Made by a program: the position numbers and the translations under genes
From: a virus
Lineage: Duplodnaviria > Caudoviricetes
Length of the DNA: 64,000 nucleotides
Reading direction: 5' to 3' (one strand)
IMG/VR virus record: IMGVR_UViG_3300011242_000002
Location: 128,001 to 192,000 of that record
Part shown: positions 1 to 64,000 of the stretch, in pieces
How positions within the stretch are numbered: the stretch's first letter is position 1
Layout: every line of letters begins with the position of its first letter
The notes under the pieces: model-generated
Databases searched by the model: none
Seen by the model: only the letters and a program-made list of their open reading frames with translations
Told to the model about the DNA's origin: nothing

Positions 1-1
1 C

Positions 2-3000
2 CGCCTGCGCACGCCAAGCGACTACTGGTTCATCCACTTCTGGCTGTGGCTCGGTAACCACCGGGAAGCGTCGCTGTTCAGCATGCTCGACCATACGCCA
101 AAGCAGCTGGAGAAGATCCACTTGGTAATTGGCAACGTCGGGGCCTACACTGTACTGCGCCTTGACGTGGTTGAGAAATGGCGTGAAGAGATCCTCAAGG
201 CCTCAAAGTCGGGTAATGGGTTAGACAACTTCCGCAAGCACATGCTAAAGTTCATGACCAAGCTGTTCGAGGTGAAAACCGGTGGCCAGGACATTGCGAG
301 CGAAGACGAACAGGCGGAGATCATCAGCCCGGTCGAGCTGCCGCAAGAGGTGCAGGCCAATGAAACTGACGATGCCGACGTGGGCGACGGAACCGACGAC
401 GCCCCTGCCCCGGCTGTGCCGAAAACCATCTTTGGTATCGAGGTGCCCAGTGTCGAGGAAACGCCAACGCCTGCGCCGGCTACAAAGCCAGCGAAGAACC
501 CATCTACTGGTTCAGCGCCTGACGGTGACGAACCCCTTAGCGATATCGACGTCTACGAGCAGCGCAGCTTTAACGACGAGATTGCCGACGATGAGTTCAA
601 CCACGACCGTGACGGACGTCGGGCACCGACCGTTCCCAACAACACCGTGGAAGCCAAACCAGAAGACGGCGTTAACGAGTACATTGAGGCTCTGTCCGAT
701 GCCGGCATGTTAACCGCGGCGGAATACAAGCGCTTTAAGCGTCTGGCTGAACAGTACCGGCAGATCCCGAACCCAATGGGACCGGGGACCCTGCTGGATC
801 TGATGACCATTGACCCGGCGAAGCTGACCAACCTGTCAGGTGGTGAAGCCCCTGATTCGATCAGTATCCTGAACAAGGCGATGTTGTCGACCTGCCTGAA
901 CAACCTCGACAAGAACTACATCGAGCACGTGCTGGAAGCGGATATTGCCAACGTGGTGATGTCGATTCAGAACACCGGAGTGGCGGTTATTGACTACCAG
1001 CGCGAGGAGCGTCAGGACGCGGTCACCCGGTTCGTGGTCTACACCGTACAGGTGCAACCGGTGGGCGGTAAGGTCTCTACCCTGCGTTTTCGTATTCCGA
1101 AGATTGATCCGGACGGCACCACCCTTACCAACAACGTGAAGAGCCGCGTGCGCAAACAGCGTGTCGATATTCCGATCCGTAAGGTCAGCACCGTCAAGGT
1201 GGCGATGACCTCCTACTACGGAAAGATGTTCATGACCCGCTCGGAGCTCGCCAAGTACGACTACGGCCGCTGGCTGGGCAACCGCGTCAACCTGATGTCG
1301 CTCCCCAACCCGAGCGACTCGACCTACGTACCGCCGATCAGCAACCTGGTGATTGGTCGCTACTTCACGCCGTCGGTCTACGTGCCGCACACCTATGCGA
1401 TCATTGCCCAGCGCTATAAAGGTTTTGACTATCAGGGGGTGACGTTCCTGTTCTCCATCAAGCAGGTGAAAGAGCAGGTCGGTGACGAGCTGTGGGATCG
1501 CTACTACAAGAACAAGCTGGTCATCTGCGGCTTTAAGCAGGGCAGTCCGGTGCTGATGGACAACAACGGCAACCTGTACGTAGCAAACGGTGATGCGCTG
1601 GACCCGCTGGGGGATTTCGAATCCTTCCTCGGCCTGGACGTCAGCAAAGCACCGATTGAAACCGTCGAGCTGCAGATCTTCCGCAAGGCAGTACCGGTAG
1701 GGGTGATCCTGGCCTACTACTACGGTCTGTCCACCATGGTGGAGCAGCTGCAGATGCAGGTGCGCTTTGTGCCACGCGGTGAGCGATTGAAGCTGTCGGC
1801 GGATGAACGTGCGGTCACCTTTAACGATGAGGTGCTGGTGTTTAACCGCAGCGATCGCTTAACCGCCATGCTGCTCAACGGCTTTAACTACTACGAGAAA
1901 GAAGTCCAGCGTTTTAGCCGCTACGACTTTGACCGTAAGTCGGTGTACGCCAACCTGCTGGCTTCGGCCAACCTGGGGGTGCGCTGGATTCGTGAACTTG
2001 ACCTGCTGCGAGAGATGTTCATCGATCCGATTACCCGTGACGAGCTCAAGCGGATGAATGCACCAACGCGCTGGGATCTGCTATTGCTGCACGGGGTGCG
2101 GATGCTGTTAAACGATCGCCACCTGAAAGAGACCTCCATGCGCGAACAGCGTATTCGTGGTTCCGAACGCGTGGCCGGGGCGGTGTACAAGGAGTTGGTG
2201 AAATCGGCCCGTCAGCTGAAGACCCGCGCGGCGGCCACAAAGGCTGGGATGGAGATGCACCCGGATGCGGTGTGGTACGAGCTGCTCGACGATACGGCAT
2301 CAACCCCGATCGAAGAGTGCAACCCGATCCACAACATCAAGGACTACTCGATTGTCACCTTTGGCGGCACCGGTGGGCGTACGGCACGGTCGATGACCAA
2401 GCCCACGCGTGAGTTCACCGAGGACAACCTCGGGGTAACCTCTGAATCCTCCGTGGATAACTCGGATGTAGGCTATGCGGCACACATGACCTCGGATCCG
2501 TTGATTACCGATCTGCGTGGTAACGCCCAGGCGGCCACCGACGAAACCAACCCGAACCATCTGGTGTCCTTTACCGCAATGCTCAACCCGGGCTCGGATC
2601 GTGACTCCCCGCAGCGTGTGATGTTTACCTCGGTGCAGCACTCGCAGGCAATGTATGCGGTAGGGTATAAAACCACACCGTATCGCACTGGGGCCGAGCG
2701 GATGGTCGCACACCGCGTCAGTAAAATGTTCTCGTATGCGGCAGAAGCGGATGGGGTGGTAAAAGAAGTCAGTGATAAGCACCTGCTGGCGGACTACGGT
2801 GATCGGATGGTGGGCGTGGAGATCGGTACGCGCTTTGGCACCGCATCGGGGACCACCTACGTGCACGAGATCATCACTGACCTTAAGCCGGGCGATAGCT
2901 TCCGTAAAGGGGCGATTTTGGTGTGGAACCGCAACTACTTTGAGCGCGACTTCATGGAACCCGATCAGGTCTCCTGGAAAGGCGGGGTAATTGTTAACAC

Positions 3001-3736
3001 CGCGTTGATGGAAGACCAGTTCACCTATGAAGACTCCTCGATGATCTATCGTGGTGTGGGCAAGGACCTGGCAACCTTTACCGGCAAGCCAATCCCCATC
3101 ATCGTGGACTTCAACCAGGAGGTGCGTAACCTGATCACGGTGGGGGAAGAGGTTGAGCAGGAAACAATCTTATGTACCTTAGAACACCAGGTCAGCGCCC
3201 AGCTGGGGCTGGACGACGACGGGAGCTACGACAGCCTGCGCGTCTTTAGCCATGATAACCCGAAAGCGAAAGTGGTCGGGCGGGTGGCCAAGATCGACGT
3301 GCTGTATCGGGGAAACATCGACGACATGTCGGAGTCCCTGGCGGTAATTGCGAACCGCTCGGATCGGGAACGGCGTAAGCTGAACCGAGCCCTGCGGGGG
3401 AACGAGGCCGAAACCGGTGAGGTGATGGGTGGGCTGCGCATCGGTGGCGATACCCTGGAGCCGAAGCAGGCGGTGATCTACGTGTATCTGATCACGCCGA
3501 TGCCTACCATCATTGGTGACAAAGGGGTGTTTGCTAACCAGATGAAGTCGACCTTTGGCTACATCTACGACGAGCAGATCCTAACGGTCAGCGGGAAAGA
3601 GGTCGGAGCGATCTTCTCCAACCTGTCGATTGCGAACCGTATGGTGACCTCACCGTACATCATCGGCGCCATGAACTCTTACCTCGATACGGTCACGAAA
3701 AACGCCTTCAAGCTCTGGAAGTCAATGAGAGGATAA
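2..3736 (+). CDS. Virion multisubunit RNA polymerase beta subunit (phiKZ gp178-like), 5'-truncated by the window
   Basis: Frame is open from position 2, upstream of the ATG at 83. C-terminal beta-like motifs (TYEDS, IGDKGVFANQMKS). Lies upstream of a vRNAP small subunit and the head protease, as in phiKZ/SPN3US. Confidence 0.88.
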   Translation, partial: RLRTPSDYWFIHFWLWLGNHREASLFSMLDHTPKQLEKIHLVIGNVGAYTVLRLDVVEKWREEILKASKSGNGLDNFRKHMLKFMTKLFEVKTGGQDIASEDEQAEIISPVELPQEVQANETDDADVGDGTDDAPAPAVPKTIFGIEVPSVEETPTPAPATKPAKNPSTGSAPDGDEPLSDIDVYEQRSFNDEIADDEFNHDRDGRRAPTVPNNTVEAKPEDGVNEYIEALSDAGMLTAAEYKRFKRLAEQYRQIPNPMGPGTLLDLMTIDPAKLTNLSGGEAPDSISILNKAMLSTCLNNLDKNYIEHVLEADIANVVMSIQNTGVAVIDYQREERQDAVTRFVVYTVQVQPVGGKVSTLRFRIPKIDPDGTTLTNNVKSRVRKQRVDIPIRKVSTVKVAMTSYYGKMFMTRSELAKYDYGRWLGNRVNLMSLPNPSDSTYVPPISNLVIGRYFTPSVYVPHTYAIIAQRYKGFDYQGVTFLFSIKQVKEQVGDELWDRYYKNKLVICGFKQGSPVLMDNNGNLYVANGDALDPLGDFESFLGLDVSKAPIETVELQIFRKAVPVGVILAYYYGLSTMVEQLQMQVRFVPRGERLKLSADERAVTFNDEVLVFNRSDRLTAMLLNGFNYYEKEVQRFSRYDFDRKSVYANLLASANLGVRWIRELDLLREMFIDPITRDELKRMNAPTRWDLLLLHGVRMLLNDRHLKETSMREQRIRGSERVAGAVYKELVKSARQLKTRAAATKAGMEMHPDAVWYELLDDTASTPIEECNPIHNIKDYSIVTFGGTGGRTARSMTKPTREFTEDNLGVTSESSVDNSDVGYAAHMTSDPLITDLRGNAQAATDETNPNHLVSFTAMLNPGSDRDSPQRVMFTSVQHSQAMYAVGYKTTPYRTGAERMVAHRVSKMFSYAAEADGVVKEVSDKHLLADYGDRMVGVEIGTRFGTASGTTYVHEIITDLKPGDSFRKGAILVWNRNYFERDFMEPDQVSWKGGVIVNTALMEDQFTYEDSSMIYRGVGKDLATFTGKPIPIIVDFNQEVRNLITVGEEVEQETILCTLEHQVSAQLGLDDDGSYDSLRVFSHDNPKAKVVGRVAKIDVLYRGNIDDMSESLAVIANRSDRERRKLNRALRGNEAETGEVMGGLRIGGDTLEPKQAVIYVYLITPMPTIIGDKGVFANQMKSTFGYIYDEQILTVSGKEVGAIFSNLSIANRMVTSPYIIGAMNSYLDTVTKNAFKLWKSMRG

Positions 3737-3737
3737 G

Positions 3738-4460
3738 ATGAGCGTCAGTGCCATTCGTGAAGTGCAACAACAGTTAAAGGACGCCGGGTTCTACACCGGC
3801 GTGGTAGACGGCGCCTGGGGCAAACTGTCCCGGGACGCCTTAACCGCATGCATTGCAGCAGGTAAAGGTGGAAGTAACATGAGCGGAACAAAGTTGGATA
3901 TTGCCTGGAGTGCGAAGGTCAGTCCGGCCTTCTGTGCCCGAGTGCGTCAGATGGCAATTGATCTGAAGATCCCGGATCTGATGATCAACAGCGGCTACGG
4001 TAACGTTCAGCTGGTTACCGGCGCGGACATGCTGATGGCGTGCATGGCGTTTGAAACAGGCGAGACCTTCAGCCCGACGATTAAGAACGGTGCAGGTGCG
4101 CCCTACTACGGCTTGATCCAATTCGGCAAGGCGGCTGCCACCGACTGCGGGACCACCGTGGAAGCGCTGGTGAAGATGAGCGCGGAACAGCAGCTGGAAT
4201 ACGTGTACAAGTATTTCAAACCGCTGACCGGGAAACTGAGAACCGTCAGCGACCTGTACATGAAGATCCTGTGGCCGGCGGCGGTCGGTAAAGCCGAAGA
4301 CTTCGTGCTGTGGACCCAGCAGGGCCGTCCTACCACGTACCTCCAGAACAAGGGGTTGGACGTGAACAAAGACGGGGCGATTACCAAGGCTGAAGCAGCC
4401 AGTAAAGTTACAGACAAACTGACGCGTGGTCTGCAGCCACAGTTCCGTCGGGCCCTGTAA
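3738..4460 (+). CDS. Modular lysin: peptidoglycan-binding domain plus lysozyme-like/lytic transglycosylase domain
   Basis: N-terminal QQQLKDAGFYTGVVDGAWG PG-binding motif; MAFETG (catalytic Glu candidate) and GLIQF; EF-hand-like DVNKDGAITKAE. Confidence 0.8.
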   Translation: MSVSAIREVQQQLKDAGFYTGVVDGAWGKLSRDALTACIAAGKGGSNMSGTKLDIAWSAKVSPAFCARVRQMAIDLKIPDLMINSGYGNVQLVTGADMLMACMAFETGETFSPTIKNGAGAPYYGLIQFGKAAATDCGTTVEALVKMSAEQQLEYVYKYFKPLTGKLRTVSDLYMKILWPAAVGKAEDFVLWTQQGRPTTYLQNKGLDVNKDGAITKAEAASKVTDKLTRGLQPQFRRAL

Positions 4461-4506
4461 TTACTTTCGGGGTGTTTCGACACCCCACCATCCTCGAGGA
4501 GTGTGT

Positions 4507-4701
4507 ATGTCAACGAACACCTACGACAACGCCAACGTGTTGGCGAATATCGTATCAACCACCACAGCGGTGATGGAGGCGATCAGTGGTAACGAGATTG
4601 CTGATCTCAGCGACGTGAAGGACGCTAACGTGATGGCCAACCTGGCCGCAGCCAAGCTGCACAACCTGGTGACCCCTCTTTTAATCAACAGCGCGAATTA
4701 A
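4507..4701 (+). CDS. Small protein in the head/vRNAP operon (64 aa)
   Basis: GAGGAG RBS before ATG 4507; fills the gap before 4711. Confidence 0.6.
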   Translation: MSTNTYDNANVLANIVSTTTAVMEAISGNEIADLSDVKDANVMANLAAAKLHNLVTPLLINSAN

Positions 4702-4710
4702 GGACCCATC

Positions 4711-6240
4711 ATGCTGAAGAAACAAGATGTGGCTGCAATTATGCCAATCGCCGGGATGTTGGCCGAACGCGGCGTGCGTTTAGAGACGGTCCCCGGTTCC
4801 CCGATCAGTAACCTGACCATGGCCAGTGCCTCCATCAACCCAAGCGATGCCGATCCTGAATCGGTGCTGATTGCGGTATCGAACCCGTACGACACCGGTC
4901 GTCGTGATACCGAGGGTAACCCAGTGGTCCTGCCCTCTGAACACGGCTTTGTGAAAAAGCGCACCGTGGACTGTATTGCCAAAGGCGTCCAGACCGTCGT
5001 GGCGAACGCCCGTGGGGTAGTGATTCCCGCGATTAATGCTGCCCGTGATGCGGTGCTGACCGGGGTGGATGAAGGTAGCAAGGCCAAGGTGATTATCCCT
5101 GAGGTCGACGTCTACAACTATGATCCGATCTACGCCAGCGTTATCGTTGACGGGATTGCTAACCAGTACCAGCAGGTGGACCTGGTCGGGATGCCTACCC
5201 TGCAGTTGCCGGATCTGAGCGAAGAGCAGCTGCATGCTCTGGTGGATTCCGGTTCCCAGGAAGTGCGTGACTTCATCGCCCGTGAAGACCAGGAGTGTCC
5301 AGGTCATCTGTCAGCGATCTGGCAGATCTGGTTCCAGGGCCGTCCGGTTTCTAACACTGACGACTTCGTGTTCTTAAGCCGTATGCTGGTTGGTGGTAAC
5401 GACAAGACCCGTCTGATTGCGGCCGGTCAGTTCGGTGACAGCACCGACACCCGTAAAGGCTACGACTCGATCCTGGTGGCGTTCCTGTTGGCCAATGCCC
5501 TGTACGACAACCCGGTAAGCGGCGTGAGCTGGAACCTGGACCTGGCGCAGTACAACATGGCGATGTCGGCGTTTAAAGCACACTTCGGTAAAGTGGTCGG
5601 TCGCGTGTACAACGCCCGTGTGGTGGCTGCCGAACAGAAGCAGCTGATCATCAACATGCCGGTAGTGGCTAACTGGCAACTCGGTGAGCGCACGGAAAAC
5701 ATCCTGCTTAACGGTGACGTGTATAAATGGTACCTCGACAACGGTGGTTCCATTGAAGCGGTAATCGGTAACGTCTTTAGCCAGCGTACGCCAAGCGGTC
5801 GCACCACGCTTGACCTGAAGCCGCAGTTCGAAGCCGCGTATAACAACGTGGTGAGTAGCTATGCGGGTCTTGGGGTAAGCAACAAGCATCGCCTGACCAT
5901 CACCCTGTTGAGCGAAGTCTTGATTAACCATATCAAGCAGATCGACATCGGCTACTGGGACAGCCTTCATCCGAACACCAGCAAGCTCTCCGTCATCCAA
6001 GACGTGCAGAACTACCTGGCGCAGGGTTTACCGCTGGGCACCACCGATGCCATTAACCGTGTCATCATCTTCGCCTTTGCTACGCTGATCTACGGTCCGC
6101 TGCGTACCGAAGACTTCATCTCGGCGATGAACAACTACCCGGACCAGACGCTGTCGCCAAAAGCGATCGCTGCACACGTAATCATGGACATGGTCATCAA
6201 GTCCCTGATGTGCGACGTCTATTACAACTTCAACTCGTAA
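4711..6240 (+). CDS. Virion/head structural protein (phiKZ gp177 / SPN3US gp243 position)
   Basis: 509 aa, AAGGA RBS; call rests on synteny between vRNAP beta and the protease. Confidence 0.55.
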   Translation: MLKKQDVAAIMPIAGMLAERGVRLETVPGSPISNLTMASASINPSDADPESVLIAVSNPYDTGRRDTEGNPVVLPSEHGFVKKRTVDCIAKGVQTVVANARGVVIPAINAARDAVLTGVDEGSKAKVIIPEVDVYNYDPIYASVIVDGIANQYQQVDLVGMPTLQLPDLSEEQLHALVDSGSQEVRDFIAREDQECPGHLSAIWQIWFQGRPVSNTDDFVFLSRMLVGGNDKTRLIAAGQFGDSTDTRKGYDSILVAFLLANALYDNPVSGVSWNLDLAQYNMAMSAFKAHFGKVVGRVYNARVVAAEQKQLIINMPVVANWQLGERTENILLNGDVYKWYLDNGGSIEAVIGNVFSQRTPSGRTTLDLKPQFEAAYNNVVSSYAGLGVSNKHRLTITLLSEVLINHIKQIDIGYWDSLHPNTSKLSVIQDVQNYLAQGLPLGTTDAINRVIIFAFATLIYGPLRTEDFISAMNNYPDQTLSPKAIAAHVIMDMVIKSLMCDVYYNFNS

Positions 6241-6249
6241 GGATAACCC

Positions 6250-6975
6250 ATGGACCTGTCAACCTTAACACGTAACCGGGAGAAGGTCCGTGCCAATCTG
6301 GTAAAGCTTGACGACAACTCGGTCGTCTGCCGCGAGGGGTGTAAAGTCTACATCCCTCAACGCTACGTCAGCAAAGGCCTGGCCGGCGTTGGCGAGACCG
6401 TGTGGTCGGTCGGTGAATTCGTGATGGTCACGGACAGTGGGTTCTATTGTGCAACGCTCGTGCCGGCGATCATGACGCTCAACCCGACGGAGGTGCGTCA
6501 AGTGAAGCTGGCCGGTGATCCGTACTACGAGCTGGGGTTTGCTGCCGGTAGCGTGGTGATTGCGTCAACCTGGGTCGCGAAGTCGGACAGCACCATCCCG
6601 CCGCTGTTTAACGAGTTGGTGATTAACGGCAACGTACCCTACGGCTTTAGCCTGTTTGACCTGATCAAGTGCTTCCACCTGGCACAGAAGTACACCGGGT
6701 TTAAGATGGGTGCCAACCCGCAGGTATTCGAAACCATCGTCAACATCATTGCCCGCGACCCGGACGATCTGAACAAACAGTATCGTGGGGTGCCTAAGGC
6801 TTTGGATGACGTGTACAAGAAGCCGCCGACCATCGTGGGTCTGCGTAACCCAGCGGTAACCTCCACCAACACGGTGGCCAAGCTGATTGGGTCGTATTTC
6901 CAGGACGGGGTGGTGTCGTCGCTCATTAACCCATCGGATCGCGTTGAAGGCGTTGAAGCCTTGCTGAGGAGCTAA
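6250..6975 (+). CDS. Probable small virion RNAP subunit (beta' C-terminal part; phiKZ gp176 / SPN3US gp244-like)
   Basis: Synteny and size (241 aa); C-terminal KLIGSYFQDGVVSSL segment resembles the end of beta'. Confidence 0.6.
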   Translation: MDLSTLTRNREKVRANLVKLDDNSVVCREGCKVYIPQRYVSKGLAGVGETVWSVGEFVMVTDSGFYCATLVPAIMTLNPTEVRQVKLAGDPYYELGFAAGSVVIASTWVAKSDSTIPPLFNELVINGNVPYGFSLFDLIKCFHLAQKYTGFKMGANPQVFETIVNIIARDPDDLNKQYRGVPKALDDVYKKPPTIVGLRNPAVTSTNTVAKLIGSYFQDGVVSSLINPSDRVEGVEALLRS

Positions 6976-6977
6976 GC

Positions 6978-7688
6978 GTGGACAGTTCAGACATGCAGGA
7001 TATGTTAAAGTTTCTGGAGTTCTGGCCGTCGACGATTGGTAACAACGTGGAGATCTTAACCCCCAACAACTCGTCGGGGGTGACCTTTCACATCAGCACC
7101 AACAACAGCCTGAAGTCCTTTGAACCGCGCGTCAGTCGGCGCACGATGAATAAGGAAGACCGTTCGGTGCCGCGGGTGTCGACGGCGGCCACCTTAAACG
7201 GCTGCCTCTCCGGCTACAGCGCCGCGCTGTACGACTGGGAGAACATGGACAACGAGAAGTGGCAGGGTGGCTGGAAGATCTACGCCATTCCGTATGACGT
7301 TGCGTTAAAGCCCAACAAGAAGATTCTGGGCGATGCTGAGCAGACCGAAGAGCTGTGGCTGGTGCCGTACAATAAGGCACACGTGCGCTACCAGGCCACC
7401 CCGATTGGTGAGATCTTCTTTACCAAGGTCGGGCGCGAGGCCACGGGCAACACGAAGATGCCACGCAGGATTGTGGTTCGCGCGTATATCCGCATCGCCG
7501 AAGGTAACATGCTGCCGTTAAACAAAAGCACGGTACTGCGGGCAGGGTACTACCAACTCACTTACAACAACTGGTTCGAAGCAATGGATCTGCGTAATCC
7601 ACAGGACATCATGGTGATACCTATTACCAGCGGTGACTACCACAGCTATAAAAAGCTCGGGGCGGGTAATCTGGGTTTAACCACTTAA
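6978..7688 (+). CDS. Hypothetical protein, possible ADP-ribosyltransferase-like fold
   Basis: GTG start with GAGGAG RBS; FHIS...FEPR...EDRSVPRVSTA...GCL motif pattern. Confidence 0.45.
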   Translation: MDSSDMQDMLKFLEFWPSTIGNNVEILTPNNSSGVTFHISTNNSLKSFEPRVSRRTMNKEDRSVPRVSTAATLNGCLSGYSAALYDWENMDNEKWQGGWKIYAIPYDVALKPNKKILGDAEQTEELWLVPYNKAHVRYQATPIGEIFFTKVGREATGNTKMPRRIVVRAYIRIAEGNMLPLNKSTVLRAGYYQLTYNNWFEAMDLRNPQDIMVIPITSGDYHSYKKLGAGNLGLTT

Positions 7689-7697
7689 GGGGACGCT

Positions 7698-8480
7698 ATG
7701 TCAAATATTACGTTTACGTGTCAGACGCTCAAGGGCACGAACAAAGCCGGGACGTTGAAGCCAAGTGGGGATGGGTACTGGACCGTCGTGCTGGGCGGGT
7801 TTAACATCCATAACGAAACCGGTAACTTCTACCCGTTTAACAACTACCTCAAAGAGGTGTTCCTCAAATCGTCGACGTTTATGCGTCGTATCGAACGCGG
7901 GCACCTGCGCGGGGAGCAGGACCATCCGAAGCTGCTGCCGGGGATGACCCAGCAACAGTTCTTCTCCCGTCTGCGTTACCTGGACATGAACTGCTGGTCC
8001 CACCACATCCGTGCGGTGGAGCTTGACTTCAGCAACTTCAAGTCGCAGCATGGCGAACAGATGGTAGCGGTGCTGGGGGAAATCAAACCGGTGGGTGGTC
8101 CAATCGGTGACAAGCTTCTGGCCTCTTTGGAAAACCCGAGCGAAGACACCTGCTTCTCCGTGCGTTCTCTCACCATGGACACCATGATGGGGATGGCGTG
8201 GAAGAAGGACATCTACGAGCTGGTAACCTGGGACTGGGTGCCGGAGCCGGGTGTACGTAACGCCACCAAGTACCACTCGCCGGGGCTGGAGGCGTTCGAA
8301 GAGTTCCGCTTTGATCCTGCGATCATTCGTAACGAAATCGTGACGGCAAAACACGCCGGCGGTCAGGGCTACGGGCTGGAGTCCAACAGCAACGACACCT
8401 CGCGTCTGGAAGTGATGCTGCAGGATTATGAAGCGGGCAGCAACTCCCCGATTCTGCGTCCAACAGCACTGCGCTGGTAA
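7698..8480 (+). CDS. Prohead (head maturation) serine protease (phiKZ gp175 / SPN3US gp245-like)
   Basis: GEQDHP (His), FSVRS (Ser), TWDWVPEPG motifs; C-terminal GLE sites consistent with autocleavage. Confidence 0.88.
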   Translation: MSNITFTCQTLKGTNKAGTLKPSGDGYWTVVLGGFNIHNETGNFYPFNNYLKEVFLKSSTFMRRIERGHLRGEQDHPKLLPGMTQQQFFSRLRYLDMNCWSHHIRAVELDFSNFKSQHGEQMVAVLGEIKPVGGPIGDKLLASLENPSEDTCFSVRSLTMDTMMGMAWKKDIYELVTWDWVPEPGVRNATKYHSPGLEAFEEFRFDPAIIRNEIVTAKHAGGQGYGLESNSNDTSRLEVMLQDYEAGSNSPILRPTALRW

Positions 8481-8488
8481 GTCATACG

Positions 8489-8517
8489 GGGCGGGGTACA
8501 CCCCGCCCTTTATGCCG
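8489..8517 (+). terminator. Terminator hairpin followed by TTATGCCG
   Basis: GGGCGGGG-taca-CCCCGCCC then TTTATGCCG after the protease stop. Confidence 0.75.
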
Positions 8518-8578
8518 ATTAGTAAAATTGTACTCAAATCCACATTACTATGTCTACCTACGACTAAGGATTACAACA

Positions 8579-9112
8579 ATGATTATCGATGCCCCGCACA
8601 GTGTGGCGCGCGCCTTCCTAGGCATGAAAGAACTTGAAAGCTTTATCCCACGCTACGTGGACGTGGTCATGAAGACCGTAGCTGAAATGCAAAACAGCGC
8701 CGAGCGTTTAAAAGTGGATGACAAGGAGTCGCGGGATGCGGTCCTCGGGCAGCTGGTGACCAACGTCAACGTTTTTGTCTTAGGCGATGATGCGGAGAAC
8801 GTCAAGGACTGGCCGCTGGTGAGTATGTCTCCGCTGCACGTGGGGCTGGCGTTTCGCAGCCAGCTGATTTACCTGCTGTCGCGGGATGAGGTGAATATCC
8901 GCAATATCCTGAACTTCATCAACGTGGTGTATTTCCCGAACCTCAATCTCGTGGAACTCAACGAGATGCTGCTGCGCTACGGTGACCGCCCAGGACCCAA
9001 CAGCGCACGGGTACAAAAGATGCTGGTGCTGCTGGTTCATCAGGTGGCAATGCTTGCCTCACGCCGTGAGCTGGTGCTGACCGAAACCGTTACTGAAGAA
9101 GGAGACGCCTGA
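8579..9112 (+). CDS. Hypothetical protein
   Basis: TAAGGA RBS before ATG 8579, in frame with the ORF at 8528; CACATTAC promoter-like site at 8541. Confidence 0.7.
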   Translation: MIIDAPHSVARAFLGMKELESFIPRYVDVVMKTVAEMQNSAERLKVDDKESRDAVLGQLVTNVNVFVLGDDAENVKDWPLVSMSPLHVGLAFRSQLIYLLSRDEVNIRNILNFINVVYFPNLNLVELNEMLLRYGDRPGPNSARVQKMLVLLVHQVAMLASRRELVLTETVTEEGDA

Positions 9113-9279
9113 TGGGTGGTCCAACATTACACGTGATGCTGATGGAGTTTAATACGGCATACGAGAAGTTCATTGCGGACAATCGCTACGCGGGCTTTAG
9201 CCCGGCGATGCTGCATGCCAAAGCGATGGCGTATGCACGGGATCACCTGCAGTCCATCTGGCCGGTCATGGCCGATTAA
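9112..9279 (+). CDS. Small hypothetical protein (55 aa, MGGPTLHVML...), not in the ORF track
   Basis: TGATG stop/start overlap with AAGGAG RBS. Confidence 0.6.
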   Translation: MGGPTLHVMLMEFNTAYEKFIADNRYAGFSPAMLHAKAMAYARDHLQSIWPVMAD

Positions 9280-9280
9280 G

Positions 9281-9316
9281 TTCAAACTTTTTACACCCCT
9301 ATATTACCTAAGTGTA
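9281..9316 (+). promoter_or_regulatory. Early (virion RNAP) promoter, identical 36-bp copy of the site upstream of chimallin
   Basis: TTCAAACTTTTTACACCCCTATATTACCTAAGTGTA also at 63583-63618; contains the phiKZ early core TATATTAC. Confidence 0.85.
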
Positions 9317-9375
9317 TATCTGCGCAGATATATACAACTACTCAACACAAACACCCCATTTAAAAGGAACTCGTA

Positions 9376-9822
9376 ATGTCTAAAGAAATCAAAGCTTCTA
9401 CCCGTGCCCTGGCTGACTCCATGAAAGCTGCAATGACCATGGGTGAAAACGGTGTTGCAGTAACCGCGCCTGACTGGTATGAAAAGAGCCTGCCGGAAGG
9501 CCTGACCATGGATCAGCGCAAGCAGTTCCAGAATCATGACAGCGCGGTCATGGCAGCGCAGGCGGTGGCCCTGGCCGAAGTCGGCATGCCGGTGATGAAG
9601 GAAAACAACAGCTTGAGCCAAATTTCTGCATCGATGGCGGTAGGTGGCGACACCATCAGCACCGACATCGTGCGTGAATACCAGCACGGCAAAACCACCG
9701 TACACGGTCACGTCATCAGCGCCTATACCCACAACGCGGCAGGTGCCAACCGTGGCGAGCTGGCAGCGGCCGTTAAGTACGTGCGCAGCATGGGCGATGA
9801 CCTGCTGACCGGCGGTAAGTAA
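9376..9822 (+). CDS. Probable abundant early protein of unknown function (148 aa)
   Basis: AAAAGGA RBS; downstream of the strongest early promoter match. Confidence 0.8.
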   Translation: MSKEIKASTRALADSMKAAMTMGENGVAVTAPDWYEKSLPEGLTMDQRKQFQNHDSAVMAAQAVALAEVGMPVMKENNSLSQISASMAVGGDTISTDIVREYQHGKTTVHGHVISAYTHNAAGANRGELAAAVKYVRSMGDDLLTGGK

Positions 9823-9848
9823 TCTGTAGTCTGCAGTACCTGTACCAA

Positions 9849-10017
9849 GCGGGTGGAGACCTAAGACACCTCCATCCGTGGCAGTAAAACAACAAACCCT
9901 TTTCCATTAACCATGCCTCGGTTAATTCTGAAGATAAGTTGTCCCGAAGTACATTCATTAAGACAAGCTAGTCGGTAGGGGATTATCACAGTGGTCCCTT
10001 ATCTACTGGGTTGTTGT
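9849..10017 (+). ncRNA. Structured RNA between the 9376 gene and its terminator
   Basis: 10-bp hairpin 9849-9879; closing stem ACAACAA/CCC (9889-9899) with GGG/TTGTTGT (10008-10017) enclosing three hairpins; many G-U pairs. Confidence 0.5.
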
Positions 10018-10020
10018 AAC

Positions 10021-10047
10021 AAGGGGCTTCGGCTCCTTTCTTTTTTT
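10021..10047 (+). terminator. Intrinsic terminator
   Basis: AAGGGGC-TTCG-GCTCCTT followed by a T run. Confidence 0.8.
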
Positions 10048-10065
10048 GTTAACAAGGAGCGAATT

Positions 10066-10659
10066 ATGACCATTGTATTCTTTAAGCAAGACGAATTGAT
10101 CAACGAAAATAATCTGATGTCCGTGCCACAAGGCGAAGAACGTCTGGCGGCTTGTAATCAGGCCCTGTTCGGTTATTTTGACGACCTGGCCAGCAACATT
10201 AACAACAGCATCAAAGCGGTCATTGCCGGCTGGCGCCGTGGTTATTCTGCAGAAGCCGTGGCAGATCACCTGTTTATTAACAGCTTCAATGGCTTTGCCG
10301 GTAAAGACTTTGGTGTTAAAGACGCTTATTTGCTGCTGCAGTCAATGTTCACCAAAATGGGTTACGACACCAGCGAGACGTATTGGGGTGTGCAATACGG
10401 CTACACTCCATCGCTGGAAGAACGCGCGCGCGACCCACTAGATGTGCAGGTTGGTATCAACGTGCGTGCACAAGACCTGGCTAAGGATCATGGTTTCGAA
10501 ACTATCGTCTTTGGTCAGTACCAAAACAACACGGGTTCGGTCCGTAACAAAGAAGAAGCGATCAGCGTGGATGAGTTCCGCAAAGATGTGTGCTCTGCGT
10601 TGACTAATCGTCAGGGGCAGTTCTTTACGGTAGTGATCGAGGATACCGAGAATGTTTAA
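10066..10659 (+). CDS. Hypothetical protein, paralog of 10652-11251
   Basis: AAGGAG RBS before ATG 10066; shares IAGWRxGY, WGxxYxYTPS and QxxINxR motifs with the next gene. Confidence 0.75.
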   Translation: MTIVFFKQDELINENNLMSVPQGEERLAACNQALFGYFDDLASNINNSIKAVIAGWRRGYSAEAVADHLFINSFNGFAGKDFGVKDAYLLLQSMFTKMGYDTSETYWGVQYGYTPSLEERARDPLDVQVGINVRAQDLAKDHGFETIVFGQYQNNTGSVRNKEEAISVDEFRKDVCSALTNRQGQFFTVVIEDTENV

Positions 10660-11251
10660 ACTGCGTGAAGAGGTTGAGTTAAAAGACGGGAAATTCGAAT
10701 ATGAAAAATACCCCGACTACGCTCGTTATGCCGCTGGCGTGGTAGCCAATGCCGTTACAAACCTTACTGCATTGTTTCGGGATAACTACTACGCGAAAGA
10801 TATTATTGCAGGTTGGCGCTATGGCTACGCGCCTGCTGCGGTAGCCCGCTACATTCTCGAACGCGCCGTCGAGACTTCTGCCGTGCAGTATGCGCAAAAC
10901 ATGTATCAGGCCCGGGCCATTACCGTGCTGCGTCAGCTACTGCGGGTTAATGAAAAGGGCTGGGGTGCGTTGTATGACTATACTCCGTCCGTGGCTGAGC
11001 TTTCTACTCCGGCTGCAATAGTGCAAGCCGACATCAATAAACGTTTAGCGGCTAACCGGACGTTAGCCGTGGCCCACGCCGAAGAAGTGAACGGTATTAT
11101 CCCTCGGTATCGGTTTAATGAGACGATCGATAACCCCGGGATTATCAAGCACGAATCGGAGGTAGCGGTGGTGCTGGCGTTTACGTCTGAGGTCTTTGTA
11201 GAAACACGCAAGCTTATTCGCCAGGTGTTTGACGAGATCGTCGACGTATAA
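10652..11251 (+). CDS. Hypothetical protein, paralog of 10066-10659
   Basis: Same shared motifs; overlapping start. Confidence 0.75.
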   Translation: MFKLREEVELKDGKFEYEKYPDYARYAAGVVANAVTNLTALFRDNYYAKDIIAGWRYGYAPAAVARYILERAVETSAVQYAQNMYQARAITVLRQLLRVNEKGWGALYDYTPSVAELSTPAAIVQADINKRLAANRTLAVAHAEEVNGIIPRYRFNETIDNPGIIKHESEVAVVLAFTSEVFVETRKLIRQVFDEIVDV

Positions 11252-11272
11252 GTTTACTATCCGGAGGTTAGC

Positions 11273-11662
11273 ATGGAAGTCTTTACGGTACAGCTCGGAC
11301 AGTGGCGTTTGGCGAAGGCGTTAAATATCCCGCTTATCGACACAACGTACCGCTCCGGGATTCTTCATCAGAACGTGCGTTGGCTCGCCCCAACCGGTGA
11401 GCTGTTGGGTAACTATAAAAGTGGTACCGTTACTGCCTGTGGTTATCAGGAAATCTACCTAAACCTTATGAGGAACCGCTGGACGCAGGATCCCCAGTGG
11501 TTCTTGGATTTTTGTCGTACCCACGACAGGGTAGCGTTGGCCTGCTATTGCAGTGCAGGTGAGTTTTGTCACCGTTTATTACTCGTTGATATTTTGCGCA
11601 ATATTTGCATCAAATATAATATCCCCTTCAGCTACGGCGGGGAACTACAAAGGGCTGCCTGA
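11273..11662 (+). CDS. DUF488-like protein
   Basis: LAPTxELL and ALACYC...FCHR motifs; GGAGG RBS. Confidence 0.65.
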   Translation: MEVFTVQLGQWRLAKALNIPLIDTTYRSGILHQNVRWLAPTGELLGNYKSGTVTACGYQEIYLNLMRNRWTQDPQWFLDFCRTHDRVALACYCSAGEFCHRLLLVDILRNICIKYNIPFSYGGELQRAA

Positions 11663-12063
11663 TGAACAAGTTCATTTATATCCAGGTCACCGACGCGGCG
11701 GTTATTCCGACCGAGATGGTGATCAACCCGCTGCAGCAGATTGACAGCGTCTACATGCCAGTACGGTTGCGCTTTCACTTTACCGCTAGCGAGCAGCTGA
11801 TTGATACCCAGGTGATTGAAGTGCCGTTTGTTAATCAGCGCGCCTGTGATCTGGTAGGTGCCTGCCTGTTGTTTTCCCCGCTGGCCGAACAGGCTTCCCT
11901 TTGCCAGTTCCCGTATCTGAAAGATGGCGCGGTCTGGGTCGAGCTGGCGGTGGAGCTGACTAAGGTTCCGCTGTCATCCGGGGATTTGCTCAACCTGTAC
12001 GCCTCGCATTTTAACGCTACTCCGTCGGCTGCGATCCTGCGTAATCTGCACATTTCGGAGTAA
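11662..12063 (+). CDS. Hypothetical protein
   Basis: TGATG coupling to the upstream gene. Confidence 0.65.
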   Translation: MNKFIYIQVTDAAVIPTEMVINPLQQIDSVYMPVRLRFHFTASEQLIDTQVIEVPFVNQRACDLVGACLLFSPLAEQASLCQFPYLKDGAVWVELAVELTKVPLSSGDLLNLYASHFNATPSAAILRNLHISE

Positions 12064-12065
12064 AC

Positions 12066-12482
12066 ATGTATAGTAACCAGCACATCAGAATGGTCGCGGA
12101 GATTAACCTTCTGGTCCTGGTCGTGGGATTGGCGTTACTAACCGCCATCATTATCCTGAGCTATCGCGAACTGCGTATCCGTAAGCTGAGAAAGTGGGAA
12201 GCGGATACGCGTTTGATGATCGGGTCGTTTGATCTTTACAGCCCCGTAGACCGCTCAAGAGTGGTGACGCTTATCGATGACCTGTATCAGCTGTATCTGG
12301 AAAGCTGCGCAGCCTGTGGGCAACCTCAGGCCAATACCTTAGACGCGTTTGACCGTTTTATCCAAACCTTTGCCTATTCGTACGTGAGCGGGCGTATCGA
12401 CTTCTCAGTGTTCCCTGCTGAGGTGGCGACAGTGTTTCGCATCAAGCACGCACAGGTGTATCTCGTTAACAAGTCGGCATAA
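12066..12482 (+). CDS. Hypothetical membrane-anchored protein
   Basis: N-terminal hydrophobic stretch LLVLVVGLALLTAIIIL followed by basic residues. Confidence 0.65.
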   Translation: MYSNQHIRMVAEINLLVLVVGLALLTAIIILSYRELRIRKLRKWEADTRLMIGSFDLYSPVDRSRVVTLIDDLYQLYLESCAACGQPQANTLDAFDRFIQTFAYSYVSGRIDFSVFPAEVATVFRIKHAQVYLVNKSA

Positions 12483-12541
12483 AAGAGGCGTTCCTCTCCT
12501 TGACGGGAGAGGAACCCTCTGGGTCTTATGCCGTTTTTTTT
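12475..12541. terminator. Bidirectional terminator flanked by CGGCATAA / TTATGCCG
   Basis: GTTCCTCTCC...GGAGAGGAAC stem between convergent genes. Confidence 0.8.
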
Positions 12542-12545
12542 TGGC

Positions 12546-13412
12546 TTAGCGAGCAGCCTGCTTCGCACGGATGTCGTTGATATCGTCAACCACACCAGAC
12601 TTAGCAGCGTTCACGTCCGGACCAACCGTTTTCAGCACGTCTGGCAGATCACGGTTGTACGGGTTCGCACCGATCAGGGAACGGGTCTTGTTGATCTTCT
12701 CAGCGAGCTTATCAACCGCGGCGTTCATGATACAGGTGCTGGTGAACTCGATGGAGTGCACCAGATCCGAAGAACCCTGAGACTTGTCGTAACGGGATTC
12801 ACGGGTACCGGAGGACTTCGGCTGCATACCCACGCACAGGTAGGCGTTGATGATCTCCAGACCGGTTGGGTCCGTATCGTAATACAGACAGATCATGGAG
12901 GTCATGTCAGGCAGCAGGTCTTTTGGCGGGTTCGGGTAGGTCATGATCAGCGGACGTTTGACATCCGGGTCCATCATGAACAGACGAATCCACCACTCCA
13001 GCAGGGTCCCGTTCGGGAAGCCATACTTCTCACCGATCTCATGCGTTGGGGTCGGCTGCTGCTGGGTAACGTTGGCCAGGTCAAAGTGCTCAGCACCGGA
13101 ACCGCCAGCTGGCTGGGAGGAGTGATCCACCTGCAGCGCACGCTGGAAGCCCGTGATGGAACGGGTGTGCTTTTCCATCATTGCTTTGATGTGACCATGC
13201 CACACTTCCGGGTGATCCAGGTGCTTGATCGCACCCGGAGTACGCAGCACCACGCACTGCAGCTGTTGCTGACGGAAGCCGGCGTTGTCCACATGCCGTG
13301 CCAGGTTTGCCGCGATGCCGTGGTAACCGCCGGTCAGGGCGTTGACCATGGTGGCGTTCGAGAACGCCCCTGCCCCAGCACCCGGTTGGGCAATAGAATC
13401 CGATAAGCGCAT
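12546..13412 (-). CDS. Tail tube protein (phiKZ gp30-like)
   Basis: 288 aa, translationally coupled to the sheath gene; conserved jumbo-phage arrangement. Confidence 0.75.
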   Translation of the reverse strand: MRLSDSIAQPGAGAGAFSNATMVNALTGGYHGIAANLARHVDNAGFRQQQLQCVVLRTPGAIKHLDHPEVWHGHIKAMMEKHTRSITGFQRALQVDHSSQPAGGSGAEHFDLANVTQQQPTPTHEIGEKYGFPNGTLLEWWIRLFMMDPDVKRPLIMTYPNPPKDLLPDMTSMICLYYDTDPTGLEIINAYLCVGMQPKSSGTRESRYDKSQGSSDLVHSIEFTSTCIMNAAVDKLAEKINKTRSLIGANPYNRDLPDVLKTVGPDVNAAKSGVVDDINDIRAKQAAR

Positions 13413-15496
13413 TATGCATTATCCTCGCGGTTACGGGAAACGACGGTGAAGCTGCCGATGTACTGACCCTTGTTAAAGGAGGCGTTAACTTCACAGGAGT
13501 AGCGAACGCGGCTGTTGATATCCTTGGTCGTGCGGAACGCATTCACAGAGATGTCAACGCGACCGTCGTACAGATCTTTGGTCAGATCCGTCAGGATGCT
13601 GTTCAGCTCAGCCAGGTTCTGCTCGGTGGTGCGACGCGTGTCCACGCCCAGCATGCGGTAAGCCTGCTGGCATTTCTTCTCGATATCGACACAGATGGTC
13701 AGTGCGATTTCGTCACGCAATACCGAAGACTCTTCGGCGTACACGGTTTGCACGTGCGGCACGTACGCCTGCGAACGGTTGACGTTCTGTGCGTAGTTGA
13801 GCCCCAGGTTCCAGTTGTTGTCACGGATGTCCTGCGGTTCCCACAGCAGATCCATGTCGCGCAGAATCTGGACGCGGTTGTTGGCCGCGGCGTCGTACGC
13901 AAAGGCGTTCTTCAGTACGCCGTCACCGGAGCCTGCATAGCGGGAACGCTTGTGGGCGTGATCCAGCAGATGCGGGTAGTAGTTACCGGAGTCGTCGTCG
14001 ACCTGTTGACCAGACTGCATGAAGAAGATCACGCGGCAGACACCGGTACCGTACAGCGTGGATTCCGGATACAGACGGGCATAGCTGCGCAGGGCTGACG
14101 CCATGGAACGCTGCTCGGAGCCGGACAGACGCTCGTGACCGTCGATGTAAGTGCCGACGTACGCGATGATGTCTTTACGCTTGCCGGTGATGCTGATCAG
14201 CGACTTCTTGGTTTCCAGGTCGTAACCGCAGTCCCAGTACGCCGACTGTGGGTAACGGGCATCGTCTAACACTTCGATGTCTTTGAGCTCACCGTAGTTG
14301 TCAAACTGCTCTTTACACAGCTGGTTGTACATCTGGATCTTGGTCAGTGGCTTACCGGTCGCATCTTCATACGTACCGTCAGAACCACCCTCAGCGTAGT
14401 AGATGGCTACGTCGTTGAGGTTGATACCGCCCTGGGCAACCGACTGCACGCGCAGCGTGTAGTACGGGTTGTTGTAGAAGTCGACGCCGTTCAGGAAGTT
14501 GATCTGGTGGTGTGCGTCAACGCCGTCCAACAGACTGTTGCCCGCCGCCGCCTTCTCGTTGTCGAAGATACGCTTCAGCACCGCGTCCAGGTTATCGTAG
14601 TACACTTTGGTACGGCCGATTGGGCCTGGGACCGGGGTGAAACCGTTTGGTGCATCGTCGTAGTCCTTCACGCGCAGCGCAAAGTTGTACTTCTGCGCCG
14701 TTGCGGTGTCAACCACGGTTTTCTTGAAGGAGAAGTTAATCTCAGACTGACGATCGGAAGTCAGCTTCAGAACCGGGGTAGACTGCAGGTCCGGACGCTC
14801 GTACACGCGCAGGCGGTAGAGCTGCGCCAGCTGGTCAACAGCGACACCCACGTTCAGCGGGTTCAGCGATTGGGTATTTGGCGCCCACAGGCTAAAGCCG
14901 ACGTTGTTACCGAACTCACCCGGTGACGGGATCTCGATATCGAGCAGCGGGTAGTAGTCGGACTGGATGGCGGTCGAAGAGGTCAGTTGACCTTTCTTCT
15001 TCACGGCGCTACCAAACGGTACGCTATCTACGCCTTCATTAATAACCAGACGTGCTACCACGCCTGCACGTTTGGTGGTTGCCAGTACAAAGCTGCCGTT
15101 GGCGTCACGTTCGGCGATGCCGGCTACGTCACGCTTGTAGTCGGTGATCTGGTCATCCACCAGTTCAATGCCAAGCGTCCAGTACGCCGGTGCCAGGCCA
15201 TCGGCCGGATGCACACGCTGAACCATGACGGTGTTGCCGTTACCTGCGATAGTCGAGGTAAAGGCTGAACCCAGGGTGTAGTACTTTGACAGCGGATCAA
15301 ACGTCTTGCTACCGTAGTATGACACCAGCAGAGACGGATCCAGCAGCTGTGGGGTTAACGGCCCACGTTCTGCCAGGATGTATAAGTGCGGCAGGTGCTG
15401 CGCATATACCTCCGGGACCGGGACCGGAGCGATTGTGGATTCATCCCGGATACCTTCCAGGATAAAACGCGGCGCCCCGTTGGAAAGATTTGACAT
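13412..15496 (-). CDS. Contractile tail sheath protein (phiKZ gp29-like)
   Basis: 694 aa; NGAP..GIRD N-terminus, YGSKTFD, YWDCGY and LYPESTLYGT motifs; divergent from the virion/terminase operon. Confidence 0.85.
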   Translation of the reverse strand: MSNLSNGAPRFILEGIRDESTIAPVPVPEVYAQHLPHLYILAERGPLTPQLLDPSLLVSYYGSKTFDPLSKYYTLGSAFTSTIAGNGNTVMVQRVHPADGLAPAYWTLGIELVDDQITDYKRDVAGIAERDANGSFVLATTKRAGVVARLVINEGVDSVPFGSAVKKKGQLTSSTAIQSDYYPLLDIEIPSPGEFGNNVGFSLWAPNTQSLNPLNVGVAVDQLAQLYRLRVYERPDLQSTPVLKLTSDRQSEINFSFKKTVVDTATAQKYNFALRVKDYDDAPNGFTPVPGPIGRTKVYYDNLDAVLKRIFDNEKAAAGNSLLDGVDAHHQINFLNGVDFYNNPYYTLRVQSVAQGGINLNDVAIYYAEGGSDGTYEDATGKPLTKIQMYNQLCKEQFDNYGELKDIEVLDDARYPQSAYWDCGYDLETKKSLISITGKRKDIIAYVGTYIDGHERLSGSEQRSMASALRSYARLYPESTLYGTGVCRVIFFMQSGQQVDDDSGNYYPHLLDHAHKRSRYAGSGDGVLKNAFAYDAAANNRVQILRDMDLLWEPQDIRDNNWNLGLNYAQNVNRSQAYVPHVQTVYAEESSVLRDEIALTICVDIEKKCQQAYRMLGVDTRRTTEQNLAELNSILTDLTKDLYDGRVDISVNAFRTTKDINSRVRYSCEVNASFNKGQYIGSFTVVSRNREDNA

Positions 15497-15686
15497 GCCT
15501 TTCTCCTAACTATCGATAGTTGTCAAAGAGCCTTTTTTTCGAAACATGTTTCACCGTACCAGCGCCTACAAACCACCGTCGTGGCAGGGAGTAATGGTAT
15601 GGTTCACTATTTACGACGTTTAAACAGTGCCATACCATTAGTTGTCATTGTTTACATATAAGCGCGCTGGAGAGGGTTTCGCAACC

Positions 15687-16637
15687 ATGTTTATTTCCCC
15701 GTATCAGACCAAAGCTGCCAGTTGGAACCCGATCGATAAGATCCAATCGGCGATGAAACTAGCCAAGGTGGAAAAACGCCTTGTGTCGGCTACCAAGCCT
15801 ATTGCCGGACTGACCGGTTTATACGGCCCCACTAAAGATGAAAACCTGTGGCTGTTGATCGCTGGCATTACCGGTAACGAAGCCGAAACACCGTTTACCA
15901 ACCCGATTACCTTTACCGATACCCTGGGACGTGCGAACATCGTGATCGATGTGCGTGCCTCCCTGATGTTGGACCCCAACACCGGTACGGTCACCTTGCG
16001 TAACCGTAACGCGGCTACCGACCTGCAGCAACAGATGATCCGCATGAAGGCGGTATGGTACTGGATGTCCGGCAACCACCGTGATTTCCTTAACCTGTCT
16101 CCGGTGCCGATGCAGGTGTTCGTGCGCTGGATTGCCGAAGGGCTGTCGCGCAAGCTGGGGCTCGGGTACGACACCATGCCGCGCTTTATGGCCTACGTGG
16201 GCTGGTACTTCTTCTGTCAGTTCTATAATGAAGGCGACATGTCGGAAGGCATGCGCATGGACGGGATCCGTAAGGTGACCGACCAGGCGCGCGTACGCAG
16301 CGATTACGTAACCGCCACGTTAGAGAATGCGCCGTACGTCGGCACCGTGCAGCAGTTTGTGGACAACGCCTATGCGGTGGTGGGTGCTGAAGAGCTGCGC
16401 CAGCTGGATCTGCGTATGTTCCTCAACATTGCGGGCGGGGCCTGGTTTGGTGCGCATGCCGCCGAGTCCGGGGCCATTGGCCTTGAGTACCCGCCGGTGT
16501 TTCTCTCTATGCTGTACGGCGGGGCGGAAAACCGTTACTACCGCAACAGCACCCTCGGCAACATCCTTGACCGCGGGGAGTTTAAGAAAACCAAAGAGCA
16601 GTTCATGCGTAGCTTCGCCGGCTGCATTGATGTCTAA
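15687..16637 (+). CDS. Conserved virion protein (phiKZ gp28 position)
   Basis: ATG 15687 after GGAGAGG; synteny. Confidence 0.6.
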   Translation: MFISPYQTKAASWNPIDKIQSAMKLAKVEKRLVSATKPIAGLTGLYGPTKDENLWLLIAGITGNEAETPFTNPITFTDTLGRANIVIDVRASLMLDPNTGTVTLRNRNAATDLQQQMIRMKAVWYWMSGNHRDFLNLSPVPMQVFVRWIAEGLSRKLGLGYDTMPRFMAYVGWYFFCQFYNEGDMSEGMRMDGIRKVTDQARVRSDYVTATLENAPYVGTVQQFVDNAYAVVGAEELRQLDLRMFLNIAGGAWFGAHAAESGAIGLEYPPVFLSMLYGGAENRYYRNSTLGNILDRGEFKKTKEQFMRSFAGCIDV

Positions 16638-16649
16638 GAAGGGGGTTCC

Positions 16650-19220
16650 ATGGCGAGCGTCGATTTAGTTAACCACGCCATTGCGAATGCGTGGGCTAAC
16701 CCACAGGCCGACCGTCAGCACATTCTGCGCCTGGCGCGGCTGTCCCGTGACGTCGGGGATATCAACTATACCCTGGTGATGAACAACCCGGTTTACCTGC
16801 CCACCCGCATGGAGCTGTACCACGTCTTTCAGATCGGCCAAAACCATCCTTGGACCTGGAACGTCGGCAATGAGTACGTCTCGCCGCTGCCGCTGGAAGA
16901 GTGGGTGCCGTTAACCGATCTGCGCACCATGCAGATGCTGACTGCCCAGCTGTATCTCGACACCGGTGTGCAGCTGCCGGCTTCGGGTGCCTTTGTGCGC
17001 TTGCGCTATGACCACAACATCCTGATTGCCGTCACCGACTTTCAGAACATGACCGTTCCGCGTAACGTGGACGTCTATCTGCGGGTCTACAGCAACGCCT
17101 ACTTTGAAACCCTGCTTGAGGCACAGCGTAACGGATTGATCCGCTGCTTCGGCGGTAACATGAACGACCCTAAGCAGGTGCTACGCTGGCAGAACGATTA
17201 CCTGACGCTGAAGCAGTCGGGGAAAGGATTGGCCCAGGCCTTTGTCAACGGCATGTTGGTCAACGACTTCCCTCCGGGTTCCTATCGCCAGCGTGACTAC
17301 GTCACGGTCAGCTATGACGGCTCGGTGAAGAAGGTGGTGGACATTGCGGTGAAAACCATGCCGACGTTCTTGTCGACCTTGGATAACCGACAGAAGTACA
17401 TCTTCCACCCGCCGCGGTTAAAGAACGCCAGCGACCTTGACGTGGTGTTTTTTGACGACGTGGACTTCTGGCTGATTGGTCCGGACAAGAAAGGCGTGTA
17501 CTTCCATCGCAATATGCGGGATGCGGTACGCCAACTTACCCACCGCGACTACAGCCTGTGTGTGGCCTACTTGCAAAACCTGGTGACGGCACAAGGTTGG
17601 GGTCAGCTGAATAACTGCACGGTACGCTGCGTGATGCGCCACAGCGGGTTTAACCAGACCCTGGTGCACGAGGCTCATCGGATTCGTGAACTGTATAAGC
17701 TGCCGGATGCGTTGATTATCGATGCGATGGTTAACGTGCGGGCAACGCTACCGGAATGGTCCGCTGCTGAACTGGAACGCTCCAAGTACGTCGAGCTGCT
17801 GGGTACCCAGTACAGTCGCCTGTCATCGGATCTGGTACGTGACGCTTACGGCTACAACGCCATGACCCAGGTGATGGCCAATACCCCGCTGCTGCTGACC
17901 CAGGGGACGACCAGCAACAACTGGGCGAACCTGTCACCGGGACTGCAGGAGAACATCCAGGTCTACGAGTACGATACCAACGGTCTGTACCTCGGCACCT
18001 ATTACCAGTCGGGGGGCGTGCGCTACATTGCCCGCAACCGCAACGCGGTGATGATCGAGGTGTACAGCGGTAAGGCCAGCAAGAGCCCGCACTACATGCT
18101 GGGCAACGCCAACGTCACGCTGATGGCCAACTACGGTTACCGGGTGTACCAGGCGAAGTGGGACGGGACGACGATTGACAAAACCTCCTGGCAGGACGTC
18201 ACCGGCCAGGCCAGCATCTACGGCGTGGTTGATGGGGTGCTGAGCTTCCTGCACAACAAGGCGCGGTATATTGGGCTGGTGCTGTTCAACGACGTGTTCC
18301 TGGGCTACGACTTTACCCTCGATCACCTGGATAAAACCCTGTCGTTCTCCTTGACCTACGATTGGACCGGGGGTGGTTTAGAAGCACCGATCGCACCGGG
18401 GGTGGTGGACATCATCATGAACGGGCGCTCACTGGTGCCGGGGATTGACTACATTGAGCGTTTCCCGCGCTACGTGATCACCAACAAGCGTTACCTGGTC
18501 GCCAACCAACCACAGCGGTTTACCGTGCGCGCCACCGGCTCGGGCACGACCGATTTGCAGCCGCAACCGATTAACGAGCACGGCTGGGTCACGCGGGAGC
18601 ACATCAGCAACAACGACGTGTACAACCTGCGTGATGACCGAACCGTACGCTGTGTGGTGGCAGGGCGCATTGTGCGTCGGGAAGACCTGGTGTACGCTGA
18701 GGACGTGCCGAGTGCTACCGGGCTTGACCCGAGCTACAACGGTCAGCCGTACTACATCGGTAACGTGATGGCTAGCGTGCGCTCGGTTGACCCGTACGAA
18801 GCGTTTCCGCTGCGCGATGCGTCGCTTGATCTTGATGCTCGCCTGTCGGCGTTCCTGACATCCATCTACCCACAGCCCGATCTCGGTGACCCAAACTTCA
18901 TCCAGCAGAAGTACGTGTTGTACTCTCCGCTGCTGCAAAAGCTGATCTACGATCTGCGTCTTGGGTTCCTGGTGATTCCGTCTGCGGGTTGGGGTTCAGA
19001 TGAGAAGCTTGACAAGATCCTGGCACCGTATAAATGGTGGTTGGAGTTTGACCCTTGTGCGCTGGAGATGGACTGGACCTACCTGATGGTCGAGCCGCAT
19101 AACCAACCCGGGACTCTGGCGGTAACCTCCATGCAGTATAACTTCCTGAATCGGGTCATTGACCTGTACCTGAACAAACGCACTACCTTGTCGGGTTACG
19201 TAACCATCACCGCAGGATAA
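16650..19220 (+). CDS. Conserved virion/baseplate protein (phiKZ gp27 position)
   Basis: 856 aa; AVRQLTHRDY and YGYNA motifs; synteny. Confidence 0.65.
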   Translation: MASVDLVNHAIANAWANPQADRQHILRLARLSRDVGDINYTLVMNNPVYLPTRMELYHVFQIGQNHPWTWNVGNEYVSPLPLEEWVPLTDLRTMQMLTAQLYLDTGVQLPASGAFVRLRYDHNILIAVTDFQNMTVPRNVDVYLRVYSNAYFETLLEAQRNGLIRCFGGNMNDPKQVLRWQNDYLTLKQSGKGLAQAFVNGMLVNDFPPGSYRQRDYVTVSYDGSVKKVVDIAVKTMPTFLSTLDNRQKYIFHPPRLKNASDLDVVFFDDVDFWLIGPDKKGVYFHRNMRDAVRQLTHRDYSLCVAYLQNLVTAQGWGQLNNCTVRCVMRHSGFNQTLVHEAHRIRELYKLPDALIIDAMVNVRATLPEWSAAELERSKYVELLGTQYSRLSSDLVRDAYGYNAMTQVMANTPLLLTQGTTSNNWANLSPGLQENIQVYEYDTNGLYLGTYYQSGGVRYIARNRNAVMIEVYSGKASKSPHYMLGNANVTLMANYGYRVYQAKWDGTTIDKTSWQDVTGQASIYGVVDGVLSFLHNKARYIGLVLFNDVFLGYDFTLDHLDKTLSFSLTYDWTGGGLEAPIAPGVVDIIMNGRSLVPGIDYIERFPRYVITNKRYLVANQPQRFTVRATGSGTTDLQPQPINEHGWVTREHISNNDVYNLRDDRTVRCVVAGRIVRREDLVYAEDVPSATGLDPSYNGQPYYIGNVMASVRSVDPYEAFPLRDASLDLDARLSAFLTSIYPQPDLGDPNFIQQKYVLYSPLLQKLIYDLRLGFLVIPSAGWGSDEKLDKILAPYKWWLEFDPCALEMDWTYLMVEPHNQPGTLAVTSMQYNFLNRVIDLYLNKRTTLSGYVTITAG

Positions 19221-19224
19221 GCTG

Positions 19225-20946
19225 ATGACTGATTTATTAAACAGTGTGTTTAGCACAACCACGACCCTGGCTGCGTCACTGCAGCCAATCCTCCCAGGTG
19301 CCAACGACGTCGTGCGCATCTGGGATATTCGCAACATCTACAAAGGCCCCTCCTTTATTCAGGAGAACGGCTATTACGCCTACGTCCCGAAAGAAGGCGA
19401 CTGGGTGGTTGACAAAGACAACGGCTGGTTCTACGTGGCGCACGTTGGCATGGAAGGGGAAAACCTCTCCACCCTGGTGCCGTGGGAAGCCCCGTCGCGG
19501 GTGGGGGTGGGTGAAGACGACCTGATCCTGCTTGGCGCACCGTCACGCTATACCAGCGAGTTCATCACCTGCGCGATTGACTACTCGCAGATGCCGCCGG
19601 TCATGTCAGTTGACAACCGCATCCAGGCCTACGGCAGCAACGTGGCCTCCGCCAAGGTGTTCCTCAATAACGACATTGGCCCGGATGGCACAGTGGTGAG
19701 CTGCCGCTACGACAACTCCGGCAACATCATCAGTAACGACATGACGCTTGAGCTCGTGAAGTTTAACGACTCACGCAACATTGCCGTACGGGTGCCGCTA
19801 CCCTGCCACTGTTCGCAGAACCTGGCCGACGGGGAAACCCTGACCCTGGTGTTCTACGACAAGAACGGCGGGGCGCTGCTGCCGGTGTATCGTCTGGTGG
19901 TACAGAACACCGCCTTTGTTCGTCGCACGGAGCTTGGGCAGAAGTACGTGAAGAGCGTGCAGCTGCTGTCGCCGTTCTTGAACGGCAGCGACCCTGAGCT
20001 ACTGGAGATTCCGATCTCGATTCGTAACCTGAGTGCTGTGGAGTTTCGTGCCCGCGTCTGGTACAGCGACAACACCTACAAGGACTGGACGGTGGACGGC
20101 GAGCGCGTGGTGTTAAACGGCGCACGGGAATACGTTCCCACCATCGTGGGGCAAGAGGCCAGTCTGACGCTGACCTACTTCCTTAACGATACCGAACAGG
20201 CCGTGTCGGCGAACCCGGGTGAGAAACCGCACATTGACCAGAACTACCGCATTCGCACCACGGAAGCGGTGGGGGCTTACGCACCGAAGCTGTACGGCTA
20301 CCCGGTGTGGGTCAATGCAACAACCGGTTGGAAGATGACCTGGTGGCTGTACAACCTCGATCGTCAGATGGCTTACGACGTGACCAGCAAGGTAGAGCTC
20401 GGTGTGAACTCCCCGGCGTTTGACGGTAAGAACTACGGCGTGGTCCAGCACCTGTCGTACGCCATTACCCTGTCGTCGGTAGACTCGCGCTGGAAATCGT
20501 ACCGTCACGTGCAGAACCTCGACGTGGTCTTGTACGGCGCGCCAAACGCCGCATCTACTACGCCGTGGACCGTGGGCTTTGATCCGGGGCAAACACCGTT
20601 GTATGGCCCGAGCCTGGTATGTAAGATCACCGCGACCGCGTCCAACACCCGCACCGTGAAAATCGACAGCGGGATTAAGACCTACACCGAGTGGCTGGAA
20701 GCGCTGTTCTACAACACCCGTCCGCTGCGCGCCGTGGCGTCGGAATCGAAAGCGCCGGCACCGACCCACTTTGAGATCTACATCGACTCCTCGCGCGTCT
20801 ACCGTTATCCGGTTACCCAGTGGAATGCCTCACTGGTGCTGAACACGGTAATCACCGCCGGGCAGAACGTGTACATCAAGTGGCTGAAGACCGATGCCGG
20901 CAGCGTCGAGCTGCAGCTGGGCATCTCTGCACTGGTGGTGGCATAA
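19225..20946 (+). CDS. Conserved virion/baseplate protein (phiKZ gp26 position)
   Basis: 573-aa beta-rich protein immediately upstream of terminase. Confidence 0.65.
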   Translation: MTDLLNSVFSTTTTLAASLQPILPGANDVVRIWDIRNIYKGPSFIQENGYYAYVPKEGDWVVDKDNGWFYVAHVGMEGENLSTLVPWEAPSRVGVGEDDLILLGAPSRYTSEFITCAIDYSQMPPVMSVDNRIQAYGSNVASAKVFLNNDIGPDGTVVSCRYDNSGNIISNDMTLELVKFNDSRNIAVRVPLPCHCSQNLADGETLTLVFYDKNGGALLPVYRLVVQNTAFVRRTELGQKYVKSVQLLSPFLNGSDPELLEIPISIRNLSAVEFRARVWYSDNTYKDWTVDGERVVLNGAREYVPTIVGQEASLTLTYFLNDTEQAVSANPGEKPHIDQNYRIRTTEAVGAYAPKLYGYPVWVNATTGWKMTWWLYNLDRQMAYDVTSKVELGVNSPAFDGKNYGVVQHLSYAITLSSVDSRWKSYRHVQNLDVVLYGAPNAASTTPWTVGFDPGQTPLYGPSLVCKITATASNTRTVKIDSGIKTYTEWLEALFYNTRPLRAVASESKAPAPTHFEIYIDSSRVYRYPVTQWNASLVLNTVITAGQNVYIKWLKTDAGSVELQLGISALVVA

Positions 20947-21009
20947 TCCTTGTACGGGGTTCAGGGGGTCACACCCCTGAATCCGTACTGTTTTTAAGGA
21001 ACGTGTTTT

Positions 21010-23190
21010 ATGATACTGTATGGGAATGACTGGTGTAAGTACCGTGTTATGCCACACGTACACTATGAAACCAAAAACGACAGCTTCCTCAAGATTGCCA
21101 AGAAGCTGCACGACATGGGGGTCAAGAACTGTCTGTTCATGCTCTCCTTGTTTAACAAGTCACTGATCGACGTTGACCCCTACGACCCGAACTTGACCGA
21201 TGAACAGAAGCAGGCGATCGCCATTGAGTGCAGCATCAACTTCTGGTACTTCATCCGTGAAGTCATCCGTATTCGTGTCCCTGGTCAGGCGGAAGGTATT
21301 CGCTACATCGCCAACCGTGGCAACATGGCGTTGAGCTGGCTGTACCTGGCACACATCGACGTCTTCCTGATCCAGCCGCGTCAGACCGGGAAGTCAGTAT
21401 CGACGGACTGCATCATGCTGTGGCTGATGTACTTCGGCAGCCGGCAGAACAACATCTCCCTGATCACTAAGGGCGACCTGCGGACTGAGAACATCAAGCG
21501 TCTAAAAGCGATGCGTGACTTCCTGCCAGGCTATCTGATCGTGCGTGACCGTAAAGACCCGGATAACTCCGAGTGGCTGGGCTACGCCGCGTTGAAAAAC
21601 GTCTATAAGGCCGCGATTGCCCAAGGTAACGAAACCGCAGCCAACAACCTGGGGCGTGGTATTACCACGGCCACCATCCACATCGATGAAGGCCCGTTCC
21701 TGTCGTTTGTTGACATCACCATTCCGGCGGCGCTTAACGCCACGACAACCGCGCGCCGCTATGCTGAGATGAACCAGACGCCACACGGCAACATCTTTAC
21801 CACCACGGCCGGTCGTCGTGACTCCCGTGAAGGTAAGTACTTCTACGGTATTCTGCAGGACGCGGCAGTGTGGAACGAAATGTTCTACGACTGTGTCGAT
21901 TTCAAAGACCTGTCGGAAACCATCATGAACAACTCCGGCTCCGAGGCGCCGTCGGTGAACATCACCATGTCGCACCGCCAGCTGGGGTACACGGACGAAT
22001 GGTTGCGTAAAACCATCGCCCAGAACAAGAACGACAAGGAGTCGGCAGAACGTGACTTCCTCAACCGCTGGACTTCAGGTAACCTGACGTCTCCTCTGTC
22101 GATTGCGCTTAACGAAAAGATCAACGCCTCGCAGCGTGAAGTGGTGTACACCGAAATCACCAAGCAGAAGTACATCGTGCGCTGGTACATCTCGAAGGGG
22201 GATATTGACTACAACCGTACGCATACCCACTACACCATCGGGATGGATACCTCGGATGCCACCTCAACCGGGGACAGCAACACCATCGTCATTCGCGATA
22301 TTCGCGACATGGGGGTGGTGGCGACCATGAACTTCCGCAACACCAACACGATCAACATCCAGAACATGGTCGCTGATCTGCTGGAGCAGCACCCGAACTC
22401 CACGTTCATTCCTGAACGTAACCGGGCTCAGTCGTTGATTGACCATCTGCTGATTGAACTGCCGCGTCGTGGTATTGATCCGTTTAAGCGCATCTATAAC
22501 ACGCTGGTTGACGATCAGACGGTACGTCGCTCCGACTTCATGGAGTTGATCAACACGCCGCTCGGTGCGCGCACGCAGGAGTTCTACGACTCCAAGCGCA
22601 CCTGCTTTGGTTTCTGGACCGGCGCCCAGTCGCGTCCAATTCTTTACGGTCGTATTCTGCAGGAGTGTGCGAAGCACACCGGCTACGTCACCCGCGATAA
22701 GGAACTCATTGATCAGATCATGGGTCTGGTGGCAAAGAACGGCCGCGTGGACCACAAGTCCGGTGGACACGACGACCTGGTCATCGCCTGGCTGCTAGGC
22801 TACTGGTTCATTACCGATGCCCGCCATCACGACTGGTACGGTATTGACACCCGGAAGGTTATGTGTGTCACCGAACAGGCACAGGGTTACTCCATTGAGG
22901 AGCAGGCGTGGCTGGACTACCAGGCCCGCATGCGTGACGAACTCACCAGCGTGATGGAGCAGCTGAAGAACAGCACCAACCCAATGATCATCAGCCGGTT
23001 GGAGCAGCAGCTGCGTAACCTGAAAACCCAGATCGTCGATATGGGTAATGATGCTATGACGGTAGATCAGTTGTTACTGGAAGCGAAAGAGGCACGTCAG
23101 CTGAAAGCGCGCACCGGTCGTCAACTGACCCCGCCGCAAAACATCGGCGCCCGACCCAAGTCGCGGCGCTTTAACCACGTGTACTATTAA
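21010..23190 (+). CDS. terL: Terminase large subunit
   Basis: Walker A PRQTGKS, Walker B IHIDE, coupling motif TTTA, nuclease motifs IGMD and GHDDLVIA. Confidence 0.93.
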   Translation: MILYGNDWCKYRVMPHVHYETKNDSFLKIAKKLHDMGVKNCLFMLSLFNKSLIDVDPYDPNLTDEQKQAIAIECSINFWYFIREVIRIRVPGQAEGIRYIANRGNMALSWLYLAHIDVFLIQPRQTGKSVSTDCIMLWLMYFGSRQNNISLITKGDLRTENIKRLKAMRDFLPGYLIVRDRKDPDNSEWLGYAALKNVYKAAIAQGNETAANNLGRGITTATIHIDEGPFLSFVDITIPAALNATTTARRYAEMNQTPHGNIFTTTAGRRDSREGKYFYGILQDAAVWNEMFYDCVDFKDLSETIMNNSGSEAPSVNITMSHRQLGYTDEWLRKTIAQNKNDKESAERDFLNRWTSGNLTSPLSIALNEKINASQREVVYTEITKQKYIVRWYISKGDIDYNRTHTHYTIGMDTSDATSTGDSNTIVIRDIRDMGVVATMNFRNTNTINIQNMVADLLEQHPNSTFIPERNRAQSLIDHLLIELPRRGIDPFKRIYNTLVDDQTVRRSDFMELINTPLGARTQEFYDSKRTCFGFWTGAQSRPILYGRILQECAKHTGYVTRDKELIDQIMGLVAKNGRVDHKSGGHDDLVIAWLLGYWFITDARHHDWYGIDTRKVMCVTEQAQGYSIEEQAWLDYQARMRDELTSVMEQLKNSTNPMIISRLEQQLRNLKTQIVDMGNDAMTVDQLLLEAKEARQLKARTGRQLTPPQNIGARPKSRRFNHVYY

Positions 23191-23257
23191 TCAGTATTGT
23201 GTGACATAAGTCAATAACCCTATAGACTCGTGTCACACTTTATTCTCAAAGAGGTAG

Positions 23258-23554
23258 ATGATGAAAGATAATGAATTTCGCATCCTTACCGATCTGCTTC
23301 GGCGTTATGAAACCGAAGTCCCGCCCGGGATGGTAACCCCGCTGGGCGTTGATCTGGTAGAGCGAATCGTTCACAAGGTGCGTAACATGGTTAGCCTGGC
23401 ACCGGGCGTTGCAGACGTGCAGTTCCTTCATGCAATGGAAAACATTGGTTACCCAATGCTTCCCCTGCAGCAGGATCTGGTGTCCGTGCACCTGTACGGG
23501 ATCAACACCAGCAAAGGCTTCATCCACGTTCCCACCACCGGCGTTGCTGCATGA
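23258..23554 (+). CDS. Hypothetical protein
   Basis: GAGGT RBS; 98 aa. Confidence 0.6.
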   Translation: MMKDNEFRILTDLLRRYETEVPPGMVTPLGVDLVERIVHKVRNMVSLAPGVADVQFLHAMENIGYPMLPLQQDLVSVHLYGINTSKGFIHVPTTGVAA

Positions 23555-23569
23555 TCTTTTTTAAACCAA

Positions 23570-23609
23570 CATAAAGGAGAGGAGCTTGCGCCCCTCTCCT
23601 TTTATGCCG
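23570..23609. terminator. Bidirectional terminator with TTATGCCG
   Basis: AAGGAGAGG...CCTCTCCTT stem between convergent genes. Confidence 0.75.
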
Positions 23610-23614
23610 ATTTA

Positions 23615-24580
23615 TTATTTAAACGATTTAATGATCCATTCTTCCAGACCACGCGCAATACCGATGAGCTGGGTGTGGATTCTGTAGCCGTAATGACCGA
23701 GATTGCCGTTCACGATCTCGGCGTAACCCCACTCCCATATAGCGTCGGCATCATCACCAAACTTATCAAAGTAATCCCACAGCCCGACGTTATGCCACAC
23801 GTCTTCGGTGAGTTCATCAACGTCGGTTGCTTTGGCAAGTAATGACTTGATCAGCGCGACCGCTTTACCGTATTCATCCTTGGTCAATGCCGGTAACTTA
23901 CCGCCTTTCTTATCTTCTTTATCCAACTTAATATTGGCGCAGGGTTCGGTCCAGACGTCACGGCCATATTTAGCTCTGAGTTGCTCAACGATACCTTCAC
24001 GTTCCTCACGATCGGGTTCGTCACCCCAGCGACGGATGTAGGGTTCGATCTCTTTCCACAGTTTAATGTGGTCAGCAGTCGCTTTCTTAAATTCGGTGAC
24101 TACCTCATTGAAGTATTTCTCCAGCGCTTTACTGACCGTAGCGAAGTCTTTGCCCTCGAAGAGTTTGGAGATCATGCCGTTGCTTACTTCTTTCTCAACG
24201 GATTCTTTGCCGTTAAGCCAGGCTGCGGTGTAGGTGCTGTTGACCTTTTGCTCGGCCACCTTGATGTCTTTCAACGCCGGGCTGTTCTTGGCCAGCATCA
24301 GTTTCTTAAAGCCGACGTAGCCCGCCGTGGCTAAAGCTGCCACACCGACGATGGCGAGACCGATGGCTTCGTTACCCACACCCGGCTGCACGTGTTTGCC
24401 GTAGCGAGCTTCCAGCCCTCGCATGATCAGCTGATGGGCGGGATTTTCTGCCAAGGCTTCCACCCCGACACCTTCGATCTGCTTAGAGTAGGCCGTTAGC
24501 AAATCACGGTCCTGTTTAAGCCGGCGACCTTCGTGTACAAAGTTGACGAAGGCTTGCGGCTCCTTATCAAAAATAGACAT
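23615..24580 (-). CDS. Protease-processed head protein paralog with a transmembrane-like segment
   Basis: GVE, GLE and GNE sites in the N-terminal region, followed by AIGLAIVGVAALATAGYVGF; C-terminal LEEWIIKSFK matches the paralogs. Confidence 0.7.
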   Translation of the reverse strand: MSIFDKEPQAFVNFVHEGRRLKQDRDLLTAYSKQIEGVGVEALAENPAHQLIMRGLEARYGKHVQPGVGNEAIGLAIVGVAALATAGYVGFKKLMLAKNSPALKDIKVAEQKVNSTYTAAWLNGKESVEKEVSNGMISKLFEGKDFATVSKALEKYFNEVVTEFKKATADHIKLWKEIEPYIRRWGDEPDREEREGIVEQLRAKYGRDVWTEPCANIKLDKEDKKGGKLPALTKDEYGKAVALIKSLLAKATDVDELTEDVWHNVGLWDYFDKFGDDADAIWEWGYAEIVNGNLGHYGYRIHTQLIGIARGLEEWIIKSFK

Positions 24581-24729
24581 GTTGAATCCTTAATCCAGTT
24601 TACGGAGCATGCGGAAATACCAGTATTTAAGTGCACGTGCTTTAGACATAAGATGCCTCCGGTAGGGTACGTTATTATGGTGTACGGTGGCATAAGGGCA
24701 GGGGGGTACCCTGCCGCTTACGTTACAAC

Positions 24730-25707
24730 TTACTTCAGCGCGGTGATGATCATCTTTTCCATTTGAACCAACACATTTTTCATGAAGTCGGCACATTTGG
24801 CATACAGCTCTTCACCACCTCCCAAGACCGCTTCCCAATGCAGGCAATGATAATAAAGTTTATCAACCTCATTAAGCTCGACAATCCCGAGATGGTCTAG
24901 ATCGGAATCACCAACGGCATCAAGATACGGCTCTTCAAAATCAATAAGCTCGTTATAGTACCAGTTAACGATACGCGCCATCTCATCCCCGATGGCAACG
25001 CACTGTTCCTTAGAGAGCTTAATATCAGCGGCGCCGTTGCCGGGTTTGATTTCCACACGAGTGTTTAAGCTATCCAATTTAGGTCTCAGGATAGCAAACT
25101 GCTCAGCCGCGTATTTCTTCAGCGCCTCGTCGTCGTCACCGAGTTTATTTAACTGATCCACCACTTTGTGGGTCTCGGTGATGTACGCTTTGATGTTTTT
25201 GGCGTAATCATTGATGGCGACGTCGTACAGCTTGAAAGCTGCAGCTGGGGTGGAGGACACCTCTTCCGCAGACTTAACGTCGCCGACAACTTTAGCCAGT
25301 TCAACGGTACTAACTGATTTGCCTGTCTCATCCTTGTCAGAATACCAGCTGCGGTTACCGTAGGTTTTCTTGATTGCGCTTTCCAGATCAACAGCCGCCT
25401 TTTTAAGCTCGGCCGGCAGTTTACCCTTGAAGCGTTTCTTTAATCCACTGATCCCGGTCTTCAGTTTATCAACAAGCTCGCGTAAGCCTTCGATACCTGA
25501 ACCCACCTTGAAATGATCCGGATAACGAGTGGAAAGACCGCTTTCGATTAACGCACCTGATACGGTATTTAGTGACTCCACCCCACAGCCGTTGGCGTGA
25601 ACTAAAAACCGTTCAATAAGATCAACGTCCGCCTGGAGTGATTCTACTCCGCCAGAGGCTGAGATGATGATTCCCAGTTTTTCTAACTCATGGTTCATTT
25701 CAACCAC
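24730..25707 (-). CDS. Protease-processed head protein paralog
   Basis: HANGCGVES...GL..RYP..F..GSGIEG propeptide; MEKMIITALK C-terminus. Confidence 0.75.
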   Translation of the reverse strand: MVEMNHELEKLGIIISASGGVESLQADVDLIERFLVHANGCGVESLNTVSGALIESGLSTRYPDHFKVGSGIEGLRELVDKLKTGISGLKKRFKGKLPAELKKAAVDLESAIKKTYGNRSWYSDKDETGKSVSTVELAKVVGDVKSAEEVSSTPAAAFKLYDVAINDYAKNIKAYITETHKVVDQLNKLGDDDEALKKYAAEQFAILRPKLDSLNTRVEIKPGNGAADIKLSKEQCVAIGDEMARIVNWYYNELIDFEEPYLDAVGDSDLDHLGIVELNEVDKLYYHCLHWEAVLGGGEELYAKCADFMKNVLVQMEKMIITALK

Positions 25708-25710
25708 CTT

Positions 25711-26685
25711 TTACTTCAATGCGGTGATGATCATCTTTTCCATGGCGATCACGGTTGGGCGAATCAGCTTACCAGCCTCGGCCAGCAGCTGCTCGTTCGT
25801 CCCGAGCACGGCTTCCCAGCACAGGTAGTTCCAGAACAGGGTCGCGAACGCCTTGTTCTCTTCTGCGCCTTCGATGCTGTTCAGCGTGGACTGACCCATT
25901 GCTGCGTCAAGGGCTGGATCGGCTTTCAGCATCTGGTTTTTGATCCAGTTCGGAATACGGGCCATCTCTTTACCGATCGCCACACACTGGTCTTTAGTCA
26001 GTTTAGCATCGGCGACACCCTGACCGGCACTAATGTCAACCGGCACGTACTTCAGCTTCTCGTGCAGCGGCTTAAAGATTTCAATCTGTTCGTTAGCAAA
26101 CTTGGTCAGCGCTTCGCTATCACCGGCCAGCGCTTTCGCCTTCTTCACGACCTCGTGCGTTTTCGGGATGTACGCGTTGACTTCTTTCAGGTTGCTGTTC
26201 AGCGCGGCATCGTATTTCTTGAACGCGGCGGATACGGCAGAAACCACGTCGCTACCGGACTTGATGTCACCCACGATCTTGGCCAGCTCAGCGGTGCTAA
26301 CCGGCTTATCGGTTTCGTCCTTGTCGGCGAACCAGCCTGGGTTGCCGTAGGTTTTCTTGATGGCGTTTTCGAGGTCGCCCGTTGCTTTAACGAGCTCCGC
26401 AGGCAGCTTGCCCTTAAAGCGCTTCTTAAGACCGTCGAGGCCTTTCTTCAGCACCCCTACCAGCTCCTGCAAACCTTCCAGGCCGCTGCCGGCTTTGAAG
26501 TGGGTTGGATAGCGGGCTTCCAGACCAAGCTCAATCAGCTGACCGGACGGAGTATCTAAAGACTCCAGACCACAACCGTTGGCATGGGTCAGGAACTGCT
26601 CGATGAGTGAAATGTCAGTCTGGAGCGATTCCATGCTGGCGCTAACGGTGCTGACAAGTTCAAACTGGGATAATTCGTGTTGCAT
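25711..26685 (-). CDS. Protease-processed head protein paralog
   Basis: HANGCGLES...GLEARYP...GSGLEG; closest to 24730-25707. Confidence 0.75.
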   Translation of the reverse strand: MQHELSQFELVSTVSASMESLQTDISLIEQFLTHANGCGLESLDTPSGQLIELGLEARYPTHFKAGSGLEGLQELVGVLKKGLDGLKKRFKGKLPAELVKATGDLENAIKKTYGNPGWFADKDETDKPVSTAELAKIVGDIKSGSDVVSAVSAAFKKYDAALNSNLKEVNAYIPKTHEVVKKAKALAGDSEALTKFANEQIEIFKPLHEKLKYVPVDISAGQGVADAKLTKDQCVAIGKEMARIPNWIKNQMLKADPALDAAMGQSTLNSIEGAEENKAFATLFWNYLCWEAVLGTNEQLLAEAGKLIRPTVIAMEKMIITALK

Positions 26686-26696
26686 GATGACCTCTA

Positions 26697-27716
26697 TTAA
26701 TAAGCTTTGGTGGTAACCGTGGTGCTGCTACGTACGTAGTCGTCACCACTAAAAGTTGTTTCCAGGTAATCCACACCACCTGGAATAACGATGCGCGCAC
26801 CCACGTAACCATTGGCACGGGCGACAGTGCGAACGAACTCACGCATGGACTGCAAGTTTTCGGCGGTGCGGTATTCGGGTAGCAGATAGAGTTCTTCGAC
26901 CACCATAACCTTCATGCGGCCGTCAATGCTGTCCTGGAACGACATCACACCTACAATCCCGCGCATGCACTGACCCAGCATAATGTTGCGGTCCATCACG
27001 GCACCCCGGGCCTTAATCACCCCGGGGATGTTCAGCGTTTTCCTGTCTGCTTCCAAACGCTCCATGTCCGCATACTGCAGCAGGGTGATAGCCGCACGGG
27101 TTAGCTGACGGGATTTGGCAAGTCCTTTAGGCGAGTGGGCTGACCACTGCAGCGTTGACGCCACGGTGTTAGCAAACTCAAACACCGCACCCCAGTCGAC
27201 CACGCCGAGCTTATCGTTCTCGGCATTGGTTTTCGCGATGATCTCCGCCATCCCTTCTAACCCACCGGCCAGATGCTCCAGCGATGCCAGGCTATTATCT
27301 TTAAGACGGTCCGGGTAGAGCTCGTTCAGATCGGCAACCAGCTCCAGGTGACCCGGGTGATCATTCAGGGCTTCATTCCCTTCACTCATCAGCTGCACGT
27401 GAGTGCGGATAGCTTGGGCACGTTCACGCGACTCAACCTCAAGGTCAAGCATCTGCGCGTGCTGCAGCTCGGCACCGGTCATCGGCGCTGCAATATCTTT
27501 ATCCATCGCCTTCAGTAAACTGCCCAGGCCTTCGATGCCAGCGTCAAGGGTAAAGAGGTCGGGGTACTTCTCAGCCATCTCGGCAGCGATCTCAACGGCA
27601 GGGGTGGTGCTTAATGTTTCCAAGCCACACCCCTGGGCATCGGTCATGAACTGACGCAGCTTTTCAGCATCGTCAATCATCTGCTGGCTTTTAACGTAGG
27701 GTGACATTCCGGTCAT
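26697..27716 (-). CDS. Head-propeptide-bearing protein with a C-terminal GNAT acetyltransferase-like domain
   Basis: Two propeptide units, then GIVGVMSF...VEELYLLPEYR...ARANGY..ARI, a GNAT motif A/B pattern. Confidence 0.65.
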   Translation of the reverse strand: MTGMSPYVKSQQMIDDAEKLRQFMTDAQGCGLETLSTTPAVEIAAEMAEKYPDLFTLDAGIEGLGSLLKAMDKDIAAPMTGAELQHAQMLDLEVESRERAQAIRTHVQLMSEGNEALNDHPGHLELVADLNELYPDRLKDNSLASLEHLAGGLEGMAEIIAKTNAENDKLGVVDWGAVFEFANTVASTLQWSAHSPKGLAKSRQLTRAAITLLQYADMERLEADRKTLNIPGVIKARGAVMDRNIMLGQCMRGIVGVMSFQDSIDGRMKVMVVEELYLLPEYRTAENLQSMREFVRTVARANGYVGARIVIPGGVDYLETTFSGDDYVRSSTTVTTKAY

Positions 27717-27725
27717 GGCGCGACC

Positions 27726-28697
27726 TCATTTAACGGAGTTAACGATAAGCTTCTCAAGCTCTTTGACCGCCTGCACGCAGTAGTCGGCTGCGCGTTTAGC
27801 GCTGCGATCAACCGGCATGTAGTAGTCTTCCCAGAACGTGCGAATCCAAACCTCTCTTTGCAGGTCTTTGTTCTCGATATCGTCGTAGGCACCTGCATCA
27901 GAGATGCCGCAGTCCTCGATCACGTCTGACGCATTATTGGCCAGGTGTACGCAACGGGCCATCACTTCTTTAAGCAACTTGCCGATAGCCTGTGCCTGCT
28001 CCACGGTCAACCCGTCGATGGTTTCGCCTTTGCCGCCGCCAAGCTTAGGCAGCTCTTCATCGAAGGCCTGACTGGCGCGTTTTGGTAGCGCGGTAACAAT
28101 GTCGCTGATCAGTTTATCAACGCCATCCTCTTTTACCTTTAATGCACGCTTATAGAACGGTTCGGCTTTACCCCAATAAGCGTTAACGTTGCTGATGATC
28201 TTTTTCATGTGATCATCCACAGTTTTCAACAACGCTTTTACCTGACGATCCACATCGGCGTAGCTGTTGATGTCACCGACCAGATTGGCCAGTGAGGCCA
28301 CGGAAACCGGTTTGCCAATAGCGGACTTGTCTTTATACCAGTTGCTGTTGGCATAGGTGTTGTTAATTTCGGTGGCGGTTTCATGGGCAATTTTGTCAAT
28401 GAACGGTTTGGCTTTCCCGCGCGCCATTTTCTTCAGGCCCTGGATCCCCTGCTTGAGCTTGTCAGCCAATGCGCCCAACCCTTCCAGACCGTCACCGACG
28501 TTGAAATAGCCAGGATAGCGGGCAGCCAGGCCGGTCTCGATCAGCTTGCCGGTGGCGGTGTCAAGCGACTCCAACCCGCAGCCGTTGGCATGGGCGATAA
28601 ACTGGGTCAACAGCTCAACGTCTTTTTCAAGGCCTTCAAGGGCGTGACCGAGGAACATGTTGTCAACAGCGGTGGTGTTAATTAAAGACATAATCAA
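27726..28697 (-). CDS. Protease-processed head protein paralog
   Basis: ALEGLE, HANGCGLES, GL.ARYP, GDGLEG; LEKLIVNSVK C-terminus. Confidence 0.75.
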   Translation of the reverse strand: MIMSLINTTAVDNMFLGHALEGLEKDVELLTQFIAHANGCGLESLDTATGKLIETGLAARYPGYFNVGDGLEGLGALADKLKQGIQGLKKMARGKAKPFIDKIAHETATEINNTYANSNWYKDKSAIGKPVSVASLANLVGDINSYADVDRQVKALLKTVDDHMKKIISNVNAYWGKAEPFYKRALKVKEDGVDKLISDIVTALPKRASQAFDEELPKLGGGKGETIDGLTVEQAQAIGKLLKEVMARCVHLANNASDVIEDCGISDAGAYDDIENKDLQREVWIRTFWEDYYMPVDRSAKRAADYCVQAVKELEKLIVNSVK

Positions 28698-28700
28698 TCC

Positions 28701-29999
28701 TTAGGATGAGTAGTGTTTCATGGATAAAGCACGCAGGATAATGTACAGGAACAATCCAACGCGAACGGTCGCCACGGTGGCGGGGGTGCGAATGCCGGTG
28801 GCAATGCTGACCATATCATCGCCGATCTCACGCATGCGCAGCAGGCTTTCGTTGCTGGTGCGGCTTGAACGATAGGCGCCCTTCATTTTCGACACCACGT
28901 CCGGGACGTCGTTGAGTTTCAGGTTCTTTGACGACACGTATTCGAACAGGTGCTGAATGGTTTCCTTGAGCAGGCTGTCGATCATCCCCGACTTATCGTA
29001 GCGGTAGTTCGATGAGATATAACGCAGGGTGGCTTCCAAGGGTGCCGGCGGGATAGTGGGGTTGGATTTGGTGATAATCACCGCCAGTTCCGGACGATAC
29101 CAGTCTGACTCCACCCCGACGATGTTCTGTACGTAGCGCAGGTACACCGACACGATACGCTCCACGTCGCGGATGTGCTTCACGCCGTCAAGCTCTACCG
29201 AGGACGAGCCTTCGGTAATCATCGCCTCTTTCAGCTTCACCTGGTGAAAAACGTTGTTGATCGAGTTGATGACATCACGCAGGCGGTCCTGGACGTCACC
29301 CACCATATACACCACCGCTTTATCATCGGTCATGCGCACGTAGGTCTCGTAGTGGATCCCGCTGCCCTGTGTAATTATTGACTTTGCTCTGGCATCTATG
29401 AGGGCCTGCCAGCTACCGTATTGCTTCAGGTCAAATTTCTTTGACAGCTGACGGTAGGTTTCCATCGCCACCGACTTGTTGGCCGGGTACGGATAGTCGT
29501 GGCTGAGGATCGAAGACAGGTTCTTGTAGTGGAAGATCCTGACCACGTCCATCTTGCCCTGCTCAATCTCCGCGCTGTTAAGGTGTTTGGAGTGGTGCAG
29601 CAGGTGCAGCAGCACCGGCATGGACAGGTTAAACAAATCACCGGTAACGTGGAATTTCGGGTTCACGAAGGCGGTGTTGTGCACATCGTTGGTCAGATCA
29701 ACCTCGTCGGTGTCCAGGATGGTATCAAACCACTCGTTACGGTCAGCAATGGTGAACTTGATCGGATAAACGCCAATCAGGTTGCCGCCAAAGAAGCTGA
29801 TGTGATCCTGGTTCTTGTTGCGAAAGCGACTGGCGTACATCCCCAGCGCACGCACCAGGTTACGGTCGGCCACCAGGTGTGGGCAGTTCTTTAAGAACGC
29901 CTCTTTGATGGTCATGCCGTTACCGGGTTTAAAAGGTAGGGCTTCGAGTCCGGCTGACAGGTACTGTGCCTCGTCAGTGAACATAGTGTGATCAAACAT
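28701..29999 (-). CDS. Conserved phiKZ-like virion protein
   Basis: KNQDHISFFGGNLIG motif; N-terminal AGLE cleavage site; first gene of the paralog operon. Confidence 0.6.
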   Translation of the reverse strand: MFDHTMFTDEAQYLSAGLEALPFKPGNGMTIKEAFLKNCPHLVADRNLVRALGMYASRFRNKNQDHISFFGGNLIGVYPIKFTIADRNEWFDTILDTDEVDLTNDVHNTAFVNPKFHVTGDLFNLSMPVLLHLLHHSKHLNSAEIEQGKMDVVRIFHYKNLSSILSHDYPYPANKSVAMETYRQLSKKFDLKQYGSWQALIDARAKSIITQGSGIHYETYVRMTDDKAVVYMVGDVQDRLRDVINSINNVFHQVKLKEAMITEGSSSVELDGVKHIRDVERIVSVYLRYVQNIVGVESDWYRPELAVIITKSNPTIPPAPLEATLRYISSNYRYDKSGMIDSLLKETIQHLFEYVSSKNLKLNDVPDVVSKMKGAYRSSRTSNESLLRMREIGDDMVSIATGIRTPATVATVRVGLFLYIILRALSMKHYSS

Positions 30000-30032
30000 A
30001 GCGGGCCTCTAGTAATGAAAGGGATCTCGGAC

Positions 30033-30050
30033 CTATATCATCAATGTGAA
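30033..30050 (+). promoter_or_regulatory. Early promoter variant (CTATATCAT-N4-GTG)
   Basis: Matches the extended motif seen at four other sites; heads the 30.1-34.5 kb cluster. Confidence 0.5.
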
Positions 30051-30097
30051 TTAATTCCTCTATTTAACCATCAACCTTAACCTGTAAGGAAAATTAC

Positions 30098-30967
30098 ATG
30101 CAACTTATCGCCATGGGTCAATTTGAAAAGATGATCCGCTACGACGCGCAGCTGCGCAACTTCGGTAACTTTTCGGTCTACACTCACCCTACCGCACACG
30201 ACGACTCGCTGGCCGTGGTCTACATTGATGTCCGGTCAGATCGGGCCACGCTGCTGAACGTCACGCGCTTAAACGTAAATCCGCTGGCCTGGGAATTGCA
30301 GGTGCTGGACAGCCTGCTGCGGATCTATCAGGAGCGCACCGGTAAGAGCTTCCATAACGGGCTTCTCGCCATCACTGCACGTTCGGAACGTTACACCGCG
30401 GAATTCACCAAGGAGTTGAGCGCAACGCCGCTGAAGGCGTTAGAGCGCGTTCTAGAGGACCCTATGGGCTGCGACCACGAATACCACAGCTACACGGCAC
30501 CGCAGGCAATGCGGATGGCTACCGACCTCAGCTTGAGCGAGACCGCAGCGTGGATTCAGAAAAACAACGGCACGGTGCGCAGCTACATTAGCTTTGAAAA
30601 CGACGGCCAGCAGTTTACCGTCCTCGGGCGACAGTTTCGTGAGGAGTCCTTCCTGATGTTAACCTCGTATAACCCCGTGAAGCAGATGGCCTATTTTGAC
30701 GGTATGGTCAGTGGGGCGTCGGTTCATCAGCGGGTGGCGCTAAACCCAGCCAGCTTCCAGGGTGATCGGCTGTTTGTCGAACACATGGAGGGTAAGAACA
30801 TCGTGGGTGAATATGGCACTATGTGGCGCATTCGTCACCTCGGGTACAACGAGGATGAAGACGGGGATGGTTTCCTGCGGGGTCCACACGTGTCTGGTTT
30901 TGGCAGTCAACTGATTCCCAGCCAGCACGAGCATGACTTCGTCGAAAACCGGATCATCATTCTTTAA
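30098..30967 (+). CDS. Hypothetical protein
   Basis: TAAGGA RBS; 289 aa. Confidence 0.75.
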   Translation: MQLIAMGQFEKMIRYDAQLRNFGNFSVYTHPTAHDDSLAVVYIDVRSDRATLLNVTRLNVNPLAWELQVLDSLLRIYQERTGKSFHNGLLAITARSERYTAEFTKELSATPLKALERVLEDPMGCDHEYHSYTAPQAMRMATDLSLSETAAWIQKNNGTVRSYISFENDGQQFTVLGRQFREESFLMLTSYNPVKQMAYFDGMVSGASVHQRVALNPASFQGDRLFVEHMEGKNIVGEYGTMWRIRHLGYNEDEDGDGFLRGPHVSGFGSQLIPSQHEHDFVENRIIIL

Positions 30968-30984
30968 TAACAACAGGAGCAGGT

Positions 30985-31584
30985 ATGTTTAGATGGTGGA
31001 GCGCGTTATTGACCCGATTACGGGGCGGGTCACCGACCAAGCAAAAGGTGGTCTTTAACGAGCGCGAGCGCATCGACCCGGTGATTCAACTCGTTGACGA
31101 ATCGTTTATCGTGGGCGAAGTGCGCGTAGTTGACCAGATCGTGCAGCGTCGCACACAGCATGCTTGGGAACCCGTGTGTTATCTGCCAAAACAAGAGGAG
31201 GTCAAGCGGACAGAAGATCTTCCTGCGTTGGCACCCTTTGGTTGGCGCTATGTGGTCGACGGCGTCGACTGGACGTTTGATGGGATGGTGTGGGTTACTA
31301 ACCGAGTATGGTACGATAAGCCCACCATGTTTACGAGACCCTTCTCTGTTACGCCGGTACCCGGTCGTGCTCACGTCAGGTCTACGCCGGTCACCACCAA
31401 CCCACAACCGACGGATAACGGTATCATGACGACGGCAATGATTGCCAGCATGGCAAGTGATGATTCCTCACCCACTCGGAACCACAGCTCATCGCACCAT
31501 GGCTCCGATGACAGCTGTCGGAACCACGACAGTAATGATTCCGGTTACAGCTCGTCTGATTTCGGTTCTTCATTCTGTGACTAA
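30985..31584 (+). CDS. Hypothetical protein with a Ser/Asp-rich C-terminal tail
   Basis: AGGAG RBS; SDDSS...SSSDFGSSFCD tail. Confidence 0.7.
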   Translation: MFRWWSALLTRLRGGSPTKQKVVFNERERIDPVIQLVDESFIVGEVRVVDQIVQRRTQHAWEPVCYLPKQEEVKRTEDLPALAPFGWRYVVDGVDWTFDGMVWVTNRVWYDKPTMFTRPFSVTPVPGRAHVRSTPVTTNPQPTDNGIMTTAMIASMASDDSSPTRNHSSSHHGSDDSCRNHDSNDSGYSSSDFGSSFCD

Positions 31585-31643
31585 CAAATCCTGTGACGTC
31601 AGTTTTGTCCCCTAACCGAATCAACCTGCAAGGAATTTACATC

Positions 31644-31919
31644 ATGACAACCTCACCACGCCAAGACCGTTTCACCAAAGGCCTGCATGCCTCCAAAGTT
31701 TACAGCTTCTTACAGAAAGGCGGTAAAGCCAAACTGGGGAAAGCCGTAAATGACCATCACATCGAATTTGGTGGTGATCTGGAGCAAGCACCCGGTGAGT
31801 ACGTGGTCGCTGTCCCGCGTGAAGGCGTTTGTCAAGCGTATTGGTACGCCACCGCCCTGGATCTGCTGCAAGAGCAGGGTACATTGAAAATTGATGGGAC
31901 GACTGTCTCACTCGCTTAA
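31644..31919 (+). CDS. Hypothetical protein
   Basis: AAGGA RBS before ATG 31644. Confidence 0.7.
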   Translation: MTTSPRQDRFTKGLHASKVYSFLQKGGKAKLGKAVNDHHIEFGGDLEQAPGEYVVAVPREGVCQAYWYATALDLLQEQGTLKIDGTTVSLA

Positions 31920-31930
31920 CGGGTATATAC

Positions 31931-32488
31931 ATGTCTGATATTCTCACCATTACGGAACTGCACCAGATCAACTCTCCCAGCGATATTATCAACGGGCCTG
32001 AGTGGGTGCGTTACCACACGAGCCATACCCAGTATGGTTTTATGTATGCCGGGACGGGCTTTGACTTTGGTAACTGGCTGGTGCGGTTGTCAAACGGCGA
32101 GATCTACGTTTACACCGATGCCTTCCTGAAGATGTTTGCCGCGTCGCTGCCGGCCTTTAAGGCGGCGGGTTTGATTGCTGATGATCTCGACAACCCGCAA
32201 GGGCTGGCGCGCTTTACCACCGCCTTCACGGAAGACACCGTGCTGATCTACGTTAAGCCTGATTTTGACGACGGTAACGACAGTGGTGAGATCGTGGTGC
32301 TGGAGCGCGCACCGCACCGTGATCCGCTTACCAACATCATTGATCCACATCGCACCTGGGTAATCCTTGCCAGCGAGTACTTAAGCGGGCAGGTGGTAGA
32401 AGGCGCGCGCTTGAGCGTGTTTACCGATCTGTTAAAAGCAGCCCGTATCGACTACCGCTTAGGCAGCCGGGGCCCCGAAACCGTGTAA
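31931..32488 (+). CDS. Hypothetical protein
   Basis: Operonic spacing; followed by a hairpin and TTATGCC. Confidence 0.7.
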   Translation: MSDILTITELHQINSPSDIINGPEWVRYHTSHTQYGFMYAGTGFDFGNWLVRLSNGEIYVYTDAFLKMFAASLPAFKAAGLIADDLDNPQGLARFTTAFTEDTVLIYVKPDFDDGNDSGEIVVLERAPHRDPLTNIIDPHRTWVILASEYLSGQVVEGARLSVFTDLLKAARIDYRLGSRGPETV

Positions 32489-32555
32489 CTATCCGACCTG
32501 GGGGTAACCTCAGGTCTTTATGCCAATCTATCCTTAACTTTAACGAGAGACTTGT

Positions 32556-32804
32556 ATGGAAAAAATATTAGAGATTGTGCAGATCGGTGCACTTAGCCAG
32601 CGCTATGACCTTCCTGAATGGGCAAGGAATGCAATCACCGTTCTTGGCGGACCGGGTTTTGTTGTGCGTGATCAGCAGTTCCACTGGTATGACTACGTGG
32701 TCAGAACCGAGTTCTACGGTGTGAAGGGGATGAAACGTGAAGACGTTAACATCATGGCCCACAACGGCAACGTGATCAACGCCATTGAAAGGAGCTGCAC
32801 ATGA
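32556..32804 (+). CDS. Hypothetical protein
   Basis: 82 aa; ATGA overlap with the next gene. Confidence 0.6.
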   Translation: MEKILEIVQIGALSQRYDLPEWARNAITVLGGPGFVVRDQQFHWYDYVVRTEFYGVKGMKREDVNIMAHNGNVINAIERSCT

Positions 32805-33214
32805 GCATCCGTGACCCACTGGCGTGGCTGCGTGAACACCAACCCGGTGATCTGTATCCAGAGATCACGTTGATTATTACCCATGGGGTGCACGACCACC
32901 GCATGAGTCGTAAACGGGTCAATACTTTTACCAAGAAAATGGTCCATGGGTATAACGCGGTGATCGACTGGTTGGAAAAGTCCCCGGTCTATGTTTGGCC
33001 GTATGCCGAGATCACCCTCCCCACTGCAGATAATCCGGGGGTGACGCTCAAAGTCGCCATTGACTGTGCAGCGGTGGCTGCCTTGCGCGTCGATGGAGAT
33101 GACACGTCAACCTATTATCACCTCGCTATTAAAGTGGCCGAAACATTGGAGGCGCTGGCTGCTCACGTAAACGCACAGACTCAAACCTGTATCTTCATTA
33201 ACGGCGCCAAATAA
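32801..33214 (+). CDS. Hypothetical protein
   Basis: AAGGAG RBS; ATGA overlap. Confidence 0.7.
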   Translation: MSIRDPLAWLREHQPGDLYPEITLIITHGVHDHRMSRKRVNTFTKKMVHGYNAVIDWLEKSPVYVWPYAEITLPTADNPGVTLKVAIDCAAVAALRVDGDDTSTYYHLAIKVAETLEALAAHVNAQTQTCIFINGAK

Positions 33215-33223
33215 GGAACCCGT

Positions 33224-33754
33224 ATGAAAACCTACGCACAAGATCCGATCGATTACATCCGTGACTTCCGCTTCGCCATTTACCAACCCAACCCGGGTTC
33301 GTCGAAAGGCCCGAACCGCAAAGAGCAGGACCTGCTTATTCGCCTGACCGACGTGACGGGTAGCGGGGCTACCGAGGTGGCGATTCCGCACGCCAACTAC
33401 ACGGTCGTGAAGCATGTCGCTGCCTGGCTGGAAAAACAGGCCTTCTATGTATTCCCGCTGGCGGAGGTGATTACCGGTGAAACCCACACCTGGATCAATC
33501 TGCAGGTAGCCGGGACGGATATCCAATTCGGTTCCGTTAAAGCCCAGCTGGAGGCGCTGCTCGGACACGTTGCACCAGTGACCCAGCGGATTGCTGATGG
33601 TTGTGTCAAGATTATTCCCTCACGTGCGGAGCGTGAAGCAATGAGCCAGCCGGGGTACAGTCAACCTGGTACGTTGGGGCGACAAGACAGTCGTGCGCCA
33701 CAAAACTGGAACAAAGGTGGCAACAACGGTTCCGGCGGTAATAGCAACTGGTAA
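33224..33754 (+). CDS. Hypothetical protein with a G/N-rich tail
   Basis: TAAGGA RBS; its AWLEKQAFYVFPLAEVI resembles DWLEKSPVYVWPYAEIT of the upstream gene. Confidence 0.7.
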   Translation: MKTYAQDPIDYIRDFRFAIYQPNPGSSKGPNRKEQDLLIRLTDVTGSGATEVAIPHANYTVVKHVAAWLEKQAFYVFPLAEVITGETHTWINLQVAGTDIQFGSVKAQLEALLGHVAPVTQRIADGCVKIIPSRAEREAMSQPGYSQPGTLGRQDSRAPQNWNKGGNNGSGGNSNW

Positions 33755-33784
33755 TATCAACCTAACCATAGCGAGGGATTCCCT

Positions 33785-34537
33785 ATGAAAAGCAATGAAC
33801 AATTTGCACGTAAATGCCTTTCCAACTTACCGCGGTTACGGGGTCGTAATTTCCGTATCGTCCTGGTTGCTAAACGCACCGTACGTCCGATGTATATCAA
33901 ATCTTCGTCTGAAGAGCAGCTGATTGCGTTCTTTAATCTGTTCCAAAGCTTCATGATCGACAACGATTTGTTGGCTACACCGACGATGGGGGAAGAGGAT
34001 GATCTGTTCGTTACCTTCGCTCCGTTCCAGTTCCACGTGGGTAACTACGCGCATGCCGCACCGGTTGACTTCCTGGAAGCGATCGTTAGCGAGTTCTACT
34101 TCCACTCGGTAGTGGGTGAGAATGCGTATGCTAACACCGTTAAATCAGCTAATGTAGATCTTGATGAAGAGATCACGCGCCGTCTGCAGGTCCCTCTTCT
34201 CGAGTTACGTCGGGGTGGCGTGATTCCAATGCAGGTTCGTCGTTACATCCCTGGACCAAGGGGATTTAACAAGAATAGCAAATATCACACTACGAGCTGG
34301 GCGAGCTGGGGTAGAGAAACGGCGGGTGAAACCACACTGATGGATTTGGAGAAAGAGCCTCATCTGGTAGTGGTAGTCAAGCCTTGGGCTGCGAAGAACG
34401 ATCCTAAACATGGTCGCGATGATCTGAGATATGCATTAAGCATTCCAGAATTCCTGGCTTACGCTGAACGTAAGAATCTGTCAACCGGCCCTGTCAGTTG
34501 GGAAGGTGATTTTACAATCAGTCGTATAAAGGACTAA
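33785..34537 (+). CDS. Hypothetical protein
   Basis: GAGGGA RBS; 250 aa; terminator follows. Confidence 0.7.
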   Translation: MKSNEQFARKCLSNLPRLRGRNFRIVLVAKRTVRPMYIKSSSEEQLIAFFNLFQSFMIDNDLLATPTMGEEDDLFVTFAPFQFHVGNYAHAAPVDFLEAIVSEFYFHSVVGENAYANTVKSANVDLDEEITRRLQVPLLELRRGGVIPMQVRRYIPGPRGFNKNSKYHTTSWASWGRETAGETTLMDLEKEPHLVVVVKPWAAKNDPKHGRDDLRYALSIPEFLAYAERKNLSTGPVSWEGDFTISRIKD

Positions 34538-34540
34538 GAT

Positions 34541-34582
34541 CGGCATAAGAGGAAGGGTTAACGCCCCTCCTCTTTTTTTTTT
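34541..34582 (+). terminator. Intrinsic terminator preceded by CGGCATAA
   Basis: AGAGGA.GGG...CCC.TCCTCT stem followed by a long T run. Confidence 0.8.
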
Positions 34583-34583
34583 G

Positions 34584-34614
34584 CCGGCCAAACAAGGTCG
34601 TTCTTCGAACGACA
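34584..34614 (+). repeat. 31-bp dispersed repeat, copy 1
   Basis: CCGGCCAAACAAGGTCGTTCTTCGAACGACA; one mismatch to 44742-44772; contains the hairpin GTCGTTC-TTC-GAACGAC. Confidence 0.9.
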
Positions 34615-34694
34615 AAGATAATTCTAATGAGCTAGTATTACGCTACTTATCTGCTTACTTTTATAGCAAGGTTTGGAACCCTTGCCCCGAGCGT

Positions 34695-34770
34695 ATATTC
34701 GATCGAGTGAATGACAGGAATGAATCTGAACGAAGTGAAGATGAATGAATGGCATGAATGAGGAGAATAG
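34695..34770 (+). other. Putative ssDNA hairpin with tandem sheared G.A pairs and a GAA triloop
   Basis: GA-AT-GA-ATCT-GA-AC[GAA]GT-GA-AGAT-GA-AT-GA symmetry centred on 34733. Confidence 0.55.
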
Positions 34771-34912
34771 AAGAGCGAGTGAGGAATGAGTCTCTGACGA
34801 ATGACATCTCCAGATACTACTAGGGAAGTGGGGGACCGGGGGCAGTGGTTGGGAATATTCTTTTATGCTGGTTAAATCGTATAGATCATCCTTACACTTA
34901 ACCGGTGAACTT

Positions 34913-35062
34913 ATGCAGGAAATACTTTTATTCAGTAACGGCGTAACCGTATTACCGCCTGTCAGGATCGTTTCAACTCGACTTCATTATATTGCTGCTC
35001 AATTCAGACCCTTTAGAATTGCCAGTGCTCGCTTATATTACATTACACCTAACGGGGGTTAA
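34913..35062 (+). CDS. Small protein of tandem module 1 (49 aa, MQEILL...)
   Basis: Paralog of 36147-36305; internal repeat VSTRLHYI/ASARLYYI. Confidence 0.7.
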   Translation: MQEILLFSNGVTVLPPVRIVSTRLHYIAAQFRPFRIASARLYYITPNGG

Positions 35063-35063
35063 C

Positions 35064-36122
35064 ATGGCATTAGTGTGGGCGTGGACCCCAGATCATCTTT
35101 ACCAAAGTGCGTGGTGGGGCGGTGATGCTGCCGCCAACCTTAATCAACTATACCCACGCGCTAATAACGTAACCGACAGTAGCTGGATGTTGTTTGATGC
35201 AATCAGCACGCTGCGGTTATCGTACAACACCGTCTTAGGCCGTAACGTACTGCGGTTTAGTTCAGGTGCGACCCAAGCTACAGCCTGCATGCAGATTAAA
35301 CCTCGTACCTTTGGTTATACGAAAGGAAAGCTATGGATTTGCCTGCGTATGCTAACCAACACCGTGGCTAACTCAACCACCAACACGATGTTACAGATAA
35401 AGACAACGGACGATGGTGCATGGGTTAACCTGTATCGGGCGAAGGCCTCGTCACAGTACATGGTAGAGCTGGAGTGTAACTTCGACACTAACAAGTTAAA
35501 CGTGTGGATTAACGGACAGTTATCGGCAAGTGACTGCAGCCTATCAGGGGTGAACGTGGGGTCGTTCTCCAATGCTGCTGGTGTGTCTGTTATAGGCGGA
35601 AATACTTACGGTAACGCTATTGGCTTTACTGATTTCTATATGGCCTATGACGCACCTGACGACCCTAACCCAACAGGGCGGCTAGGTGATATTAAGATTG
35701 AATCGCTGCAGGTAGCGTCCGTGCTGAATGCGCCGGGGTATACCTACAGCGTTGATGGTAGCACCGGTGAGAGCGCACTTAAACCCGTGCTGAACCAGAC
35801 CCTAAGTAACCCCACCACCCTGATACCGGCCGTTGTCTCTCCTAACAGTGAGACCGCCATGGACCTGACCTTTACGCCACCGCCTGACAATACGATCATC
35901 CTTGGGGTGATCGCCAGTGTAATGGTGAACGCCCTAGAGACATCACAAACAGGATTGTCTATCACCTACAACGATAACAAGTCTGCAATACATAACAACC
36001 TTAACAACACGGTTAACCGTAGTGTGGTACTGCCCATCGATAAGCCCAGCAGTGGTGGGGTGTGGACAACGGCCGAAATTGGTAGTGCAGTTATTTCCAT
36101 TAAACCAATCAAAGCCTTTTGA
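35064..36122 (+). CDS. Beta-rich putative virion/tail accessory protein, module 1
   Basis: ATG 35064; shares W.PDH, LGRN.LR, G.TD.Y.A, RLG and PIDKP..W..AE.G with 36305-37348. Confidence 0.7.
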   Translation: MALVWAWTPDHLYQSAWWGGDAAANLNQLYPRANNVTDSSWMLFDAISTLRLSYNTVLGRNVLRFSSGATQATACMQIKPRTFGYTKGKLWICLRMLTNTVANSTTNTMLQIKTTDDGAWVNLYRAKASSQYMVELECNFDTNKLNVWINGQLSASDCSLSGVNVGSFSNAAGVSVIGGNTYGNAIGFTDFYMAYDAPDDPNPTGRLGDIKIESLQVASVLNAPGYTYSVDGSTGESALKPVLNQTLSNPTTLIPAVVSPNSETAMDLTFTPPPDNTIILGVIASVMVNALETSQTGLSITYNDNKSAIHNNLNNTVNRSVVLPIDKPSSGGVWTTAEIGSAVISIKPIKAF

Positions 36123-36146
36123 CCTACTTTAGATGAGGAGACCTGT

Positions 36147-36305
36147 ATGCAGGAAATTCTGTTAATGGGGAATAGTGAAAGGCCCCAGGATGAAAACAAG
36201 ATCAAACTGATCTCCACCCAGTTGCTGTATGCGGTGCAAGACAAGGACCCGGTACAGTTCATTAGCGTGCAATTACTGTATGCTGTACGAGAGGAAAACA
36301 TCTAA
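36147..36305 (+). CDS. Small protein of tandem module 2 (52 aa, MQEILLMG...), not in the ORF track
   Basis: GAGGAG RBS; TAATG coupling; internal repeat ISTQLLYAV/ISVQLLYAV. Confidence 0.75.
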   Translation: MQEILLMGNSERPQDENKIKLISTQLLYAVQDKDPVQFISVQLLYAVREENI

Positions 36306-37348
36306 TGCGCATTATCGGCTTATGGAACCCGGATCACCACACTGGGGTGGTTAGTAACAACTCGACGTTCACGCCCAACACCTCAGCATTGTACATTAAC
36401 GACACGGTACCCACTAACCTCTTAAGCGCGACGGTCAGTAATGGAAAACCCTCTAACTGGGCGTGGTATGTCATGCAGGCCCTCGGACGTAACTGGTTGC
36501 GCATTCTCCCCACTGTCAGTTCCAACCCCCCTATCACCTACTATACGCTGTGTCCGGCGTTAAACGCCAGCCAGTATACCGAGCTGCGGGCACAGGGCGT
36601 GAAGCGGGTCTATTATGGGCTACGGGTTTACGCGATGTCGGTGAAGGCGGGCGCTTACCTAATCGTCGTGAGCGGTTCCCAATATTTCCCTATCACTACC
36701 GGTAACGTTTACTTTGTTGAGGCAGTCATCAACCTCGAGGACAATACCCGCACAATTTACGTCAATGGCGCAGTGGTCCCCATCCCTGTAGTGAACGATT
36801 TGGTGGCAGTCGGCAACTACAACAGCTCCATGCTCTCGGGATCAAGCCACAGTTTTGGTGTTACCGATTACTATTTTGCAGCCAGTGAGGCCAGCGATAC
36901 GGTGTTACCGGCACGCTTGGGGAAGATGACAGTGGGCACAGCCCTGCCGGTCAGCACCAGCAACGACAGCAAATTTAAAGCCGTAGGTCGATTTAACATC
37001 GTTGACACTTTGGCACTTGCACGGGCTATCCAGGCACCCAACTACCTTTCTGACTACGTGGAGTCGGACTCTAACGGCAGCAAAATGGATGTGATGTTTG
37101 CAGCCCCGACGGCAGGTAACGAAATCTTTGGCGTCACCTTACGGGTGGCGGGGATGAAGGATCCGGCGGCACAGGCCTTTGCTCGCGTGGATTACGGCAG
37201 CGGGATGAAGAACGTCAGTATCCCGAATACCGACAGCACCCTAACGCCTTACTATCATCCTTTCCCGATTGACAAACCCACCAACGGCTGGAGCGAAGCC
37301 GAGCTGGGTAAGATCACCGTTAAGCTCTGGAGTGAACGTACTGTGTAA
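36305..37348 (+). CDS. Beta-rich putative virion/tail accessory protein, module 2
   Basis: Paralog of 35064-36122. Confidence 0.7.
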   Translation: MRIIGLWNPDHHTGVVSNNSTFTPNTSALYINDTVPTNLLSATVSNGKPSNWAWYVMQALGRNWLRILPTVSSNPPITYYTLCPALNASQYTELRAQGVKRVYYGLRVYAMSVKAGAYLIVVSGSQYFPITTGNVYFVEAVINLEDNTRTIYVNGAVVPIPVVNDLVAVGNYNSSMLSGSSHSFGVTDYYFAASEASDTVLPARLGKMTVGTALPVSTSNDSKFKAVGRFNIVDTLALARAIQAPNYLSDYVESDSNGSKMDVMFAAPTAGNEIFGVTLRVAGMKDPAAQAFARVDYGSGMKNVSIPNTDSTLTPYYHPFPIDKPTNGWSEAELGKITVKLWSERTV

Positions 37349-37351
37349 CCT

Positions 37352-37395
37352 GGGTTCCTCTTCTCTTCGGGGGAGAGGAACCTGCCTTTATGCCG
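37352..37395 (+). terminator. Terminator with TTATGCCG
   Basis: GGTTCCTCT.CTC-TTCG-GGGAGAGGAACC hairpin. Confidence 0.75.
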
Positions 37396-37506
37396 GCCAG
37401 ATACTATGAATTACGAAGATAACGGTAATAAACAATGATGGCAGAACGAGTGGGTTTATGGTTTTTTCGTTAAACCCATAACAGAAACACCGCAGATAAA
37501 GGCAAC

Positions 37507-40500
37507 GTGATGAGTTTAACAAATAACTTTAAACACTTCTCTGAGCTGCCCATAGAGACAGAGATAACTAAGCGATTAATGGTGCCGGTGATCCAACGGG
37601 TATCAGAGATCGGCGCAAGCGAAACTGTATATGAAAACGTGCTGGTCCCCGCAATGGGGCTGGCGGCCGGCGTTGCCACCCACGCCTTTGACAGCGTGGC
37701 TGCAATGATGGCGTGTGATGACCTGACCCCCGGTACCGTGGTGTCGACCCGGGGCTACTTTAAACCGCTGGGACACGGTGCGGCCACCTACGACATTTGG
37801 GATTTGGACGCCTACCGTGCCTTGATCAACAACCCGGGCTGGCTACCCGATGGTGAAGAGATCACGGTCAACGGCCTGCGTTACTACGCCGGTGGCGACC
37901 ATATGCTGCGCAACAACTTGGTGGCGATCCTGCGCTTTAACGCATTGTGGGCCGGTCAGCTGGGGCTACCCGATCCGGTAAAGGACGAGGCGGAATACAT
38001 TGCTAAACGCCTGCACCACGATCACGGGATGCAGAAGGCCGTCGATTTTGCCAAGCGCGTGACCAGCGCCGGCGACCGCTCGGCAACCAGCACCAACGGT
38101 ATCGGCACCCACCGCAACATCATGCTGCATATCGAACCGGGCAACTACGTGCTGACCCACACCATCTGGATCCCGGGTTCGGTGCTGCTGGTTGGTGGCT
38201 CCATGTGGGGGACCGGCGGGCGCTACGTTGACTTCATTCCATTGAAGGCCGAACACGGCGGTTCGTTGATCAACTACGTGCGGGGCTACACCTTCATCTG
38301 GAACGGCAACCGCTACTGGCCGGGCACCGAAGAGATCCCGATTGGCGCAACCCCTGCCGAGTCCATTTATTCCGCACCGTATGTCGGTGGGATGAGCGGG
38401 ATTTCCATCAACAACTACGAAACCAGCTACGGCATGACCGACGGGGTAATCGACTACTACAAGCCGAACTACCTCAAAGGTATCAAAGGCTGTATGGTCT
38501 TTGGCGGCGCGATCTTCCACTCCTGTAACGGCGAGCGCGTGTGGATCTTTGCCCACCGCCCCGGCGTGGACTGGCTGGATTACTATACCGACGGCTGGGT
38601 GATCAGGGACTACAAGTGTAACACCCCGTTTGAGAACGAAGAGTACCAGCTCGACTTCAACGGCTCGGGCGACATCATTGATATTGATGGCGTGCAGTTC
38701 CCGGTCACCGTGGAGCTCTCGGACCCGAACGAAATGTGGGCCAAGGGCGAATACCTTAACGGGCCGCCGAAGGGGATCCGTCTGCACAACTGGGCCAGCT
38801 GGGACATCAAGCCACCGGGCGAGGGTGGGTCCAACGAGCAGATCTCCTACGTCGGTGCGGGGATGCGTATCCAGCGCGTGATCAACGGCGTGATCGACAT
38901 CTACGGCTACCGGCAGGTGCAGATCGAAGCCTCGCACTTTGAGTTTGGCCAGATCATCCTTAACCAGGGTTCTGCCTCCGTGGCCGACTGCTACTTCTCG
39001 AAGAACACCAAGATGGCCTACAACTCCATCGAGTGTCGTCCGGGCTTCTACGGCGGCATTGGTGCGGATCTGTCGCTGAAACGCTGTGAGTTCCACCGTG
39101 GTTTTGACGGCAGTCACCTGCCGGTAGAAGACGGCTACTACGACCTGGTGATCAACAACAACTTCACCGTGGTTATTGAAGACTGTTTCCAGGGCTGGGA
39201 TACCGCGGACTCTAACCAGAAGATCGGGATCACCGTCGGGCTCTATAACAAGAGCAACGACAACGTGGTCACCATCACCCCGTTACCGGGCTGGGATCGC
39301 TGGTCAGCGTACCTGTCGCAGGGCTGCACCATCGTGCGTGGTAAGATGTCGGTACAAACACGGGAAACCATGTGGGGTGGTTTCGAAGGGGTGCAGGAGG
39401 TCAACTGTACGCCGTCGAACAACAAGCGCAACTTTGACATGCCGGCTAACACCACCTACTACTACTTTGCCCAGTTCCTGGTAGACCCGGGCGATGATAC
39501 GGTCGCCCCGGACTTCATCCCGCTTGGGCGTAATCAGCGTGAACGCTTCGTGCTGGATGCGCAGGGCAACCCGACCACCGAGCGCTTTGAAGCATCCTGC
39601 TTCGTGAAACCCAACGTGCTGCACGACGACGGAACCAACCCACCGTACGAAAGCTACTTCCGTCCAGTAGCGTATTTTTACGGCGAGGATGAAACACCGG
39701 ACATCTCCACGATTCGTCTCTACCGCGGGACCTCACCGATGCAGTACGATGAGTACGTCGATCTGCCGATGATGAGCCGTGCGGCCATTGACGATTACGG
39801 AACCACGGTGTACGGGCGCAAGTGGAAGCCGAACCCGGTCGCGAAAGACACCAACCCGGATCTGACGCTGCGCAAACGTAACGTGCTGCCGGTAACCGGT
39901 AACGATCTGACCAGCTACACGGTCAAGATGCGTGCGGGTTCACCGTTAGCACTGACCGTCGATCGCGGGACGGATTACTACAACCGTCAAGAACTCGAGT
40001 ACATCGGCACGGGTGGTTGGTCGACCAACGCCGGCACGGCGGTCATTCGTGCATCCAACACCGGGGTGAACGCCGCCGACGAACAGGCCATGGCATCGAT
40101 CTGCATCTTTGACCGTCTGTTTACCACCGACGTTTACGTAAACCTGCCGGTGACCGGTGCACCGAACTGGGACGGCAGTCGGACCCTGAAGTATAAGAAA
40201 GGGGCGCGCTCCGATATTGTTCGCTCTAAAACCACGGCCCCGGAAGACGAGGATGCCACGGTCTACGATCTGATCGTGCAAACGGAGCTGCCGGGTGGGA
40301 TTGTAAAAGAGCTGTACCGCATGCTGCCCGGCGAAACGGTTACGGCCTTTTACGACGAGAAGGACGTGCTGCAGCCGGACGGTAAGACCTACCTGCCGGT
40401 CGGTGAGTGGATCATCGTGCGCGGGACCTTGAGCACCAAGGCCGACTCGGAACACCACTACATCGATGCGGAAGCGGGGGGTTACTACAACCTGCTGCCG

Positions 40501-41475
40501 GACGGGATCCATGAAACCACCATCAACTACAACTACGCTAACACCACGGAAGAGATTTACGCCGGGGTGCCGTTTAAGGCGAAGGTGGGGTCGCGGGTCA
40601 AGATTGTCCGTGGGGCGTTTAATAACGGCGATCTGAACGTCCTGGTGAAGGTCAGTGAAGACGTGCAGGATTCGATCATCAACATTCCGGTGGGGAACAA
40701 TACCACCGAGCTGGTGAAGAAGGCTTCGGGCTGGGTGATTGAATCGCAGATCAACGCGGTCGATACCAAGGTCAATTTACTGGGCACGCAACAGTATGCT
40801 GACCTGACGCCAGAGTCTGGGATCCTGAAGTACTACTGCATCCTGAACCAGCCGTTACCGGCACTCGAGGACAACCAGTGCATCTATCGCTTAACCCACA
40901 GCGTCAAGGGGCGAGCGGTACCACCAGGCAGCTACGTGCGGGTGTATCGTGACGTGGGGGCAACCTACGACGGCGAGCTTGACATCATCATTCGCCAGAC
41001 CGACGATGATGATAACGTGCAGGCGGTGTTAGCGAACCTGATTGTGCCAGGCCAGTGGGTGGATCTGATCTACGACGGCAGCAACTGGTCACAGGTGGGT
41101 AGCAACAACGCAGCCGGCAGTGGCAGCGCAGGCGGTGGGGTCGCAACGGCGAGCAATACCTACGTCATTGTGACAACGGATTGGACCTACTACGACGCTG
41201 ATACGCTGGCGCAGGGACGGTTGTTCTTGGACCACCGGTTTGCACCGGCAACCACCACGGCTGAAACGGGCCTGACGTTTGATGTCGATGCGGCGGTAGG
41301 TAGTGAAGTGTACATCAAGACCACGCTTCCTCGAGGGGTACTCGTATTGCAGACTTCAGAGGGGGAGATCAAGCGCATCACCAAGGCCGGGGTCACCCAC
41401 ATGATCAAGGTCGCTGAAGGCGGTGCACCGAGCGCGTGGTTTGTGATTGGCACTCACGCTATCCAGGCACAGTAA
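37507..41475 (+). CDS. Tailspike / polysaccharide depolymerase-like protein (predicted beta-helix)
   Basis: TRGYF...GHGAATY tailspike N-terminal motif; MQKAVD...LHIEPGNY.L..TI pectate-lyase-3-type helix cap; 1322 aa. Confidence 0.7.
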   Translation: MMSLTNNFKHFSELPIETEITKRLMVPVIQRVSEIGASETVYENVLVPAMGLAAGVATHAFDSVAAMMACDDLTPGTVVSTRGYFKPLGHGAATYDIWDLDAYRALINNPGWLPDGEEITVNGLRYYAGGDHMLRNNLVAILRFNALWAGQLGLPDPVKDEAEYIAKRLHHDHGMQKAVDFAKRVTSAGDRSATSTNGIGTHRNIMLHIEPGNYVLTHTIWIPGSVLLVGGSMWGTGGRYVDFIPLKAEHGGSLINYVRGYTFIWNGNRYWPGTEEIPIGATPAESIYSAPYVGGMSGISINNYETSYGMTDGVIDYYKPNYLKGIKGCMVFGGAIFHSCNGERVWIFAHRPGVDWLDYYTDGWVIRDYKCNTPFENEEYQLDFNGSGDIIDIDGVQFPVTVELSDPNEMWAKGEYLNGPPKGIRLHNWASWDIKPPGEGGSNEQISYVGAGMRIQRVINGVIDIYGYRQVQIEASHFEFGQIILNQGSASVADCYFSKNTKMAYNSIECRPGFYGGIGADLSLKRCEFHRGFDGSHLPVEDGYYDLVINNNFTVVIEDCFQGWDTADSNQKIGITVGLYNKSNDNVVTITPLPGWDRWSAYLSQGCTIVRGKMSVQTRETMWGGFEGVQEVNCTPSNNKRNFDMPANTTYYYFAQFLVDPGDDTVAPDFIPLGRNQRERFVLDAQGNPTTERFEASCFVKPNVLHDDGTNPPYESYFRPVAYFYGEDETPDISTIRLYRGTSPMQYDEYVDLPMMSRAAIDDYGTTVYGRKWKPNPVAKDTNPDLTLRKRNVLPVTGNDLTSYTVKMRAGSPLALTVDRGTDYYNRQELEYIGTGGWSTNAGTAVIRASNTGVNAADEQAMASICIFDRLFTTDVYVNLPVTGAPNWDGSRTLKYKKGARSDIVRSKTTAPEDEDATVYDLIVQTELPGGIVKELYRMLPGETVTAFYDEKDVLQPDGKTYLPVGEWIIVRGTLSTKADSEHHYIDAEAGGYYNLLPDGIHETTINYNYANTTEEIYAGVPFKAKVGSRVKIVRGAFNNGDLNVLVKVSEDVQDSIINIPVGNNTTELVKKASGWVIESQINAVDTKVNLLGTQQYADLTPESGILKYYCILNQPLPALEDNQCIYRLTHSVKGRAVPPGSYVRVYRDVGATYDGELDIIIRQTDDDDNVQAVLANLIVPGQWVDLIYDGSNWSQVGSNNAAGSGSAGGGVATASNTYVIVTTDWTYYDADTLAQGRLFLDHRFAPATTTAETGLTFDVDAAVGSEVYIKTTLPRGVLVLQTSEGEIKRITKAGVTHMIKVAEGGAPSAWFVIGTHAIQAQ

Positions 41476-41477
41476 GA

Positions 41478-41531
41478 CGGCATAAAAGGTGTACCTCTCC
41501 CACACGGGAGAGGTACCCTTTATTTATGCTG
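41478..41531. terminator. Bidirectional terminator
   Basis: GTACCTCTCCC-acac-GGGAGAGGTAC flanked by CGGCATAA and TTATGCTG. Confidence 0.8.
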
Positions 41532-41539
41532 ATCGAGGA

Positions 41540-42943
41540 TTACTCTTCGTTACCTTTGTCGGCATCATCAGCGGGAGCAGCTTTACCGCCCACTGCTTTC
41601 TTCGCAACGGTCAGGGCAGCGCCACAGACGTTGTTTACCGCAGCTGGTACGGCCAGTACCAGCTGGTTAACACCGTCCATCATGTCACCTGGCAGCTTGG
41701 CCAGCTGGTACACGATGGTTTCCACGCCTTTCTCACTCTGCTTGTTAGCCTGGTCAGACTGGATACTCGCCTTGACGTGACGATCGACCGACTTGAGGAA
41801 GTTAGTACCCCATCTGGTGTTCTTACGAATGATGATGGCCGCATCACACACCTTGATGATAGACTGGGCGATCTTCACTGCGTCCTGTGGTGTCAGGTTA
41901 GCGGAGAATTCAACCTTACCAGAAAGCTTACCGTCATCAGGACGCTTGATGGTCGCACGTGCCTTACCGATCGCTTTGATGTGGTTACACACTTCCTGCC
42001 AGGAATCACCGCCGGTAGTTTTGTATTGCAGGTCAAACACCGCATAGCCGCCGAGCATGACTTCGGTGCGCTTAACGGTGACTTCTGGTGTGTCCTTCAC
42101 GGAAACAGTTGCGCCCGGGAATGCTGGCGGCTCCAGAGCGTCAACCAGTTTCTTCGCATCAGCAACCGTGGTGACGGCTTTCATGCGACTCAGTGCAGTA
42201 ACCACTTTACCGTTACCGTACCCACCAAGGTTGTCCATGAAGTTACCGGTCAGCGAGGAGATGACTTTCTCAAAGCCTTCGAGATCGCTTACCAGGTTGG
42301 TAGACGGTTGGCCGGACTTGGTCACCAGGAATTTATTACTAAAGGTGACTTGGGTGGAACCGGATTTACCCGCCGCGGCTTTAATTACGCCTTCCGCGCT
42401 GGCACGCATACGACCAGCTTTCAGTACCACGCGCTCGGTGTACTTGCTGATGCTCTTGCTCACCTGCTGCAGAGCGCTGAAGATACGCAGACCCAAAGAG
42501 GTCTTGGTGCTGTTCAGCGCTTCAAGACCTGCGGTGAAGAAAGCTTTAACCTCTTCTTCGTTATCAAAGCCTTCCAAACCACCGCCGATGGTAGAGACGG
42601 ACTGACCGTGGGTCAGCAGCACGTCAGACAGCTGGCCTTTCAGCAGCGCGGCGGTAGCCGGCGTCAGGCCTGCTTCGATGAAATGTTCCAGTGAAGCGGC
42701 CAGGGTATCAACGCGTTCTTGTTCCTGCGACAGCGCGGTCATGCGAGCAGACTCGTCAATCACCGCAGATTCTGCTTCTAAAACGGCCGCATCTTCCAGT
42801 GCCACGTTGCGCTCAACGACTAACACGTTGGCTTCTTCAACCGGAACCGGCTCGACGTAAACCTGATCCACAGGCACCGGGATAGCATCGGTTTGATCTT
42901 CAAATGCTTCCAGACCAATGCCTAAAATGTAGTTATTTAACAT
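41540..42943 (-). CDS. Internal head (inner body-type) protein with an acidic propeptide
   Basis: GLE, ALE, SLE, GLE, GLE sites in the Glu-rich first ~140 aa; LGGYAVF motif. Confidence 0.7.
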   Translation of the reverse strand: MLNNYILGIGLEAFEDQTDAIPVPVDQVYVEPVPVEEANVLVVERNVALEDAAVLEAESAVIDESARMTALSQEQERVDTLAASLEHFIEAGLTPATAALLKGQLSDVLLTHGQSVSTIGGGLEGFDNEEEVKAFFTAGLEALNSTKTSLGLRIFSALQQVSKSISKYTERVVLKAGRMRASAEGVIKAAAGKSGSTQVTFSNKFLVTKSGQPSTNLVSDLEGFEKVISSLTGNFMDNLGGYGNGKVVTALSRMKAVTTVADAKKLVDALEPPAFPGATVSVKDTPEVTVKRTEVMLGGYAVFDLQYKTTGGDSWQEVCNHIKAIGKARATIKRPDDGKLSGKVEFSANLTPQDAVKIAQSIIKVCDAAIIIRKNTRWGTNFLKSVDRHVKASIQSDQANKQSEKGVETIVYQLAKLPGDMMDGVNQLVLAVPAAVNNVCGAALTVAKKAVGGKAAPADDADKGNEE

Positions 42944-43120
42944 ACGAGCTCCATTATAAAAAAGTGAATGTAACGTTACGATTCATACAATAACGCCAGC
43001 ACCCGCGGGCGCTACAGCTGAGTAATACTATGTAATAAACTCCTCCTCCTCTTACCCCTGGTTGGTGAGTGGTCGGAGGGTTTATGCCGATCGGGGTATG
43101 TATTGAAATAATTAACAGAA

Positions 43121-43138
43121 CTATATTACTGACTTGAT
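43121..43138 (+). promoter_or_regulatory. Early promoter (TATATTAC 43122-43129)
   Basis: phiKZ-type core with an AT-rich upstream element; follows a terminator with TTATGCCG. Confidence 0.75.
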
Positions 43139-43172
43139 ATAACCCGTGAAAATTTAACAGGAGTGCGTTAAC

Positions 43173-43916
43173 ATGTATCAGCAGCTGACCCCGAATTTAT
43201 ACCTCGTCCATAATGCTGACGAGTTTGAAGCTTTACAGGACCGACTTCTCAAAACCGAATTGAACCTGCCTGAACGCCCGGCCAATTACGTTCCTGATGA
43301 ACTGGAGCTGCTGTATCCGCACTGGATAAAGTTGATTGCTGACTACCCACTTCTGGTAACACTCGAAGGCAGTATCTCGACCATGAGAATGGTGCCGGTG
43401 GGAAAGGTCATTGGCAGGATGGGTACTATCAATCAGTTAGACATGCGGCCGGCGTTTAATAAGTTAAAAGAGGCTTGCGTAAACTGTGCACCGTTGAAGC
43501 AACCCCGCATCCTGCTGACCGGCATTACCATCAAAGCGCGCACGGCAGCGGTGAGACGCGGTAATGAGGTTCGTACAACACATAACTCAGACCTCACGGA
43601 GGCGATGGCTAAGCTGGGTATGAACCTTACTCAACTGAAGACCCTGCGTATTCAGTTTGGTGACGGTCGCTTCCACGGCAGTATTGAAATGAAGGAAGAG
43701 ATGATGTTTGTCTCCCAGGTGCGGGATATCACCAACCACATCGCACACGTTACCATGGATGAGAAAACCGGCAAATTTACTGCGGACTACATCTTTAACC
43801 ATTATGACTTTATGAATGCCATGCCGGAGCTGCGCGAGTACCGAGATTTAGCAAAGTGGGAGATTTCCGTCACCACCGCGGTAGAATCGTCACTGGACAG
43901 CAGCAAGAAAAACTAA
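43173..43916 (+). CDS. Hypothetical early protein
   Basis: AGGAG RBS. Confidence 0.75.
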   Translation: MYQQLTPNLYLVHNADEFEALQDRLLKTELNLPERPANYVPDELELLYPHWIKLIADYPLLVTLEGSISTMRMVPVGKVIGRMGTINQLDMRPAFNKLKEACVNCAPLKQPRILLTGITIKARTAAVRRGNEVRTTHNSDLTEAMAKLGMNLTQLKTLRIQFGDGRFHGSIEMKEEMMFVSQVRDITNHIAHVTMDEKTGKFTADYIFNHYDFMNAMPELREYRDLAKWEISVTTAVESSLDSSKKN

Positions 43917-43937
43917 GGACGATTTGGGATTATCATT

Positions 43938-44372
43938 ATGAACGAAAACGATAACATTACAATTGAAGCGCTAAGCTTAGTGACCTTTGACCAGCTGCGG
44001 GCTGAACTCGACGCCAAAGACTGGATGCACGTTAAGATCAATGACCTGTCACTGCGGGGTGAAGACACCCGCTACAGTGACAGCGACACGTTGGTGCTTA
44101 GAACTGCCTACACCGATCACAACAACGCCAACCGCAGCTTTACCTACAAGCCGGGGATTACGTTGGGGTTGGTACGCGGTGCCAACGGCCTGTATGATCT
44201 GAGCGGCATTTACGTTGAACTGCTGTGGTCGCCTAAGCTTAGCTGGTTCCTGGTGCAGATCCATAGCGCCAGTCTTGGCACCCTCGTGTACCGAGGCTTT
44301 ACCGAACCCCATCGCGCCAAGCGGCCGAACGGGATGTCCATTCGTATTAGTCGCATAGGAGTGACCGTATGA
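43938..44372 (+). CDS. Hypothetical protein
   Basis: Operonic; ATGA overlap with the next gene. Confidence 0.7.
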   Translation: MNENDNITIEALSLVTFDQLRAELDAKDWMHVKINDLSLRGEDTRYSDSDTLVLRTAYTDHNNANRSFTYKPGITLGLVRGANGLYDLSGIYVELLWSPKLSWFLVQIHSASLGTLVYRGFTEPHRAKRPNGMSIRISRIGVTV

Positions 44373-44629
44373 CTGTCTTACAACTTCAGCTCAGCGGCAA
44401 GCATGGTTTCGTGCTGACCAAGCCTGAGCGTGCTAACCCCGCAGACATCAAGCTGATGGAAGGTGACCTTCGCCTGCAGGATAACAAGTTGATGCTGGGA
44501 GAGTCTGAACTCGCCACCGTCACCAACCGTAACCTGAAGCTCAACACCTCGATCCTGATGACCGCGGTCGGGGATCTGCGCCGCATTGTGCAGCAGCTGC
44601 GCTACTTTAGCCAAACGCTGCGTGCCTAA
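44369..44629 (+). CDS. Hypothetical protein
   Basis: AGGAG RBS. Confidence 0.65.
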   Translation: MTVLQLQLSGKHGFVLTKPERANPADIKLMEGDLRLQDNKLMLGESELATVTNRNLKLNTSILMTAVGDLRRIVQQLRYFSQTLRA

Positions 44630-44741
44630 ACGTATTCCACCTGCAGTGTCATAATAACGATAATACTTAGAACGGCCTCGTTAGGGTGAGGGGTTTGATA
44701 CCCCCCACACCCTTTTTTTTTTTATGCCGCCCGCCCGGCGC

Positions 44742-44772
44742 CCGGTCAAACAAGGTCGTTCTTCGAACGACA
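44742..44772 (+). repeat. 31-bp dispersed repeat, copy 2
   Basis: CCGGTCAAACAAGGTCGTTCTTCGAACGACA. Confidence 0.9.
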
Positions 44773-44779
44773 CCAGGTG

Positions 44780-45230
44780 TTCTGAATCCTTTGGTTTTTT
44801 CTTTTTTATTTTTATCTGTGGATTCACTGTTGTGGACCTTAGTCCAGTAACAACAGTAATCCTCTCCTACCCTTCTTTTCTTCGGTTAAATCACCCCGTA
44901 TGTATGAAAATACATACGTATATATGTTATGTGTTATTATATTAAATTTACTGTTTTTTAGCTAAATTCAAGCGAATTTTCACTTCGCTGTAATATATAT
45001 AACTGGGGGGATAGGGGGGTAGGATGAGGGGGGTAGGATGATTGATGATGGTGGCAGGAGAGAGGGGGTGCAGGGGGAGAGAACCTGGAGGAAGAAGAAA
45101 GAAGGAAGGGGGGAGAAGGAAGGGGGGAAAGGGGGTACCGTCCAAAATCGCCCGAAATTCCGTTAAATAAAACACCTTTCACCATCCCTATAACACCCGC
45201 ACTGCCGACCACCTAAGTTCTTTTTTTTTT
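44780..45230. other. Origin-like non-coding region: hairpins, AT-rich block, G-rich purine tract
   Basis: Hairpins 44826-44858 and 44897-44918; AT-rich ~44900-45002; G-run purine tract ~45004-45136; T run ~45221-45230. Confidence 0.45.
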
Positions 45231-45286
45231 GAAACCGTCTTACGAGACACGTGCTTACGAGCGCATACTACAACCAGGAGTTTACC

Positions 45287-46153
45287 ATGAAGAGTTTAAT
45301 TGCCAAGATCATGTCCAACGAAAACCTGCCGGACAGCGACAGCCGGAAAAGCTACAAGCTGATCCCGGTACCGGATAACCACGAGATCGAGTTTCGCCGC
45401 CTTAACCTGAGCATCCCCGAGATGATCTTCCACGCCCTGTTCGGTGACAGCGATCCCATCACCGTCCCTTTGCAGGACAGCGGTAACGTGTACATCCTGG
45501 AGAACGGTAAAACCATCTCCACCTTTGGCAGCGCACCCCCGCCGCATACCGAGCAAGCTATCGCTGAGCAGCCAAAGGACACACCGTTTAATCAGTCGTA
45601 TTTCGATCAGCTGATGCAGCTCTTTGATCGGGTGACCGATCAGGCGCAGCCGGAAGAATATCCGTGGTTCCAGGTAGTGGCCGCCGCCTTGGCAGGTGCC
45701 CCTGCGAGCCTACCCCCAGAGGGGTTATGCGTGCCGTTTGCGATGGCCGATGGCAGGTTGACCGATCGGGCGCGTGCTTTCGTTAAAACGCTGAACAGCG
45801 CGCTGTTGAACAGCAAACCGATGCTGGCGTTGGAAGGGGCGAAACTGATCAAGGCGAACTACGTGTACCTGGTGCAGATTATCCCTGCCCCGTACGTGGA
45901 GAAGTCAGCGTATGAAACCCAGACCGCCAAAGAAGAGTTGCTGAACCGCGACATTTCCCACAGCGTGGTCAACGCCGTGCAGCGGGCGCTGAAGATGTAT
46001 AACCACGGCGCCACGTTTGCGGTACTGACGCCTGCGCTGCGCATTAGTCCTAAAGAGCGAGTCGCAATCACCGCTATCTTTAAGAAATGGCATGACGTAG
46101 ATGTCAAGTTCCGGTTTGTGGATGATCTCTGCACCCTGTTCTATTTTGACTAA
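45287..46153 (+). CDS. Hypothetical protein
   Basis: CAGGAG RBS before ATG 45287. Confidence 0.75.
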   Translation: MKSLIAKIMSNENLPDSDSRKSYKLIPVPDNHEIEFRRLNLSIPEMIFHALFGDSDPITVPLQDSGNVYILENGKTISTFGSAPPPHTEQAIAEQPKDTPFNQSYFDQLMQLFDRVTDQAQPEEYPWFQVVAAALAGAPASLPPEGLCVPFAMADGRLTDRARAFVKTLNSALLNSKPMLALEGAKLIKANYVYLVQIIPAPYVEKSAYETQTAKEELLNRDISHSVVNAVQRALKMYNHGATFAVLTPALRISPKERVAITAIFKKWHDVDVKFRFVDDLCTLFYFD

Positions 46154-46294
46154 CCATCAGGGGTCCGTTGAGACCCCTAATTATTTCCGTTATGAAAATA
46201 AGTAATAAAATACATAGCAACCCCTTAGTATGTTAGGTAGTCGATGTCGAGGTTCATTAGAATCATCCGGTCGGCTACCCTTCATGGAGGATTC

Positions 46295-46408
46295 ATGCAT
46301 CTATCTAAACAGGCTTTAGCGCGCCAGCGGTTAGCACAGCTGAATATGTGGTTAATGATCTGTGGTTTTGAACCGCTGTGGACCAACCAGACCCTCAAAG
46401 AAAAATAA
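46295..46408 (+). CDS. Small protein (37 aa, MHLSKQALARQ...)
   Basis: GGAGGA RBS; not in the ORF track. Confidence 0.5.
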   Translation: MHLSKQALARQRLAQLNMWLMICGFEPLWTNQTLKEK

Positions 46409-46440
46409 AACCAGTTTCCCTTTTAAACAAGGATGACACC

Positions 46441-46602
46441 ATGGGTTTCTTTACGCGGTTTTTCTGTACCCACAAATACAAGCTTGTTCGCACCATCCAC
46501 GGTGATGAAATCATCTACCGTAACTATAAACGTAGCGAATGGAAGTGTCGACACTGCGGTAAAATTATATTCAGCAAATACCTGGAATACATCGGTAAAT
46601 GA
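46441..46602 (+). CDS. Small Zn-ribbon-like protein (CxH...CxxC)
   Basis: AAGGA RBS; FCTHKY...CRHCGK. Confidence 0.65.
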   Translation: MGFFTRFFCTHKYKLVRTIHGDEIIYRNYKRSEWKCRHCGKIIFSKYLEYIGK

Positions 46603-46610
46603 GGTGAGTC

Positions 46611-46796
46611 ATGCCAGCCATTCACGTGTCACAGACCATCGCCGATAAGCTGGATGCTAAAATGGTTCAGTTGATCACGGAAGGACAACGCAAGATAAAG
46701 CGCGCAACGATAAATGAACTGGCGATTCAATACGGCATCGATAAGGTCACCCTTGAGCGCGTCATTGCCTACGAATCAAAGCAGGAGTTCGTATGA
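46611..46796 (+). CDS. Possible ribbon-helix-helix DNA-binding protein
   Basis: GAGGTGA RBS; short strand (AIHVS) followed by two helices; 61 aa. Confidence 0.5.
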   Translation: MPAIHVSQTIADKLDAKMVQLITEGQRKIKRATINELAIQYGIDKVTLERVIAYESKQEFV

Positions 46797-47134
46797 AAAC
46801 AATCCCCGATCTGGATTTAGAATTCGCCGCATTAGTTGGTGACTTGTCTGAAGAAATAAATGACTGTTGTTATAATGACGACAGTATTTTGTGTGCAGCA
46901 TTGCACGGGATGTTAAACGAGCAATTGGCGGCGCGTGATAAACGTCACCGTGATTACATTGCGCGACTGTATCCTGATTATCCTGATTTAGACGCTCGTG
47001 TCATTGAATTGATAAAATTGACTGGTGGATGGCCGATGAATTTTGGCGAGCCAGTTACGCCGTTAAAAGAGTTACCTGAAAAGTATTACCTGGAATATTT
47101 CAGGAGCTCGGGTCGAGAAGACTTGCTGCAGTAA
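46793..47134 (+). CDS. Hypothetical protein
   Basis: AGGAG RBS; ATGA overlap. Confidence 0.7.
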   Translation: MKTIPDLDLEFAALVGDLSEEINDCCYNDDSILCAALHGMLNEQLAARDKRHRDYIARLYPDYPDLDARVIELIKLTGGWPMNFGEPVTPLKELPEKYYLEYFRSSGREDLLQ

Positions 47135-47141
47135 GTTAGTA

Positions 47142-47325
47142 TAATTCTGAGATGAATGCTCAACGTTGAGCACCCTTAATAGCAGGATGGCGGCGTGTGT
47201 ATTCGCAAAGTCGTTACACCCCACGGTCACCGCATGGACCGTGGTAATGAGAGACTTGGGACGCAGCTGAAAGTATGCTGGTAAATAGCCGTAACCACGA
47301 CCAACCGCGTGGCATCTCAGAATTA
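47142..47325 (+). ncRNA. Unknown ~185-nt multibranched structured RNA
   Basis: Perfect 13-bp closing stem TAATTCTGAGATG/CATCTCAGAATTA enclosing at least five helices; fills the intergenic gap. Confidence 0.7.
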
Positions 47326-47343
47326 GACAGGGGAATGTAGTAA

Positions 47344-47565
47344 GTGCATACAACAAAAATAAAGTACCATCAAAGAAACGGCAGTGGCTGCTATTCACTG
47401 AATGGCAAACCGTTATCTATTGAGGACGAACAACATTATCAGGTAGAGATGCGCCGCGCCAGGGAACTCTACCACATCCACAAGAAGTTCATCGATGGAC
47501 TCCCACAGTGGATCAAATCACTGGGTAAACGCTTTAACATCAAAGCGCTTACGCAGTACCTTTAA
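47344..47565 (+). CDS. Hypothetical protein
   Basis: GTG start, 73 aa. Confidence 0.5.
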   Translation: MHTTKIKYHQRNGSGCYSLNGKPLSIEDEQHYQVEMRRARELYHIHKKFIDGLPQWIKSLGKRFNIKALTQYL

Positions 47566-47583
47566 CCAAAAGGAGACGATTCT

Positions 47584-48165
47584 ATGGCAACCATCAATTA
47601 CGATGCGATTGCGCAAGAACTCAAACGTGGTCTAATCGACAACGAAAATACAGCAGCGCACCTGTGTATGGATAAGCCCATGCTGCTAAAAGAGCTGTAT
47701 ACCTTAGCATTCGGTGGTCCACGCCAAACGGGGAAAACCAAATGGATGATCGAGCATTTAATTCGTGATCCTGATTCTCGTTTGATCGCACTCAACCTAA
47801 CCATGCGTGAAGCTATCATTCAACAGCTTTCAGCGTATGCAAGGCTTGACGAAAATCGCGAAGGTGATGAACCACGACCAGATGCTATTTGGCACGCAGG
47901 CGGGATCGGCTGGGTGCAGGTGCATAAAGAAACCGCGGAATTAATTCGTAAAGATCCTAGGGTTGTCGAGCAGGCGATGCTTCGAATTATCACGGTGCCG
48001 ATGTTGCGGACCATGATTAATCAAGACACCGTCTTGCCAATCAACATCAGCCAGATCTTTATCGACCAGCGCGTTCAGGCGTTCCAGCTGATCCGCGCTA
48101 GTAAATACTATACGTGGTTGGCCAAAGTTTCTGATAAACCTATTCTGACCTGGCTGATCGACTAA
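47584..48165 (+). CDS. P-loop NTPase-like protein
   Basis: Walker A GGPRQTGKT; Walker B-like QIFID; AAGGAG RBS. Confidence 0.65.
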   Translation: MATINYDAIAQELKRGLIDNENTAAHLCMDKPMLLKELYTLAFGGPRQTGKTKWMIEHLIRDPDSRLIALNLTMREAIIQQLSAYARLDENREGDEPRPDAIWHAGGIGWVQVHKETAELIRKDPRVVEQAMLRIITVPMLRTMINQDTVLPINISQIFIDQRVQAFQLIRASKYYTWLAKVSDKPILTWLID

Positions 48166-48190
48166 ACTAATTTGCAGGGTACGAATCAAT

Positions 48191-48513
48191 GAGTCTGGCT
48201 GATAACCAGCTCACAGCGATAATAGCTTAGACCTACGGCGCGCCCCTAAGTCCGTAATAGCCGAATGCACAAAGCACTACTGCTCATCCGGTAGGCATTC
48301 GATCGCTGAACCATTATTCGATATGACACGGCCCACACAGCCAACCGTCAAAACCAAATTGACCCTGCGGCCGCCGCCTAATATACACGTAGCCGATGCG
48401 CGAAGACGTGATGGCGTTTGAGCGGCAGGGATCATAGGCCCAGGTACGTCCTGGACCGACCTTATTAAGTTAATCGGTTCGAGTGTTGCCATCCTAGCTG
48501 ACAAGGGTTCAGC
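48191..48513 (+). ncRNA. Two abutting structured RNA domains (one with an H-type pseudoknot)
   Basis: Closing stems CAGCGAT/ATCGCTG (48214-48308) and GCTGAACC/GGTTCAGC (48305-48513), each with several internal helices. Confidence 0.6.
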
Positions 48514-48528
48514 ATAACGGAGGCGAAC

Positions 48529-48828
48529 ATGAACTTATATCTGGTAGAGCGGACCGACACCGTCTGGTATGATGAGTATGTGGGTATGATCGTTGCGGCA
48601 GCGTCTGAAGATGCAGCGCGCATGATTCACCCGTCAGCATACAAACCGCTGGATAAAGCCGATGCGTTGCATTGCATAAAAGAGTCGGCGTGGTGTTTTG
48701 AGAATGATCGCAATCGTCGTAGTACGTATTGGGTGTTTTTGGAACATACATCGACTCTGCGCGTTACCCTAGTGGGAACAACGCACCTGGCTCCCTGCAT
48801 CCTGCTCTTGGATTTTAATGCCGGTTAA
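48529..48828 (+). CDS. Small phage hypothetical protein (YDEY..MIVAA.SE..AR..HP type)
   Basis: GGAGG RBS; motif typical of small phage proteins. Confidence 0.7.
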   Translation: MNLYLVERTDTVWYDEYVGMIVAAASEDAARMIHPSAYKPLDKADALHCIKESAWCFENDRNRRSTYWVFLEHTSTLRVTLVGTTHLAPCILLLDFNAG

Positions 48829-48864
48829 CTTAACGCCCGGGTAAGCCCGGGCACCTCTTCATAT

Positions 48865-48954
48865 TTGAAGCCCTGGGTCACTGCGAACTTCAACGTAGTC
48901 ACAAACATTCGCGATAATGGACTGTACGAGCTGCAGCCGTATCCAGGGCTTCAA
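48865..48954 (+). ncRNA. 90-nt three-way-junction RNA
   Basis: 14-bp closing stem TTGAAGCCCTGGGT/ATCCAGGGCTTCAA plus two internal hairpins. Confidence 0.6.
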
Positions 48955-48962
48955 TCCCAATC

Positions 48963-49062
48963 GTCCGGATAGTTTAATGAGAACAACGTCCTGGAAAGTG
49001 GTATAACTTACATGCCGCGTAATGGACGAAGGTGGATGAGGTTTGAGTCCTCCCTCCGGACA
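48963..49062 (+). ncRNA. tRNA-like element with a 32-nt expanded anticodon region (not a canonical tRNA)
   Basis: 7-bp acceptor GTCCGGA/TCCGGAC, U8A9, D stem GTTT/GAAC, stem CGTCC/GGACG, T arm GAGG-TTTGAGT-CCTC; no encoded CCA. Confidence 0.6.
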
Positions 49063-49074
49063 ACCTTTTGCTCT

Positions 49075-49172
49075 ACGTCGTACTGCCTGATGAGTTGCCG
49101 ACGTTAACTGCAACGAAACCTCGAGCAGTCTGGTCCCGCAAGGGAGTTCCAACCGGGCTGCTCTTGTCGCAG
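49075..49172 (+). ncRNA. Type I hammerhead ribozyme with pseudoknot; predicted cleavage after C49168
   Basis: CTGATGA 49087-93, stem II GTTGC/GCAAC, GAAA 49115-18, GTC 49166-68, stem I CTGC/GCAG; loop II CGACGT pairs with the 5' flank ACGTCG. Confidence 0.8.
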
Positions 49173-49205
49173 GGTTATCTCATTGACCAGGGTGTCTCGA
49201 GCTAA

Positions 49206-49310
49206 CGCAGCCTACTGACTATTTGAAATTACTACCGGGTTCTTTGGAATAGTCAGCGGGATGCGGTAATTTGACCGGTTACCTGTATCAGCATCGCAGG
49301 GGTGCGATGT
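49206..49310 (+). ncRNA. Structured RNA downstream of the ribozyme cut, possibly pseudoknotted
   Basis: CTGACTATT/AATAGTCAG stem; loop AAATTAC complementary to GTAATTT 49266-72; GCATCGCA/TGCGATGT hairpin. Confidence 0.5.
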
Positions 49311-49347
49311 ACGGTTCATGTTCTTGTGTTGAGTAGATGTAGCGGCT

Positions 49348-49384
49348 AAAACCCCGGGGCTAAACACCTCGGGGTTTTATGCCG
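49348..49384 (+). terminator. Terminator with TTATGCCG closing the RNA island
   Basis: AAAACCCCGGGG...CCTCGGGGTTTT stem. Confidence 0.8.
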
Positions 49385-49421
49385 GTTAAAAGCCAAATGC
49401 ATAATGCAGTTAATTTCAAAT

Positions 49422-49439
49422 CTATATTACCGCAGTGAT
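49422..49439 (+). promoter_or_regulatory. Early promoter (TATATTAC 49423-49430)
   Basis: CTATATTAC-CGCA-GTG with AATTTCAAA upstream. Confidence 0.8.
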
Positions 49440-49480
49440 AGATGTAAATAAACCCCCTTCTTCGTTCAGGAGATACCGCT

Positions 49481-49708
49481 ATGTTAATCCATTTTCTGCT
49501 GTACGGTTTTATGTTAAGCATGCTCGGCCTGGTAGGTATCCCATTGTTTGTGATGTACCGTCAAGTACTGGCCAAGCGCTACAACGTCAAACGCATTCAA
49601 CGTCTGTTGGCTGAGTACAGCCACAATGATGAATTACACACTTACGCGAAAGCCGAACTGGCTGACGCCAAGAAACGCCCGTTCTGGAAATGGAACATCC
49701 ACGCCTAA
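49481..49708 (+). CDS. Small membrane protein
   Basis: N-terminal hydrophobic helix; AGGAG RBS. Confidence 0.7.
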   Translation: MLIHFLLYGFMLSMLGLVGIPLFVMYRQVLAKRYNVKRIQRLLAEYSHNDELHTYAKAELADAKKRPFWKWNIHA

Positions 49709-49719
49709 GGAGTACACCC

Positions 49720-49926
49720 ATGTTTATTAAAGTCACTAACGATACTAGCGATAACGTCGCCCGCATTATGGCCAAGCAGGTTACGACCTGGGAGTACATG
49801 GACAGCAACCGGATGCGGGTGTTTACCACCGATGGCCATCAAATGGATATCAAGTGTGATATCGATAATTTTGATGACGCTATCCACCGTGCACTGAACG
49901 GTGAAGTCGTGGACATCACTTACTAA
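49720..49926 (+). CDS. Hypothetical protein
   Basis: TAAGGAG RBS before ATG 49720. Confidence 0.7.
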   Translation: MFIKVTNDTSDNVARIMAKQVTTWEYMDSNRMRVFTTDGHQMDIKCDIDNFDDAIHRALNGEVVDITY

Positions 49927-49977
49927 CCCACAATTACCGATCTGCAATCTAACCCTTAACCTGTTGGAGTATTAAAA

Positions 49978-50358
49978 ATGGCTTTAAGCAAGAAATCCCT
50001 GAAACGTCGCAACTGTCGCAACTACATTAACAAAACACCATACTTGTTAGTTCTCTCAGCAGTGCTGCGTATGAATGAAGCAGCTAAAGCATATAACTTA
50101 ACGGCTCAACAGGGTCTTAGCAGTAAACACCATCCAGAACAGGCTTTCCGTGATGCAGTTAGACTGCGCCGTGCGGGGTTGTGGGATGAGTACAGTAAAG
50201 CAAAAACAGAGCTCCACAAGTACCGTCGTAAGTACGGGACTGAGTTCACCAAAAAGATTGCTCTTAGTGTTGACATTGCGGCCGCACGTAATCTGGAAGC
50301 TAATCGGATTGGTTTGAATAAACCCGGCTGGATACGCAAGAAGATTACCAATGTGTAA
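49978..50358 (+). CDS. Basic hypothetical protein
   Basis: K/R-rich; GGAG RBS. Confidence 0.7.
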   Translation: MALSKKSLKRRNCRNYINKTPYLLVLSAVLRMNEAAKAYNLTAQQGLSSKHHPEQAFRDAVRLRRAGLWDEYSKAKTELHKYRRKYGTEFTKKIALSVDIAAARNLEANRIGLNKPGWIRKKITNV

Positions 50359-50423
50359 TTTCTAACTAATACAGCCATATGTCATGGCTATCTACGACCA
50401 ATAATTGTAAAAGGAGTTAGACC

Positions 50424-51014
50424 ATGACAACAATGGTAGTAAACCCTGAGCACCAAGAACAAGTAGACACCGCAGTTCAACGTTTAGCACACAAGCTCAG
50501 ACTGGAACTTAACCTTGACAAACCGGAGTATGAGGCAATCATGGAATCGAAAGAAGCGTTCTCACGTATTCGCCAACTTCTCATGGCAATGTGTGAACTG
50601 TACGCGCTCAAAGAAGAGCTGTGGCAGGAAGTGACCAGTCTGGGCGCTAACCTTACGACCGAGCGCATTGCTATTTTAGACAGCCGTCATCAGCCAATTA
50701 ATGAAACCATCTATCAGCGGATCATTGAGATCAACTACCTCACCCGCTACCTGAGCGCTGAGCAGTTAAATGACGTAGATGGTTACATTGATCAGATTCA
50801 ACCGCAGCTTCAGCGCTGCGTGCCGCGCATGAGCAAACCCACCCACCTTTTTGGGAGCCCGTATGACGACCCTCAAACCTGGTACCAGCCTTGCCGCTGC
50901 CAGCTTTCAACAGCTGTTGAACGCGCGGCGTCAGACGTTATCGCCGTCACTGCCGAAAGCTGGGCCGTCGCCCCAGACACAAAGCGTCGAACGCGTACTC
51001 CAAAGTTTGCTTGA
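50424..51014 (+). CDS. Hypothetical protein
   Basis: AAGGAG RBS. Confidence 0.7.
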   Translation: MTTMVVNPEHQEQVDTAVQRLAHKLRLELNLDKPEYEAIMESKEAFSRIRQLLMAMCELYALKEELWQEVTSLGANLTTERIAILDSRHQPINETIYQRIIEINYLTRYLSAEQLNDVDGYIDQIQPQLQRCVPRMSKPTHLFGSPYDDPQTWYQPCRCQLSTAVERAASDVIAVTAESWAVAPDTKRRTRTPKFA

Positions 51015-51064
51015 CCAACGCACCCTTAACCGTTCTGTATAACTTGACATGTGAGACCTAAATT

Positions 51065-51487
51065 ATGAAAAGCAAAGTAACCGTCGCCGTTGGCTATAAT
51101 CCCCTGACTAACCGCATGTGGGTCGCCAGCCAAATCATCGACCTGGTAAAGTCCGGCACTGCCGATATCTATGTCATCAATTCCGATGAACGTATTGCCG
51201 GTGACGTCTTGGCCACCGTACGCGAAATGACCAAGGACGACCTTGAGTACCAGCAACACATCAGTCAGCACAACATCCAGATCCACCCGATGTCGCCCGA
51301 GCAGATTGATGAGCTGGACGATGCTAAACCGGCTGGCCGAGGCGCTATTCTTGCCAACAGCATCTTCTCTATCCCGCTGCGCACATTGACCAAGCTGACC
51401 AAACACAACATGCCGGTGTATATCGGTTCCACCCCGGCGCAGCTGAAAGGCATCGAAGGCGAAGACGTGGATCTGCGTTTCCTGTAA
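51065..51487 (+). CDS. Hypothetical protein
   Basis: 140 aa; followed by a GGCTCC-TTCG-GGAGCC terminator. Confidence 0.7.
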   Translation: MKSKVTVAVGYNPLTNRMWVASQIIDLVKSGTADIYVINSDERIAGDVLATVREMTKDDLEYQQHISQHNIQIHPMSPEQIDELDDAKPAGRGAILANSIFSIPLRTLTKLTKHNMPVYIGSTPAQLKGIEGEDVDLRFL

Positions 51488-51536
51488 TACCTTGGGCTCC
51501 TTCGGGAGCCTTTTCTTTTTTGCAAGGAGAACCCGT

Positions 51537-51824
51537 ATGTGTAAACTGTTTGAAGGTAAATGGGTCGTGGTCAGCGGTCTGTTCATTAACTTTGACCGTC
51601 ACCACCTCAAGAACGAGCTGTGTGCGCGTGGCGCCACGGTCTCAGCTCGCCTGGATCGACGCGTAGCCATGCTGATTGCCGGTGATGCCGCCGGACGTAA
51701 GGTAGCGGAAGCCGAGCACCTGGGCATTCGCATTGTCTATGAGAATGAACTCTTAACATTACTGGGTCGAGGTAACGATGATCAAGCTGATAAAGCGATG
51801 GATCACTACTCCCTCGCACCTTGA
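51537..51824 (+). CDS. Stand-alone BRCT-domain protein (NAD-ligase type)
   Basis: LFEGKWVVVSG...GATVS...LIAGDAAGRKV..AE.LGI.IV.E matches the LigA BRCT pattern; AAGGAG RBS. Confidence 0.8.
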   Translation: MCKLFEGKWVVVSGLFINFDRHHLKNELCARGATVSARLDRRVAMLIAGDAAGRKVAEAEHLGIRIVYENELLTLLGRGNDDQADKAMDHYSLAP

Positions 51825-52260
51825 AAGCGAGCTGCTGGCGCTGCGCAGCTGCAACGTGGAAACCGAACTGCCGCGCCTGGTGGTGGAAGACACTCACGCC
51901 TACATTGATAAACCCAAGAATAACCTTTACCCCACCATCGATTTTGTTATGGAGGATTATTACGCCAGTATCTTCAAATATGCACGAACCCTGGCAGTCC
52001 TTCGTTGCGACGTCGCCGATGTCTACCCAGATGGTTGCTCATCGCGTAGGGCCATTGCCCGCGGCATTCAGTTCTGGCACGACGATGGTCGGCAGTACAT
52101 CTACTGGGCGTGGCTTCACCCTGACCATAAAAAGAAAACCTTTGCGGCCGATCTGTTCGATGCGCTTGCGCGCCAAGGGCTTGATCGCCGCACCCTCGAT
52201 AACTTCCGCATTGATTACCGTGCCGGTCGTATCTATCAGCACCATTTACCGTTAAAATAA
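51778..52260 (+). CDS. Hypothetical protein
   Basis: GAGGT RBS; overlaps the BRCT gene end by 47 nt. Confidence 0.6.
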   Translation: MIKLIKRWITTPSHLESELLALRSCNVETELPRLVVEDTHAYIDKPKNNLYPTIDFVMEDYYASIFKYARTLAVLRCDVADVYPDGCSSRRAIARGIQFWHDDGRQYIYWAWLHPDHKKKTFAADLFDALARQGLDRRTLDNFRIDYRAGRIYQHHLPLK

Positions 52261-52272
52261 AAAGGATGTATC

Positions 52273-52854
52273 ATGAGCGCACGTGACAACAAAACCCAGT
52301 CCTGGGATTTCAAGACCGCCACCATTGGCAGCCTGACGTTGGAGCTGAAGATTCCGCAAGACCCGACCCTGATGAACGATAAAGGGAAAGTGGATCTGTC
52401 GGTGGGTCGCATCCGTAACAAAGACGGTGTGTACATCACCGACAGCATTTATCTGCCGATTGCCGATCTGTCTAACCTCATCACCGGTGTGTTCAATAAC
52501 GTCGCACTGGGTCAGCCTATCACGGCTGGGTTAAACCGCGCAGAAGTGCACGCGGAACTGTCTGAAGCAATGAAGCTTCTGAACTACAACGGGGCTTCGC
52601 AGCTGCTGCAAAACACCGGGATGGGCGGCGAGTTTGAGTTTGCTGGTAACAAGGTCTCCTACCAACGCCAGGCTTTAGGTACCACGGTGGTGACGTCGTA
52701 TAATACCCAGCTCCTCGCCACTAAAGATACCAGCGTCCGTAATGGCACCTGGACTCTACTCACCACCGATATTGAGCACGTAGGCAAAGCCGAAGACGAG
52801 TATGCGGCGTACATGGCCGCATATGCAGGCGAAGCTACGGCTAAGGTTGACTGA
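52273..52854 (+). CDS. Hypothetical protein
   Basis: AAGGA RBS. Confidence 0.75.
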   Translation: MSARDNKTQSWDFKTATIGSLTLELKIPQDPTLMNDKGKVDLSVGRIRNKDGVYITDSIYLPIADLSNLITGVFNNVALGQPITAGLNRAEVHAELSEAMKLLNYNGASQLLQNTGMGGEFEFAGNKVSYQRQALGTTVVTSYNTQLLATKDTSVRNGTWTLLTTDIEHVGKAEDEYAAYMAAYAGEATAKVD

Positions 52855-53522
52855 TGTCGGTGCTTGATGAAATCATGCCCGAGGATGAGCCGCATTCTCA
52901 GCCAAGCATCACCACCTTTGTCGACGGCGTGCCGACCTTTACCCCACGGGTAGTCGTTAAGCAGGTGTTGGATAATCTGGTGGTGGGTATCAGCAGCACG
53001 CCGGATATCACCAAAAGCCATTACACCGTGGGTGACGGGACCTTTGCCTACCACATGTTCTTTGCCCAGTCCGGCATGAGCCTGGTGGACGTGCTGGCCA
53101 TGGCGTACCGCAACGTGTTCATGTGGATTCGTCCTCAGGGGGTGAATAGCCTCTACTACGACGTCAACCCTAACCGTGATCTGGCCCTGGCCCACCTGAG
53201 TCAGGTGTTGTCGGATCTGGTGGGGTCGGATGCAAGCGAGCGGATGTATGCGGACTACCACGACGAGCGGCTGCTGGTGATTGATAAAGGCAGTGACGCC
53301 ACGTTGTACCAGATCACCCGCAGCTACGAGCGCAAGCACGATCGCCTCACGACAATGATCACCGGGTTGCCCGAGCGTTATGCGTCGCTGGCACCGGAGG
53401 AGATCTTTGAAGAAGGGGTGGTCTCCACGGTGCAGAAAACGCCGGCCTGGATTGACCCGGGTGATTTTATCCCGGGGGTGTGGACGGTGGATCCCAACGT
53501 GGACAGTGGCGAACAGTACTAA
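52854..53522 (+). CDS. Hypothetical protein
   Basis: TGATG coupling. Confidence 0.75.
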   Translation: MSVLDEIMPEDEPHSQPSITTFVDGVPTFTPRVVVKQVLDNLVVGISSTPDITKSHYTVGDGTFAYHMFFAQSGMSLVDVLAMAYRNVFMWIRPQGVNSLYYDVNPNRDLALAHLSQVLSDLVGSDASERMYADYHDERLLVIDKGSDATLYQITRSYERKHDRLTTMITGLPERYASLAPEEIFEEGVVSTVQKTPAWIDPGDFIPGVWTVDPNVDSGEQY

Positions 53523-53523
53523 G

Positions 53524-53590
53524 CGGCATAAACAAGGCGCCTCCTCTCCGTAGGGAGAGGCAGGCGGCCTTTATGCGGTTCTTTTTTTTT
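53524..53590. terminator. Bidirectional terminator
   Basis: GCCTCCTCTCC-gtag-GGAGAGGC region flanked by CGGCATAA and TTATGCGG plus a T run. Confidence 0.75.
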
Positions 53591-54438
53591 TACCGTTTCG
53601 GTGTAGCCCGGCGAATTGCCCGGTAGCGACCCAGTCGGTTGTTGTAGGCGGCGACGCGCTGCCAGCGCTCACGCAGGAAGTCCTCGTAGTTCTGTGCCGC
53701 GTCCGAGTATTCCTGAATGACCTCACGGAACGCCCCCAGCTCCACACCACCCTGAATCTGTCCCTGGTCAAGCTTGATGCGCAGCTCTTTGTAGATGTAC
53801 GCCTTGCAGGCATAGCGGGCTAACTGGGAGAACTGCGGCCAGGAGTTGTTCTTGATGTTGTTGAGCTCCGCATCGTTGCTCAACCGGCAGCGCAGCGTCA
53901 GTTGATTGGTGACGATTTGGGTTTCGTAGATGGCAATGGTGTTAAAGCCGACCAACTCACAGTTCACCAGCTGAATCTCCACCGCCGGGGCATACGACTG
54001 CAGCATGGTGGTGGTCATCATGCCGATGGCACTGGTGTGAGAGTTCTGGTTAACCGAACCGGTGTAAGAACCAATCCCGGTTCCCGGTGAGCCGTACAAC
54101 GCATCCGGGTAGCCGTACATCACCGAGAGGATTTCGGTAATGCGCAGACCACGGGTTTTTTCCTGCCCTACGCGAAACACGGTGGTGTAGTTATCGGGCT
54201 TCCAGTACTCGGTGTCGTACAGCGGAATGATGACCTCTTCCCCGCCAAACAGGTCACAGTCCTTCAACACCTTGGCGTCAAAGATCTTGTTGCGGATCAC
54301 ATCGTTTAACGATGAGTTGTACACCTGTCGGGTGCCGGTGGTGCTGTACAGCTGACGGTCGCCAAGAAAAGCCGCTTTCAGTATCTCAAGCGGAATCTCA
54401 AACAGGATGTCGGCGATCGCATTATCGACTGCGCTCAT
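53590..54438 (-). CDS. Conserved phiKZ-like (probably virion) protein
   Basis: EIPLEILKAAF and CKAYIY motifs; TAAGGAG RBS; divergent from PhuZ. Confidence 0.6.
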   Translation of the reverse strand: MSAVDNAIADILFEIPLEILKAAFLGDRQLYSTTGTRQVYNSSLNDVIRNKIFDAKVLKDCDLFGGEEVIIPLYDTEYWKPDNYTTVFRVGQEKTRGLRITEILSVMYGYPDALYGSPGTGIGSYTGSVNQNSHTSAIGMMTTTMLQSYAPAVEIQLVNCELVGFNTIAIYETQIVTNQLTLRCRLSNDAELNNIKNNSWPQFSQLARYACKAYIYKELRIKLDQGQIQGGVELGAFREVIQEYSDAAQNYEDFLRERWQRVAAYNNRLGRYRAIRRATPKR

Positions 54439-54522
54439 GGGTGCTCCTTAGTAATGCGTAACTATGGCAACAATATATATGTTGCAGCTAACCTATCATA
54501 GAAATTTAACAGGAGTTTAGAC

Positions 54523-55509
54523 ATGAGCAAACGTGTAACCCGTATTTATGCCTGCGGCGGCGGCGCCATCAAGATCACTGCTGATTTGGTGGACTACGTC
54601 AACGTGCCCGGTTTTTCCGACACCAAGATCTCGCGTCTGGACACCTCGGACAAAAACCTGACCGCCAACATGACCCAGTCCTCGATCTTTGTCCTGGACG
54701 GGGCCGACGGTTCCGGCAAGCAGCGTGACCACAACTACAAGCCGGTCGTGGCCGCGATGAGCAAGATCCTGGCCCAGCATCAGCCGGAAGACTACAACAT
54801 CGTGGTCTTTACCGCGGGCGGTGGTTCCGGTTCGGTCATCGGTCCGGTGTTGGTTGGTGAGCTGTTGCAGCGTAAGGCCCCGGTCATCGCGCTGGTTATT
54901 GGTACTACCGGTGATGAAACCCAGGCACAGAACTCGGTGAACACCATCAAGTCGCTGGGTGGTATTCAGGCACAGCACAAACGTCCGGTGGTGTTCTCCT
55001 ACTTTGAAGTCAACCAGCACAACAGCCAGTCGGATGTTGACCAGCAGGTGCGCGGTGTACTGTCCGGGCTGTTGAACCTGCTGGACAGCGACAACACCAT
55101 CATCGACAACAAAGACATCGTCAACTTCCTCGACTGGACCAACGTGCGTAAAGAGATTCCCGCACAGCTGGTGTGTCTGGAAATGTACAGCGGCACCGAG
55201 ATCGACGAGCTGGCCGGTAAGGCACCGATTACCATGGCCTCGATCTACCCGAACGAAGAGCGCAGCTACCTGCCGGTCTCCCCTGCGTATTCGACCGACG
55301 GCGTGCGCAGTGAGAACAGCGTTCAGACCAACGCTGAGTTTGCCCAGCTGACCATGCACTACGTGATCCATGCCGGTCCGGTTACTCCAGCCCTGCGTGA
55401 GCTGGAAAAGACCCTGCAGCGCATCCGTGATACCCAGCGTGCGCAGTTTGAAACCAGCAACGTGGTCAGCGGCGATGACAGCGTCGAAAGCACCGGGATG
55501 GTACTTTAA
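54523..55509 (+). CDS. phuZ: PhuZ phage tubulin
   Basis: RIYACGGGA, DGSGK and GGGSGS tubulin/FtsZ motifs; acidic C-terminal tail. Confidence 0.92.
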   Translation: MSKRVTRIYACGGGAIKITADLVDYVNVPGFSDTKISRLDTSDKNLTANMTQSSIFVLDGADGSGKQRDHNYKPVVAAMSKILAQHQPEDYNIVVFTAGGGSGSVIGPVLVGELLQRKAPVIALVIGTTGDETQAQNSVNTIKSLGGIQAQHKRPVVFSYFEVNQHNSQSDVDQQVRGVLSGLLNLLDSDNTIIDNKDIVNFLDWTNVRKEIPAQLVCLEMYSGTEIDELAGKAPITMASIYPNEERSYLPVSPAYSTDGVRSENSVQTNAEFAQLTMHYVIHAGPVTPALRELEKTLQRIRDTQRAQFETSNVVSGDDSVESTGMVL

Positions 55510-55661
55510 CCGCTATTATATGTAACGTAAGCGGCTTGTCGAGTTATCCTTCTCGTTGAGTGCGGTCACAGCTTCTGGCTGGGGATGTGACCCGTTATCA
55601 TTGCGCTTTCCCCCGGGGCCGTGTGCTCCGGGGGCTTATGCCGCCTAAAATAATTTTGGTC

Positions 55662-55679
55662 CTACATTACCTCAGTGTA
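55662..55679 (+). promoter_or_regulatory. Early promoter variant (CTACATTAC-CTCA-GTG)
   Basis: Matches the extended motif; follows a terminator with TTATGCCG. Confidence 0.7.
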
Positions 55680-55753
55680 TTACCGTACATGAACGCCCTA
55701 TTAAGTAGGACGTAGTCCTTTATAATTGGGGTATCACAAGGGAGCCGAGCGCC

Positions 55754-57082
55754 GTGAACTTTAACACTAACACCTTCGTCATTTCCATTGGCGAGCACCT
55801 AAGCGCGATTGCCTATCAGGCACCGTGGATGAATGGCCAGCCGATTAACCATGCGCAGGCGTACCTGATTCTCTGTGCCGTACACGAAGAGTTGTTTAAC
55901 GAGATCTTCCCGTGGGCCAGAATTGACAATTCGTTACAAGACGCCATGATCAGCGTCTATCAGGGTTTCCAGGTACTGGTTCCACAACAGCCTCGCCTGT
56001 GGCGTCACAACGGCCGCGAGTGGCAGCTGACCACCAAGCCGACGCAACACATCATCCAGGTGCCGGTGGGTGGTGGATTACCAAACCAGCCGCAGCCTAA
56101 CGCAACCTACCACGTACACGGTGGCGTAACGTACGATCAATGCTTTAACCAGTTTATTGATGGTACGTTGAACACCGTACGTTGGGCACTGCGCTGCGAA
56201 CTTAACAAGTACCTGGGTACCCAGCGCGACTACGAGTGGTATTACGAATACGCCGGTAACGGCATTACCTACACCCGACAGGAGAAGGCGGTCATTACCT
56301 ATGCCAACGTTGAGCCGGAAAACGAAACCGAACTGGTGCAGCAGGAGATCAACCTGCAGCCCAAACCGGAACCCCTTACCCCAGCCTTCGTGATGATTAA
56401 CCTGGCGGAGAACGAAAGCCGCGGTGGGCAGGATCGTAGTACCGGGGAGGTGTTCCCGGATAAGTTCACGCCGTTACTCAACAGCCTGCCGGCGGTCATG
56501 AACCAGCTGTACCTGCAGGCAATGCAGTCGGGGCTGATGCGTGCCGATATTCTAATCCGCTTTGTCAACCCGGTGTTTCTGCGTGAGGTGTGTGATCGTA
56601 TCTTGGAGCTGACCCGTCATCTGCCGGTGAAGTTTACCGTGCGTTCTGAGCAGGTACCTCTGGGACATACCCCGGCGGTGGAAACCGTTCAGCGTGCCCT
56701 GCATCAGCGCTCCTTAGATCAGGTACAACATGAGGCCTTTGATCTGGCCGCCAAGCTTACCGTGATCCGTGATCGCATCGTGCGCCGTAACAACGTCACC
56801 GCACTTGACATTCGTGAGATCAACAGCCTGGAACCCGCGCTGCTTACCCAGACCGTGTTAAATGAGGAGTTGTATGTATCCGTGAACAATCGTGAACACT
56901 GGTATAAGTTCAGCGACCACAACCCGGCCGAGCTGCAGCACCCGGTGATTGGCCTGTGTCTGCTCCTCAGTAATCAGATTGACAGCTTAACCGGTTATAC
57001 CCCTCATCCAAGCCCCACTCCGACCTTCCAGGTTCGGGATGAAACGCAACCGATTGGGATAACCCCTCTTTATTGTAATTAA
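55754..57082 (+). CDS. Hypothetical protein
   Basis: GTG start, AGGGAG RBS; 442 aa. Confidence 0.7.
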   Translation: MNFNTNTFVISIGEHLSAIAYQAPWMNGQPINHAQAYLILCAVHEELFNEIFPWARIDNSLQDAMISVYQGFQVLVPQQPRLWRHNGREWQLTTKPTQHIIQVPVGGGLPNQPQPNATYHVHGGVTYDQCFNQFIDGTLNTVRWALRCELNKYLGTQRDYEWYYEYAGNGITYTRQEKAVITYANVEPENETELVQQEINLQPKPEPLTPAFVMINLAENESRGGQDRSTGEVFPDKFTPLLNSLPAVMNQLYLQAMQSGLMRADILIRFVNPVFLREVCDRILELTRHLPVKFTVRSEQVPLGHTPAVETVQRALHQRSLDQVQHEAFDLAAKLTVIRDRIVRRNNVTALDIREINSLEPALLTQTVLNEELYVSVNNREHWYKFSDHNPAELQHPVIGLCLLLSNQIDSLTGYTPHPSPTPTFQVRDETQPIGITPLYCN

Positions 57083-57092
57083 CGGAACCGCC

Positions 57093-57440
57093 ATGAATCT
57101 CTACATTGCCATGGAACCCACGTTGTGTCGTTGGTTCTCCCCGACCCAGCTCAACGATGCTATGCACCGCATGGCGTTCACCGATCTATTGCAGTACGTG
57201 GCTGAAACGGCAGTGGGGGAATCATCGGAGCTGGACGTGATTGGGCCATCGCTGTACCTGGTGGGTATCGGCATTCCTCGTGCACACGTTGACCATTTCG
57301 TTGCCGTGTGTGGGGAGGAAATTCGCCAGTTCTATCACCACAATACCCTGCCGGAGTGGCGGGCCTGGGGACGTCATCGGATTCAGATTGATGCACGTTA
57401 TGGTATCTTTATTCAGTTAGGAATCGACCCGTATGCTTGA
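57093..57440 (+). CDS. Hypothetical protein
   Basis: Operonic. Confidence 0.65.
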   Translation: MNLYIAMEPTLCRWFSPTQLNDAMHRMAFTDLLQYVAETAVGESSELDVIGPSLYLVGIGIPRAHVDHFVAVCGEEIRQFYHHNTLPEWRAWGRHRIQIDARYGIFIQLGIDPYA

Positions 57441-57789
57441 AACAAAAAGTGTCTGCGTGGTGGACTGTCGTGAATGGCTCAACCGCTATCGGTTTACCGA
57501 CGGTCATATGACAGAAGAGGACGCAGCAGCGGTACTGGTAGCGGCAACAACGCTGGCGGTGGATAACCTGTATGTTGACCCTATTCTCAGCTTTGATTCC
57601 CTGCTGGCGCCCTCTCGCGCCAGCGCCATGGCGCGAAGCATTAGCGTGCATATCAGCGATCGCTTCAGTGAAGCGTTAACCGAGATGCCAAACAGCGATG
57701 CCTATGAGGCCAAGGTCACTACCGAAAGTGAGGTGGATGGCGGGCTGGTAATTCTCACCCTCAGCGTAGCCGAGGCAGGTGACGCATGA
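57433..57789 (+). CDS. Hypothetical protein
   Basis: Overlapping start with AGGA RBS. Confidence 0.65.
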   Translation: MLETKSVCVVDCREWLNRYRFTDGHMTEEDAAAVLVAATTLAVDNLYVDPILSFDSLLAPSRASAMARSISVHISDRFSEALTEMPNSDAYEAKVTTESEVDGGLVILTLSVAEAGDA

Positions 57790-58202
57790 ACGATTTTGAC
57801 AACCACATCCCTAATCACCTGATCGTTAACCTGAACATGTTTTTCTGGGCTAACCCCAATAACATCATGGGAGTTTTCTCCCCCGCCAGCCTGTTCGAAG
57901 CCTACTGCCTGACGCTTTTGGATTCAGTAGGCAAGAGCGATTACGATTGGGGATCATTGATGGAGTGGGTGTCGGAAGAGCTGGATCCGAGTGTCGGCAG
58001 CAGGCCCGGCTATGAACAGCTGATGTCCGATGCCAACTTTATCATGAGCATGCAGCAGTCGGTGGTGGCAGGCTTCTCCAGCTTTATCACCGACAACCGG
58101 CATTTCGTGATGCACACGCTAGTCCCGGTGATTTACCAGGCGGACCTGGTAAAAGCGTATCAGGACGGCGTCCCGCACGTCGTGCGTTTGCAGTGTATAT
58201 GA
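57786..58202 (+). CDS. Hypothetical protein
   Basis: ATGA overlap. Confidence 0.65.
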   Translation: MNDFDNHIPNHLIVNLNMFFWANPNNIMGVFSPASLFEAYCLTLLDSVGKSDYDWGSLMEWVSEELDPSVGSRPGYEQLMSDANFIMSMQQSVVAGFSSFITDNRHFVMHTLVPVIYQADLVKAYQDGVPHVVRLQCI

Positions 58203-58209
58203 GGTAGCT

Positions 58210-58584
58210 ATGACCGGACCCTGCCTGGTGCTGGATCTTAATCCCACCTGGTCATTATTGAGCAATGCGTATCTGACGTCACCCACCCGCCTGATTGGTC
58301 CTTTTGATCAATACCTGGTGTTGCTGGTTGATCTGTTCAAGGTCACCCATAACGACACCAGCGAGGAAGAGGTGTTGGTTGACAACTACATTAACGGTTC
58401 CTATCTACAGCTGACGCCGTCCGATCAAGAACAGGCACGCCTGGCGGTGCAAACCGGGCTGGATGTGATCGTGACCCTGGCACATATCTGGACGCAGTAC
58501 CCCGGCCAGGCCCGGCGTTGCGTATTGGACCTGCCCTCGCGTACGCTGCTGATTGAATTTGGAGGTGACTGTGGTCAAGCATGA
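58210..58584 (+). CDS. Hypothetical protein
   Basis: GAGGT RBS. Confidence 0.65.
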   Translation: MTGPCLVLDLNPTWSLLSNAYLTSPTRLIGPFDQYLVLLVDLFKVTHNDTSEEEVLVDNYINGSYLQLTPSDQEQARLAVQTGLDVIVTLAHIWTQYPGQARRCVLDLPSRTLLIEFGGDCGQA

Positions 58585-58999
58585 GCTACATACCGTAATC
58601 TTTACCCTGAGCTTTGAACGCTCGGAAGCGGTTTACGCGCAGGTGCGCAGTCGTCTGCTGTCCGTGGGTGATATCCCCATTAACCTGCTGGTCTATATGG
58701 CATTAAACCAGCTGACCATTGGTCAAACAATCTCCCCGGCCCTGACCAAAAACATCGAGCAGCTGTGTAGCGAACACCTGCCTAACTACAACTACGAGCA
58801 CCATCAACAGATCATTGCAACCTGTGAAGCGATTGCCGCGCTACTCTACAACGACTACCGACTGGCTATGGATGCCGCGCATCTGCCGATGCCGGCCAAG
58901 CTTGTCAGCGTGGAGTACGGTGGGTCGTCGGTGGCAATGGTGTTCGATTGCCTGGACGACCAAACATGCAGCTGGTCATATACGACTTTGCCCCAGTAG
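58571..58999 (+). CDS. Hypothetical protein
   Basis: GGAGGT RBS before GTG 58571. Confidence 0.65.
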   Translation: MVKHELHTVIFTLSFERSEAVYAQVRSRLLSVGDIPINLLVYMALNQLTIGQTISPALTKNIEQLCSEHLPNYNYEHHQQIIATCEAIAALLYNDYRLAMDAAHLPMPAKLVSVEYGGSSVAMVFDCLDDQTCSWSYTTLPQ

Positions 59000-59391
59000 C
59001 CGATTCGCTGATGGGTGAACTGGTGCACATGGAAGACGCCTGCATTGCGTACGAAGACCTGATCGATCTGATTCTCATGAACCGGGATCATGCCGATGAC
59101 GGTTACGAAGACTACCTGATTGATGTATTGTGTGACGAGCGCGACGTTAACGTCCACGATCGCCAACTGGTGCGCAGCGCTTACTACCGGCTGCTGCCGT
59201 ACGTTAACCAGATCTTCCCTGAAACTCAAGGGAGCTGGATCTGCTGTGGCTTCGTGCAGAAGCTCGGGTATTTTATACAGAGCGCCTACTTCGACGCTTA
59301 CGGCATGCACGCCTATCGGCAAACGGTGGTTCACACCATTCGGTCTTATCGGGGTTACTATGATAGTGGTCTTCAACAACAGCGTATTTGA
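58966..59391 (+). CDS. Hypothetical acidic protein
   Basis: ATG 58966, in frame with the ORF at 58948. Confidence 0.6.
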   Translation: MQLVIYDFAPVADSLMGELVHMEDACIAYEDLIDLILMNRDHADDGYEDYLIDVLCDERDVNVHDRQLVRSAYYRLLPYVNQIFPETQGSWICCGFVQKLGYFIQSAYFDAYGMHAYRQTVVHTIRSYRGYYDSGLQQQRI

Positions 59392-59695
59392 TCCCGTCCT
59401 TGACCAGATAAAACGGGTCATTGCCGACGATCTCGATGGTGAGGCGGTGAGCCTGCGCACCATCAACGACGTGGTGTATGAACTGTTCACCTACTGCGTC
59501 GAACGGGTTAACATCGTAGACATTGACCCGGAGTATCAAGGGTTGTATCAGCCATTTTATGAAGCCCTTAATACCCTGCTGCTTCGAAACAACATTCCGC
59601 TGCTGTCGGTCGCCAATATCCTGGTGGACGGCCCGGAGCGTTGGACGGTGCTGCTCATCCAGGACAATGCACGAGGAATAAAGTATGAGTTATAG
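59360..59695 (+). CDS. Hypothetical acidic protein
   Basis: ATG 59360 after GGGG, in frame with the ORF at 59120. Confidence 0.6.
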   Translation: MIVVFNNSVFDPVLDQIKRVIADDLDGEAVSLRTINDVVYELFTYCVERVNIVDIDPEYQGLYQPFYEALNTLLLRNNIPLLSVANILVDGPERWTVLLIQDNARGIKYEL

Positions 59696-60095
59696 TTTGC
59701 TGAAGAAAGGATCCACGGTGGACTTCGTTGTTGAAGCCCCGGAGATCCTGACGTCCGGCTTTGTGAATGCCTTCATTAACAGTGAGCTGGATATGGAGAC
59801 GGCGCAACAGCTGGGGCTGGACGTGATGGCCAAGCACCAGAGCCTGTATCCGCTGTTCAAGGATAAAGGCTATGCGGATGATCCGGCGTCCTACGGCTAC
59901 GTGCGCGTGACCAAGGAAAACGGCGTATCGACTATTCTGGGGATTCCGTGGATCAAAGAATCCTCGATCTCGGTGAAGCAGCGCAGCCGTATTACCGTCA
60001 GCATTCCGGATGTCGGGGTGAACGACCTTGCGCTGATCAAAGCCGCCCTCGAGTCCAACGGCTATCGCAACGCGGTGGTGAAATTGGTCGACTGA
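59685..60095 (+). CDS. Conserved phiKZ-like protein upstream of DNA polymerase (gp49 position)
   Basis: ILGIPWIKESSI motif; GAGGA RBS; synteny. Confidence 0.65.
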   Translation: MSYSLLKKGSTVDFVVEAPEILTSGFVNAFINSELDMETAQQLGLDVMAKHQSLYPLFKDKGYADDPASYGYVRVTKENGVSTILGIPWIKESSISVKQRSRITVSIPDVGVNDLALIKAALESNGYRNAVVKLVD

Positions 60096-60202
60096 TGCTG
60101 CGGGGGCTTCGGCTCCCGCAGTCTTTCGTTATGCCCGTTATTTATTTTTTGACATAGCCGGGCTATCCAATAGACACCTTTTACAGCCGTAAGGATATTT
60201 CC

Positions 60203-62314
60203 ATGGAATTGTTCGTAAATCCGGCGAACCAGTATAAGCGCGATTTGCGCATCCATCATCACTACTGTGAGAACAAAGCCAAGTCCTTGTCTTTGCTGTT
60301 CGGTGAACCGATGGAAAAGACCCGTGAGTTTGTGACCCGAGTCACCGCACCGGGTGCCAAGCACGGCGTGATTGATCCGCGCGTGCGTATCCTGATTCGC
60401 GGCAAGAACGGTGACCGTGAACTGAAGTACACCACCTTTAATAAGTTTCTGCATGCGGTCGATAAGCGCGGGGCAATTCTTAGCCCGTCGTTAACCGCCT
60501 ACCTGCATCCGAAGGAAAAAGTCTCGCAGTACGCGGTGTCGACCGACAACAACATCAAGGCCCGTAAGGTCATTAAGAAAGAGATGTTCGTTGCCGAGCA
60601 GCGTGGGGATGTTACCACCGCCACGATTAAAGACATCATGCAGACCGGGCGTAAGCTGACCAACAACGGGATGTCCGGTGGTTTCTGTACGGCCTCTACG
60701 CCGTTCTACTGTCGTTCGGCCCACAGCTCACTAACCTCGTGCTGTCGTTCAGCCACCTCCTCGACCAACGCCTTTAACGAGAAGTTCCTGGCCGGTAACC
60801 GCCATTACCACTCGCCAGAAATCGTGATGGAGAACATCGCTTCCATTTGCCTGCACTCGAACTACGAGCTGATTGATCAGGCAATGCGCGAGTTCAATCT
60901 GCAGTACCCAACCGTCGAGCAGGTAATCGCCTGTATCTACCGTGGCTCGCGCCGCTATTGGTCAGACGCTCGCTACATGGCGATGATTTACCAACAGGTC
61001 AGCAACATGACCGACGGTGAGCGTGCGGCCTTTATGTTTACCAGCGACATGTACCACATGCGTTTGGTTAACCCCGACTTTGTCCGTCAGATGCTGGTTG
61101 ATATTGCCGAGAAGACCCATCAGCCGCTTCACGAAGAGCTGGCGTTAAAAGATGGCGATGCCCGCGTGCTGGCGACGATGAAGTGCGCGGAAGACATTAT
61201 TCGCGTGGGGGTGAAGGAATCCGAGAACTCGGAGGAGATCAAAGGGTTGGTCAAGGCCAACTACCGACTGTCGGTGCAGAACATCGAGAAGTACCGCTCA
61301 TACGTGCGTGCCTTCCTGGTGACCCCGAACACCCCGGCCTCGATTGCAATGATGCCGCATCACGTCCGCGAAGTGGTCCTGGCCTCCGATACCGACTCCT
61401 CGATCTTTACCGAACAGGATTGGATTGACTGGATTCAGCCGGACTATGACTTCCGTCAGGAACGTATTCAGATCAACGCCGCAGTTACCTTCCTGGTATC
61501 ACAGCAGGTCGTGCACTTACTGGCGATTGTCTCCGGCAACATCGGGGTGGCGGAAGAGCATCTGTTCCGTCTGACCATGAAGAACGAATACTACTTCGAA
61601 ACCTTCGTGTTGACCAACATGGGTAAACACTACTTTGCTACCCAGACCGCGCGTGAGGGCAACTTCTACGCCAAGCCGAAGCTGGAGCTCAAAGGGGTGC
61701 ACCTGCGCAACTCGAACGTACCGAAGGAAATCCGTGACCGGGGCAACAAGATCATTAATGAGATCCTCGACAAGTCCAACAGCAACGAACAGTTCTCCGT
61801 AATCGAGCTGCTCCAGCAGGTGGGTGACATTGAGCGCTTTATCATTAACTCGATCAAGAAGGGTGAGCCGATCTTCCTGGCCAAAGCCACCATCAAGGAT
61901 AAGGAAGCTTACGCCAAGCCGCTCAGCAATAACTACTACCACTACCTGATGTGGGAAGAGGTGTTTGCTGCGAAGTACGGTCCGGCACCGGCGCTGCAGT
62001 ATTTAGGGCTTAAGGCAAAACTGGGCTTGGATTCAAAGACCGCGGTCGCCGACTGGTTGGATGAGCTGGAAGACCAGGCACTGGCCCAGCGGATGCGCGA
62101 CTTCATGACCAAGTACGGCAAGACCGGGATTTCCCAGATCATCATGCCGGCAGATATCGTCATGACCCAGGGGTTACCGGAAGAGGTGATTCAGGGGATC
62201 AATATCCGTCAGCTGATCATGGAAAACCTGGGGATGGTGTACTCCTGCCTGGAATCGTTAGGCCTGTACTTTACGAACCCGAACGCAACCCGCCTGGTAT
62301 CAGACGAGCATTAA
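60203..62314 (+). CDS. Family B DNA polymerase, polymerase-domain subunit (phiKZ gp50-like)
   Basis: KLTNNGMSG (motif B), ASDTDS (motif C), KHY and ELKGVHL. Confidence 0.88.
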   Translation: MELFVNPANQYKRDLRIHHHYCENKAKSLSLLFGEPMEKTREFVTRVTAPGAKHGVIDPRVRILIRGKNGDRELKYTTFNKFLHAVDKRGAILSPSLTAYLHPKEKVSQYAVSTDNNIKARKVIKKEMFVAEQRGDVTTATIKDIMQTGRKLTNNGMSGGFCTASTPFYCRSAHSSLTSCCRSATSSTNAFNEKFLAGNRHYHSPEIVMENIASICLHSNYELIDQAMREFNLQYPTVEQVIACIYRGSRRYWSDARYMAMIYQQVSNMTDGERAAFMFTSDMYHMRLVNPDFVRQMLVDIAEKTHQPLHEELALKDGDARVLATMKCAEDIIRVGVKESENSEEIKGLVKANYRLSVQNIEKYRSYVRAFLVTPNTPASIAMMPHHVREVVLASDTDSSIFTEQDWIDWIQPDYDFRQERIQINAAVTFLVSQQVVHLLAIVSGNIGVAEEHLFRLTMKNEYYFETFVLTNMGKHYFATQTAREGNFYAKPKLELKGVHLRNSNVPKEIRDRGNKIINEILDKSNSNEQFSVIELLQQVGDIERFIINSIKKGEPIFLAKATIKDKEAYAKPLSNNYYHYLMWEEVFAAKYGPAPALQYLGLKAKLGLDSKTAVADWLDELEDQALAQRMRDFMTKYGKTGISQIIMPADIVMTQGLPEEVIQGINIRQLIMENLGMVYSCLESLGLYFTNPNATRLVSDEH

Positions 62315-62315
62315 T

Positions 62316-62357
62316 CGGCATAAGCTCCTAGGTAGCCCAGGCTACCTAGGAGCGCCG
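62316..62357. terminator. Terminator hairpin between convergent genes
   Basis: GCTCCTAGGTAGCC-ca-GGCTACCTAGGAGC preceded by CGGCATAA. Confidence 0.75.
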
Positions 62358-62362
62358 TCTGA

Positions 62363-63475
62363 TCATCTGTTGGTTTTGATGCGCTTCTCAATGCTGGCCA
62401 GTTCCGCATTGATCACGATGCTGATAGCCCGCGGCATACCGCCGATGCGAAACGTATTGTCGCTTTTGATGTTGCCAAGATTGTGCAGGATGTGGTTAAT
62501 CTTTTCGCCTTCTTTTCTGCCGCGGTTAAAGTTACCGTCCACTTCTAACAGGAAGTCGATCAGCCAGCTGCGGGCGATGATCCACGCCCAGCGATTTTGC
62601 CGCACGTCAATATCCACCGGCAGACGGATAGCATCGTAACCGCTGCGATAATAGGTGGGCATGTGCATCAGTACGCTTTCCCAGTAGCGCGGGGTGCGCT
62701 TAAGCTCGGGCACCGTTTTGGCAATCAGCTGATCAAGCAGGGACAGATCATCCATTAACCAGAAGGCCTGACGCGGTTGCATGTCGTGTCCTTTGATCCC
62801 GCGATAGGCTTTGATGGTACGGTTGATCACCGCAATGTCGTTGTGTGATTTAATGAGGTTCTGCAACGGATAAGCCACGGCAAACTGGGTAAAGGTCGGA
62901 ACCGGGTTAATGTTCGCGGTCTTTACCCACTGCTGAAACAGCATGAACTGCAGGGCCAGGACCGGGATGTCAATGCTGAACACCGCAATACCGCCTTGTC
63001 CACCCAAGATCTGGCGCTTGTCCAGAATACCGAAGTTGGTGCTGTCGTACGGGTGACGGTGCACCCGTACTGGTTCCAGGTCTCGCCAGTCGATGCCTTT
63101 GACGTCCTCGTAGCGGGAGGAGGTAGCGATAAGGATTTCCATCACGTTGTCGGGATAGAAGTTGGATTTACTGATGGTGCCGTAGCTGGTGCTCGAAGTC
63201 ATCCCAACCATGTTGCCGATACGGTAATCCTGGTTGCGTATTTCATCGAAGTATTTCCTGACATTGCTGACCGATAATTGTGTAAGGTTCGGCATTTTAA
63301 ACTGTTTCAGTAAACGGACGACCACGTTGTTATTTTGTGCGCTTAAGTTACGGCTGCGAAAATAATCCTGTGATTTTCCCAGGTTAAGAAAGGCAATGTC
63401 CCGCAGGCGTTGAATGGTTTGGTTCATCATGTCGCCATGATTGAGCTGTGCATCCGTGTTAAAAAGAGTATGCAT
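62363..63475 (-). CDS. Conserved Chimalliviridae protein between DNA polymerase and chimallin
   Basis: Likely start at ATG 63475 after GGGGTGG; synteny. Confidence 0.65.
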   Translation of the reverse strand: MHTLFNTDAQLNHGDMMNQTIQRLRDIAFLNLGKSQDYFRSRNLSAQNNNVVVRLLKQFKMPNLTQLSVSNVRKYFDEIRNQDYRIGNMVGMTSSTSYGTISKSNFYPDNVMEILIATSSRYEDVKGIDWRDLEPVRVHRHPYDSTNFGILDKRQILGGQGGIAVFSIDIPVLALQFMLFQQWVKTANINPVPTFTQFAVAYPLQNLIKSHNDIAVINRTIKAYRGIKGHDMQPRQAFWLMDDLSLLDQLIAKTVPELKRTPRYWESVLMHMPTYYRSGYDAIRLPVDIDVRQNRWAWIIARSWLIDFLLEVDGNFNRGRKEGEKINHILHNLGNIKSDNTFRIGGMPRAISIVINAELASIEKRIKTNR

Positions 63476-63582
63476 AACCACCCCGAATATAGTGATCTGT
63501 AATAAAAAACATAATGAGTTATAGTATGTGGAGAATGCCATCTCCCATCTGGGCTAACGCCTGGATGCCGCCTGGAGATAGA

Positions 63583-63618
63583 TTCAAACTTTTTACACCC
63601 CTATATTACCTAAGTGTA
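63583..63618 (+). promoter_or_regulatory. Early promoter of chimallin
   Basis: Identical to 9281-9316; TATATTAC core. Confidence 0.85.
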
Positions 63619-63693
63619 ATTACCATGGTAATTTCATTCGCGAATGTTTAATCTTAGTAGCAAAGACTACTACATCAAAAAGGAACTAGAAGT

Positions 63694-64000
63694 ATGAAAC
63701 ATCCTAACGACAACCAGCCAACCAACCCTGTTCTGGGCGACGCACTGAAGAATGCTCAGCAGGCACAGCAGCAACAGCAGGCGCAGGCCCAGCCTCAGCA
63801 GCCTGCACAGCCGCAGGTGGCACCACAGGTTCCGCCACAGCCCGCTTTCACCGCGCAGCAGCAGCAGCCGGTCTTCACTGGTCAGCCTGGTGTGAACGCT
63901 CAGGCGCAGCCGCAGGTTAATCCGCAGGACCGTAAATCCCGTATCTTCGGGATGAACGACCGTCGTGAACGTACCTTCTCTTCTCAGAGCTACTCCGAGA
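63694..64000 (+). CDS. chmA: Probable chimallin (nuclear shell protein), 3'-truncated
   Basis: Open frame MKHPNDNQ... with a Q/P-rich disordered N-terminus, AAAAGGA RBS and early promoter; position two genes after DNA polymerase. The folded core is outside the window, so the call rests on synteny. Confidence 0.65.
   Translation, partial: MKHPNDNQPTNPVLGDALKNAQQAQQQQQAQAQPQQPAQPQVAPQVPPQPAFTAQQQQPVFTGQPGVNAQAQPQVNPQDRKSRIFGMNDRRERTFSSQSYSE

What the first reader, a model, noticed from the sequence alone, without database searches (positions are those of the whole stretch)
49075..49172. Type I hammerhead ribozyme with a loop II pseudoknot and an unusual branched stem III
Seen: full catalytic core with CUGAUGA (49087-93), stem II GUUGC/GCAAC, GAAA (49115-18), GUC (49166-68) and stem I CUGC/GCAG. 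Loop II CGACGU (49099-104) is the exact complement of the 5' flank ACGUCG (49075-80). Stem III has only 2 bp, then a pyrimidine internal loop, a 12-bp helix (49123-134/49152-163) and a CCC-GCAA-GGG GNRA hairpin. Known: loop-flank pseudoknots are the tertiary contact of many natural hammerheads. Inference: cleavage after C49168 creates the 5'-OH end of a ~210-nt RNA running to the terminator.
Basis: partly seen in the sequence, partly recalled or inferred. Interest (0 to 1): 0.88.

Follow-up and report, generated by a model that had tools for sequence, protein, structure and literature searches.

The report
Hammerhead ribozyme in jumbo-phage RNA locus
A genuine, evolutionarily conserved self-cutting hammerhead RNA sits between a tRNA-shaped RNA and a folded ~210-base RNA in a gene-free stretch of a giant (nucleus-forming type) phage; the ribozyme class is well known, but this tRNA-linked phage subfamily is not annotated and offers a testable job for a phage hammerhead.

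Summary
Every element is at the stated coordinates. A descriptor of the core plus three stems matches once in 64 kb, against 0.01 expected in shuffles.

The same ribozyme occurs once per genome, at the same position, in related jumbo phages: Salmonella phage SA002, Erwinia phages pEa_SNUABM_37/48, all Agricanvirus phages including RAY and Ea35-70, and several uncultured contigs. Compensatory changes are seen in stem I, stem II, stem III and the loop II/5'-flank pseudoknot. The cleavage-site base is C, A or U.

A pattern scan found the same architecture in unrelated viral contigs. There stem III is a short hairpin, and in three contigs the pseudoknot strand starts at or just after the CCA of a real tRNA. 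The window's ribozyme therefore belongs to a phage-restricted, tRNA-linked subfamily of type I hammerheads. Rfam does not call it. In jumbo phages stem III has expanded to 50-110 nt. In the window it is a bulged hairpin, not branched.

The most likely role is cutting the transcript after C49168. This separates the tRNA-shaped RNA plus ribozyme, ending in a 2',3'-cyclic phosphate, from a ~210-nt structured RNA starting with a 5'-OH. Cleavage itself was not tested.

The scan reported the same thing earlier in a related phage genome.

The parts
48963..49065 (+). tRNA-shaped RNA upstream of the ribozyme. It has a 7-bp acceptor stem, a small D arm and a T arm. The 'anticodon arm' is extended to 5 bp + internal loop + 7 bp, with a conserved 7-nt loop AACUUAC. 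It ends in ACC.
   Evidence: Rfam tRNA 16.7 bits, below threshold. ARAGORN finds nothing. 11 of 29 pairs are compensatory in three phages. The same element lies upstream of the ribozyme in L042 and L065, and an AACUUAC/AACUUAA-loop element lies there in Agricanvirus.
49075..49080 (+). Pseudoknot 5' strand ACGUCG. It pairs with loop II 49099-49104.
   Evidence: 100% paired in 7 variants, with 2 of 6 pairs compensatory. Five canonical pair types occur at pair 2 across 25 sequences.
49083..49086 (+). Stem I 5' strand CUGC, after the 2-nt spacer UA at 49081-82.
   Evidence: The spacer is UA in 18 of 25 subfamily sequences.
49087..49093 (+). Core C3 U4 G5 A6 U7 G8 A9.
   Evidence: Invariant except N7 (U or C) in all relatives.
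49094..49114 (+). Stem II (49094-98/49110-14) with an 11-nt loop II. Its first 6 nt (49099-104) form the pseudoknot.
   Evidence: G10.1-C11.1 is invariant. There is a U-A to C-G compensatory change at the third pair.
49115..49118 (+). Core G12 A13 A14 A15.1.
   Evidence: Invariant in all relatives.
49118..49167 (+). Stem III domain, 50 nt: 2 bp, a 3x2 internal loop, a 12-bp helix, a 7-nt bulge and a 3-bp GCAA-capped tip.
   Evidence: The homologous domain is 66-110 nt in the related jumbo phages, 69 nt in the 177-kb contig L052, and 11-23 nt in the remaining viral contigs.
49166..49172 (+). G16.2 U16.1 C17, predicted scissile bond 49168/49169, then stem I 3' strand GCAG.
   Evidence: Cleavage is inferred from the hammerhead mechanism and was not tested.
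49169..49347 (+). Structured RNA released as the 3' product, with four covarying hairpins. The first is 49172-49187 paired with 49194-49208.
   Evidence: 15 of 49 predicted pairs are compensatory in 5 phages. A covariance model (CM) of it finds one copy in the genome and none in Agricanvirus or Seoulvirus.
49348..49378 (+). Terminator-like hairpin: A-tract, 12-bp G+C-rich stem, U-tract.
   Evidence: Sequence. Conserved with covariation. The simple terminator scan does not call it because the U run is part of the stem.

Best explanation
This is a functional type I hammerhead ribozyme of a phage-restricted, tRNA-linked subfamily.

It is transcribed on the + strand as part of a non-coding cassette: tRNA-shaped RNA, 13-nt spacer, ribozyme, ~210-nt structured RNA, terminator hairpin.

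Folding: stems I (4 bp), II (5 bp) and III form around the 13-nt core. The 6-bp pseudoknot between loop II and the 5' extension of stem I holds stems I and II parallel.

Chemistry: the 2'-OH of C49168 attacks the 49168/49169 phosphodiester. The upstream piece (tRNA-shaped RNA plus the whole ribozyme) ends in a 2',3'-cyclic phosphate. The downstream RNA starts at G49169 with a 5'-OH, and its first nucleotides then fold into their own hairpin.

The ribozyme thus works as a host-independent cutter. It uncouples a tRNA or tRNA-like gene from whatever is transcribed after it, and it gives the downstream RNA a defined 5' end that carries no 5' monophosphate.

Shown: the motif, its non-random occurrence, its conservation and covariation, its single syntenic copy, and the tRNA linkage of the subfamily.

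Inferred: co-transcription, cleavage in vivo, and the benefit to the downstream RNA.
For: - All core positions and the three stems are present.
- The descriptor hits once in the window, against 0.01 expected.
- One syntenic copy per genome is found with covariance model R1, built from the ribozyme's 5' half: own genome 74 bits, four relatives 69-79 bits.
- Seven jumbo-phage variants show compensatory changes in every helix, with H17 = C, A or U.
- 17 Agricanvirus records carry it.
- The core-to-GAAA pattern finds 12 viral and 17 metagenome stretches but only 1 in 596 Gb of prokaryote genomes.
- In the new hits, the unconstrained flanks again form the pseudoknot, a 2-nt spacer, a 4-bp stem I and an NUH site.
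- In L047, L051 and L060 the pseudoknot strand starts at or 1 nt after the CCA of tRNA-Arg or tRNA-Leu. Other copies lie within 0.2-1.4 kb of tRNAs.
- The downstream RNA is structured and covaries.
- There is no conserved ORF across the region.
- Pseudoknot contacts between stems I and II are documented and needed for fast cleavage in natural hammerheads of all three types (PMC3088659).
- In chimalliviruses, host nucleases and translation factors are excluded from the phage nucleus where transcription occurs (PMC13282480).
Against: - No Rfam hammerhead model reaches its threshold. The only matches are sub-threshold type III matches in a wrong topology: 21.1 bits in the window, 28-30 bits in relatives.
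- Stem I is only 4 bp. It is 3 bp in SA002 and 2 bp plus a wobble in L065.
- Stem III of this copy has only 2 bp before an internal loop.
- The nested hammerhead fold scores -31 kcal/mol, plus about -7 for the pseudoknot. A competing minimum-free-energy (MFE) fold scores -40.4 and pairs GCAG with a second CUGC at 49108-11.
- The downstream RNA is not conserved between clades: Agricanvirus has a different RNA there. The ribozyme is therefore not tied to one product.
- No expression or end-mapping data could be obtained.
Confidence: 0.8

Rival explanations
1. Same ribozyme and same cut, but the unit that benefits is the upstream one. The hammerhead would be a 3'-trailer device of phage tRNA or tRNA-like genes. 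It would end the tRNA-containing precursor, leaving a structured 2',3'-cyclic-phosphate end that resists 3' exonucleases or is a substrate for RtcB-type ligases. The expanded stem III domain would be a functional part of that upstream RNA. This reading overlaps with the best explanation rather than excluding it.
For: - Across all contexts the constant neighbour is an upstream tRNA or tRNA-like RNA, not the downstream sequence.
- The pseudoknot strand abuts the CCA end in three contigs.
- The enlarged, conserved stem III domain stays on the upstream fragment.
- RtcB genes (423-428 bits) are present in 3 of 5 ribozyme-bearing jumbo phages.
Against: - A type I hammerhead cuts at its own 3' end, so 50-150 nt of ribozyme stay attached to the tRNA 3' end and must still be removed by other enzymes.
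- RtcB is absent from the window's phage and from SA002.
- HDV-like theta ribozymes, which do free tRNA 3' ends, have their cleavage site adjacent to the tRNA (PMC10879173), unlike here.
Confidence: 0.25
2. The motif is conserved for another reason, such as a protein-binding or structural RNA. It would not self-cleave efficiently in vivo because it adopts the competing fold.
For: - The MFE fold without stem I and stem II is about 2-9 kcal/mol better than the nested hammerhead fold.
- Stem I is very short in some relatives.
Against: - All 13 core nucleotides are invariant over about 25 distinct sequences while the helices covary. H17 was C, A or U at every site picked, but the scan required a non-G there, so this is not independent evidence. 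That is the signature of selection for catalysis.
- Nearest-neighbour energies ignore the core's tertiary contacts and the pseudoknot.
Confidence: 0.05
3. It is a type III hammerhead, as the sub-threshold Rfam RF00008 alignments suggest, cutting after the GUC inside the pseudoknot strand (49077-79).
For: - RF00008 matches of 21-30 bits at 49072-49124 and at the homologous sites.
- GUC is nearly invariant in the pseudoknot strand.
Against: - In that reading stem I would be a 7-nt segment with at most one base pair.
- The stem III it needs has 2 mismatches in 8 pairs and does not covary (and reading).
- The type I helices do covary.
Confidence: 0.01

Closest known systems
Pseudoknot-stabilised hammerhead ribozymes of bacteria, prophages and phages (Perreault et al. 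2011, PMC3088659)
   Same: Identical catalytic core and three-helix junction. A 5-6-bp pseudoknot links stems I and II in place of loop-loop contacts. Found in phage intergenic regions.
   Different: - That paper stresses type II forms and prophage gene-flanking arrays.
- This subfamily is type I, with a fixed layout: 6-nt pseudoknot strand, 2-nt spacer, 4-bp stem I, 11-nt loop II.
- It is almost absent from prokaryote genomes (1 hit in 596 Gb).
- It is linked to tRNA genes.
- In jumbo phages it carries a 50-110-nt stem III domain.
Rfam Hammerhead_1 (RF00163, type I; mostly eukaryotic satellite and retroelement copies)
   Same: Type I topology: stem I is open, and cleavage is at the 3' end of the ribozyme.
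   Different: - No match was listed, even at E <= 10 on a 900-nt slice, and none for the short-stem-III relatives. Overlapping lower-scoring matches of the same clan are suppressed in these listings.
- Those copies use loop-loop contacts and a short stem III.
- Here there is a pseudoknot and a long stem III.
HDV-like theta ribozymes next to phage tRNAs (Kienbeck et al. 2024, PMC10879173)
   Same: A small self-cleaving ribozyme placed directly beside phage tRNA genes, proposed as a host-independent RNA-processing device.
   Different: - It is a different ribozyme class.
- Theta ribozymes have their cleavage site adjacent to the tRNA and so free its 3' end.
- The hammerhead here cuts 50-150 nt further downstream and frees the 5' end of the next RNA.
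Engineered 5' hammerhead cassettes used to give guide RNAs or viral RNAs exact 5' ends (own knowledge)
   Same: A type I hammerhead placed upstream leaves only the few stem I nucleotides on the product, which begins with a 5'-OH.
   Different: This is a natural cassette. The product's function is unknown.

Membership tests
Hammerhead ribozyme (class) | Conserved core: C3 U4 G5 A6 N7 G8 A9, G12 A13 A14, the A15.1-U16.1 pair, the G10.1-C11.1 pair, H17 not G | tested here: met
   Window 49087-93, 49115-18, U49167, C49168, G49094-C49114. The core, A15.1-U16.1 and G10.1-C11.1 are identical in 7 jumbo-phage variants and 25 subfamily sequences. H17 is C, A or U, but the site scan required a non-G there.
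Hammerhead ribozyme (class) | Three helices around the core, supported by covariation | tested here: met
   Stem I pairs show 3-5 canonical pair types each. Stem III pairs 2-4 vary compensatorily. Stem II shows U-A to C-G. Caveat: the site picking required 2-3 pairs in stems I and III.
Hammerhead ribozyme (class) | [quoted passage not shown] | tested here: met
   6-bp pseudoknot, 100% paired in 7 variants, 2 of 6 pairs compensatory, 0 of 500 shuffles reach the covariation score. Slid controls give 26-48% paired against 91%.
Hammerhead ribozyme (class) | Site-specific Mg2+-dependent self-cleavage giving 2',3'-cyclic phosphate and 5'-OH ends | not testable with these tools
Rfam hammerhead families (RF00163, RF00008, RF02276 and clan) | Covariance-model score at or above the gathering threshold | tested here: not met
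   No match at gathering. The best is RF00008 at 21.1 bits against a threshold of 48.5, in a type III register that cannot form stem I.
Type I topology | Stem I open; stems II and III closed by loops; cut at the 3' side of the ribozyme | tested here: met
   The type III alternative is rejected because its stem I would have <=1 bp.
Canonical tRNA (for the upstream element 48963-49065) | Cloverleaf with a 7-nt anticodon loop (U33, anticodon), G18G19 in the D loop, T-loop consensus | tested here: not met
   ARAGORN finds none. Rfam tRNA scores 16.7 bits against a threshold of 29. The anticodon loop is replaced by a covarying 7-bp extension with loop AACUUAC. It is tRNA-shaped but not a decoding tRNA.

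The most novel reading that the evidence does not exclude
The hammerhead is the self-contained processing enzyme of a polycistronic non-coding RNA operon in nucleus-forming phages. Transcription takes place inside a protein shell from which host nucleases are excluded, so the ribozyme would replace host RNases. It would release a tRNA mimic with an extended, non-decoding 'anticodon' arm, and a previously undescribed 5'-OH structured RNA. More generally, this tRNA-fused type I subfamily would be the hammerhead counterpart of theta ribozymes in phage tRNA clusters.
Probability: 0.3. Interest if true: 0.75.

Novelty: new member of a known kind. Interest (0 to 1): 0.55.

Why it matters
The biological jobs of bacterial and phage hammerheads are still mostly unproven; Perreault et al. 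2011 say so explicitly.

Here the ribozyme has a fixed, conserved place: after a tRNA or tRNA-like RNA and in front of a structured RNA. It occurs in phages that can be grown and, in part, manipulated (RAY, Ea35-70, SA002). Its role in RNA maturation can therefore be tested directly.

It also shows that current RNA family models miss a whole phage subfamily of type I hammerheads. A 2026 review of jumbo phage biology does not mention ribozymes at all. No paper linking hammerheads to jumbo or Erwinia phages was found in the held library.

Tried and rejected
- **Rfam.** Nothing at gathering threshold in the window. At relaxed E-values only a type III mis-register appears.
- **Second cut site and circle.** A second hammerhead-like substrate site, GAUGUA|GCGG at 49336-49345, appeared with relaxed settings in the window and L001. 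It would suggest excision of a circle-ready RNA. I rejected it: stem III has only 2-4 bp, SA002 has G at position 17, and there is no equivalent in Agricanvirus.
- **Long-range helix.** A helix between the new 5' end and 49330-43 was predicted from 4 sequences. With a fifth sequence a local hairpin has better covariation, and L065 lacks the long-range partner. I left it as an alternative only.
- **Homology of the downstream RNA across clades.** No blastn similarity, different consensus folds, and no covariance-model hit in Agricanvirus or Seoulvirus. There is one weak hit (22 bits) in the marine contig L054.
- **A common downstream RNA in unrelated hammerhead-bearing contigs.** Only a recurrent CUGAGUGUG word in four clades, and no consensus fold.
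- **Other jumbo-phage genera.** SEGD1, pEa_SNUABM_29 and ChrisDB have no copy.
- **Searches that found nothing.** An IMG/VR scan with a conserved word of the downstream RNA, and a protein-anchored search with the 99-aa neighbour.
- **ORFs over the ribozyme.** The 97-aa minus-strand and 45-aa plus-strand ORFs have no family match, and only fragments over the conserved RNA elements match in relatives.
- **Partner enzymes.** RtcB is in 3 of 5 ribozyme-bearing phages but not this one. There is no Ro60/TROVE protein in any. A T4-type RNA ligase is in one only.

Full report
**What is in the sequence**

- pseudoknot strand ACGUCG, 49075-80
- spacer UA
- stem I CUGC, 49083-86
- core CUGAUGA, 49087-93
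- stem II GUUGC/GCAAC, 49094-98/49110-14, closing an 11-nt loop whose first six bases CGACGU (49099-104) are the exact complement of 49075-80
- GAAA, 49115-18
- a 50-nt stem III domain
- GUC, 49166-68
- stem I 3' strand GCAG, 49169-72

All pairs were checked one by one. A descriptor of the core with stems I >=4, II >=4 and III >=2 bp matches once in the 64-kb window on both strands. It matches 0.01 times per dinucleotide shuffle. Neither figure requires the pseudoknot.

The stem III domain folds as an unbranched hairpin: 2 bp, a 3x2 pyrimidine loop, 12 bp, a 7-nt bulge and a CCC-GCAA-GGG tip. The word 'branched' in the title is therefore not right for this copy.

**Databases**

Rfam finds nothing at its thresholds. 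At relaxed E-values it gives only a 21-bit Hammerhead_3 match at 49072-49124. That alignment treats the GUC inside the pseudoknot strand as the cleavage site. It leaves 7 nt for stem I, which cannot form a helix. I reject that reading.

**Whose genome it is**

The window is bases 128001-192000 of a 273,301-bp viral record with terminal repeats.

Its closest DNA relatives are Salmonella phage SA002 and Erwinia phages pEa_SNUABM_37/48. The neighbouring 99-aa protein links it to Agricanvirus, Seoulvirus and Machinavirus jumbo phages. Agricanvirus is classified in Chimalliviridae, the nucleus-forming phages. In all of these phages that gene lies in the tRNA cluster.

**Conservation**

The ribozyme is present at the syntenic place in these phages:
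- pEa_SNUABM_48 (L001)
- SA002 (L002)
- Ea35-70 (L003)
- AH06 (L004)
- uncultured contigs L042/L055, L065/L048 and L026/L041

A covariance model of its 5' half finds exactly one strong copy per genome, at 69-79 bits, with the next best match <=15 bits. It finds none in SEGD1, pEa_SNUABM_29 or ChrisDB. All 17 Agricanvirus records carry it, including RAY.

The seven distinct variants keep every core base. The helices change compensatorily:
- Stem I: CUGC/GCAG, UUGC/GCAA, CUCC/GGAG.
- Stem II: third pair U-A or C-G.
- Pseudoknot: ACGUCG/CGACGU, AAGUCG/CGACUU, ACGUCU/AGACGU, UGUCG/CGACA.
- Stem III: completely different 5-12-bp basal helices.
- Position 17: C, A or U.

On the 5'-domain alignment the pseudoknot is paired in 100% of cells, and two of its six pairs change on both sides. 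No shuffle out of 500 reaches the covariation score. Sliding the partner strand drops pairing from 91% to 26-48%.

**A wider subfamily**

I scanned with a pattern that covers only the core through GAAA. It gave 12 viral stretches, 17 metagenome stretches and a single hit in 596 Gb of prokaryote genomes. The pattern is therefore specific, and the family is essentially viral.

In the new contigs the parts the pattern did not constrain again give the same layout: a 5-6-bp pseudoknot, a 2-nt spacer (UA in 18 of 25), a 4-bp stem I and an NUH site.

Stem III domain lengths are bimodal. Fifteen sequences, from the remaining viral and metagenome contigs, have 11-23 nt. Ten sequences have 50-110 nt; all ten are from contigs or genomes of 104-294 kb or their fragments. 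The window's 50 nt is the shortest of the expanded group.

Rfam does not call the short versions either.

**Link to tRNAs**

In L047, L051 and L060 the pseudoknot strand begins at A76 of, or one base after, the CCA of tRNA-Arg or tRNA-Leu. Other copies have tRNAs within 0.2-1.4 kb.

In the window the upstream neighbour, 13 nt away, is a tRNA-shaped RNA at 48963-49065. Its acceptor, D and T arms are tRNA-like. Its anticodon loop is replaced by an internal loop plus a 7-bp helix capped by AACUUAC. Eleven of 29 pairs covary. ARAGORN and Rfam do not accept it as a tRNA.

The same element precedes the ribozyme in L001, L002, L042 and L065, at 58-180 nt. A related AACUUAC-loop element precedes it in Agricanvirus.

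**What follows the cut**

From G49169 to about 49347 there are four hairpins with 15 of 49 pairs compensatory in five phages. A terminator-like hairpin follows at 49348-78, so the product is about 210 nt.

G49172 is shared between stem I and the first hairpin of the product. Refolding after cleavage would therefore disfavour re-ligation; this is an inference.

A long-range helix between the new 5' end and 49330-43 was predicted from four sequences. It loses to the local hairpin when a fifth is added.

This RNA is specific to the window's clade. Agricanvirus has a different structured RNA in the same position. In ordinary phages the ribozyme is followed by 200-300 nt of leader and then various genes (amidoligase, radical SAM).

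No conserved ORF covers the ribozyme.

**Mechanism**

The best-supported reading is a generic, host-independent transcript cutter placed after a tRNA or tRNA-like gene.

Because it is type I, nearly the whole ribozyme stays on the upstream fragment, which ends in a 2',3'-cyclic phosphate. The downstream RNA keeps only four stem I bases and starts with a 5'-OH.

From established E. coli RNA decay biology (own knowledge), a 5'-OH end does not activate the 5'-monophosphate sensor of RNase E. The cut would therefore both define and protect the downstream RNA.

In chimalliviruses, middle and late transcription takes place in a shell from which host nucleases are excluded (PMC13282480). That would make a self-cleaving device useful. 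This is an attractive inference that I have not tested.

The rival view is that the upstream tRNA-like unit is the beneficiary.

**Caveats**

- Stem I is short.
- This copy has a weak stem III base.
- A nested alternative fold is energetically competitive.
- There is no experimental evidence of cleavage or expression.

**Comparison with what is known**

Pseudoknots joining stems I and II occur in about 40% of natural hammerheads of all three types and are needed for fast cleavage (PMC3088659). The fold is therefore a known kind.

tRNA-adjacent self-cleaving ribozymes in phages are known for HDV-like theta ribozymes, which cut next to the tRNA (PMC10879173). The hammerhead here cuts on its far side.

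I found no paper on hammerheads in jumbo or Erwinia phages, and the 2026 jumbo-phage review does not mention ribozymes.

Earlier notes of this scan reported the same ribozyme in a related jumbo phage, and phage hammerheads beside tRNA genes elsewhere. I tested those claims independently where I could.

**Verdict**

This is a real hammerhead and a new member of a known class. It belongs to an unannotated, tRNA-linked phage subfamily with a jumbo-phage-specific stem III expansion. Its function is plausible but unproven.

Noticed in passing
window 48963-49065 (+): A tRNA-shaped RNA with the anticodon loop replaced by an internal loop plus a covarying 7-bp helix, capped by an invariant AACUUAC loop. 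It ends in ACC. It is conserved upstream of the ribozyme in all relatives of the window's clade, and in altered form in Agricanvirus. It is not a decoding tRNA, and its function is unknown.
   Followed up: partly
L003 5170-5233 (Ea35-70) and L004 5183-5247 (AH06): Sub-threshold matches to the tRNA-like domain of bacterial Y RNA YrlA (RF02553): 44.5 and 37.3 bits, E 5e-7 and 6e-5. They lie in the same RNA island about 1.1-1.7 kb upstream of the ribozyme. These phages encode RtcB but no Ro60/TROVE protein.
   Followed up: partly
window 48166-48528: SA002 and pEa_SNUABM_48 have a tRNA-Tyr directly after the 193-aa gene. The window's phage has 360 nt with no tRNA and no Rfam match at that position. 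ARAGORN finds no tRNA anywhere in the 64-kb window.
   Followed up: partly
window 49421-49431: The motif TCTATATTACC, just after the terminator hairpin, is conserved as CTAYATTAC in L001, L002, L042 and L065, ahead of the next small gene (49481-49708). It is a candidate phage-RNA-polymerase promoter.
   Followed up: no
window 49336-49345: GAUGUA|GCGG resembles a second substrate site for the same hammerhead core (stem I 4 bp with one G-U, stem III 2 bp). It is also present in L001, but SA002 has G at position 17. It is probably a by-product of complementarity to the 5' end of the RNA.
   Followed up: yes
W01 91427-92575, W03 44597-45745, W04 45028-46176 (phage records): Full-length RtcB RNA ligase genes (423-428 bits) are present in pEa_SNUABM_48, Ea35-70 and AH06. 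None is present in the window's phage or in SA002. pEa_SNUABM_48 also has a T4-type RNA ligase domain next to its RtcB gene.
   Followed up: partly
L047, L049/L050, L051, L061 (about 80-260 nt after their hammerhead cut): The word CUGAGUGUG recurs downstream of the ribozyme in four unrelated viral contigs. A simple alignment gave no common fold.
   Followed up: partly
L054 2661-2882 (-): This marine metagenome contig carries a hammerhead of the subfamily. About 260 nt further downstream there is a weak (22-bit) match to the model of the window's downstream RNA. It shares the GCAGCCUUC...hairpin...GGGA core and ends in a terminator.
   Followed up: no
L001 1645-1923 and L002 1726-2112: The relatives carry different small ORFs (93 and 129 aa) inserted between the conserved region after the 99-aa gene and the tRNA-shaped RNA. 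The window has no ORF there. The cassette is a hot spot for insertions and deletions.
   Followed up: no
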